NCBI GenBank assembly: GCA_021650915.1
Contig: CP091279.1
Coordinates: 3,030,001 to 3,062,000 of the forward strand
Source of the DNA: Candidatus Brocadia sp.
Lineage (GTDB): Bacteria > Planctomycetota > Brocadiia > Brocadiales > Brocadiaceae
Direction of reading: 5' to 3'
DNA length: 32,000 bases
Part shown: piece after piece, positions 1 through 32,000 of the stretch
How the letters are laid out: each line of letters opens with the position of its first letter
Numbering within the stretch: position 1 is the first letter of the stretch
Position numbers and translations under genes: made by a program
Notes under the pieces: generated by a model
Database searches by the model: none
Told to the model about the DNA's origin: nothing
Seen by the model: only the letters and a program-made list of their open reading frames with translations

Positions 1-1172
1 AATTTCGCGTACGAAGCGTGGAGAGTATCGTGGCGGAGATGAAGGACCTTTACTTTCATCACGATGTCAGGATCTTTAATTTTCAGGATGACAACTTCTT
101 TCTCCCAAAACCGGAACATGCGCTCCGCCGTTTCGAGGAGCTGAGAGATGGATTGAAACATGAGGGAATCGAAGGGATTGCTATTGCTGTGAAGGCGCGG
201 CCCGATAGCATTACCTATGACTCGATCCGGGTGCTGGATGGGCTGGGGCTGTTTCGCGTATTCCTGGGAGTAGAGAATGCGCATGAGAACGGTTTACGCA
301 ACTTGAACCGGAAATGTACCCTTGACCAGATCCTGAATGCACTGCGCATCCTCAATGACTTTGATGTGCATCTTGCCTATAATTTACTCATGTTCGAACC
401 CGACACCGTTTTAGATGATATCCTGGTCAACTTACGCTTTATCGAACGGCATATCGAGAATCCCTTTAATTTTTGCCGCGCAGAGGCTTATCCCGGCACC
501 GGGCTGGAAGTGAAACTCCGGGCCGAAGGCAGGCTGCTTGGTGATTATTTTGGATTCGATTACCGACTGAAAGACCCGCGATCCGAGGCGTTTCACCAAA
601 TCGCTAATTACGCATTCTTTGACCGTAATTTCAGTGATTTCGGGCTGCACTACTTCAATATGCAGGTGGATTTCTATTACCAACTGCTGCGTCGGTTCCA
701 TCCTGAAGTGCTGATGCAGACACTCCGTGCGGCTGTGCGTAATTTCATCAAACAGACCAACCTGGACACGTATGAGTGCCTTTGCCAAATCTATGATTTT
801 GTGGCAACGGCAGATGCGAATGACCACGTCATGGTCCGTGGTTTTGCACGAGAGATGAGAGAACGCGTTGATGAAAGGAGCAGGGGCTTGCATTCCCAGG
901 GTGAGCGTATCCTGCGCTGGTTGAGCGACAGGTATGATCGTCGCGGCAAGGATGTCGGAGTGAAAAGATTTATGTCAAATACCGGGGCGTTGTCCTTCCT
1001 GAACTGCAAACCGATGCCATATTCCAGCCGGGACAGTTTGGAAAAACTGGAATTTGTGACGTCAAAGGCTGAATGGATGGATGAGGCAGACCTGCTGGGC
1101 GTAGCGTCTTCGCCCATCCCTTACAACATATTTAAGAACCGATTTGCTGAACAAAAAGAAGAGAGGAGGTAA
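1..1172 (+). CDS. Radical SAM enzyme, C-terminal ~390 aa (5'-truncated by window edge); resembles the B12-binding-domain (class B) subgroup
   Basis: The reading frame is open to nt 3 (FRVRSVESIVAEM...), so the GTG at 18 is only the first start-like codon. It shows the motif series typical downstream of the radical-SAM Cys triad: RS-x-E-x-V-x-E, IFNFQDDNF, GLFRVFLGVENAHENGLRNLNRK, NLLMFEPDT. The CxxxCxxC triad would lie upstream and is not visible. There is no Cys-rich SPASM-like tail. Confidence 0.6.
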   Translation, partial: FRVRSVESIVAEMKDLYFHHDVRIFNFQDDNFFLPKPEHALRRFEELRDGLKHEGIEGIAIAVKARPDSITYDSIRVLDGLGLFRVFLGVENAHENGLRNLNRKCTLDQILNALRILNDFDVHLAYNLLMFEPDTVLDDILVNLRFIERHIENPFNFCRAEAYPGTGLEVKLRAEGRLLGDYFGFDYRLKDPRSEAFHQIANYAFFDRNFSDFGLHYFNMQVDFYYQLLRRFHPEVLMQTLRAAVRNFIKQTNLDTYECLCQIYDFVATADANDHVMVRGFAREMRERVDERSRGLHSQGERILRWLSDRYDRRGKDVGVKRFMSNTGALSFLNCKPMPYSSRDSLEKLEFVTSKAEWMDEADLLGVASSPIPYNIFKNRFAEQKEERR

Positions 1173-1292
1173 AAAACTTGCAAAAGAAGACGCTTTTGCA
1201 GGTTCCTGCGAAAAACCAGAATCTTATAGTGAAAACGGGGGAAGACAGGTTTCCCTCACCTTTTACCTTACGCCATCATAAGGAGGTGCAAT

Positions 1293-2003
1293 ATGGACGG
1301 AAAGACTTTTGCTCGTATACGTGATTGGGTGGAACCGGCGCATCCGGCGGTCGTAAAATTGTATGATGATCTGATCGATATCTATACCCGGATTCGTGAG
1401 AGATATCAGAAGGAAATAGATAATGCATTTGACAGGATATCACGGCAGATTGGGTTTGTGGTAACTACCACGGTGCCGGTCGTGTTCGAAATAGGAGACA
1501 AGGGTGAATTTAAGCGTATGGGCATGGGGGCGGAGCATCTCAAAGATACGCTTTTTGATAAGGAGCTATCTAAAGTATTTGGACCACATCCAGACCCGTG
1601 GAAGGTCGCAGCGGGGAAATACAATCTGTACTTAGTCTGGTTCGATGCACTCCATTTGAAGCTACGGACGGACTGGATGGAGCCTGCGCATTTTTTCAGG
1701 GAAAGGTTTGCGGCGGACATTGCATCAGGACCCATGGCCGGGATCAGCAGTAGGGCATTAAAACAGGGGTGGGAATGGCAGGAACCAGCGCACTGGTTTG
1801 ACCCGGGAATAGCCATTGCGGTAGAAGAGTTGGTGCTGATCGAGGCGATCGACCGGGTATATCCCGAGCTGCGTCTTGTGGATCGGGTGGCCTTTGTCCG
1901 GGATGCCCTCCGGAAGCGAGTAAGGCCTGAAGTGATGGAACCGGCGCATTTCCACCGAGTTGAGAAAGGGATATGTCCGGAAGGTACTGAGGGGAACCGC
2001 TAA
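1293..2003 (+). CDS. Hypothetical protein with four W/V-x-E-P-A-H repeats (function unknown)
   Basis: AGGAGG at 1281-1286 lies 6 nt before the ATG. The ORF encodes 236 aa. EPAH codons occur at 1332-1343, 1680-1691, 1782-1793 and 1938-1949. I recognise no family. Confidence 0.7.
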   Translation: MDGKTFARIRDWVEPAHPAVVKLYDDLIDIYTRIRERYQKEIDNAFDRISRQIGFVVTTTVPVVFEIGDKGEFKRMGMGAEHLKDTLFDKELSKVFGPHPDPWKVAAGKYNLYLVWFDALHLKLRTDWMEPAHFFRERFAADIASGPMAGISSRALKQGWEWQEPAHWFDPGIAIAVEELVLIEAIDRVYPELRLVDRVAFVRDALRKRVRPEVMEPAHFHRVEKGICPEGTEGNR

Positions 2004-2047
2004 GCTCACGTCAGGGATCGATGAACACAAAACAAGGAGGGAGAGAT

Positions 2048-4417
2048 ATGGGGAATGAAGAAAAGAAACAATCGGAGGAGAAGAGGGAGTCTCTTGATCA
2101 AAAAGAAATTCACAGCGAAGATTTTCAGTATGTCTTGAAAGAATTGCTCAACGCGTATCAGCCCCTTCTGGAAGAGGAACTGAATCGGGCTAAAAATCCC
2201 GAGCAATTAAAAAAGGAAGCGGAAGGAAGACCGCCAAACTGCGACGATGAGATCGCATTGGCTAACCGGATCTTTGGAAAATTCTTTACCGGGGAAGTAG
2301 CCATACGGCTGCTTCCGGCAGAGGGCCGGGAGCTGATGGGGCCAATTGACCGGTGGCGCTGGTGCTATTTGCATATCCGTTGCTGCATTATTTTTGGATG
2401 GCTGGTTTGCCGTGCTCCCCGGACCTTTCGGGCGTTTGTCTATTATCTGTATCATTATTGGCGTTGTATTCGCCAGATGCTGAATACGCCGGTTCACAGC
2501 CCGCTCACTCCGGAAGAGCGGCAGGATTTTCAAACGCTGGTCCAGGCGCTGGCCGGCGCTTACAAGCCATACCTGACCGACCAGCTGGCCACCGTTGAAT
2601 TCCCGGTTGGTATACCGGATGAGGTGCTGAGCGGAAAGATTGACTGTTTCGAGGGCGAGATGGAAACGGCCGCGGTCTTCGAACAGTTTCTGACCGTTGA
2701 GGCTGCGCAGGCGCTTCTTGGGAAAGAGGCTTTTGCCGTCCACAGCAAAGAGACGTTTTTCTGGTTTTGTCGTTGCTGGTGCCTGTGTGCGATCCGTTTC
2801 GGCTGCTGCCTGGCGCACGCACACAATTTTGTCGACAGGCTGTACTGTTTATATTATTTCCGCCAGTGTCTTCGTGAGTGCTTTCGTCCCCTGACCTGTA
2901 ATCTGACCAATCCGCACGATTGTGTCGAGGAGCAGGAGATCGTGGTAGCAAACATCTTGCGCGGTGTTGAAATCAGAGGCACTGCCACCGGCGCCTTTTG
3001 TAGTCATTACACCATCGAGTGGAGACAAGGAGGCATCGGCCCCTGGCAGAACAATGGTGTTCACTATCCGGGCGGTGCGGCACAAGGCACCTGTGGCGTA
3101 GTTAATGGCACACTGGGCTACTTGGCAACTTTTCCGTTTGTCGCGCCCGGCCTGGTGGAGATTCGCGTATGCGTCTTCTCTACGCAAGGTGGAGTACCCC
3201 AGTGCTGCACGATTCAGTTTGAGCTCCAGCGCAATCTGGTGTGGATCAGAGGAATCGAAAGTCCCGAGGCAGAGGACCCGCCAGGACTCTTTGATCCTAC
3301 GGCCCAGTTGGTTGATGGAGCAGGTGTTGTTCGATCCTTTGGAACGGCACTGCGGGTCTACGGCAGCGCTTCTGTGGGCGGGTGCGTGGGCAGGGAGATC
3401 AAGCGATACACGCTGAGCTATCACTCGGGTTTTGTGGTGAATCCTCTCCTTCCCGGCTTCATCCAGTTCTGGCAAGTTGATTATAACACCCCACTCCAAA
3501 TCGATGCGGGACTCAACCGAATCTTTGAGGATGTACTGACCAGCAGGTGGAGAGAATGGCATTGGCCACCAGGCCTGTGCGCTCCCATTTCCAACTGGCT
3601 ACAGGATGCATACTGGTCGACGCAGGTGCCTCAATCCTTCCCCATCGTTCCGTCAGAACCGCCGTGCCCTGCGCCTGCAATGTGGAACTCAACACCACTG
3701 CCCCTGATTAACTGCCAAAGCGGAAGATATACGCTACGCCTCACGGTAGAGGACACGGCCAGTGGCATCAAGCACGACCTGCAACAGGTGTGGTTCGACA
3801 ACAAGGATATCCATGGCAAGATCATGCAGATCTTTCCGGTGCCGCCGTGCGCCACGATCAACCTCAGCCAGTTTGCGGCAGTGGGCGGTAATTGCACTGT
3901 GCCATGGCCGGCTCAGCTTCACGGTATCGCATACGATGAATACATCGAAGAGGGAAACTTAGCGCCGCCCAGTGATAACTATGCTGGGTATCAGCTCTGG
4001 ATCAAGAAAGACGGTGGCCCCTGGTTCCCCATTACCATCCCTGGTCCGGTAGCGCCAGGATCGCCGCCAGCGCCTCCATGGGGACCTCCGTTCATGGGCA
4101 CTTCCCGCGTGGGCGAACCAGGCGTGCGCTGCGCTAATGCCAGTCCTCCGCCGGGCGTCATCCCTCCTTTAACACCCGGCATCCTGGCTATCCTTGACCT
4201 GAGAAGACTGGACGCTGTGTGCAATCCCGCTGAACCGGCTTTGACGCTGGACCGGGCGCATATCGATGCCAACGGGAACGAAGTGCCAGGCGAGTGCTGC
4301 GGATACATCATCTGGCTACGGGTCCGTGACACGACCATTTGTCCCAGCCTCTCGCCAGGCTGTCATCAGGTCGATGACTTTTTCCCATTTTGCATCTGTA
4401 ACGATCTAAGGAGATAG
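2048..4417 (+). CDS. Large Cys/Trp/Pro-rich hypothetical protein (~789 aa) with a duplicated N-terminal module and a beta-rich C-terminal region
   Basis: The ORF runs 2021-4417. AAGGAGG at 2034-2040 lies 7 nt before the ATG at 2048, so I prefer 2048 as the start (2021 is the alternative). The frame is long and uninterrupted. I count 37 Cys in the 2021 ORF translation. The N-terminus is charged (MGNEEKKQSEEKRES) and has no signal peptide. Confidence 0.75.
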   Translation: MGNEEKKQSEEKRESLDQKEIHSEDFQYVLKELLNAYQPLLEEELNRAKNPEQLKKEAEGRPPNCDDEIALANRIFGKFFTGEVAIRLLPAEGRELMGPIDRWRWCYLHIRCCIIFGWLVCRAPRTFRAFVYYLYHYWRCIRQMLNTPVHSPLTPEERQDFQTLVQALAGAYKPYLTDQLATVEFPVGIPDEVLSGKIDCFEGEMETAAVFEQFLTVEAAQALLGKEAFAVHSKETFFWFCRCWCLCAIRFGCCLAHAHNFVDRLYCLYYFRQCLRECFRPLTCNLTNPHDCVEEQEIVVANILRGVEIRGTATGAFCSHYTIEWRQGGIGPWQNNGVHYPGGAAQGTCGVVNGTLGYLATFPFVAPGLVEIRVCVFSTQGGVPQCCTIQFELQRNLVWIRGIESPEAEDPPGLFDPTAQLVDGAGVVRSFGTALRVYGSASVGGCVGREIKRYTLSYHSGFVVNPLLPGFIQFWQVDYNTPLQIDAGLNRIFEDVLTSRWREWHWPPGLCAPISNWLQDAYWSTQVPQSFPIVPSEPPCPAPAMWNSTPLPLINCQSGRYTLRLTVEDTASGIKHDLQQVWFDNKDIHGKIMQIFPVPPCATINLSQFAAVGGNCTVPWPAQLHGIAYDEYIEEGNLAPPSDNYAGYQLWIKKDGGPWFPITIPGPVAPGSPPAPPWGPPFMGTSRVGEPGVRCANASPPPGVIPPLTPGILAILDLRRLDAVCNPAEPALTLDRAHIDANGNEVPGECCGYIIWLRVRDTTICPSLSPGCHQVDDFFPFCICNDLRR

Positions 4418-4441
4418 ATGTCAACCACGACGATCAAACGT

Positions 4442-4473
4442 CCAGGGCTTGGTCATTTTAGACCAAGCCCTGG
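4442..4473 (+). other. Perfect 13-bp stem / 6-nt loop hairpin between cassette genes
   Basis: CCAGGGCTTGGTC (4442-4454), ATTTTA loop, GACCAAGCCCTGG (4461-4473). No U-tract follows, so it is not a canonical intrinsic terminator. It may be an intercistronic RNA stability or processing element. Confidence 0.6.
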
Positions 4474-4514
4474 GTGTGAATGCCGTATTTGCTTGACAGG
4501 TGAGGCACAAAGGG

Positions 4515-4937
4515 ATGATAAGTGAGTTGGGTTTCTGGCCAAGGTTCGTTCTGGCCGTTCTCGCGACCTGGCGAATTACCCATTTGCTGGCGCGCGAGGA
4601 CGGCCCGGGTGGCCTTATTGCGCGTTTCCGGGCGCGTTTGGGCAGTGGACTTGCCGGGAAACTCATGGATTGCTTTCAGTGCCTCAGCTTTTGGATTGCA
4701 GCGCCAATGGCTTTCTTTGTATGCAGGAAGCCGCTGGATATGTTGTTTACCTGGCTGGCGCTGTCCGGCGCAGCTTGTCTCCTGGAACGAGTGGGCAGCG
4801 AGCCGGTGGTCATCCAACCAATTTCTCAGGAAAAGAAAGGAGGTTTTGACAATGGGATGTTGTGGTCAGAAGCGAGAGACACTCAGGAGCACGTTAACCC
4901 AGAAGACGATGCCACCCGGCACACAACCCGGATCTGA
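4515..4937 (+). CDS. DUF1360-type small membrane protein
   Basis: The WRITHLLAREDGP ... CFQCLSFWIA pattern (W-R-h-T-x-L ... C-x-x-C-x-S-x-W) plus hydrophobic segments matches what I recall of Pfam DUF1360. The start is either ATG 4515 or GTG 4500. Confidence 0.6.
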   Translation: MISELGFWPRFVLAVLATWRITHLLAREDGPGGLIARFRARLGSGLAGKLMDCFQCLSFWIAAPMAFFVCRKPLDMLFTWLALSGAACLLERVGSEPVVIQPISQEKKGGFDNGMLWSEARDTQEHVNPEDDATRHTTRI

Positions 4938-5160
4938 GAGTAGTCCGCCTCCCGCTGTCGGCAGGCAGGCGCAAGGGCGACCGGTGATCGCAACCTCTTC
5001 CTCTGCAGTAATTCTTCACTATTTGGAAAGATCGCACATTCTCGTGCGGGGGCCGGCGACAGGACGACAATATGAGTTTTCAGGTTCGTATCCGCATCAG
5101 TCAGTAGATGTGCGTGATGCAGAAGCTCTCTTGCGCACCCGTTTCTTTCGTAAGGCGTGA
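4852..5160 (+). CDS. Hypothetical 102-aa protein (MGCCGQKR... N-terminus, Pro/Ser-rich linker, conserved-looking C-terminal ~45 aa)
   Basis: GAAAGGAGG at 4835-4843 lies 8 nt before the ATG at 4852. The ORF extends 223 nt past the DUF1360 stop and overlaps the DUF1360 gene by 86 nt in another frame. The upstream part of ORF 4522-5160 is treated as a GC-driven open frame. Confidence 0.5.
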   Translation: MGCCGQKRETLRSTLTQKTMPPGTQPGSESSPPPAVGRQAQGRPVIATSSSAVILHYLERSHILVRGPATGRQYEFSGSYPHQSVDVRDAEALLRTRFFRKA

Positions 5161-5387
5161 TCCGGAACATGGTGAAATCGGTAGTCCTGGTTTTCTTCCC
5201 GTTTTAAAAAACCCCTCACGGGTAGTGCAGGAGCGGCTGCTATAATTTGGTAGAAAGACATTCATATCCAGTCAAGCAAACGCTTCGTTCCTCCTTTTTT
5301 CTACCCACCAGGTGACGTGTCCCCTGCACGCCTTACGTACCTGCATAAGGCCAGAATTTAGCCCATCCTAAAAATCTTGGTCATTAG

Positions 5388-5416
5388 TTGACTTTTTCCT
5401 TCTAAAGTGATATATA
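5388..5416 (+). promoter_or_regulatory. Sigma70-like promoter candidate for the SNF2 gene
   Basis: TTGACT (5388-5393), a 17-nt spacer, then TATATA (5411-5416), about 64 nt upstream of the ATG at 5480. Confidence 0.45.
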
Positions 5417-5479
5417 TCTTGTATATTAATTTTCACTTCCATATCGTGACACAATATCCATTCCCAGGAGTATGAACGT

Positions 5480-8215
5480 ATGAGCAATACCATCTTAGAC
5501 TCTATTACACCCGAATATGTCAGATCCATTAGCAACAATGATGTCTATAATCGTGGTTTCTCCTATTATAGGAGCGGATGTGTTCGTCACGTGAAATACG
5601 ACGGTGTACTGCTAAAGGCAGAAGTTAAAGGCAACGAATCGGCGTCATACAGTGTGTTTATTCTTGCCGATGGAAATGAGATATTTGAGATGGATTGTGA
5701 ATGTTTTTATGCCTCGGATGGTGAGATCTGTAAACACATTGTTGCTACGCTCTTGAAGTGGATTGAGCAGAGAAAAAAAACACAGGACAAAAGGCAGCTG
5801 TCTCTGCGGCAAAAAACGTTTTTTGATCAGGACGATATTTTTCCACAAATCGGTCCCTTTTCTTCTTACCAGCCTGGTCCTGCGGATATTTTGAGCGAAA
5901 TCTTTTCTGACTTTGGTCATTTCAACATCAAGGTGGACTTGCTCAACGGCGGGCCACAACTCGAACTCAAACTGGTTTCTGGTCAATGCAGCGAGACCGT
6001 GCTTCACATCTCAGCCGAAAAAAGCCCGCATGTTTTTGAAAAATTAACGAGATTTCCCGGTAACACGGTAGAATTGTCCGAGAAGGCGCGAAAGGTCAAG
6101 CTTTATAAGAATCCACTCGTCCCCTATCTCCATGCGGATATAAACACAGAAGGACATATAGAATTATCACCTGTCCTGAAACCGAAGAGTTCCGGCAAAA
6201 AAGAGGGGCAAGCCGTCCGGTGGGAGCAATTGGATGGGAACAGGATCGGTGAACAGTGGGTGTGGCAGAACAATTCCTACAGACCCATCGAGTCCATTCC
6301 TTACCCGTTGAAACCCTATTTCAATAAACAAAAACCGCTGGTTTATAAAGAAAAGGCCGCGATTGACTTCCTTAAACTCGACCTTGAACCATTACTCAAT
6401 GATGCTTCCTTTCAACCTTCAGAACAGTTACAATGCGTAAAGGTTCATGTCAAGCCGGATGTTTCCCATGTGCAGGTGGAGTCCTGCGATAATGACTGGC
6501 TATGGTTAGACCCTACCTATACTGTCGGACGGCATACTATCACCCTTTCCGATATCCTGTCATGCATTGATAAAAGCCACTGCATGAGAAAGGGCTCAGA
6601 TTATATAGAAATTCCCAAAGATATCATGGAACTCTGGCAGCGCGGAAACGGCGTCATTGAAAACGGGCGGATCAAGATGCCTAAATTAGGTTACCTGCGC
6701 ACCCGTGCCGAATGCGACAAGAAGGCGAAGGTAACGGCATGTCATGAGACGCAGAAATTTTTGGCAAACTTTGACCGTATCACACCGCCGCAACCGGCGC
6801 CCGCTGTTTCTTCCTACAAAGGAGAGTTGCGCGTCTATCAGCAATCGGGCTATGACTGGCTCTGGTTCCTGCATACCAACAATTTTAACGGCATCCTGGC
6901 GGATGAGATGGGATTGGGCAAGACGCATCAGGCAATGATGATCATCCTCTCTGCCTTGCAAAACGAGCCGAACGTGCCGAACCTGGTCGTTTGCCCCACC
7001 TCGGTGCTGGATCACTGGAAATCAAAGTTCCAGACCTATGCTCCTGAATTGCAGGTAGCCCTCTTTTATGGAAAAGAGAGAAACACCCTCCTTTCATGCA
7101 ACACGCCCTCCGTGGTATTAACCACTTACAGCATCCTTTCCCGCGATGCGGAAGTCCTGAACAAGGTTTCCTGGAACTACATTGTGCTGGACGAGGCGCA
7201 AAAGATCAAGAATCACAAGACACAGATGTGCAAGGCAACCAAGTTTCTTAACTCAAGGCGCCGCCTGGCGCTGACCGGCACACCGATTGAAAACCGGCTG
7301 ACGGAATTGTGGTCGATCTTTGACTTCCTCATGCCTGGCTATCTGGGAAGCGTGGATGATTTCAGGAAACGATACGAGAACCCGATCACGAAATACCAGG
7401 ACAATGAAAAACGCGAGATATTAAAGAAGATCATTCATCCCTTTAAATTAAGGCGGCTCAAGAAGGATGTGCTCACGGAGCTGCCGCCAAAGACCGAAGA
7501 AAAGCGGTATTGCACGCTGGCGCCGGCTCAGGTTGTCATGTATAAAGACATCATTAGTGAACGGGGAAGCAAACTCATTGCAAAGTTAAAGGACGAAAGC
7601 CAGCCGGTGGAATACATCCACATCTTTGCCTTACTTACCAAACTGAAACGGCTCTGCGACCATCCCAAACTGGTGCTGAACGGAAATTCCCCCAAAGAGG
7701 CGACCTCGGGCAAATTCGAGCTGTTCAAGGAGATCATGGAAGAGACCCTGGAGTCGGGAGAAAAGGTTGTGGTCTTTTCTCAGTATCTGGAGATGCTGGA
7801 CATCATTGGCGACTGGCTGAATGGCATCGATGTCAGATACGAGACCTTGCGCGGGAGCACAACAAATCGCGGCAAGGTTGTCGAGAGATTTCAGAATGAT
7901 CCTGATTGCAACGTCTTTCTAGGGAGTCTGATGGCAGGCGGTTTGGGCATCGACCTGACCTCTGCCTCGGTGGTCATCCACTATGATCGTTGGTGGAACG
8001 CCGCGCGGGAAGACCAGGCCACGGACCGCGTCCACCGTATCGGCCAGACCCGAGGAGTCCAGGTCTTCAAGCTCATCACCAGAGGCACCCTGGAAGAAAA
8101 GATCGACGCCATGATCACCACCAAGGCCACCCTCATGAATTCCGTCGTGGAGTCAGACGATGCCGTGTTCAAGACGTTTTCGAGGAAGGAACTGATTGAG
8201 TTGTTGACGTTTTGA
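5480..8215 (+). CDS. SNF2-family DEAD/H helicase-like ATPase with N-terminal SWIM zinc finger
   Basis: The SWIM CxC...CxH motif is CECFYASDGEICKH (nt 5696-5737). The SNF2 motifs are ADEMGLGKT (around 6899-6928), DEAQ (7190-7201), LTGTPIEN and QATDRVHRIGQ. AGGAG lies upstream of the ATG. Confidence 0.9.
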   Translation: MSNTILDSITPEYVRSISNNDVYNRGFSYYRSGCVRHVKYDGVLLKAEVKGNESASYSVFILADGNEIFEMDCECFYASDGEICKHIVATLLKWIEQRKKTQDKRQLSLRQKTFFDQDDIFPQIGPFSSYQPGPADILSEIFSDFGHFNIKVDLLNGGPQLELKLVSGQCSETVLHISAEKSPHVFEKLTRFPGNTVELSEKARKVKLYKNPLVPYLHADINTEGHIELSPVLKPKSSGKKEGQAVRWEQLDGNRIGEQWVWQNNSYRPIESIPYPLKPYFNKQKPLVYKEKAAIDFLKLDLEPLLNDASFQPSEQLQCVKVHVKPDVSHVQVESCDNDWLWLDPTYTVGRHTITLSDILSCIDKSHCMRKGSDYIEIPKDIMELWQRGNGVIENGRIKMPKLGYLRTRAECDKKAKVTACHETQKFLANFDRITPPQPAPAVSSYKGELRVYQQSGYDWLWFLHTNNFNGILADEMGLGKTHQAMMIILSALQNEPNVPNLVVCPTSVLDHWKSKFQTYAPELQVALFYGKERNTLLSCNTPSVVLTTYSILSRDAEVLNKVSWNYIVLDEAQKIKNHKTQMCKATKFLNSRRRLALTGTPIENRLTELWSIFDFLMPGYLGSVDDFRKRYENPITKYQDNEKREILKKIIHPFKLRRLKKDVLTELPPKTEEKRYCTLAPAQVVMYKDIISERGSKLIAKLKDESQPVEYIHIFALLTKLKRLCDHPKLVLNGNSPKEATSGKFELFKEIMEETLESGEKVVVFSQYLEMLDIIGDWLNGIDVRYETLRGSTTNRGKVVERFQNDPDCNVFLGSLMAGGLGIDLTSASVVIHYDRWWNAAREDQATDRVHRIGQTRGVQVFKLITRGTLEEKIDAMITTKATLMNSVVESDDAVFKTFSRKELIELLTF

Positions 8216-8232
8216 AATTGAAAAGTTATTAT
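8204..8232 (+). promoter_or_regulatory. Sigma70-like promoter candidate for the R-M pair
   Basis: TTGACG (8204-8209), a 17-nt spacer, then TATTAT (8227-8232). It overlaps the 3' end of the SNF2 gene and is followed by an AT-rich leader. Confidence 0.4.
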
Positions 8233-8363
8233 GAAAAATAAGAATATACTGTATTCTGAATCTTAAGCATTTTATATTAATTACAGTATTATTTCTGTAT
8301 AAACAAAATTATATGTAAATCATCACATTTGATGCACACCCAGATTACAGTAAAACGAGATAA

Positions 8364-8954
8364 ATGTCCGTAGACCAGTTGCCTAAATTTATTAAAGAGC
8401 ACTACGAGATTCACGAGTGGCGACATGCCATGGCCATCCTCCGACATGATTTTACGTCAGAGTATGGCGACATTTGTGACGTTTTGACGCGATTTCGCTT
8501 AAGAAAAAGCTGGATTACCATTGGAGGAGGACGTAAGTCAAAGGTCGCCGATTGGATCGATGTAGAACTGCTTCAGAAAGGATGGAAACCAAAGAATTTT
8601 GACACGAAGATTACTGTTGATGAGAAAGTAATGGAGTCACCGACACACGAAGTCGATTGTTTCAAGAACCGGGTTGCTCTTGAAATAGAGTGGAATAACA
8701 AAGATCCATTTTTCGACCGCGATCTAAACAATTTTCGCTTGTTATTTGATCTTCGTGCAATTTCCGTTGGGGTCATAATAACGCGTTGTGATGAGTTGCA
8801 GGAAATTTTTGATAGCCTCGGTCGTGGGGCATCATATGGAGCCTCGACTACACACATGTCTAAACTTCTTCCAAGAATTCAAGGTGGAGGCGGCGCCGGA
8901 TGTCCTCTTCTTGTCTTTGGTATTAGGAGAAATCTTTATGCAGAAGATTGTTAA
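8364..8954 (+). CDS. Type II restriction endonuclease, BglII/BstYI/BamHI-fold family
   Basis: HEVDCFKNRVALEIEWNNKDPFFDRDLNNFRLLF gives D98-x8-E107-x-E109 (nt 8655-8690). This is the same spacing as the BglII D84-x8-E93-x-Q95 catalytic core, followed by the Y/F-P-F-h-x-x-x-h segment and then VGVIITR. A methyltransferase gene is adjacent. Confidence 0.65.
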   Translation: MSVDQLPKFIKEHYEIHEWRHAMAILRHDFTSEYGDICDVLTRFRLRKSWITIGGGRKSKVADWIDVELLQKGWKPKNFDTKITVDEKVMESPTHEVDCFKNRVALEIEWNNKDPFFDRDLNNFRLLFDLRAISVGVIITRCDELQEIFDSLGRGASYGASTTHMSKLLPRIQGGGGAGCPLLVFGIRRNLYAEDC

Positions 8955-9663
8955 TATTGCTCAGCCCACGGCAGCACAGGATTTCATGTCTAAGGTCTGT
9001 GGCCTTTATTCAACCATTCTCGCTGATCCTCCCTGGCGTTTCGAGAACCGTACTGGAAAGATGGCGCCAGAGCACCAGAGACTCCTTCGCTATCCGACAA
9101 TGACCATTGAAGAGATTTGTGAGATCCCGGTATCTCAAGTTGCCGCTGTGAACTCACACCTGTATCTCTGGGTCCCAAATGCCTTGCTCGCCGAAGGCCT
9201 TGAAGTAATGAAACGTTGGGGTTTTACTTACAAAACCAACCTCGTCTGGTATAAGATCAGGAAGGACGGAGGCCCCGACGGCCGTGGTGTTGGATTCTAT
9301 TTCCGAAATGTTACAGAACTCGTATTGTTTGGTATTCGTGGGCATATGAGAACGCTTCAACCGGGGCGGACACAGGTAAACATCATCTCATCCCGGAAGA
9401 GGGAGCATTCACGAAAACCAAATCAGATCTACGATGTTATCGAAAACTGCTCGCCTGGTCCTTACCTGGAGTTGTTCGCCAGATTCAGGCGGGAGGGATG
9501 GGATCAGTGGGGAAACGAGGATGTGGAGAAAAACAGTTTACATGGAGTTGCACGAAGAAAGGGCCATGGTGCCAATCAGATGAGATTGTTCGAACGACCA
9601 GTTCAATATGAGGTTAATAAGGCATCGAATAAATCTTCAGTTAAGAAACGTAAATCGATTTAA
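8938..9663 (+). CDS. MT-A70-family DNA N6-adenine methyltransferase
   Basis: The DPPW catalytic motif is at 9025-9036 (ILADPPWRFENRTGK). YPTMTIEEI, HLYLWV and EHSRKP are typical of MT-A70. AGGAGA at 8925-8930 precedes the ATG at 8938. The gene overlaps the REase gene by 17 nt. Confidence 0.85.
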   Translation: MQKIVNIAQPTAAQDFMSKVCGLYSTILADPPWRFENRTGKMAPEHQRLLRYPTMTIEEICEIPVSQVAAVNSHLYLWVPNALLAEGLEVMKRWGFTYKTNLVWYKIRKDGGPDGRGVGFYFRNVTELVLFGIRGHMRTLQPGRTQVNIISSRKREHSRKPNQIYDVIENCSPGPYLELFARFRREGWDQWGNEDVEKNSLHGVARRKGHGANQMRLFERPVQYEVNKASNKSSVKKRKSI

Positions 9664-9726
9664 GCATTTGGTATAGTTCCATCTCACAGCGCGGATCAAG
9701 TATTAGAGTATCATTCAAAATATCAT

Positions 9727-9749
9727 GGTACAATCTGCAAGATTGTACC
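9727..9749. terminator. 10-bp stem / 3-nt loop hairpin between convergent genes
   Basis: GGTACAATCT-GCA-AGATTGTACC. On the minus strand it is followed by ATGATATTTTG, so it fits better as the terminator of the aminotransferase gene. Confidence 0.5.
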
Positions 9750-9766
9750 GGCCTTGAGAAGGTCTA

Positions 9767-11116
9767 TCACTTCACTTGTCGATAATTCAAGGTTTCTTTT
9801 ATACATTCTTCTAATATCGACAAGGCAACATCCGCGTCGTCTTTCGAAAGTATCAACGGTGGACAAAAGCGGATGGCGCTGCGTCCGCAGCCCAGGAGTA
9901 GTAGCCCCTTTGAAAATGCCTTCTGGACAATAGTATCGCGTTCTTCCGGTGCGTACGCCTTCGTTTCTCTGTCTTTTATCAGTTCAACGGCAAGCATGAG
10001 CCCCAACCCCCTGACGTCACCAATAATCGGATAGGTACGCTCTAATTTCTTTAATTCTTGAATGAGATAAGCGCCCTGTTTTGCCGCATTTTCTATGAGT
10101 CCATTCTCAAGGAGCTTGATGGTGGTAAGCGCCGCTTGACAGCTGACGGGATTCCCACCGAATGTACTTGCATGACTGCCGGGCGCCCAGTTCATGATCT
10201 CTTCCCGTGCAACGGTTGCAGATAAAGGAAGTCCTGATGCTATGCCCTTTGCAAGGGTAATGATATCCGGGATTATGTCAAAATGTTCAGAGGCAAACAT
10301 CTTCCCCGTGCGTCCCATGCCTGATTGCACCTCATCGGCAACATAAAGGATATTATAATCGCGCGTCAACTGATATAACGCCTTATGAAATTCTTTCGGC
10401 GGTACAATATACCCACCCTCCCCCTGAATAATTTCCACAAAAATCGCCGCCACATCATCAGGCGACACCTTTGTCTTGAACAATTCTTCCCGTATCCAGG
10501 TTACACAAGCCATATGGCAGGTATCCGGCGCCAGACCGTAATGACATCGATAACAATATGCGTACGGGATGTGAACAACCTCGGGAATTAAGGGTAAAAA
10601 GTGTTTGCGTTGGTTCAATTTGCTCGCCGTGAGGGAAAGCGCCCCCATGGTCCTGCCATGAAAGGCATTGTAAAAGGCAATGGCTATGGGACGTCTTGTA
10701 TGGTAGCGCGCCAATTTAAAGGCCGCCTCCACAGATTCGGCGCCGGAGTTTCCGAAGAAGGCTTTTTTTGTGTGAGTCCCTGGACAAATTGCAGAAAGCT
10801 TTTCAGCCAATTCGATATGGAGGGGATTATAAAAATCTGCACCCGACATATGAACGAGGGTTTCTGCCTGGCTGTTGATTGCCGAAACGATCTGGTCGTG
10901 GTTGTGCCCGGTATTGCAAACGGCTATGCCTGCGGTAAAATCAAGAAATGTATTATTGTCTACGTCCGTAACCACCATACCTTTTGCGCTTTTTATCACC
11001 AAGGGATAGCCTTTTGTTGAGGATGGTGAGACAAACTTGTTTTCCTTTTCCAGGTACCGGGTTGCATGAGGGCCAGGAAGTTTCGTGCGGATACAGGGAT
11101 AGTTTTTCATTGACAT
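9767..11116 (-). CDS. Class-III PLP-dependent aminotransferase (GABA/acetylornithine aminotransferase-like)
   Basis: 449 aa. It carries GNSGAESVEAA, ADEVQSGMGRTG and the PLP-lysine context DIITLAKGIASG. Confidence 0.85.
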   Translation of the reverse strand: MSMKNYPCIRTKLPGPHATRYLEKENKFVSPSSTKGYPLVIKSAKGMVVTDVDNNTFLDFTAGIAVCNTGHNHDQIVSAINSQAETLVHMSGADFYNPLHIELAEKLSAICPGTHTKKAFFGNSGAESVEAAFKLARYHTRRPIAIAFYNAFHGRTMGALSLTASKLNQRKHFLPLIPEVVHIPYAYCYRCHYGLAPDTCHMACVTWIREELFKTKVSPDDVAAIFVEIIQGEGGYIVPPKEFHKALYQLTRDYNILYVADEVQSGMGRTGKMFASEHFDIIPDIITLAKGIASGLPLSATVAREEIMNWAPGSHASTFGGNPVSCQAALTTIKLLENGLIENAAKQGAYLIQELKKLERTYPIIGDVRGLGLMLAVELIKDRETKAYAPEERDTIVQKAFSKGLLLLGCGRSAIRFCPPLILSKDDADVALSILEECIKETLNYRQVK

Positions 11117-11337
11117 AAAAACCTTTCATTAGAGAATCATTACGATGCCCTCATTTGTTTTTTATCTGCGTGGCGCTTGATATCAATTCACCCAACGTTG
11201 TAAAGAGGGTTTCTACAACTGCTGTTTAAAAGGTTATTCAGGCAATTATAGCCCACTCTGTTTTCTGAGAAGTTGCTGCTATTCCTCATCACCACTGAAG
11301 CCCTCAGGCTTCTTTGTTCTTGTTATTTTCATGGCCA

Positions 11338-11904
11338 TTAGCCCTTCTTCTGGCAATAATATCGGTAGACTAAATCGGCAAATGCCTCCAGTGCATATGG
11401 CCCTTTACCAAGGTCTGAAAGGCATCTTCTGAATTCGCGGATGTTTTTAAAGTTTTCGGACACATACTGGGCTACAAACGTTTCGGCGGAAATAAAATTA
11501 AGCTCCGGGTCTTTATCTTCCGGGCTTTGGTAAATTTTATAAGCCACAATGTCCGTGATCACTTTTAAATTGAAGTCTTTGACGGAGGAAATCATATTCT
11601 TGACGATGTCAAAGCTCAGGAGTTGTTTATCCTGGTAATAATTATACACCGTATCAGCAAACTGATTGATTGTTTTCATTTCCTTGCCAAGCTGGGATAC
11701 ATGGCCTTTAAATGAATCGAAATCCTTAAATTGTTCAGAGACATATTGCGCAACAGCCTCCGCAGCTGCAAGAAAATTTGCCTCCGGTCCCTTGTCTTCT
11801 AAACTTTCATAGATCTTATATGCGATAATGTCGGTGAGAGTTTTCAGTGCGATATCTTCCTTACTGTGGATTTTGCTTTTTATGAACTCTTTATCCATAG
11901 GCAT
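11338..11904 (-). CDS. Hypothetical protein made of two tandem ~80-aa helical repeats
   Basis: The ATG at 11904 is preceded by GAGAGGAGA, so I prefer it over the ORF-track start at 11961. The two halves align with about half of positions identical (details in findings). Confidence 0.6.
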   Translation of the reverse strand: MPMDKEFIKSKIHSKEDIALKTLTDIIAYKIYESLEDKGPEANFLAAAEAVAQYVSEQFKDFDSFKGHVSQLGKEMKTINQFADTVYNYYQDKQLLSFDIVKNMISSVKDFNLKVITDIVAYKIYQSPEDKDPELNFISAETFVAQYVSENFKNIREFRRCLSDLGKGPYALEAFADLVYRYYCQKKG

Positions 11905-11948
11905 TTTTTCTCCTCTCTTACCTCCGAAAAAAATATTTTTCCTGAGAC

Positions 11949-11977
11949 TTGACAAGCGCATATTTTATAAATATATT
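11949..11977 (+). promoter_or_regulatory. Sigma70-like promoter candidate for the TPR gene
   Basis: TTGACA (11949-11954), a 17-nt spacer, then TATATT (11972-11977), about 30 nt upstream of the ATG at 12008. Confidence 0.45.
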
Positions 11978-12007
11978 AGAATAAATCAACAAATATAAGA
12001 AATAATA

Positions 12008-12459
12008 ATGAGTAAACGAATCATGAAAACAGAAACGAAAAATAGATTTCTCAATTCGGTTACCCTTCCGAATTACGATTTTATTCTTACTGCTCCTGAA
12101 TTTAATAAAGATGGAGAGGAATTTACTATTTGGTTTTTTGAGGGTATTCTTGAACGGAATCCAAACCATGTTGATTGCCTCCTCTATCTGGGCAATACGT
12201 ACACCGCACAGGGTATGTATGAAAAAGGGCTTTTGGTGGACCAAAAGTTGTGTCGTCTTAGACCTGATGACCCCATGGTTCATTACAATCTTGCCTGCAG
12301 CTATGCGTTATTGAAGAACGTAAATACCGCTTTTGAAGCGCTGGAAAAGGCAATCATACTAGGGTATAAGGATATATGTCATCTGGAAAACGATAAGGAC
12401 CTGGCTCATCTGCGGGAAGATGCCCGATATCAAAAATTGGTTGAAAAAATAAAATTCAG

Positions 12460-12463
<4 letters not shown>
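12008..12463 (+). CDS. TPR-repeat protein
   Basis: It has TPR-like helical hairpins (LLYLGNTYTAQGMYEKGL..., VHYNLACSYALLKNVNTAFEALEKAI...). Confidence 0.65.
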
Positions 12464-14237
<1,774 letters not shown>

Positions 14238-14295
14238 CTAGCCTGTCTTGTTCTGCATGAAAGAACCCATGATACGAATTTTGGAAAAAGATGTT

Positions 14296-14547
14296 TTATG
14301 CGTTGTGTGCCGCATAAACACTTACCCGGCGCCTTGTTTCAAATTTCACCGTTCCGTCTATCATAGAAAAAAGGGTATCATCCCTGCCAATACCGACATT
14401 TCTTCCTGGTTTGAATTTCGTTCCGCATTGACGCACTATTATGGAGCCAGCGGTTACGAATTGTCCGCCAAATCTTTTTACCCCCCGATTTTGAGGATTA
14501 CTGTCTCTTCCATTTTTTGAGGAACCCTGTCCTTTTTTATGTGCCAT
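14296..14547 (-). CDS. rpmA: 50S ribosomal protein L27
   Basis: [29 protein letters not shown]. Confidence 0.95.
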
Positions 14548-14682
14548 GTCACTAACCTTCCTTTCGAAAAATCACCATTATGCCGATCTTGCAAGAGAAC
14601 CTGTCTGGCCAGTTGCACATACCTTCAGGTTTTCATTTTTGCTCTTTTCTCTTAAAATTTTCGCATGATGCCTTAACTTCTA

Positions 14683-15000
14683 TCAACAAATAATTTCCTT
14701 AATTTTTATGCGGGTGTATTTTTCCCTGTGCCCTCTTCTGGTTAAGGACTCTTTTCTTCTTCGGAATTTTACGGTCATACACTTTGCGCTCTTTTTTATG
14801 CCCTCGACTTCTGCAATGACCTTTGCATTTGTATTGGTGTCAGCGCCCAAAGTCGCTTTACCTTCTTCATTTGAACAGACTAAAACATTATTAAACTCCA
14901 GGATTTGTCCGGCTTGAGCATCGGCTTTCAAATCGATGAGGCAGCGTTCCCCAACCCTTACCTTATATTGTTTACCCCGGTCTTTTACAATTGCATACAT
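14683..15000 (-). CDS. rplU: 50S ribosomal protein L21
   Basis: MYAIVKDRGKQYKV... and the conserved rplU-rpmA-obg order. Confidence 0.9.
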   Translation of the reverse strand: MYAIVKDRGKQYKVRVGERCLIDLKADAQAGQILEFNNVLVCSNEEGKATLGADTNTNAKVIAEVEGIKKSAKCMTVKFRRRKESLTRRGHREKYTRIKIKEIIC

Positions 15001-15144
15001 TATTTATTTCTCCTTTCTCTTATCCGGAACCCATGATACGTATCACTAAAAAATATCGTAATGAATTAATGTAACATATTTATCTGCATCTGGCAAATCT
15101 TTGCTATTGAATTAGGCCTTCGGCGACTTTTTATTATAAGGTTA

Positions 15145-15212
15145 ACCCACCCCTGAATCCTCTCCCAAGAGGAGGCTTCTTTCGTCCCCTCTTGAGAGGG
15201 GGTTGGGGGTGT
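15145..15212. repeat. Imperfect palindromic (REP-like) intergenic element
   Basis: ACCCACCCCTGAATCCTCTCCCAAGAGG ... CCCCTCTTGAGAGGGGGTTGGGGGTGTGT. The core arms CCTCTCCCAAGAGG and CCTCTTGAGAGG pair with a 2-nt bulge. The element lies between the rng stop and the rplU start. Confidence 0.5.
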
Positions 15213-15254
15213 GTAAGGCAGAAGCAGAAAATTTGAAATTCCTATACGTTGAAC

Positions 15255-16775
15255 TTAGATCACAACCGGTTCGTCTTTCTGGTTTAAATAACGAATATCA
15301 ACTTTGCCGTATTCATGATTTGATGTGCTAAAAATGTGTATCTTTTTATTATAGGACTCTTCAATCTCAATCATCTGCTTTCTCTTTTGATTTTGCAGGT
15401 AATTTGCAACCGCGGGATTCGCGAAAATTTCAATCTTTGAAATTTGTGGTGAATACATGGCAAACTTCAGGTCTCTCATGGCATTTAAACAAAGACTCTC
15501 AACGGTCTTGGCATATCCTGTACCCCGGCAAAACTTACATTCTTCAAAAAGAACGTCCCGAAGGCTTGAACGGATCCGTTGGCGGGTAAGTTCAATAGTG
15601 CCAAATTTCGACATCTTGAGCATCTTGGTTCTTGCTTTGTCTCTTTTCAAAGCGTCCACAATAACCTTCTCAATAGCGCGAATATGCGATTCCGTCCTCA
15701 TGTCAATAAAGTCGATCACGATCATACCGCCCAGGTCTCGCAGTCTGATCTGCCGCGCAATTTCCTTCGCGGCTTTGAGGTTCGTCTTAAAGGCCGTTTC
15801 TTCCGGATCACACTCTTCTTTAAATTTACCACTATTCACATCAATAGCCACCAGCGCTTCGGTCTGTTCAATGACAATCGAGCCGCCACGCGGCAAACGG
15901 ATTTTTTTGCAGTTTATCTCCTCAATCTCCTGCTCAATATTATATTTATGGAATAACGGTTTATCCTCGCTATAACGGGTTAACAGTTTTTCGGATTTCG
16001 GCATAATCATACGAAGAAAATCGCGGGTTCTTTCATAGACGGCTTCGGTATCTACGATGATTTCTTGTATATTTGTTGAAAAAATATCCCGTATAACGCG
16101 GATAACCAGATCGCTTTCCTGATAAATGGTTGCAGGGGCTTTGACGTCTTTTGTCCGTTTCTCTATGTTCTTCCAGAGTTTTAAAAGATAATGAAAGTCC
16201 TTGTGAATCTCTTTTTTTGTCTGCTGCTCACCTGCTGTTCGTATAATAAAACCAATATTTGCAGGGGGATTTAATCCTGCAAGGATTTTTTTCAATCTTA
16301 GCCGTTCTTCATCACTTGCAATTTTCCGGGAGACTCCGTGGCGCGGAACATCAGGCGTAAGAACCAGAAATCTGCCCGGCAGACTGATATACGTTGTCAG
16401 ACTGGGACCTTTGGTGCCAATACTTTCTTTCGTTACCTGCACCAGCACTTCTTTGCCGGGATGCAGAATATCCCGTATTTTACGGAATTCCCGATGGGGT
16501 TTGCCGTGGGCATCAGTGTCAGGCGATTGACTCCCGTTCTCTGAAGGAATGAAAACATCTGATGCGTGGAGAAATCCGTTTTTTTTGAGTCCGATATCTA
16601 CAAACGCCGCTTCAATACTTGGCTCAATATTAACAACTCGTCCTTTATAAATATTTCCTGCAATCTGTTCTCGGGAGCTCCTTTCAATGTAAAGTTCCTC
16701 CAATACATTATTTTCTAAAATCGCAATTCGGCATTCTTCAGGTTCAACGGCGTTAATAAGCATCTTCTTGTCCAT
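15255..16775 (-). CDS. rng: Ribonuclease E/G family (RNase G-like)
   Basis: The S1 domain is GNIYKGRVVNIEPSIEAAFVDIG. The catalytic region is LVAIDVNSGKF. Length is 506 aa. Confidence 0.9.
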   Translation of the reverse strand: MDKKMLINAVEPEECRIAILENNVLEELYIERSSREQIAGNIYKGRVVNIEPSIEAAFVDIGLKKNGFLHASDVFIPSENGSQSPDTDAHGKPHREFRKIRDILHPGKEVLVQVTKESIGTKGPSLTTYISLPGRFLVLTPDVPRHGVSRKIASDEERLRLKKILAGLNPPANIGFIIRTAGEQQTKKEIHKDFHYLLKLWKNIEKRTKDVKAPATIYQESDLVIRVIRDIFSTNIQEIIVDTEAVYERTRDFLRMIMPKSEKLLTRYSEDKPLFHKYNIEQEIEEINCKKIRLPRGGSIVIEQTEALVAIDVNSGKFKEECDPEETAFKTNLKAAKEIARQIRLRDLGGMIVIDFIDMRTESHIRAIEKVIVDALKRDKARTKMLKMSKFGTIELTRQRIRSSLRDVLFEECKFCRGTGYAKTVESLCLNAMRDLKFAMYSPQISKIEIFANPAVANYLQNQKRKQMIEIEESYNKKIHIFSTSNHEYGKVDIRYLNQKDEPVVI

Positions 16776-16788
16776 GTTTTTCCCTCAG

Positions 16789-17418
16789 TTATGCAGAAGA
16801 AGTCAAATTAATTTTTGTTCTGGTAATTTCAAAGATCGCTTTTTTCCCGTTCCCCAGTAAGGCACAAATCACTTCTTCTGGCTTTGCCATGCCTTCGTTT
16901 TCTACCTTTATTGAGAGAACTAAACGGTCAGGTTGTACCATAATCTCCTGAACAGAGGGTCGAATATCAAAGGGCTTCTGGCGCCCGTTTTTCTCACGGT
17001 TTACAACAAGCGACGGTTGTTGCAAAAACTCGTCAACCTTTACCGTATTTAAAAACCCAGGATCTTTAAAAACTACTTCATAGAGCACATCACGAACCGA
17101 GCTCTTCTCTGCGTCTGATACGACTTCTCCAGAATGAATATGAATCTCTTTTGGCAATTGAAGACTTAAACGTTCGATTATATTTTCAGGCGGCATTGAC
17201 TCGATCAGCACTAGTTCCAAAACTTCATCTTTACCGGGTATTCCAACACCCAAAGCAAGCGGAATGGATAATTTCGGGTGTGGATTGAAACCTTTGGACA
17301 TCGCGATAGGAATGTTTGCCCTTCTAATTGCCCTCTCAAAAAGCTTCATTAAATCGTGATGAGAGATAAAGCGAATATCGCCTGCCTTACTGAATCGAAT
17401 ACGTATTTTTGATTTAAT
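16789..17418 (-). CDS. TIGR03936/DUF2344-type radical-SAM-linked protein
   Basis: FNPHPKLSIPLALGVG is present. The family's conserved N-terminus (IRIRFSKAGDIRFISHHDLMKLFERA) continues in frame upstream of the first ATG (17349), up to a stop at 17422-17424. The end at 17418 assumes an ATT start, and 17349 is the conservative alternative. The gene ends 13 nt upstream of rng. Confidence 0.6.
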   Translation of the reverse strand: MKSKIRIRFSKAGDIRFISHHDLMKLFERAIRRANIPIAMSKGFNPHPKLSIPLALGVGIPGKDEVLELVLIESMPPENIIERLSLQLPKEIHIHSGEVVSDAEKSSVRDVLYEVVFKDPGFLNTVKVDEFLQQPSLVVNREKNGRQKPFDIRPSVQEIMVQPDRLVLSIKVENEGMAKPEEVICALLGNGKKAIFEITRTKINLTSSA

Positions 17419-17496
17419 GAGTTACCCTTATAAAAAACTTCAACTATAATAAACTAAAAGAGTTATGGAGAATTCTAATAAGGCTGTATACCCGTG

Positions 17497-19551
17497 TCAA
17501 GGATAATTTTGCCCGTCAAATACCTCTGGCAGGATATTAATAGCAATACTTCTCAGGTATTTAATCGTTTTCTCCGGGTCTTCAAACTGACAGGTTGTTT
17601 CTGCGATCTCTTTTGCTTTTTGGAAGGTAATTGATCGCACAATTTTTTTAATTTCTGGTATAATCGTTGCGGGAGCCACACTAAACTCAGTAAGTCCCAT
17701 ACCAATAAGCGGTGCGATATATTCAATCTCACTTCCCATTTGACCGCATATTCCAATAGGGATATTGTTGTCTGCTGCGGCTTTAATTGCTGTCTTTAAA
17801 AGCCTTAATATGGCCGGATGTACCGGACAGTATAAATAAGCTACCCGTTCGTTATTTCTATCAACCGCCAGAGAATACTGGATAAGATCATTCGTGCCAA
17901 TACTGAAAAAATCGCATTCTTTTGCCAGGAGATCCGCAATTATCACTGCAGAAGGAACTTCAAGCATTACGCCCATATCAATGTCTTTGTTGAAAGAGAC
18001 GCTTTCCTTGTCCAATTCTTCCATGGTTTCCCAAACCATTTGCTTTGCCCGCTGTAATTCCTGCAGCGAAGAGATCAGGGGAAATAAAATTTTTACATTA
18101 CCCAAAGCAGAAGCCCGCAAGATGGCTCTCAGCTGTATCTTAAAGATAGAAGGATTTTCAAAACAGTACCGGATAGAGCGGCATCCCAAAAAGGGGTTTC
18201 CTTCTTTTCTGTTATCCAAATAGTCAAATTTGTCAGCGCCAAGATCCAGCGTCCTGATAATAACTGGTTTATCTTGTAATTCCTGCACAACGGTGGCATA
18301 TGCCTCAAAATGCTCCTCTTCTGTTGGCGGCTTGGGCGCACCCAAATAAAGAAATTCTGTCCGGTAAAGACCGATTCCCTCCGCACCATATCGCACGTTG
18401 ATATTGATTTCCTTTGGAAATTCGATATTGCCAAAGATAGAAATATGTTTGCCGTCCCCTGTTGTTGAAGGTTGATCTTTTAGTTCCGTGGCGAGTCTTT
18501 CTTCAAAGACATGAATGCTTTTAACCCTGCTCTGATATGCTGCCAGTGTTTCTTCATTCGGTCTAACGATAACAATACCACTATTGCCATCCACAATAAC
18601 CGTATCACCCCCAAAGACGTCCGAGGTAATTGTTCCAAGCCCCACAACAGCAGGGATACCCAATGCCCTGGCTACAATGGCGGTATGTGATGTCCTGCCG
18701 CCTGCGTCAGTGGCAAATCCCTTAACCTTTCCGGTATCGAGGGAGGCTGTCTGAGAGGGGGTAAGATCATGAGCCACCAGCACCACTTCTTCGGCAAGGT
18801 TTTTCAGCTCTTCTCTCTTTTCTCCCAGTAAATTTTTTAACAGTCGCCGTTCAATATCAAAAATATCACTTACCCGGTCCGCAAGATACGAATCTCGGAT
18901 GTCTTGAAATTTTCTAATGTAAACACGCAGGGCAAGGGAGACGGCAAATTCCGGCGTAAAATTGGCTTTTTTTATCTTGTCAACGATCTCATTTTTTAAC
19001 CGTACATCTTGCAATACCATCCGATGGGTGCCAAAGATCGACCCAATTTCAGAACTCATGTTTTCGGAGACCTTCTGCTCTAAATCATGGATTTCCCTTT
19101 TCGAATCTTCAATTGCCTTTTCGAGCCTCATGAGTTCAGCTTCAACCTCGTCTTTTCCTATAAGATGACGAGGAATGCGGTACCCTTCACTCTCAAACAT
19201 AAAAGCCCCGCGAATGACCACGCCTGGCGATACGGCAATCCCTTTTCTAATTTCCATGAATTCTTCTTCAAATTTGTTTTTTACTAACCCTTCCAGGGCA
19301 TCCAATACCTCAGCTGCGTCAGTTCCTTTTGCACTAATAATGATTTCTGTGCCGTTCTCTGCACCCAGGGTCAAAAGTTCAATAATGCTTTTTCCATCAA
19401 CCTCTTTATTTTTTGTTTTTATACGGATTTCTGAAGTATATTTATTGGCAATCTCTGCAAATTTGGTGGCAGGCCGGGCGTGCATTCCATTGGAATTTGA
19501 GATTTTTACCTTTCGTTCCAATAACTGAGAATTATTTGCGTAAATATCCAT
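17497..19551 (-). CDS. ptsI: HPr-domain / PTS Enzyme I fusion (phosphoenolpyruvate-protein phosphotransferase)
   Basis: The N-terminal ~95 aa is HPr-like (GMHARPA active-site His, GKSI Ser46 context). The EI part carries GGRTSHTAIVARALGIPAVVG, LGIGTNDLIQY-like FSIGTNDLIQY, and a PEP-utilising domain. Confidence 0.9.
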   Translation of the reverse strand: MDIYANNSQLLERKVKISNSNGMHARPATKFAEIANKYTSEIRIKTKNKEVDGKSIIELLTLGAENGTEIIISAKGTDAAEVLDALEGLVKNKFEEEFMEIRKGIAVSPGVVIRGAFMFESEGYRIPRHLIGKDEVEAELMRLEKAIEDSKREIHDLEQKVSENMSSEIGSIFGTHRMVLQDVRLKNEIVDKIKKANFTPEFAVSLALRVYIRKFQDIRDSYLADRVSDIFDIERRLLKNLLGEKREELKNLAEEVVLVAHDLTPSQTASLDTGKVKGFATDAGGRTSHTAIVARALGIPAVVGLGTITSDVFGGDTVIVDGNSGIVIVRPNEETLAAYQSRVKSIHVFEERLATELKDQPSTTGDGKHISIFGNIEFPKEININVRYGAEGIGLYRTEFLYLGAPKPPTEEEHFEAYATVVQELQDKPVIIRTLDLGADKFDYLDNRKEGNPFLGCRSIRYCFENPSIFKIQLRAILRASALGNVKILFPLISSLQELQRAKQMVWETMEELDKESVSFNKDIDMGVMLEVPSAVIIADLLAKECDFFSIGTNDLIQYSLAVDRNNERVAYLYCPVHPAILRLLKTAIKAAADNNIPIGICGQMGSEIEYIAPLIGMGLTEFSVAPATIIPEIKKIVRSITFQKAKEIAETTCQFEDPEKTIKYLRSIAINILPEVFDGQNYP

Positions 19552-19707
19552 AATTTTACAAACAGGCCATGCAGAATTTTTATGGTATAGAACCCTTTGT
19601 TTTTAAAAATACGATCCAAACAGGAAGCGGTTTGTATGATTTTGTTTTGTCTGGTTTAATGATTCTTCCTGTCCCGGGGTTGTTGAGGAAAGAGAGAATG
19701 CTGCTGG

Positions 19708-20178
19708 TTAAACCTGGATACCGTCAACCTCACGCAATATTTCAACCATGCCGTTTTTACCATTTGCTTCCCGCAGGAATCGGCGGAAATCGTTATCGCG
19801 TATTACGGTGGAAATCCTTTCTAGCGCAGCAAGGTGAGCTCCTGCAGAATCATTTGGGGAAAGCAGGAGAAAGAAAAGATAGACCGGTTCTCCGTCCAAA
19901 GCATTGAAATCTACGCCATTCGTTGACCGTGCGATCGTCCCCATAATCTTTTTTATACAATCATGTTTTGTATGAGGAACTGCCACCCCTTTCCCAATGC
20001 CCGTGCTACCCAGTTCCTCCCGTTTTATAAGGGATTTAATAATATTTTCAACATCCTTGCTATGAATTTTCTGTGAATCTCTCAGGGAACACACCATTTC
20101 CCGAATCACGGCCTCTTTTTCCGTGGCTTTGATTTCTGTGATAATCGCTTCTTCTACAATAAAATCAGTCAACTTCAT
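19708..20178 (-). CDS. ptsN: PTS IIA-Ntr (nitrogen regulatory EIIA, type-2)
   Basis: GIGKGVAVPHTK active-site His context, length 156 aa, and position downstream of hpf. Confidence 0.85.
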   Translation of the reverse strand: MKLTDFIVEEAIITEIKATEKEAVIREMVCSLRDSQKIHSKDVENIIKSLIKREELGSTGIGKGVAVPHTKHDCIKKIMGTIARSTNGVDFNALDGEPVYLFFLLLSPNDSAGAHLAALERISTVIRDNDFRRFLREANGKNGMVEILREVDGIQV

Positions 20179-20211
20179 ACGATAAAATTCCTCCTGTAGA
20201 ATTGTTATTCG

Positions 20212-20616
20212 TCATCCTTCTGGTTCACCTTCAAAATCTTCCATCTGCTTCGTCTCCGGCTTTTTTCTTCGGACGATCCTGGATTGTATTTTGCCCTTAT
20301 GCTTTTTCAGTTGTGCCTCAATCTTATCAACAACACGGTCGATTGCCCGGTACATATCCGGATTTGACACCTCTGCGACCAACGTAGGCCCCCTCGAAAT
20401 CGAAACAATCATTTCAACAATATGGCTATTGTCACCGCCAATATCTAAAGTAATTTGTATTTGTAGAATCCATTCAAAAAATTTCTTAATCTTTTTCGCC
20501 TTTAGCAAGGCATAATTTTTGATAGCTTCCGTTATGTCTAAATGTCTCGCAACTATGGTTATGTTTTCCAAGAAAGCGTCCTTTCTAAAAAGCACCTGTT
20601 CGTAATTCGGAATCAA
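20212..20616 (-). CDS. hpf: Ribosome hibernation promoting factor (sigma54 modulation protein family)
   Basis: ENITIVARHLDITEAIKNYA... is typical of the HPF/RaiA N-terminus. The ORF-track start at 20616 is TTG. A second TTG at 20571 (giving MENITIVARH, preceded by AAAGGA) fits family N-termini better. Confidence 0.8.
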   Translation of the reverse strand: MIPNYEQVLFRKDAFLENITIVARHLDITEAIKNYALLKAKKIKKFFEWILQIQITLDIGGDNSHIVEMIVSISRGPTLVAEVSNPDMYRAIDRVVDKIEAQLKKHKGKIQSRIVRRKKPETKQMEDFEGEPEG

Positions 20617-20699
20617 TAATTTTACTTATTAAAAAATGGCCAGTCAAGGAAATTAACTGGATTGTATAGGAAGTTTCATTTTATTTATGCGGATTTGCG

Positions 20700-20789
20700 G
20701 TAGGGTGGATTAAGCGAGAGCGAATCCACCTTTCCTGTAAATAGTGTTGGTGGATTCGGCGTAAAAACCAACGCCTTGATCCACCCTAC
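20700..20789. repeat. Nested inverted-repeat element built on GGTGGAT/ATCCACC heptamers
   Basis: The outer arms are GTAGGGTGGAT (20700-20710) and ATCCACCCTAC (20779-20789). The inner arms are CGAATCCACC (20721-20730) and GGTGGATTCG (20749-20758). The heptamer occurs four times in alternating orientation. Confidence 0.7.
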
Positions 20790-20864
20790 TCATAACCGGA
20801 AAAGGGCGTCGGGCTGTTTTACGTCAGGGCAAGCTTTATGGGGTGCATAGACTTAGAATAACTA

Positions 20865-21013
20865 TAACACTTTAGTTTTTTGAAAAATTACCATAATAAC
20901 GATATTACCGCACGGCGTAGGGGCGAAGCATTTGCCATAAAGTGGCATACATGGATTCACACCCCAAGCAGGCAAATGCTTCGCCCCTACCTTTTCAAAA
21001 AACTAAAGTGTTA
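20865..21013. repeat. 149-bp element with two nested perfect inverted repeats (MITE-like or structured RNA)
   Basis: The outer 22-bp arms are 20865-20886 (TAACACTTTAGTTTTTTGAAAA) and 20992-21013. The inner 20-bp arms are 20917-20936 (GTAGGGGCGAAGCATTTGCC) and 20971-20990. The central loop is 34 nt. Confidence 0.75.
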
Positions 21014-21185
21014 CGAATAACTTTATTCTTTGTGTCTTTGTCAGTTTGTGGCATAATAATTTTATTTCAAACTCATAGCCTTGAAAAAAGTTTCTTTGCT
21101 TGACAACACAACGCCTACAGGTTTGTTGAACCATGCTTGAAATAGATTCCGTATGATCGAAAATTTCTTCCTGTTCAGATAAATC

Positions 21186-23810
21186 ATGAAAACGACCGCC
21201 TGGTTAGCCAAAGAATATTTCCTGCCCGATGCCATTTCTTCTATCAAAGACGCAATAGAAAAGGCGATGGGAAATGAGATATTCATGATAGGAAGGCTCA
21301 ATGATGACCTGCTGGTGACGGACGTTGATGTGTATGCCATGGGCAATAAAACGGCCGTGCCCGCCATGATAAAAGAGGCGAAATGCGGGGATGTTTTTAT
21401 CCACAACCATCCGGATGGGATTTTGGAGCCGTCCGATGCAGACCTTGAAATCGCATCATGTATGGGGTCTCAGAATGTGGGATGCTATATCATAAATAAT
21501 ACGGTGGAATTTGTATACCCCGTGGTAAAGGTAATGAAAGAGCGGTTATGCGAAAAGCTAACCTTCAGCGAGCTATCCGCACAATTTCAGCCGGGGGGAA
21601 ATTTTGCAAGGCACTTGTCACCATATGAATACCGGAAGCCACAGGTTGAGATGCTGAAGTCGGTCGTTGACGCCTTTAATGAAGATAAAATTGCCGTGAT
21701 TGAGGCGGGTACGGGAACGGGTAAATCCATGGCATATCTGGTTCCTGCCGTGTCATGGAGCATGAAAAATCAGGAACGGGTAGTCGTTTCTACCCATACG
21801 ATCAATCTTCAGGAGCAGTTGATGGAGAAAGATATCCCGATGCTCAGGAGATGCTGCGGACTTGATTTCAAGAGCGTTCTGGTAAAAGGCAGAAACAACT
21901 ATCTGTGCCTGCGGAAGGTTTCCAATGTGCGGTCTGAGGGCGGCACGCTGATTGAAGACAAAGATCGCCGGCAACTGAACGATCTCTTGGCGTGGGCTGC
22001 AAAGACGCGGGACGGCAGCAAGGCCGATCTGAATTTTGTGCCCCAGGAAGACGCCTGGGAGGCAATACAATCTGAGGCAGACCAGTGCACACGCCTGAAA
22101 TGCCCGTTTTATGACGAGTGTTTTTTTTATATCGCCCGGAGAAGCGCAGCCAGTGCAGATATTCTGGTTATCAATCATTATCTCCTGATGGCCGATCTGA
22201 TGGTGCGGAAGGAAACGAAGGGGTATGATGCCGTGGCTATTTTACCTCCCTTCCAGAAAATTATTATTGATGAGGCGCATCACCTTGAAGACGTGGCGAC
22301 GGCAAATCTCAGCACGACGATTTCGAGATTGCGGATAGTAAAGCTTCTGGGAAGGCTGGTCAATCTTAAGGATGCGAGAAAAGGACTGTTGCAGTACCTG
22401 AAGAGCAAATTCAAAGAGGTGGGTTCTGTACATGACAAGGCTATTGCCGGAGAAATTACCAACAGGATCAACACGGAAATCCTGGAGGCGCGGCAGCTTC
22501 TCTACGATACTGTACAGGGTATTTTTGAAGATATGTCCCAGTCGGTAAGCAATTATAGCAATTACGCCGGGTTGCAAAAAGAAGAGATGAGGGATGAGGA
22601 ATGCAAATTTCGTGTTACCGCAAGCTTTACTTCTACCGATCTGTGGCGGGATGTTATCGAGAATCAGTTTAGAAAATTAAGCGCTGATATCCAGAAATTT
22701 GTCTCTCTCTTAACGTCACTCCTCGATGAAATGACGGAACTCTCAAAGAAATCACAGGAAGTTCTGTCGTCCGTGCTGATCGATATTCTCTCGTGCAAGA
22801 TGCGATTGAAATTTGTGGCAAACGAAATTGATGCCTTTCTTGTCGAGAACGAAAAGATCTGCAAATGGATTGAGATAAAAAGATACGCGGGGGAGCCAAC
22901 CATCAGGTTTTGCGCCGCACCGCTCTCTGTTTCTGAAGATTTAAAGACCTGCCTCTACGATCATTATCGTACGATACTCCTGACATCAGCTACCCTGGCT
23001 ATCAACAAGACCTTCACCTTCTTCAAAGACAGCATTGGCTTGCAGCAGATTCCGGAGAGGCAATTGTCTGAGCTGATCCTGGATTCACCCTTTGATTACC
23101 AGCGCCAGTCGATTCTTGGCATTCCCACAGACATAGCAGAGCCCGGTCAACCAGGGTATGTTGCTGCGCTGGAAGAGAGCATCCTGCAAACCATAGAAAT
23201 TTCAAAAGGCCGCGCCTTAGTCCTGTTTACCTCATACAGCCTTCTCAATGATCTTTATCAGAGGTTAGAACCCCGGATTACACGACTCGGTTATCTCTGT
23301 TTGAAGCAGGGAGCAGGCAGTCGCCACAACCTCCTTGAGGCATTTAAAAAAGACGCATCCTCGGTCTTGTTTGCTACGGACAGTTTCTGGGAAGGGATTG
23401 ACGTAAGGGGGGGTGCGCTGGAATGCGTTATTCTCACCCGATTACCGTTTAAAGTGCCAACGCAACCTATTATTGAGGCAAGGGTGGAGGCCATAGAAAA
23501 GGCCGGCGGCGACGCCTTTTTTCAGTATTCCGTACCCATGGCGGTAATTAAATTCAAACAGGGCTTTGGAAGACTCATACGCAGTCGCGAGGATACGGGC
23601 GTCGTGGTTGTTTTCGACCGCCGGATAGTTACCAAAAGGTATGGGCGCGTCTTTCTTCAATCACTTCCGGACATCCGGTGTATTAAGGATAAGAGAGACG
23701 TTGTTTTCCAGGGAATGAGGTTGTTTTTTGGTAGCGACACGGCCTCTTCCCGTCAGGGAAATGAACGTCCTTCCGGCAAGACGACAAAGTACTCTCTCTA
23801 TAAAAAGTAA
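21186..23810 (+). CDS. dinG: JAB/MPN-domain - DinG/XPD-family Fe-S DNA helicase fusion
   Basis: The N-terminus carries the JAMM motif HNHPDGILEPSDAD (21402-21443). The helicase part has Walker A AGTGTGKS (around 21703-21729), DEAH (22269-22280), and four Cys (YLCLRK, DQCTRLKCPFYDEC) in the position of the XPD/DinG 4Fe-4S cluster. Confidence 0.85.
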   Translation: MKTTAWLAKEYFLPDAISSIKDAIEKAMGNEIFMIGRLNDDLLVTDVDVYAMGNKTAVPAMIKEAKCGDVFIHNHPDGILEPSDADLEIASCMGSQNVGCYIINNTVEFVYPVVKVMKERLCEKLTFSELSAQFQPGGNFARHLSPYEYRKPQVEMLKSVVDAFNEDKIAVIEAGTGTGKSMAYLVPAVSWSMKNQERVVVSTHTINLQEQLMEKDIPMLRRCCGLDFKSVLVKGRNNYLCLRKVSNVRSEGGTLIEDKDRRQLNDLLAWAAKTRDGSKADLNFVPQEDAWEAIQSEADQCTRLKCPFYDECFFYIARRSAASADILVINHYLLMADLMVRKETKGYDAVAILPPFQKIIIDEAHHLEDVATANLSTTISRLRIVKLLGRLVNLKDARKGLLQYLKSKFKEVGSVHDKAIAGEITNRINTEILEARQLLYDTVQGIFEDMSQSVSNYSNYAGLQKEEMRDEECKFRVTASFTSTDLWRDVIENQFRKLSADIQKFVSLLTSLLDEMTELSKKSQEVLSSVLIDILSCKMRLKFVANEIDAFLVENEKICKWIEIKRYAGEPTIRFCAAPLSVSEDLKTCLYDHYRTILLTSATLAINKTFTFFKDSIGLQQIPERQLSELILDSPFDYQRQSILGIPTDIAEPGQPGYVAALEESILQTIEISKGRALVLFTSYSLLNDLYQRLEPRITRLGYLCLKQGAGSRHNLLEAFKKDASSVLFATDSFWEGIDVRGGALECVILTRLPFKVPTQPIIEARVEAIEKAGGDAFFQYSVPMAVIKFKQGFGRLIRSREDTGVVVVFDRRIVTKRYGRVFLQSLPDIRCIKDKRDVVFQGMRLFFGSDTASSRQGNERPSGKTTKYSLYKK

Positions 23811-23856
23811 GGGAAGGCAGAGAAAAGTATATTATACATCTTGGGGGTATATCGCA

Positions 23857-24750
23857 ATGAAGGTTTTTTTGACAGGCAGTACAGGCTTTGTAGGGAAACA
23901 GATACTTCATGATTTACTCGAAAAAAAGTATCAGGTGAAATGTATCGTCCGGCAGGGTTCCGAACAAAAGATTGCGCATCACAAAGAAGTGGAGATCGTG
24001 CACGGAGATATTACCGATCCGGACAGTTTGCCGCGCAAATTGGCGGGATGCGACGTCGTGATTAATCTCGTTGGCATTATCAGAGAGTTCCCAGGGAAAG
24101 GGATTACCTTTGAAAAATTACATTATGAAGGAACGGCACATCTTGTCAGGGCGGCACGGGAACAGGGTGTCCGGCGATTCATTCAGATGAGTGCGCTCGG
24201 GGCACGAAGAGACGGCAAGACCCAATATCAGCGGACCAAGTTCCGCGCAGAAGAATGTATAAGAAGCAGTGGACTTGATTATACAATCTTTCGCCCTTCA
24301 ATTATCTACGGGCCGGAGGATAAATTCGTCAATCTTTTTGCCGGCATGCTGAAGACGCAGCAATTTGTGCCCGTTGTCGGCAACGGCAGGTATCAGATGC
24401 AACCCGTGTCCGTGGAAAATGTGTCGATGGGTTTTGTAAAATCCGTAGAAATGAATGACGCCATCGGAAAAATTTTTGCTGTTGGCGGACCAGAAAAGAT
24501 TGAGTTTAATCAAATCATTGACATCATTGGCAGCGTGCTCTGCGCCCCCCCGCACAAACTCCATATTCCGGTCTTCATCATGAACCTTGCGGCGGAAATG
24601 CTTGATTGGCTGCCTGCCTTCCCCGTCACGAAAGACCAGATTTGTATGCTTCTGGAAGGTAATACCTGTGATGAAAAACCATTTTTTAATCACTTTGGCA
24701 TCAAGCCTATTGAATTTAAACAAGGAATATCCAAATACCTTACCTTATGA
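23857..24750 (+). CDS. NAD(P)-binding SDR, NDUFA9/NmrA-like epimerase-dehydratase family
   Basis: MKVFLTGSTGFVGKQI is a Rossmann GxxGxxG motif. GGGGG lies 8 nt upstream of the ATG at 23857. The longer ORF-track start (23728) overlaps the end of dinG. Confidence 0.8.
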   Translation: MKVFLTGSTGFVGKQILHDLLEKKYQVKCIVRQGSEQKIAHHKEVEIVHGDITDPDSLPRKLAGCDVVINLVGIIREFPGKGITFEKLHYEGTAHLVRAAREQGVRRFIQMSALGARRDGKTQYQRTKFRAEECIRSSGLDYTIFRPSIIYGPEDKFVNLFAGMLKTQQFVPVVGNGRYQMQPVSVENVSMGFVKSVEMNDAIGKIFAVGGPEKIEFNQIIDIIGSVLCAPPHKLHIPVFIMNLAAEMLDWLPAFPVTKDQICMLLEGNTCDEKPFFNHFGIKPIEFKQGISKYLTL

Positions 24751-25772
24751 AAGGCGAAGATACAACCATGGCAGACACGAACCATTTGAATGCTGATTAT
24801 CTCCTGCAGCTCAGTTGTGGCTACTGGAAGTCTCACGTCCTCTTTACTGCAGTAGGATTTGATCTCTTTACAATCTTGAACAGAGGAAGGCGTACCGCCA
24901 AAGAAATTTCTCAAACCATTCAGGCAAACGAACGGGCAACCGAGATGCTTCTCAACGCACTTGTCTCCCTTGATTTACTTACGAAACAGGAAAACTATTA
25001 TGCAAATTCCGTCCTGTCGAATCGCCACCTGATCAAAGGAAACCCCTATTATCTCGGGGATTCTATCCATCATTTCCATAACATGATGGACACGTGGGCA
25101 ATGCTTCGGGAAACGATCGAGACGGGAAATCCGGTTTCCCTCAAGGACCTGCCGGAAGAAGTTGACCCGCATGATGTGAGGGATTTTATCACGGCAATGC
25201 ACAATCTGGCTTCGGTAAAAACGGAGGAGATTTGCAGCAAGATCGATTTAAAAGAGGCAAAGCTCTTGCTGGATATTGCCGGCGGGCCAGGCACCTATGC
25301 CATCGCCCTTGCAAGGGCCAATCCGGGGCTTCATGCCGTTGTCTTTGACCTGGAGCACACCATTCGTCTCACCCGAGAATTCATTGCGGCGGCAAAGATA
25401 GAAGACCGCGTTACCACGCAAGCGGGCAACTGTCTGGAGGATAGCTTTGGGGAAAAAGTGTACGATGCGATCCTGGTCTCAAATCTTTTGCATATCTACA
25501 ACCCCGCCAATAATACCAGAATACTCAGAAAATGCCGGGATGCTCTCAGAGAACGCGGGCTTATCGTCATCCATGAATTTGTCCTGGACACAACGAAGAC
25601 ACACCCGCAATTTGCCGCCCTCTTCAGTCTCAATATGCTCCTCGGCACTCAGGAAGGGGAGTCGTATAGCGAGGACGAGTACCGGGTATGGCTTGCCAAT
25701 GCCGGGTTTGAGGATATAAAAAGGATTGATCTGGAATCCAATTCGACCTTAATTCTTGGCAAGAAAAAGTAA
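24747..25772 (+). CDS. SAM-dependent O-methyltransferase (family 2, with N-terminal dimerisation/winged-helix region)
   Basis: LLDIAGGPGTYAIALA is SAM motif I, with VVFDL following it. An ATGA overlap joins it to the upstream SDR. The start could alternatively be the Met at 24768. Confidence 0.8.
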   Translation: MKGEDTTMADTNHLNADYLLQLSCGYWKSHVLFTAVGFDLFTILNRGRRTAKEISQTIQANERATEMLLNALVSLDLLTKQENYYANSVLSNRHLIKGNPYYLGDSIHHFHNMMDTWAMLRETIETGNPVSLKDLPEEVDPHDVRDFITAMHNLASVKTEEICSKIDLKEAKLLLDIAGGPGTYAIALARANPGLHAVVFDLEHTIRLTREFIAAAKIEDRVTTQAGNCLEDSFGEKVYDAILVSNLLHIYNPANNTRILRKCRDALRERGLIVIHEFVLDTTKTHPQFAALFSLNMLLGTQEGESYSEDEYRVWLANAGFEDIKRIDLESNSTLILGKKK

Positions 25773-25780
25773 AAAACCCC

Positions 25781-27607
25781 TTATTCAACCGTCACGCTTT
25801 TGGCAAGATTCCTGGGTTTATCGACATCGCAGCCACGCATCACCGCCATGTGATAGGCCAGTAGTTGAAGCGGTATTACCGAAAGGATCGGTGTCAGCCA
25901 ATCAGACGTCTTTGGTATGTAAAACACATGGTCTACCTTTTCTCTGATATGATCGTCGCCTTCGGTCGCAATGGCAATTAATTTCCCCCCCCTGGATTTT
26001 ACCTCCGCGATATTGCTTAAAATCTTTCCGTAGACGCTGTCCTTGGTAGCAATAAAAACGACGGGCATGTCCTTGTTAATAAGGGCAATGGGGCCGTGTT
26101 TCATCTCTGCCGCCGGATAACCTTCGGCATGAATATAGGATATTTCCTTGAGTTTTAAGGCGCCTTCAAGCGCCACGGGGTAGTTGTATCCTCTTCCCAG
26201 ATAAAGGGCATTTCCACTGTCTTTGTAGAGGCGGGCAAGCTCCACAATCTTCTCTTCCCGATCGAGGATGGTCTGAATCTTATCGGGTATTGATTGGATA
26301 ACCTTAATCGCATCAGAGGATATGGGGTTGTGGGGATGCTTCAAATTCATCATATACAAGGTAAACAGATACAAAACGGTGATCTGGGCAGTAAATGCCT
26401 TGGTGGATGCAACCCCAATCTCGGGACCGATATGCAAATAGATCCCGCAATCAGCCTCACGGGCAATCGTACTGCCTACGACATTGCAGATAGAAAGCAG
26501 CTTTGCCCCCTTATGTTTTGCTTCCCGCATTGCCGCCAGGGTATCCGCCGTTTCTCCCGACTGGCTGATGGCTATAACGACCGTGTCTTCTTCAATTACG
26601 GGGTTGCGGTACCGAAACTCTGAGGCATATTCAACATCAACGGGGATACGCGCCAGTTCTTCCAGCATGTATTCACCCACAAGCCCCGCATGCCAGGAGG
26701 TGCCACAAGCGACAATGACAATACGTTTTGCCTCGCGGAGTTCCTTTTCACAACTAAGCAATCCCCCCAGTTTAACCAGACCATGATCAGCTTCTATCCT
26801 TCCGCGCATTGCATTTCGTAACGCCTGGGGCTGTTCGTGGATCTCTTTGAGCATAAAATGCTCGTATCCGCCCTTCTCGATCATATCAATATTCCATAGC
26901 ACCTCTTCCACTTTTTTGTAGGTGGGAATATTTTGCATCGTCTTGGTTTCATAATGATCCGGGGTGAGAATCGCCACCTCATTGTCATCCAGATAGACCA
27001 CGTCCCTTGTATACTCCAGAGAAGCAGAGACGTCCGAGGTGACAAAGTATTCTTTATTGCCAATGCCTATTACCAGAGGAGAGCCCTTTCTTGCCGCAAC
27101 AATCTTGTGCGGGTCTTTTGTAGAAATTACGGCAATACCATAGGTGCCTTCTACCTCTTTCAATGCCTCCATAACGGCTTTTTCGAGGTTATTCTGGAAG
27201 TATTTTTCGATGAGATGCGCCAGGATCTCGGTGTCGGTTTCACTCTGAAAGACGTGTCCTTCCCGTGTCAGTTTTGATTTCAGATAATCATAATTCTCGA
27301 TAATTCCATTATGCACCACAGCGATTTCGTTGTGACAATCCCTGTGGGGATGGGCATTTTCCATGGTCGGGGCGCCATGTGTCGCCCAGCGTGTATGGAC
27401 TATTCCAATATCAGTATTGAAATTGCCGCCATTGAGCTTCTTCTCCAGTTCGGCGATCTTTCCAACAGCTTTTTCGCACCGCAACCTGCCGTTCTCGACA
27501 AATGCGATTCCGGAGGAATCGTATCCACGATATTCGAGCCTTTTAATACCATCCAACAAGATATTGACGGCCTTATTCTGTCCGATATATCCTACAATTC
27601 CACACAT
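25781..27607 (-). CDS. glmS: Glutamine--fructose-6-phosphate aminotransferase
   Basis: The MCGIVGYIG N-terminus (catalytic Cys directly after Met) sets the start at 27607, not 27622. The C-terminus is LAKSVTVE. Confidence 0.95.
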   Translation of the reverse strand: MCGIVGYIGQNKAVNILLDGIKRLEYRGYDSSGIAFVENGRLRCEKAVGKIAELEKKLNGGNFNTDIGIVHTRWATHGAPTMENAHPHRDCHNEIAVVHNGIIENYDYLKSKLTREGHVFQSETDTEILAHLIEKYFQNNLEKAVMEALKEVEGTYGIAVISTKDPHKIVAARKGSPLVIGIGNKEYFVTSDVSASLEYTRDVVYLDDNEVAILTPDHYETKTMQNIPTYKKVEEVLWNIDMIEKGGYEHFMLKEIHEQPQALRNAMRGRIEADHGLVKLGGLLSCEKELREAKRIVIVACGTSWHAGLVGEYMLEELARIPVDVEYASEFRYRNPVIEEDTVVIAISQSGETADTLAAMREAKHKGAKLLSICNVVGSTIAREADCGIYLHIGPEIGVASTKAFTAQITVLYLFTLYMMNLKHPHNPISSDAIKVIQSIPDKIQTILDREEKIVELARLYKDSGNALYLGRGYNYPVALEGALKLKEISYIHAEGYPAAEMKHGPIALINKDMPVVFIATKDSVYGKILSNIAEVKSRGGKLIAIATEGDDHIREKVDHVFYIPKTSDWLTPILSVIPLQLLAYHMAVMRGCDVDKPRNLAKSVTVE

Positions 27608-27624
27608 AGGTTTATCCCTCAAAA

Positions 27625-28635
27625 TTATCGTGATGCTTTTACAAGTCTTTTCATTGCACTATACATTTCCGGCAATTTTTTGATTAATACCTGAATGCGT
27701 TTCTCTTCCGTAATGGGTTTGGCCGGCGATCCCCACACAACTGAACCAGCCTCCAAACTCTTATAAACATTGGAACCGCCGCCAATCATACACCCGTCGC
27801 CTATCGTTGCATGATCGGTAACACCAACATCTTCTGCAATCAGGACATTCCGCCCAATTTTAGCGCTTCCCGCAATTTTGGCGTACGCAATGAGCATCGA
27901 GTTGTCTCCGATAACAACGTTATGGGCAATATGGGAGTGGTTGTCTATCTTCACCCCGTTTCCCACAATAGTCTTGTCAAGGGCGGCACGGCAGATCGTT
28001 ACCATAGAACCAATTTCAACATCGTCCCCGATTTCAACGATTCCAACCTGTGGTATCTTTACGTGTGTCTTCTCCACCTGAAGATAGCCAAACCCTTCGT
28101 CACCAATGACACTATTGCAATGGATAATCGCCCGTTTCCCAATAATCGTATTTTCCAAAATAGAGACGTTGGCGTAGATAACTGAGTTATCCCCAATGCG
28201 ACTCCCCCTGCCGATAAACGTATTTGGATACAGAGTAACGTGATTACCGATCGTCACTCCGTCTTCCACGACAACGTGCGCACCGGCAGAAACCCCCTCT
28301 CCCACAACAGCTTCTTTGCTGATAATTGCCGTAGGGTGCATACCGGCAGGGCGTATATATCGTTCTTGTGCTACAATCCCCAGTAATTTTGTAAAGGAGA
28401 GGTTCGGGTTTTCTACGACAATTTGTGGTTTTCTGAGTTGTGGTGTCTCTCGGTGGATAACAAATGCGGCGGCACAAGACGTCAAAGCCTGTTGGACAAG
28501 AGAATCATTTCGGACAAAGGTTATGTCCCCTTCTTTTGCAGTTGCAACGCTCGCAATTCCCGTGATACAGGTATTCTCATTGCCAATAATTTTCCCACCA
28601 ATAAGCGACTGGATTTCACTAAGGGTAAATTTCAT
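27625..28635 (-). CDS. lpxD: UDP-3-O-acylglucosamine N-acyltransferase
   Basis: The N-terminal LpxD domain is MKFTLSEIQSLIGGKIIG...ITGIA...EGDITF, followed by a long hexapeptide-repeat region. Length is 336 aa. Confidence 0.9.
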   Translation of the reverse strand: MKFTLSEIQSLIGGKIIGNENTCITGIASVATAKEGDITFVRNDSLVQQALTSCAAAFVIHRETPQLRKPQIVVENPNLSFTKLLGIVAQERYIRPAGMHPTAIISKEAVVGEGVSAGAHVVVEDGVTIGNHVTLYPNTFIGRGSRIGDNSVIYANVSILENTIIGKRAIIHCNSVIGDEGFGYLQVEKTHVKIPQVGIVEIGDDVEIGSMVTICRAALDKTIVGNGVKIDNHSHIAHNVVIGDNSMLIAYAKIAGSAKIGRNVLIAEDVGVTDHATIGDGCMIGGGSNVYKSLEAGSVVWGSPAKPITEEKRIQVLIKKLPEMYSAMKRLVKASR

Positions 28636-28806
28636 GTGTCTGCAGAGAGTCTTACCGGTTTCCGCCTTTTTGCATCCTTCACGTTTTTGCTAAACAGTGA
28701 GATTATCATAGTCCTCCGCCTTTCCGGTATCAGAGATAACATGAACTGCAAATCTTCACTATTTTCAAACGATGGTAATGCGACAGGCCAGATTCAAATG
28801 AGGTGA

Positions 28807-30051
28807 TTATACCTGCCCAAGGATGATGCATGCGTTGTGACCACCAAAGCCAAATGAATTGGAAAGCGCTATCTTCACTTTCTTTTCCCTCGCTACCAGG
28901 GGGATAAAATCCAATCCCATACATTCGGGGTCGGGTGTCTCATAATTTATGGTTGGTGGCATGACACTCTCCGTAATTGCCAGGGCACAGATGATTACTT
29001 CAACGCTTCCGGAAGCGCCGAGTTGATGTCCCAGCATCGATTTTGTGGAACTAATAGGAATTTTTGGCGCATGTACCCCGAAAACCTCCTTTACGGCCTT
29101 CATTTCAATATTGTCACCAATGGGTGTTGATGTAGCATGAGCATTGATATAGCCTACCTCTTCCGGATTACACTGGGCGTCTTTCAGGGCACTTATCATA
29201 CACCGCTTGGCACCCTCGCCATGGGGTTCCGGCGCTGCAATATGATAGGCATCAGAATTAAGCCCATAACCGAGCACTTCCGCATAAATACGGGCGCCTC
29301 TTTTTCGTGCAAATTCAAATTCTTCGAGGACAACAACACCTGCGCCTTCTGAAAGGACAAAACCATCCCGGTCCTTATCAAAAGGACGGCTAGCCTTTTG
29401 CGGAGCGTCATTGCGGGTAGAAAGGGCCTTCATCGAACTAAAGCCTCCCAGCGTTAAAGGGGTAACTACCGCCTCAGAGCTTCCGGCGACCATAATATCC
29501 GCATCTTCCCTCTGGATAGTCCTGACGGCCTCTCCGATGGCATTGCCGCCGGTAGTGCATGCGGTTACCAGCGCATAATTGGGTCCCTTGAGTCCGAATC
29601 GTATTGCCACCTGCGCCGGAGCAGCATTGACCATTAATTTCGGAATCAGAAAAGGAGATATCCTCGAAGGCCCCTTTTTAAGCAGAATTTCATGCTGCGC
29701 CTCGAGCTCTAGTAAACCACCCATGCCAGAACCAATGATAACCCCTCCTCTTGTTTTGTCGAACCCCTCGAACCGAAGTTCGGCATCTTCTACTGCCAGA
29801 ATGGAGGCAATGAGCGCAAACTGGGCAAACCGGTCTAACCGTCGGGCTTCTTTAGTATCAAGCCAACGGGTAGGTTCAAAATCGCTGACCTCTCCTCCAA
29901 AGTGAACGTCAAAAGCCGTGGTATCGAAAGAGGTGATGGGCTTTATACCGCTTTTTCCTTCACAGAGCGCTGACCAGAGCTCTTTTTTTTCCTGCCCCAA
30001 TGAGGTAATTGCACCTACGCCGGTAATAACTACCCTTCGTCGTTTCCGCAT
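28807..30051 (-). CDS. fabF: Beta-ketoacyl-ACP synthase II
   Basis: RRVVITGVGAITSLG, the active-site context VTACTTG, HATSTPIGD and GHQLGASG. Confidence 0.95.
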   Translation of the reverse strand: MRKRRRVVITGVGAITSLGQEKKELWSALCEGKSGIKPITSFDTTAFDVHFGGEVSDFEPTRWLDTKEARRLDRFAQFALIASILAVEDAELRFEGFDKTRGGVIIGSGMGGLLELEAQHEILLKKGPSRISPFLIPKLMVNAAPAQVAIRFGLKGPNYALVTACTTGGNAIGEAVRTIQREDADIMVAGSSEAVVTPLTLGGFSSMKALSTRNDAPQKASRPFDKDRDGFVLSEGAGVVVLEEFEFARKRGARIYAEVLGYGLNSDAYHIAAPEPHGEGAKRCMISALKDAQCNPEEVGYINAHATSTPIGDNIEMKAVKEVFGVHAPKIPISSTKSMLGHQLGASGSVEVIICALAITESVMPPTINYETPDPECMGLDFIPLVAREKKVKIALSNSFGFGGHNACIILGQV

Positions 30052-30285
30052 TTATTTGTGTTCCTCAATGTATTTTATCGCGTCTCCCACCGTCCTTATC
30101 TTTTCCGCATCTTCGTCAGGAATATTCATATCAAAGGCGTCTTCAAACTCCATGATCAGTTCCACGGTATCCAAAGAATCTGCTCCCAGATCATTGATAA
30201 AAGCCGTTTCTTTCGTAATCTGTTCTGTCTTTACTCCCATCTGTTTTGTGATAATTTCCTTAACCTTATCTTCGACTGCTGACAC
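30052..30285 (-). CDS. acpP: Acyl carrier protein
   Basis: The phosphopantetheine site is [16 protein letters not shown]. Length is 77 aa. Confidence 0.95.
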
Positions 30286-30301
30286 GGTTTACCTCCTTAT
30301 A

Positions 30302-31261
30302 CTAAAATGAATTCGATTTCCCTATATTCTCCATGGCCTCTATGGTGTCAATACTGTTAATCTCCTGGGTAGCGTCAATTCTCTTCATGAGCCCTGATAA
30401 CGTTTTACCAGGCCCAATCTCATAAAACCGATTAAATCCATTATGTATCAGCAGAGAGATCGACTGATGCCACCGCACCGGACTATTTAATTGTTTTGCT
30501 AAAGATACTTTTATCTCGTCAGGTTCTGTCACGTATTGTGCATAAATATTTGCAACAACCGGAATATTCGGCTTCGAGATAGGCGTTACTTCCAGTTCCC
30601 TTGCAAGTTTGTCGCTTGCGGGGGCCATTAAGCCTGAATGAAATGCGCCGTCTACCTTTAAAGGCACAACCATTCTTGCCCCTCGTTCCTTGGCGAGAAC
30701 GGATGCCTTTTCTAACAACGGTTTTTCGCCTGAGATAACCACCTGCCCCGGGCTATTATAATTTGCCGCACAAAGCACTCCTGCCGGCATCATTTCTGCG
30801 CAGATCTGTTCCACTTTTTCGTCTGCCAATCCAATAACGGAAACCATTCCGCCCGGATTTGCATTGCAAGCCTCCTGCATAAACAAGCCACGCTGAGACA
30901 CGAGCCTGACCGCATTTCGAAAGGCCATCGAACCGGCAGCAACATGCGCCGTATATTCTCCCAGACTCAGTCCGGCGGCTGCCTGGCACTCATTTTCGCT
31001 CGTAGCCGTATTTGTTTTCAAGACTTCCAGGATCGCCAGGCTGGTTACGAGTATGGCAGGCTGACACAGGGAGGTTTTATTTAACTCTTCCTGCTTCCCC
31101 TGGAAACAAAACGCCGCTATATCAAACCCAAGGATTTCATTCGCCTGATTGAATACCTCCCGCGCCTCTTTGAAATGGGTATAAAAATCCTTTCCCATCC
31201 CCACGTATTGCGACCCCTGGCCAGGAAAAAGAAATGCGGTCTTTCGTATATGCCCTACCAT
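30302..31261 (-). CDS. fabD: Malonyl-CoA:ACP transacylase
   Basis: AFLFPGQGSQYVGMG and the active-site Ser in AAGLSLGEYTA. Confidence 0.95.
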   Translation of the reverse strand: MVGHIRKTAFLFPGQGSQYVGMGKDFYTHFKEAREVFNQANEILGFDIAAFCFQGKQEELNKTSLCQPAILVTSLAILEVLKTNTATSENECQAAAGLSLGEYTAHVAAGSMAFRNAVRLVSQRGLFMQEACNANPGGMVSVIGLADEKVEQICAEMMPAGVLCAANYNSPGQVVISGEKPLLEKASVLAKERGARMVVPLKVDGAFHSGLMAPASDKLARELEVTPISKPNIPVVANIYAQYVTEPDEIKVSLAKQLNSPVRWHQSISLLIHNGFNRFYEIGPGKTLSGLMKRIDATQEINSIDTIEAMENIGKSNSF

Positions 31262-32000
31262 CGTATGACCGAAGATCCCCAGGTCAACCCGCCTCCAAAC
31301 GCTACCAGCATAACAAGGTCTCCCCGACGGAGTCGCCCTTCCCTTCTGGCCTCGTCAATCGCAATAGGAATAGATGCTGATGAGGTATTTCCATATTTAT
31401 CGATATTAACAAATGCCTTTTCCATAGGCAACCCAAGTTTTTCCATAGTTGCCTCAATTATTCTCAGATTGCTCTGATGAGGAATAATAAGGTCGATATC
31501 TTCGATCGTCAGGTTGTTTTTATTTACCGTTTCCAGAATCAGGCTGGTTATATTCTGAATCGCCAGCTTGAATACCTCTTTCCCTTTGAATTGGATATAA
31601 TGCGCCCTTTGTTGAATTGATTCTAAAGATGCGGGACTCCTAGCCCCCCCTCCCGGCATAATCAGGATATCTGCCTGTGAACCATCTGCTGCCAGGCTCG
31701 TAGAGAGAATTTCATGCTGGGTAAGGCTTTTTTGAATAACAACCGCTCCGGCGCCATCTCCAAACAATACACAGGTGGTGCGATCGGTATAGTCGGTAAT
31801 CGTTGATAAACACTCGGCGCCTGCCACGAGGACGGTCTCCACGGCCCCTGAATTTACAAAACTTTGTGCAATTGACATCGCATAAATAAATCCGGCGCAT
31901 GCTGCCAGTATATCAAACGCACCCGCTCTTGTTGCGCCGATTTTTTGCTGGATAAAACAGGAAGTCGAAGGGAAGATGTGATCTGGGGTTATGGTCGAGG
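31255..32000 (-). CDS. fabH: Beta-ketoacyl-ACP synthase III (5' end beyond window)
   Basis: The frame stays open past the ORF-track Met at 31878 and reads ...DILAACAGFIYAMSIAQ (active-site Cys). The C-terminus is GGGLTWGSSVIRW. A full-length gene (~330 aa) would start beyond nt 32000. Confidence 0.9.
   Translation of the reverse strand, partial: STITPDHIFPSTSCFIQQKIGATRAGAFDILAACAGFIYAMSIAQSFVNSGAVETVLVAGAECLSTITDYTDRTTCVLFGDGAGAVVIQKSLTQHEILSTSLAADGSQADILIMPGGGARSPASLESIQQRAHYIQFKGKEVFKLAIQNITSLILETVNKNNLTIEDIDLIIPHQSNLRIIEATMEKLGLPMEKAFVNIDKYGNTSSASIPIAIDEARREGRLRRGDLVMLVAFGGGLTWGSSVIRW

Follow-up and report, generated by a model that had tools for sequence, protein, structure and literature searches.

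A tightly spaced five-gene run in Candidatus Brocadia very probably consists of two independent gene modules

Do five closely spaced and mostly orphan genes on one strand of a Candidatus Brocadia genome belong to a single pathway? They lie at positions 1 to 5160 of the window, by which we mean the whole 32,000-nucleotide stretch analyzed here, and an initial annotation had read them as one cassette anchored by a radical SAM enzyme. Based on gene neighborhoods in other organisms, we conclude with a probability of roughly 85% that they are two independent, self-contained, horizontally mobile modules, adjacent only in this Candidatus Brocadia lineage. That figure applies to the two-module architecture and not to the mechanisms considered below. 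Module A consists of g1 and g2, and module B consists of g3, g4, and g5.

Gene layout and signals

g1, 1..1172, plus strand: partial gene for a putative B12-binding radical SAM enzyme (module A); 389 aa in codon phase 3..1172, corresponding to residues 204-592 of the full-length protein (592 aa)
g2, 1293..2003, plus strand: 236 aa, four E-P-A-H motifs (module A)
g3, 2048..4417, plus strand: 789 aa, Cys-rich, anchor of module B
Hairpin, 4438..4477, plus strand: 17-bp stem in the g3-g4 spacer
g4, 4515..4937, plus strand: 140 aa, DUF1360-like (module B)
SD site of g5, 4836..4843, plus strand: AAAGGAGG, inside the coding tail of g4
g5, 4852..5160, plus strand: 102 aa, N terminus MGCCGQKR, overlaps g4 (module B)

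The five tightly spaced plus-strand genes are all present as first described, with gaps of 120 nt (g1-g2), 44 nt (g2-g3), and 97 nt (g3-g4) and an overlap of 86 nt in which g5 is read in the +1 frame. An ATG at 2021 would offer g3 an alternative start and a length of 798 aa. The Shine-Dalgarno (SD) sites also agree with the earlier description: TAAGGAGGT precedes g2, AAGGAGGGAG precedes g3, and the site of g5 at 4836-4843 stands 8 nt ahead of its ATG at 4852, while upstream of the g4 start there is only AAAGGG. The EPAH repeats of g2 and the internal duplication of g3 were both recovered. Family resemblance is confined, as had been proposed, to g1 (radical SAM) and, marginally, g4 (DUF1360); g2, g3, and g5 match nothing characterized. 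Conservation among homologs indicates that all five are real genes.

The hairpin reported in the g3-g4 gap is there, and the 97-nt spacer folds with a dG of -43.3 kcal/mol (z = -4.6; none of 200 shuffles did as well). No U-tract follows the stem, and the hairpin is absent from the terminator-like matches; promoter-like and terminator-like matches in positions 1-5600 did not exceed the shuffled expectation, a result that argues neither for nor against cotranscription. The g3-g4 spacer at other loci has a median length of ~4 nt, and only 9 of 69 loci have a stem of 10 bp or longer. The hairpin is lineage-specific.

Gene neighborhoods separate the five genes into two modules

Scanning genome contigs with g3 yielded 80 module B loci from 80 species in more than 10 phyla, and scanning metagenomes with g2 yielded 80 module A loci. 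The split was judged by gene neighborhood at these loci, adjacency being one form of linkage among others.

The pairing of g1 with g2 is strict. Directly upstream of g2, g1 is found in 69 of the 80 metagenome loci, and the other 11 end within 220 nt of g2; the two are neighbors in all 66 loci with upstream DNA and in all 42 in which a full-length g1 would fit. The genes g3, g4, and g5 are missing from all 80, and g3 is absent from all 25 that extend at least 2.5 kb downstream. The g3-g4-g5 triad usually stays together, always in that order: g4 adjoins g3 in 68 of the 80 module B loci, and g5, searched for by tblastn, follows g4 in 69. Where enough downstream DNA was available, both g4 and g5 were found in 63 of 73 loci, and g4 was missing in 10. 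None of the 80 module B loci contains g1, g2, or the caspase-like peptidase and 223-aa protein that lie upstream of the window, and g1 and g2 are absent from all 69 with at least 2.7 kb upstream.

Neither module is accompanied by the other in its closest relatives. L093 and L096, the nearest relatives of module A (85-87% identity), are without module B, and their tblastx synteny ends at g1 and g2; L177 and L178, the nearest relatives of module B (83-86% identity), have other upstream genes and are without module A. Clustering of all flanking open reading frames (ORFs) gave no extra conserved neighbor for either module. The check proposed earlier, whether homologs of the orphan genes sit next to a radical SAM gene in unrelated genomes, comes out positive for g2 and negative for g3, g4, and g5 at these loci. 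The idea of additional components upstream is not supported: the remainder of g1 lies there, followed by the 223-aa protein and the caspase-like peptidase, neither of which recurs with the modules.

These data bear directly on two explanations that would keep the five genes together. One extends the view of the initial annotation: a single operon would encode one pathway, with the repeat-bearing or Cys-rich proteins as targets of the radical SAM enzyme. The shared strand, short gaps, and good SD sites speak for it, as do the lack of a predicted terminator between g2 and g3 and the fact that all five genes are orphans or nearly so. However, the neighborhood data split the set in two: the informative loci of each module are without the genes of the other, none of the 160 loci fetched from other organisms combines members of both groups, and the modules differ in GC content (55-56% for g3-g5 and 50-52% for g1-g2; dnaA, 41%). 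We therefore reject a single conserved five-gene operon; the idea is already largely refuted by the neighborhood data and is extremely improbable. According to the other explanation, modules of separate origin were recruited in Brocadia and are now cotranscribed and cooperating. Since no terminator is predicted in the 44 nt between g2 and g3, modules A and B may be cotranscribed in Brocadia, and eight independent assemblies of the organism share the arrangement. However, these eight are essentially one species, and their agreement therefore gives no independent support; moreover, g3 has no sequence sign of adaptation, being 83-86% identical to homologs with no module A nearby. Cooperation between recruited modules is very improbable, and we retain two independent modules as the main reading.

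Module A pairs a B12-binding radical SAM enzyme with an EPAH-repeat protein

Profile searches suggested earlier for g1 gave the expected families. The part within the window matches PF04055 with 42.2 bits (cut-off, 29.5), and the full-length protein in L001 matches it with 64.8 bits and also matches PF02310 at residues 12-119, outside the window (66.3 bits; cut-off, 32.1). The motif C183-W-R-N-C-A-F-C190 (C183-x3-C-x2-C) of L001 lies upstream of the window edge, and both the B12-binding and radical SAM domains are intact. On these features, g1 is assigned to the radical SAM superfamily and, by its domain architecture, to class B, the cobalamin-binding enzymes. Named B12-radical SAM families were rejected, as g1 falls short of every NCBIfam cut-off: HpnR, the best, scores 97.9 (cut-off, 650), followed by HpnJ (93.6; 577.6), BchE (90; 481), the ladderane-lipid family TIGR04072 (74.8; 360), TIGR03975 (74.6; 281.85), and TIGR04014 (56; 360). 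By these scores g1 belongs to an unnamed subfamily and, although its host is an anammox bacterium, differs from the B12 radical SAM enzyme associated with ladderanes.

Among solved structures, the best relative of g1 by sequence is OxsB, an enzyme of oxetanocin synthesis with a nucleotide substrate (PDB 5ul2; E = 1.5e-13, residues 29-352). It has the same B12-binding and radical SAM architecture, but the relationship is distant, the C-terminal ~200 aa of g1 are unmatched, and OxsB, unlike g1, is not known to have an EPAH-type partner.

The g2 protein carries its EPAH motifs at residues 14, 130, 164, and 216 (nt 1332-1343, 1680-1691, 1782-1793, and 1938-1949). It has no Pfam or NCBIfam family, and its 655 homologs, of 210-290 aa, are 50-86% identical over their whole length. 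Across the family, E-P-[AV]-H is invariant within a context of ~10 conserved residues, occurs in 2 to 8 copies (most often 4), and expands in tandem inside linkers. An AF2 model places a core at about residues 18-125 and 177-209 (pLDDT >90) and each EPAH motif inside a low-pLDDT segment or bordering on one; the low pLDDT may partly reflect the shallow 25-sequence alignment on which the model was built.

It is a realistic possibility, somewhat short of an even chance, that g2 is a protein substrate of g1 and that its EPAH motifs are modified. The folded core of g2 would serve as a docking element for g1, and the E-P-[AV]-H motifs, presented on disordered loops and tails, would undergo a radical reaction, most likely C-methylation. 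The invariance and tandem expansion of the motif, its location in low-pLDDT segments next to a confident core, and the intact domains of g1 favor this idea. Cobalamin radical SAM enzymes C-methylate protein residues, for example a glutamine of methyl-coenzyme M reductase (PMC9401015). Alternatively, g2 could bind metal or serve as an accessory or regulatory subunit. Conservation over the whole length of g2, unlike in typical precursors of ribosomally synthesized and posttranslationally modified peptides (RiPPs), counts against the substrate idea, as does the lack of a protease or exporter beside the pair.

The protein- and peptide-modifying class B enzymes offer the closest comparison. The methyl-coenzyme M reductase glutamine C-methyltransferases (TIGR04014; PMC9401015) and the RiPP C-methyltransferases (TIGR03975) have the class B architecture and CxxxCxxC motif in common with g1, which likewise adjoins a plausible substrate, the repeat-motif protein, although g1 scores far under both cut-offs. 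These systems differ from module A in that g2 is conserved from end to end and is not a leader-core peptide, and in that clustering of flanking ORFs placed no protease or exporter with g1-g2. A RiPP cluster was rejected for module A: g2 has no Pfam or NCBIfam leader family, and there is no third conserved gene. The only RiPP-like trait of module A is the presence of repeated invariant motifs in disordered segments. The g1-g2 pair is a clean system in which to find a new B12-radical SAM protein modification.

Module B combines a large Cys-rich protein, a DUF1360-like protein, and an overlooked small gene

The N-domain of g3 (about residues 1-280) is all-helical and internally duplicated and contains two Cys-rich helical hairpins. 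Behind it come ~500 aa of beta domains of the Ig-like/PKD-like type in tandem, among them four or so Ig-like domains. The two N-terminal halves align with 27% identity over 131 aa (E = 3e-12), and 17 of the 37 Cys residues (4.7%) fall within residues 100-292. At least 563 homologs from more than 10 phyla are 41-86% identical at full length, and g3 has no match in Pfam, NCBIfam, PADLOC, or PDB sequences. Its AF2 model has a mean pLDDT of 82, and Foldseek returned generic Ig-like matches only, with E values down to 2.6e-6 for the fold class of residues 283-789. The vicinal Cys pairs C112/113 and C750/751 are invariant and C253/254 is nearly so. In raw counts that ignore kinship, the Cys pairs 65/200, 121/253, 318/349, and 375/386 are each co-present or co-absent without exception, and the 121/253 pair is kept in all 67 loci with g4 and g5 and lost in 5 of 8 with neither.

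The Cys-rich helices of g3 have borderline hydropathy (KD19, 1.3-1.5), and their membrane insertion is therefore only putative. Relatives of the P0259 type have a plain two-helix transmembrane hairpin in place of the Cys-rich N-domain, and the single such locus seen is without g4 and g5. Because the flanks on both sides of this hairpin are basic, the beta part is predicted to lie on the same side as the N terminus, the cytoplasm. The alignment contains no signal peptide in any g3 family member.

The match of g4 to DUF1360 (PF07098) is marginal: the score exceeds the cut-off (21.5 bits versus 21), but the match covers only profile positions 52-100 of 102. Orthologs match the same half of the profile with 28.6 and 26.4 bits. 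This C-terminal half includes the CxxC-containing helix, and g4 is probably a divergent relative of DUF1360, a family itself without known function. The g4 protein has three hydrophobic helices and two conserved motifs, W-R-x-T-H-L-L-x-x-E-D-G-P and C53-x-x-C56, whereas its C-terminal tail is not conserved. We know of no description tying DUF1360 to g3 and an overlapping g5.

That overlap is itself conserved, together with the N-terminal motif of g5: in orthologs it mostly measures 74-122 nt, in the +1 frame, and 67 of 70 orthologous loci have an SD-like site for g5 in this position. The protein has an invariant N terminus, M-(G)-C-C-G-Q-K-R (M1, C3, C4, and G5 are invariant in alignment A3), followed by a variable Pro/Ser/Ala linker; its C-terminal domain of ~50 aa is conserved. 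It has no Pfam or NCBIfam family, and the NCBI assemblies of this organism do not annotate it; because it overlaps its neighbor, g5 is routinely missed, so that the third gene of module B is one that annotation overlooks.

For the function of module B, we tentatively suggest, as a rather doubtful proposal, a cysteine-thiol assembly for binding and relay of a soft metal(loid) or for dithiol-disulfide exchange. The three proteins would form an assembly, probably membrane associated, whose Cys thiols either bind and relay the metal(loid) or exchange dithiol and disulfide, with the CC head of g5 on its flexible linker acting as a mobile arm. The vicinal Cys in g3 and g5 (C3/4) and the conserved CxxC of g4 favor this idea, as do the covarying Cys pairs of g3, the retention of the 121/253 pair wherever g4 and g5 are present, the P0259-type relatives, and the conserved SD site of g5. 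In its motif patterns, module B may resemble Mer proteins, at a functional level only: invariant CC pairs would lie in hydrophobic helices, another would sit on a flexible terminal arm, and cysteines would be carried by a small membrane protein of three helices. It has no sequence homology to them and no MerR, MerA, or MerP nearby. Vicinal Cys pairs are found in the MerT, MerF, and MerE transporters and a C-terminal CC pair in MerA (PMC3466566, PMC5715351). Searches of g3, its N-domain, g4, and g5 against metal-handling and redox families in Pfam and NCBIfam (E up to 10) gave no match. Mer-type and other thiol-based metal-handling families (MerT, MerP, MerF, MerC, HMA, copper-storage) were rejected for lack of homology, the Cys patterns alone being alike. 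Covarying Cys pairs would fit the structural disulfides of an exported protein equally well, which speaks against a relay, yet g3 has no signal peptide.

A further explanation is that g3, in place of a metal or redox relay, is a disulfide-stapled structural or adhesive envelope protein with two small helpers. Tandem Ig-like/PKD-like domains of the kind that fill its C-terminal 500 aa occur in adhesins, S-layers, and cadherins, distant g3 relatives have domains that are typically found in surface proteins (GEVED, PKD, and transthyretin-like), and the perfectly covarying Cys pairs resemble intradomain disulfides. The fold class of residues 283-789 is common to cadherins, pilins, S-layer proteins, and alpha-2-macroglobulin MG domains, and a PKD-rich protein matches g3 profile positions 550-612. 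However, structural matches reach TM-scores of only 0.1-0.2 (all <0.2) at 6-12% identity, these surface proteins have no counterpart of the Cys-rich helical N-domain, signal peptides are absent throughout the g3 family, g5 has no export signal, and the P0259-type flanks place the beta part in the cytoplasm. An envelope role for g3 is thus unlikely.

Genomic setting

Near the replication origin, both modules form part of an accessory island that is GC-rich. Another explanation is that this is an antiphage defense island and that one or both modules are new defense systems. An SNF2 helicase matching the DpdE (E = 1e-130) and ZorD (E = 1e-119) models and a BglII-type restriction-modification pair lie directly downstream, the caspase-like peptidase lies upstream, the regional GC content is atypical, and g1 weakly matches the candidate PDC-M51A (E = 7.5e-10). 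That match, the only one of g1 in PADLOC-DB 2.0, goes no further than the radical SAM fold. However, g3, g4, and g5 have no PADLOC match and g2 only one at chance level (Cmr6, E = 0.045), g2 to g5 have no PHROG match, and neither module was found in IMG/VR or PLSDB. Contexts at other loci are ordinary, such as mur and flagellar genes or RNase III/Era/RecO, with no recurring defense gene beside either module; on a closed Hydrogenedentota chromosome, g1-g2 is flanked by cell wall and flagellar genes, and the pair is also found on a contig of a Methanosarcinales MAG. A defense function is very improbable.

Implications

This locus is a cautionary case: tight spacing and a common strand in one genome hinted at an operon, and 160 loci point to chance juxtaposition. 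What was joined by position is two sets of genes, neither of which has a characterized homolog in the searches made here. Module B represents a large, uncharacterized family, conserved over ~790 residues with no Pfam domain and distributed among Acidobacteriota, Pseudomonadota, Actinomycetota, Planctomycetota, Verrucomicrobiota, Bacteroidota, Chloroflexota, NC10, and others; it is present in the cultured strains Solirubrobacter ginsenosidimutans, Pelomonas sp. Root1444, Neoroseomonas soli, and Desulfogranum marinum.

The boldest reading is that both modules are new biology, module A an unknown B12-radical modification of EPAH motifs on a dedicated carrier and module B an unrecognized cysteine-relay machine, and we consider it unlikely that both parts hold. 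If they do, module A would provide a carrier protein of anaerobic bacteria and archaea, and module B would be a membrane-tethered, Cys-laddered scaffold with a DUF1360 partner and an N-terminal vicinal dithiol arm encoded by a hidden overlapping gene; it would have spread over phyla by horizontal transfer and would handle either a soft metal(loid) or signaling by dithiol-disulfide exchange.

Two modules rather than one cassette

The initial annotation treated g1 to g5 as a single operon-like cassette anchored by a radical SAM enzyme. Its description of the DNA is confirmed in the sequence: five tightly packed plus-strand genes with intergenic gaps of 120, 44, and 97 nt, an 86-nt overlap between g4 and g5, Shine-Dalgarno (SD) sites that are strong before g2, g3, and g5 and weak before g4, and a hairpin in the g3-g4 spacer. 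The internal features are real as well, namely four EPAH motifs in g2, 37 cysteines in g3, and a duplicated N-terminal part of g3.

Features of the window and its left flank
L001 (an NCBI assembly of this organism) 6196-7852, upstream of the window: caspase-family peptidase (PF00656, E = 3e-26) and 223-aa protein
Ends at 1172, 5' part beyond the left window edge, plus strand: g1, radical SAM enzyme
1293-2003, plus strand: g2, EPAH-repeat protein, 236 aa
2048-4417, plus strand: g3, Cys-rich protein, 789 aa
4515-4937, plus strand: g4, DUF1360-like protein, 140 aa
4852-5160, plus strand: g5, 102 aa, N terminus MGCCGQKR, SD site at 4836-4843
5480-8215: SNF2 helicase with an N-terminal SWIM-like Cys/His motif (PADLOC DpdE, E = 1e-130; ZorD, E = 1e-119)
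8364-8954 and 8788-9663: BglII-type endonuclease, then MT-A70 methyltransferase, a restriction-modification pair
9767-32000: ordinary core genome, 39 to 51% GC per 1-kb window, with genes for an aminotransferase, Obg GTPase, RNase E/G, an HPr-Enzyme I fusion, a DinG-like helicase, an O-methyltransferase, GlmS, LpxD, and a beta-ketoacyl synthase

Scans of all products against Pfam, NCBIfam, PADLOC, and PHROGs returned only radical SAM, B12-binding, and marginal DUF1360 matches. In Pfam, g1 matched the radical SAM domain, and g4 matched half of DUF1360, barely over threshold. The g2, g3, and g5 products matched nothing in these four collections or among PDB sequences. The PDB sequence search used both individual proteins and g3, g2, and g5 profiles as queries; its only match was OxsB, for g1 (E = 1.5e-13), which is the nearest solved structure.

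Profiles of g3 and g2 were run as separate probes, against GTDB species representatives and metagenome loci, respectively. The g3 profile retrieved 80 loci, including members of the Acidobacteriota, Alpha-, Beta-, and Gammaproteobacteria, Desulfobacterota, Actinomycetota, Gemmatimonadota, NC10/Rokubacteria, Bacteroidota, Verrucomicrobiota, Chloroflexota, and Deferribacteres. A tblastn search located g4 in 68 of these loci and g5 in 69, with the gene order invariably g3, g4, g5; of the 73 loci that extend 900 nt or more downstream, 63 have both. The g2 profile also retrieved 80 loci, with a g1 homologue (59 to 87% identity where full length) directly upstream of g2 in 69. The remaining 11 end within approximately 220 nt of g2, so that g1 is present in 66/66 loci with at least 300 nt upstream.

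The expectation that homologues of all five genes would be neighbors elsewhere failed in both directions. None of the 80 g3-probe loci, 69 of which extend 2.7 kb or more upstream, contains g1, g2, the caspase, or the 223-aa protein, and none of the 80 g2-probe loci, 25 of which reach 2.5 kb or more downstream, contains g3, g4, or g5. The nearest relatives of g1 and g2 (83 to 87% identical to the window) share synteny with the Brocadia contig over these two genes only. For the nearest relatives of g3 (83% and 86% identical), g4 (and g5) follow g3, and a toxin-antitoxin pair or sugar-metabolism genes lie upstream. Clustering of every flanking ORF across all loci yielded no further conserved partner for either group. 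Judged from the probe loci, the closest relatives, and this clustering, the five genes fall into two independent modules, A (g1 and g2) and B (g3, g4, and g5), placed side by side only in this lineage. What stands of the earlier interpretation is that the genes are orphans and that each subgroup is truly conserved; the idea of one cassette built around the radical SAM enzyme does not hold.

The g1-g2 pair also occurs between cell-wall and flagellar genes on a closed Hydrogenedentota chromosome and on a contig of a Methanosarcinales MAG. In one Pyrinomonadaceae MAG (L054, 12407-13951), a different radical SAM gene, 29% identical to g1, lies about 2 kb 3' of module B; it is the sole such case in 80 loci, and the proximity is probably coincidental.

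Genomic setting in Brocadia

The exact g2 protein is recorded in 110 blocks of public assemblies. Upstream of g1 are the 223-aa protein, which has a lipoprotein-like N terminus, and the caspase-family peptidase. Beyond the caspase lies dnaA-dnaN-gyrB in some assemblies and other genes in L002, a second assembly of this organism; the island thus borders the origin region with a variable left flank. The g1-g5 region is compositionally foreign, with a GC content of 55 to 56% in g3-g5 and 50 to 52% in g1-g2, compared with 41% in dnaA. Both modules are absent from IMG/VR and PLSDB, and a phage or plasmid origin is therefore not supported. Directly 3' of g5, the SNF2 helicase and the restriction-modification pair form a defense-type island. 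In another assembly of the organism (L004, GCA_000987375.1), g3 is called at 4949-6838 as 629 aa instead of 789, with tblastn identity ending at 6802, and the 223-aa protein is called as 214 aa; these shorter calls may reflect a frameshift, truncation, or assembly error.

The g3-g4 spacer hairpin (4438-4477) is perfect, with a 17-bp stem, a dG of -43.3 kcal/mol, a z score of -4.6, and no U-tract 3' of the stem. It is confined to this lineage and a few others. We rejected it as a part of module B because the g3-g4 spacer has a median of only about 4 nt elsewhere, and most orthologous loci have a spacer of about this length. An 8-bp hairpin (TGCAAAAG...CTTTTGCA) lies at 1179-1200, right 3' of the g1 stop codon, and is listed as terminator-like on the minus strand only. 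Promoter-like and terminator-like sites did not exceed shuffled expectation, and an Rfam scan of 1-6000 gave no match.

Module A: a radical SAM enzyme and its partner

On longer contigs, complete g1 proteins are 583 to 592 aa long and comprise an N-terminal B12-binding domain and a radical SAM core with the motif C183-x3-C-x2-C. By these sequence features and its profile scores, g1 is a class B radical SAM enzyme outside every curated family; its best NCBIfam score is 98 bits against cutoffs of 280 to 650. Membership in the ladderane-lipid family was ruled out because g1 scores 74.8 against a cutoff of 360.

Homologues of g2 are 45 to 86% identical over their full length. E-P-[AV]-H is invariant across the 69 distinct sequences compared. 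It sits in a context of about 10 residues, [VLR]-[RLG]-[PR]-[DEG]-[WV]-x-E-P-A-H-[PFW], and occurs in 2 to 8 copies, most commonly 4. Expansions are clearly tandem, as in the four WKEPAH repeats of one metagenome locus (L154). The AlphaFold2 model of g2 has a confident alpha/beta core (pLDDT of >90 at approximately 18-125 and 177-209), and each of the four EPAH motifs falls within a low-confidence segment or at the edge of one. Comparison of this fold with the PDB found nothing significant, the best matches being TonB/TolA C-terminal-like folds (E > 0.1).

Cobalamin radical SAM enzymes are known to methylate protein side chains (PMC9401015). Strict pairing of g1 with g2, and a short motif that is invariant and recurs on flexible segments, are features one would expect of an enzyme encoded with its protein substrate, and g2 could be the substrate of g1, a possibility to which we assign a probability of roughly 0.4. 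As a RiPP precursor g2 would be atypical, and neither a protease nor an exporter was found beside g1-g2. A literature search for EPAH together with radical SAM returned no functional information. Module A is a variant within a known kind of system, in which a B12-radical SAM enzyme is paired with a cognate protein.

Module B: a cysteine-rich protein and two small partners

The g3 family is compact, with 279 clusters at E ≤ 0.001, many of them fragments, in a full HMMER scan of 1.84 billion representatives. Full-length members are 41 to 86% identical across phyla, which together with the foreign GC content points to horizontal spread of module B. The AlphaFold2 model of g3 (mean pLDDT of 82) is all-helical over the first 280 residues, followed by beta-sandwich domains, and Foldseek searches of the PDB and BFVD gave generic Ig-like matches only, with TM-scores of <0.2. 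A PKD-rich protein matches g3 profile positions 550-612.

The N-terminal domain of g3 is a duplication (27% identity, E = 3e-12), and at the end of both halves is a helical hairpin with many Cys, Trp, Phe, and Arg residues. Two vicinal cysteine pairs, C112/113 and C750/751, never vary, and a third, C253/254, is nearly invariant. Cysteine pairs 65/200, 121/253, 318/349, and 375/386 are each co-present or co-absent in 80/80 sequences (phi = 1.0). Every one of the 67 loci with g4 and g5 retains the 121/253 pair. Eight loci (L010, L016, L033, L034, L053, L074, L079, and L089) have neither gene, and in five of these g3 has lost both Cys121 and Cys253. In three others (L028, L049, and L092), g5 lies directly 3' of g3 without g4.

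Distant g3 relatives keep the beta part and have a swapped N terminus. Two of them (P0244 and P0258) have four hairpins that bear a C-x3-C ladder, and in four (P0259, P0316, P0322, and P0346) an ordinary two-helix transmembrane hairpin replaces the whole N-terminal domain, with KD19 values of 2.6 to 3.0 versus 1.3 to 1.5 for the Cys-rich helices. The single locus of a P0259-type relative with flanks (L173) has no g4 or g5.

In the g4 protein, the motif W-R-x-T-H-L-L-x-x-E-D-G-P and a CxxC within the second hydrophobic helix are conserved; a literature search on DUF1360 returned no functional information. The start of g5 sits inside the g4 tail in the +1 frame. A g4-g5 frameshift fusion was ruled out because g5 has its own conserved SD site and start codon in 67/70 loci, and the C-terminal tail of g4 is unconserved as well. 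The g5 N terminus is almost universally M-(G/S/A/P/T)-C-C-G-Q-K/N-R, with a variable linker next and then a C-terminal domain, about 50 residues long, that is conserved. Gene prediction seems to overlook g5 systematically: it is not called in the NCBI assemblies of this organism (L001 to L004), is called only sporadically elsewhere, and has about one-tenth as many protein database entries as g3. The g5 frame is open for 212 codons (4522-5160), spanning almost all of g4, and we rejected this longer ORF as a gene. Only its final 102 codons are conserved in other loci, so it is probably a by-product of high GC content.

Together, these features of g3, g4, and g5 suggest a membrane-associated, thiol-based assembly for module B. 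As a tentative and rather unlikely working model, module B would be a soft-metal relay in which the metal would pass between cysteine pairs by ligand exchange, as it does in Mer proteins (PMC3466566, PMC5715351). The likeness to the Mer proteins is one of motifs, without homology. The main rival to a thiol relay holds that g3 is a disulfide-stapled surface protein; it has no signal peptide, however, and the hairpin of the P0259-type relatives is predicted to be N-in/C-in, and we regard this alternative as improbable. Module B is without a recognizable counterpart.

Neither module is described in the searchable literature. What modules A and B offer is a pair of good leads for experimental work, not proof of a new mechanism.

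Follow-up and report, generated by a model that had tools for sequence, protein, structure and literature searches.

Class B radical SAM enzymes are among the largest groups of enzymes without an assigned function, and very few have a known protein substrate. Precedent for cobalamin-dependent members acting on a residue of a full-size protein is provided by MgmA and Mmp10 (PMC9401015). MgmA, the glutamine C-methylase of methyl-coenzyme M reductase (PDB 9ccb), is composed of an N-terminal B12-binding Rossmann domain and a radical SAM barrel, and the arginine C-methylase Mmp10 has the same class B architecture. This architecture is also found in an enzyme encoded at the edge of a 32,000-nucleotide stretch of DNA from Candidatus Brocadia sp. 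(the window, meaning the whole stretch), and MgmA is among its top fold and sequence matches. The enzyme gene is followed by that of a 236-residue protein carrying four Glu-Pro-Ala-His motifs (the EPAH protein). The pair is most likely the sign of an undescribed system for the chemical modification of a protein at many repeated positions; no description of it was found in the literature searched. Whereas MgmA and Mmp10 each act on one site in McrA, an enzyme subunit with a function of its own, the EPAH protein is presumed to be a dedicated, co-transcribed target with 4–12 motif copies, and the enzyme linked to it differs further in its distinct, conserved helical C-terminal domain of about 200 residues.

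In the proteusins (polytheonamide precursor PoyA, with PoyB and PoyC), class B enzymes act on many positions of one precursor that has a large folded recognition domain, as is proposed here. The EPAH protein differs from these precursors in showing no NHLP or Nif11 leader homology in NCBIfam scans, and its motifs are spread over a whole cytoplasmic protein rather than confined to one C-terminal core; no epimerase, dehydratase, protease or exporter is conserved beside the pair among the flanking ORFs of 49–53 loci. HvfA, a protein of 95 residues, contains three AEGKCGEGKCG repeats, every copy of which is modified by a dedicated enzyme to give metal-binding groups (PMC11252979). As in the proposed system, the substrate in the HvfA/HvfBC ‘oxazolin’ pathway and in bufferins is a protein, not a short peptide, with a repeated short motif, and HvfA/HvfBC is probably the closest analogue of how the EPAH system would work. 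The differences lie in the enzyme (multinuclear non-haem iron oxidative, MNIO, against cobalamin radical SAM), in the target (Cys, against a median of zero Cys in the EPAH family) and in the signal peptide and extra partner, HvfC, of HvfA, neither of which the EPAH protein has.

Triceptide precursors and HxsA likewise display short repeated motifs in a ribosomal product encoded beside a radical SAM gene, and a preliminary description of the locus had drawn on them as models. Their maturases, however, contain SPASM or twitch auxiliary-cluster domains and no B12 domain, their precursors are short peptides, and their motifs are Aromatic-X-X or H-x-S as opposed to E-P-A-H in a 10-residue context; NCBIfam Hxs and triceptide models gave no match to either protein of the pair. 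PqqE, itself a SPASM enzyme, acts on the single site of PqqA (~20–30 residues), where a conserved Glu lies a few positions from an aromatic residue. Formally this sets a precedent for a peptide-derived cofactor made from Glu-x-x-aromatic, but PqqB, PqqC and PqqD have no counterpart near the pair among the clustered flanking ORFs. Nor does the pair conform to the classical RiPP pattern of a short precursor (usually <~100 residues) with a leader and a C-terminal core, accompanied by a co-conserved peptidase or exporter. The early remark that 236 residues is long for such a precursor extends to the family, whose members have 210–460 residues, a conserved folded core and motifs distributed from residue 14 to the C terminus.

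The enzyme gene and its partner

The pair and its immediate surroundings in the window comprise the following features.

1–1172, plus strand: 3′ part of the class B, B12-binding radical SAM gene, encoding residues 209–592 of 592; the gene starts 607 nt before the window; Pfam Radical_SAM match
1179–1200, no strand assigned: 22-nt perfect palindrome TGCAAAAGAAGACGCTTTTGCA within the intergenic spacer; terminator-like only on the minus strand, with no plus-strand T-run after it
1280–1286, plus strand: strong Shine–Dalgarno sequence AAGGAGG, read from the sequence, six bases 5′ of the ATG
1293–2003, plus strand: EPAH-repeat protein gene, 236 residues, 100% identical to a Candidatus Brocadia sp. 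hypothetical protein
1320–1346, plus strand: motif unit 1, RDWVEPAHP (residues 10–18), directly before the long helix 18–53; E14, P15, A16, H17 and P18 invariant
1665–1694, plus strand: motif unit 2, RTDWMEPAHF (residues 125–134), at the C-terminal edge of the confident core; P131 and H133 invariant, E130 and A132 at least 90% conserved
1767–1796, plus strand: motif unit 3, GWEWQEPAHW (residues 159–168), in a low-confidence linker and followed by a conserved WFDPG; E164, H167, W168 and F169 invariant
1923–1952, plus strand: motif unit 4, RPEVMEPAHF (residues 211–220), before the disordered C-terminal tail; P212, E216, P217 and H219 invariant
2021–4417, plus strand: possible accessory gene for a 789–798-residue protein rich in Cys, Trp and Arg, outside the conserved core

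The radical SAM gene reported next to the EPAH gene is real, with its 5′ part lying outside the window (full gene, L001 8102–9880). Its product is assigned to class B (cobalamin plus [4Fe-4S]) by a B12-binding domain (PF02310, residues 12–119, E = 2.8e-18, 66 bits against a cut-off of 32), a Radical_SAM core (PF04055, residues 178–337, E = 1.4e-17) and its predicted fold. The CxxxCxxC cysteines C183, C187 and C190 (GCWRNCAFC) are invariant in 35 homologues; beyond these three only isolated Cys residues are conserved, and SPASM and Hxs models gave no match to the enzyme. The structure model, which is only moderately confident (pLDDT 72), shows a β–α Rossmann pattern at residues 1–125 and matches OxsB (6.5e-18), TsrM (1.7e-13), MgmA (7.5e-13), CysS and TokK in Foldseek. 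The closest solved relative by sequence and by fold is OxsB, a non-methylating class B enzyme, and none of the NCBIfam methylase models comes near its cut-off (56 bits against 360 for the MCR glutamine methylase; a weak 74.6 bits against 281.85 for TIGR03975, ‘RiPP maturation radical SAM C-methyltransferase’), so methylation is only the default guess for an enzyme of this class. To our knowledge, no sequence rule separates class B methylases from non-methylating members such as OxsB. Because its NCBIfam scores fall so far below the cut-off, the enzyme appears to belong to a subfamily separate from the MgmA type and previously unnamed; the helical C-terminal domain is specific to this family and strongly conserved at residues 395–515.

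An orthologous class B radical SAM gene (580–600 residues, 58–92% identity) adjoins the EPAH gene in every locus with enough flanking sequence, amounting to 49 distinct loci, on the same strand in 49 of 49, with the enzyme gene first in 48 of 49 and a gap of 0–330 nt in 47. The carriers are distant anaerobic bacteria and archaea, among them Planctomycetota, Acidobacteriota, Geobacter, ANME-2/Methanoperedens, Bathyarchaeota and others. The two families are matched in size (655 and 694 database clusters), and the pairwise divergences of the two proteins correlate with r = 0.81, a value attained in 0 of 2,000 Mantel permutations. One locus, L058, lacks the enzyme; its EPAH gene is N-terminally truncated and is probably a remnant. 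When all flanking ORFs of 49–53 loci were clustered, no other conserved neighbour was found, only the radical SAM and EPAH genes being kept. On this comparative evidence, an enzyme and, very probably, the substrate that belongs to it would come together in the genome as a clean unit of two genes.

An obligate partnership of any kind, whether with an accessory subunit, a chaperone or a regulator, would account for adjacency and co-divergence just as well, which tells against taking the EPAH protein for a substrate. It could be an unmodified accessory partner (scaffold, regulator or substrate-presenting adaptor) whose motifs are docking sites for the enzyme, for example for the C-terminal helical domain, with the true substrate elsewhere. 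Strict 1:1 pairing, a conserved folded core in the EPAH protein, a conserved helical domain in the enzyme that could form the docking surface and the lack of a conserved protease or exporter all suit this arrangement. The assembly of 4–12 enzyme molecules on one small protein, however, has no obvious purpose, no third conserved gene is present to supply a substrate, and the tandem arrays of 9–10-residue units resemble multi-core substrates. Characterised class B radical SAM enzymes, as far as we know, generally work without a dedicated protein partner, which weighs against the EPAH protein being a docking platform, and we consider such a role unlikely.

Several other neighbours recur in 2–5 loci each and were rejected as a conserved third gene: the Cys-rich 798-residue protein, caspase-like and papain-like peptidases, a TPR/cNMP protein and a CHASE2 kinase. 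The 789–798-residue Cys-rich protein has no family match in Pfam, NCBIfam or PADLOC. Three loci encode homologues with 40–43% identity on the downstream side of the pair: L049 and L051, at a distance of 91–222 nt, and L042, at about 1.8 kb and beyond two other genes; the gene is absent from loci other than these three and Brocadia. The pair adjoins SNF2/BglII genes, and such defence-type neighbours are not conserved in other loci. A role in anti-phage defence was discarded, with no PADLOC match for the EPAH protein and only a weak generic one for the enzyme (PDC-M51A, 36 bits).

Four EPAH motifs and the predicted fold that carries them

The EPAH protein is cytoplasmic, without a signal peptide, and its sole Cys (residue 228) is non-conserved and lies in the C-terminal tail. 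The motifs begin at residues 14, 130, 164 and 216 (nt 1332, 1680, 1782 and 1938) in the contexts RIRDWVEPAHPA, LRTDWMEPAHFF, QGWEWQEPAHWF and RPEVMEPAHFH, exactly as first described, and the 14-nt string TGGAACCGGCGCAT reported to be identical at 1330–1343 and 1936–1949 is present there and nowhere else. As the flanks of its two copies differ, this shared 14-mer reflects the same codon usage (GAA CCG GCG CAT) and not a recent duplication. The four copies had been judged very unlikely to arise by chance, and the numbers bear this out: the protein’s own composition predicts 0.0035 EPAH occurrences against the 4 observed, the count reached a maximum of 2, once only, in 200,000 shuffles, and no tetrapeptide of any kind attained four copies in 20,000 shuffles. 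The six frames of the 32-kb window contain no further EPAH. One example of a 12–15-mer motif peptide is KRVRPEVMEPAHFHRV.

Loss of the EPAH positions from homologues had been named in the preliminary description as grounds for abandoning its reading; in 37 homologues that are 49–86% identical to the window protein, each of the four motifs is kept either without change or with conservation of at least 90%. Motif residues account for 14 of the 29 invariant columns, or 16 counting W168 and F169 after motif 3, which in this alignment makes the motifs the most conserved part of the protein. The extended consensus has R at −5, D or E at −3, W or V at −2 and an aromatic residue or P at +1, with Val replacing the aromatic residue at −2 in 42% of units and Arg frequent at −5/−4 and often also at +5. 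Replacement of Ala by Val is tolerated, as is Gln in place of His in some copies, and the modified atom therefore cannot be deduced from the sequence.

The AlphaFold model has a confident core (residues 18–128 and 177–209), in which a long helix and two C-terminal helices accompany a three-stranded sheet. Each motif (residues 14–17, 130–133, 164–167 and 216–219) is modelled as a short helical turn, at the start of a helix or in a linker, and the four are placed at domain edges or in low-confidence linkers with no converged site. Three of the four lie in segments with pLDDT of ~40–70, and residues 139–172 have pLDDT below 50, values that could partly come from the shallow alignment of 37 sequences. 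The model suggests that the motifs are accessible, in flexible or edge regions.

Ferritin-like di-iron proteins are recognised by their paired ExxH motifs, and the presence of four such motifs in the EPAH protein had prompted the proposal that they converge into one carboxylate-bridged di-iron site. The predicted fold is not a four-helix bundle and holds the motifs apart, the Pro directly after Glu is incompatible with a mid-helix ligand, and Pfam, NCBIfam, PDB sequence, profile and Foldseek searches gave no ferritin-like match. A single fixed bimetal site would also be inadequate for copies that number 0–12 in the family and may be as little as 7–10 residues apart, and a ferritin-like centre is, on all these counts, extremely unlikely.

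Metal binding by individual E-x-x-H turns is a separate matter and is possible. In its full form, such a proposal makes the EPAH protein an unmodified, multivalent binder of metal or corrinoid, each turn, packed against an aromatic residue, chelating one ion to supply or buffer Fe, Co or cobalamin for the enzyme, on the pattern of copper binding by the His/Trp octarepeats of prion protein. The geometry suits this, with Glu and His as invariant side chains at i and i+3 of a short modelled helical turn; so does the median of 62.5% of family histidines that fall within motifs, and the partner enzyme requires both cobalamin and an iron–sulfur cluster. The absolutely conserved Pro, the near-invariant Ala and the preferences at −5 (R), −3 (D or E) and −2 (W or V), however, exceed what a chelating pair needs and resemble an enzyme recognition sequence. 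Searches of Pfam, NCBIfam and the PDB disclosed no similarity to known metallochaperones or corrinoid proteins, and with a median of zero Cys the family is unable to carry an Fe–S cluster. The general independence of characterised class B enzymes from dedicated protein partners, so far as it is known to us, counts here too, and we regard a role confined to unmodified binding as quite unlikely.

Unit number and distribution in the EPAH family

The EPAH family is compact and unannotated, comprising 178 clusters at 50% identity among 1.84 billion representatives. Searches with the EPAH protein of Pfam, NCBIfam, PADLOC and the PDB (single-sequence and profile), and of the PDB by Foldseek, gave nothing significant, the best fold matches being to TonB/TolA C-terminal-domain-like structures (E ~0.2). 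Fold matches to influenza HA2 (E ~0.3) were set aside as coiled-coil noise, and the DUF1128 match of 8 homologues is confined to a tail helix at the C terminus, an element missing from the Brocadia protein. When other EPAH-repeat proteins were sought with a synthetic concatemer of the motif, only fragments of the EPAH family were retrieved; by this measure the motif is family-specific. No natural fusion of the enzyme and the EPAH protein was found in the family, and in the longest member (P0200, 525 residues) an EPAH part is joined to a membrane protein, a chimera that may be an artefact of assembly or gene calling.

Among 162 full-length members the copy number ranges from 0 to 12 and is 4 in 93, with 12 copies in the L059 protein. 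Extra copies arise as tandem units of 7–32 residues, as in P0108 (LTAWKEPAH), P0148 (eight WPG[TI]REPAHY), P0162 (FRPPPEPAH) and P0008, which has three additional 32-residue repeats. In one subclade His is lost from canonical motifs 2 and 3 (EPAQ) and many EPxH units have been gained elsewhere, which points to selection on the number of intact units and not on fixed positions.

Variable tandem copy number is typical of multi-core precursors, and, once the units are modified, the Arg residues flanking them could be cut by cysteine proteases encoded nearby or elsewhere, releasing units of about 10 residues as a small diffusible product (a peptide natural product or a peptide-derived cofactor). 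Candidate proteases are present in some loci: a caspase-like C14 peptidase is encoded two genes upstream in Brocadia (L001 6196–7032), a 65%-identical homologue lies directly downstream of the EPAH gene in the Geobacter locus L042, and papain-like C1 peptidases are found near the pair in L029, L031, L044 and L047. Against such a product stand the restriction of adjacent peptidases to ~6 of 49 loci, their different families, the lack of a conserved transporter and of a signal peptide, and the ~150 residues of conserved scaffold that would be wasted if only the units mattered; we judge it very unlikely.

Candidate modification of every unit

The reading that we favour, with a probability of about 0.55, is that every R-x-[DE]-[WV]-x-E-P-A-H-aromatic unit in the EPAH protein serves the radical SAM enzyme as a site of modification, probably C-methylation, in a protein-level, multi-site, RiPP-like process. 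Of the two explanations first offered for the motifs, that of repeated modification sites for the adjacent enzyme is the better supported, by the pairing in 49 loci, the conservation of the motifs, their 0–12 copies and their placement at edges and in linkers; the parallel first drawn with HxsA and triceptides, which are short peptides matured by SPASM enzymes, does not carry over. This support is comparative throughout: it establishes the motif, its conservation and variable copy number, the strict gene pairing and the enzyme class, and from these we infer that the EPAH protein is the substrate, which kind of chemistry it undergoes and what the product does. The RiPP-like aspect is tempered by the conserved folded core of the partner and by its size, far beyond that of a classical RiPP precursor.

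In the proposed two-gene cassette, gene 1 would encode the class B radical SAM enzyme and gene 2 its dedicated protein substrate, a small folded scaffold that would show four exposed units of ~10 residues, R-x-[DE]-[WV]-x-E-P-A-H-[F/W/Y/P], and up to twelve in other species. The enzyme would bind each unit as a linear peptide segment and alter a residue in or beside E-P-A-H, by default through methyl transfer from methylcobalamin to an unactivated carbon, or alternatively by a non-methylating radical reaction such as cross-linking. The outcome would be a cytoplasmic protein with many modified sites and, because Glu and His are invariant, each finished unit may bind a metal or a cofactor. The co-located cysteine proteases of a few lineages might instead release the units as small peptides.

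A more specific proposal, which we judge unlikely as a whole, is that the enzyme turns each Glu-Pro-Ala-His unit into a new protein-bound group, a C-methylated or cross-linked Glu/His that serves as a metal-binding or redox cofactor. The partner might then stand for a class of cytoplasmic metallo- or cofactor proteins not known before, matured by an enzyme at many sites and passed horizontally between anaerobes whose way of life depends on metal and electron-transfer chemistry (Geobacter, ANME-2/Methanoperedens, anammox bacteria and wetland Acidobacteriota).

If the modification is borne out, the pair would add both a new post-translational modification and a new protein family, for which neither Pfam nor NCBIfam currently has a model. 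Anaerobes of environmental importance carry the family, anammox bacteria, anaerobic methane oxidisers and metal reducers among them, and a sharply defined motif present in 4–12 copies per molecule offers an unusually tractable entry point for biochemistry. Two carriers, Geobacter hydrogenophilus DSM 13691 and Geomobilimonas luticola JCM 17780, are in culture, which makes genetics and native proteomics feasible.

The EPAH gene and its repeated units

A hypothetical protein of the anammox planctomycete Candidatus Brocadia sp. matches the 236-residue EPAH protein at 100% identity. Translation of its open reading frame confirmed four E-P-A-H motifs at the positions and in the contexts quoted in the preliminary description.

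Features of the EPAH gene and its upstream spacer
1179–1200, perfect 22-nt palindrome TGCAAAAGAAGACGCTTTTGCA, in the 120-nt spacer separating the radical SAM and EPAH genes
1280–1286, + strand, strong ribosome-binding site AAGGAGG, 5′ of the EPAH gene
1293–2003, + strand, EPAH gene, open reading frame of 236 residues
1332, + strand, EPAH unit 1, residue 14 (motif search)
1680, + strand, EPAH unit 2, residue 130 (motif search)
1782, + strand, EPAH unit 3, residue 164 (motif search)
1938, + strand, EPAH unit 4, residue 216 (motif search)

No T-run follows the palindrome on the coding strand. The 14-mer TGGAACCGGCGCAT, reported earlier as shared by units 1 and 4, is indeed present at 1330–1343 and 1936–1949, a DNA identity that reflects common codons only. 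A chance origin of four copies had been judged very unlikely, and the numbers agree: 0.0035 are expected from the protein's own composition, 200,000 shuffles never yielded more than 2, and in 20,000 shuffles not one tetrapeptide, whatever its sequence, occurred four times. The window's six frames contain no further EPAH outside this protein.

The family is real yet compact. An indexed search gave 655 clusters at 90% identity; when 1.84 billion representatives were scanned exhaustively with an HMM, just 178 clusters at 50% identity emerged, and no remote relatives beyond the family. Pfam, NCBIfam and PADLOC gave no family match, and the PDB no relative by sequence or by profile. In an alignment of 37 members (49–86% identical to the window protein), each of the four motifs is invariant or at least 90% conserved, and motif residues account for about half of the invariant columns, 29 in all. 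The extended unit, derived from 483 pooled motif instances, reads R(-5/-4)-[DE](-3)-[WV](-2)-x-E-P-A-H-[F/W/Y/P], with units 1 and 2 of the flavour LR(D/T)DW(V/M)EPAH and units 3 and 4 of the flavour VRPEVxEPAH. A synthetic concatemer of motif variants, used as a query, recovered only EPAH-family fragments, which makes the motif family-specific. Members have a median of zero cysteines and lack an N-terminal hydrophobic segment, which makes them cytoplasmic and unable to hold an Fe–S cluster.

Four copies are found in 93 of 162 full-length members, within a range of 0 to 12; neighbouring copies lie as close as 7–10 residues apart, and extra copies are tandem additions.

Repeat architectures among EPAH-family members
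P0008, three identical 32-residue repeats
P0108, LTAWKEPAH units
P0148, eight WPG(T/I)REPAHY units
P0162, FRPPPEPAH units
Methanosarcinales protein of locus L059, 12 copies

In one subclade, canonical units 2 and 3 have lost the His (EPAQ) and many new EPxH units have been gained elsewhere, from which selection seems to act on enough intact units rather than on four fixed positions.

Three distant members (P0225, P0166 and P0153) carry a second repeated element beside the EPAH units, an amphipathic helix of the form P-[DE]-P-W-[KR]-Q...E[IV]...[LV]..[RK]YG that is also C-terminal in many homologues of alignment A1 and is DUF1128-like, with a Pfam match at 4.6e-05 in 8 of the 37 members. Of this element the Brocadia protein retains only an internal HPDPWK (residues 99–104), the C-terminal copy being absent. 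Another member, P0200 (525 residues), combines a polytopic membrane domain (~385 residues) with an EPAH protein's C-terminal half, an arrangement that may be a true fusion or an artefact of gene calling or assembly.

A two-gene cassette with a class B radical SAM enzyme

The adjoining gene, previously described as radical SAM, does encode B12-binding (2.8e-18) and Radical_SAM (1.4e-17) domains. It codes for 592 residues and starts 607 nt before the window, which holds the 3′ part. The CxxxCxxC cysteines are invariant among homologues, and a helical C-terminal domain (residues 395–515) is strongly conserved and family-specific. No named NCBIfam model reached its cut-off (best HpnR, 98 bits versus 650). 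The enzyme's AlphaFold model resembles the solved class B enzymes OxsB, TsrM, CysS, MgmA and TokK, of which OxsB is the closest. Class B enzymes by default methylate an unactivated carbon, but OxsB does not act as a methylase, so the reaction proposed for the EPAH units need not be methylation.

The comparison took in nine look-up contexts plus 51 loci obtained by scanning a single genome per species, and spanned Brocadia, Nitrospinae, ANME-2, Methanoperedens, Bathyarchaeota, Acidobacteriota, Anaerolinea, Geobacter and relatives, Syntrophobacterales, Chlorobium, Phycisphaerales and others. After removal of duplicates, both genes are present in 49 loci, always on the same strand, with the enzyme gene first in 48 (L014 has the reversed order) and a gap of 0–330 nt in 47; in L047 a DUF900 hydrolase gene intervenes. 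The sole locus without a radical SAM gene (L058, 6007–6573) has an EPAH gene that lacks motif 1 along with the rest of its first ~50 residues; it probably represents a remnant in decay. Clustering of all flanking open reading frames revealed no other conserved neighbour. The families are of near-equal size in the database (655 EPAH versus 694 enzyme clusters), and their pairwise divergences are correlated (r = 0.81, reached by 0 of 2,000 Mantel permutations), the enzyme being the more conserved (mean distance 0.37 versus 0.53). As judged by sequence comparison, the two genes form a strict cassette whose members move and evolve together.

Database names for both families are generic or wrong ('hypothetical protein', 'B12-binding domain-containing radical SAM protein', 'anaerobic Mg-protoporphyrin cyclase'). 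No curated model exists for either, NCBIfam release 20 (June 2026) included, and full-text literature searches brought up no description.

Predicted structure and proposed modification

The AlphaFold2 model of the EPAH protein, built from the 37-sequence alignment (mean pLDDT 72, pTM 0.65), has a confident core at residues 18–128, consisting of a 36-residue helix, a three-stranded sheet and short helices, and two confident helices at residues 177–209, with pLDDT below 50 in segments 139–172 and 219–236. Every EPAH takes the form of a short helical turn in the model, at the edge of a confident segment or within a low-confidence linker. Foldseek found no significant match in the PDB (best TonB/TolA C-terminal-domain-like, E ~0.2). 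Convergence of the motifs on one site, raised earlier as a question for structure prediction, is absent from the model. The ferritin-like di-iron site offered as one of two original readings is contradicted by the fold, which has no four-helix bundle, by the Pro after each Glu and by the way the units vary in number and spacing.

The other original reading, that the motifs are modification sites, has fared better: a multi-site substrate fits the sharply defined 10-residue recognition sequence, the exposed, flexible placement of conserved units in the predicted structure, their expandable tandem copy number and the exclusive pairing with one enzyme; the modification itself is proposed. We put at roughly 55% the probability that the class B enzyme modifies every motif unit of its dedicated partner. 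Exclusive pairing might equally be shown by an unmodified docking or scaffold partner, which we consider doubtful. That Glu and His are invariant suggests that finished units would bind metal or form a cofactor. An alternative in which the unmodified protein binds metal or corrinoid multivalently is rather unlikely.

Modification by the enzyme has precedents. Residues of the McrA protein are methylated by cobalamin radical SAM enzymes (PMC9401015), and in the 95-residue HvfA every copy of a repeated motif is modified, by an enzyme of a different class, to give copper-binding groups (PMC11252979). A radical SAM enzyme encoded beside a ribosomal substrate with repeated motifs is a known type of system. 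What appears new is the combination in which the enzyme is of the cobalamin type and its partner a folded cytoplasmic protein of 210–460 residues bearing 4–12 E-P-A-H units, in a two-gene cassette without a protease or exporter. The chance that the cassette hides a new modification or protein-derived cofactor is modest.

Accessory genes and surroundings

Features near the cassette
2021–4417 (gene callers: start 2048), + strand, Cys/Trp/Arg-rich protein of 789–798 residues, no family match
4500–4937, + strand, small open reading frame, borderline match to DUF1360 (membrane protein)
5480–9663, defence/restriction-type islet (SNF2 helicase, BglII, MT-A70)
within 5480–9663, 911-residue SNF2 helicase, best PADLOC matches DpdE and ZorD
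8364–8954, BglII-family endonuclease
8788–9663, MT-A70 methyltransferase
L001 (Brocadia) 6196–7032, caspase-like Peptidase_C14, two genes upstream, ~2.7 kb before the window start
L042 (Geobacter MAG) 6808–7644, caspase-like Peptidase_C14, directly 3′ of the EPAH gene, 65% identical to the Brocadia copy

Two ~45-residue segments in the N-terminal third of the 2021–4417 protein (RWRWCYLHIRCCIIFGWLVCRAPRTF... and FFWFCRCWCLCAIRFGCCLAHAHNF...) have a very high content of Cys, Trp and Arg, and both are conserved in Geobacter homologues. These homologues (40–43% identity) follow the pair in three loci of Geobacter type, at a distance of 91–222 nt in L049 and L051 and ~1.8 kb in L042. Papain-like C1 peptidases are encoded near the pair in four Desulfobacterota-type loci (L029, L031, L044 and L047). 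Because the motif units are Arg-flanked, the C14 and C1 peptidases are possible processing proteases, and the accessory genes hint that the EPAH protein is processed in some lineages. They are not core, being present in just ~6 of 49 loci. A multi-core precursor cut into small peptides is an unlikely alternative.

The SNF2, BglII and MT-A70 genes are not conserved beside the cassette in other organisms, and the rest of the window, apart from this islet at 5.5–9.7 kb, holds housekeeping genes unrelated to the EPAH finding. The 4500–4937 frame is called as a 140-residue gene in two Brocadia assemblies and uncalled in a third. In one Brocadia assembly (L001, 1–5296) the cassette lies ~3 kb from dnaA-dnaN-dciA-gyrB, near the replication origin, whereas in another (L002, 1–5338) an identical cassette has a histidine kinase/sigma-54 regulator block upstream, a mismatch that implies a rearrangement or an assembly junction ~4–5 kb 5′ of the radical SAM gene.
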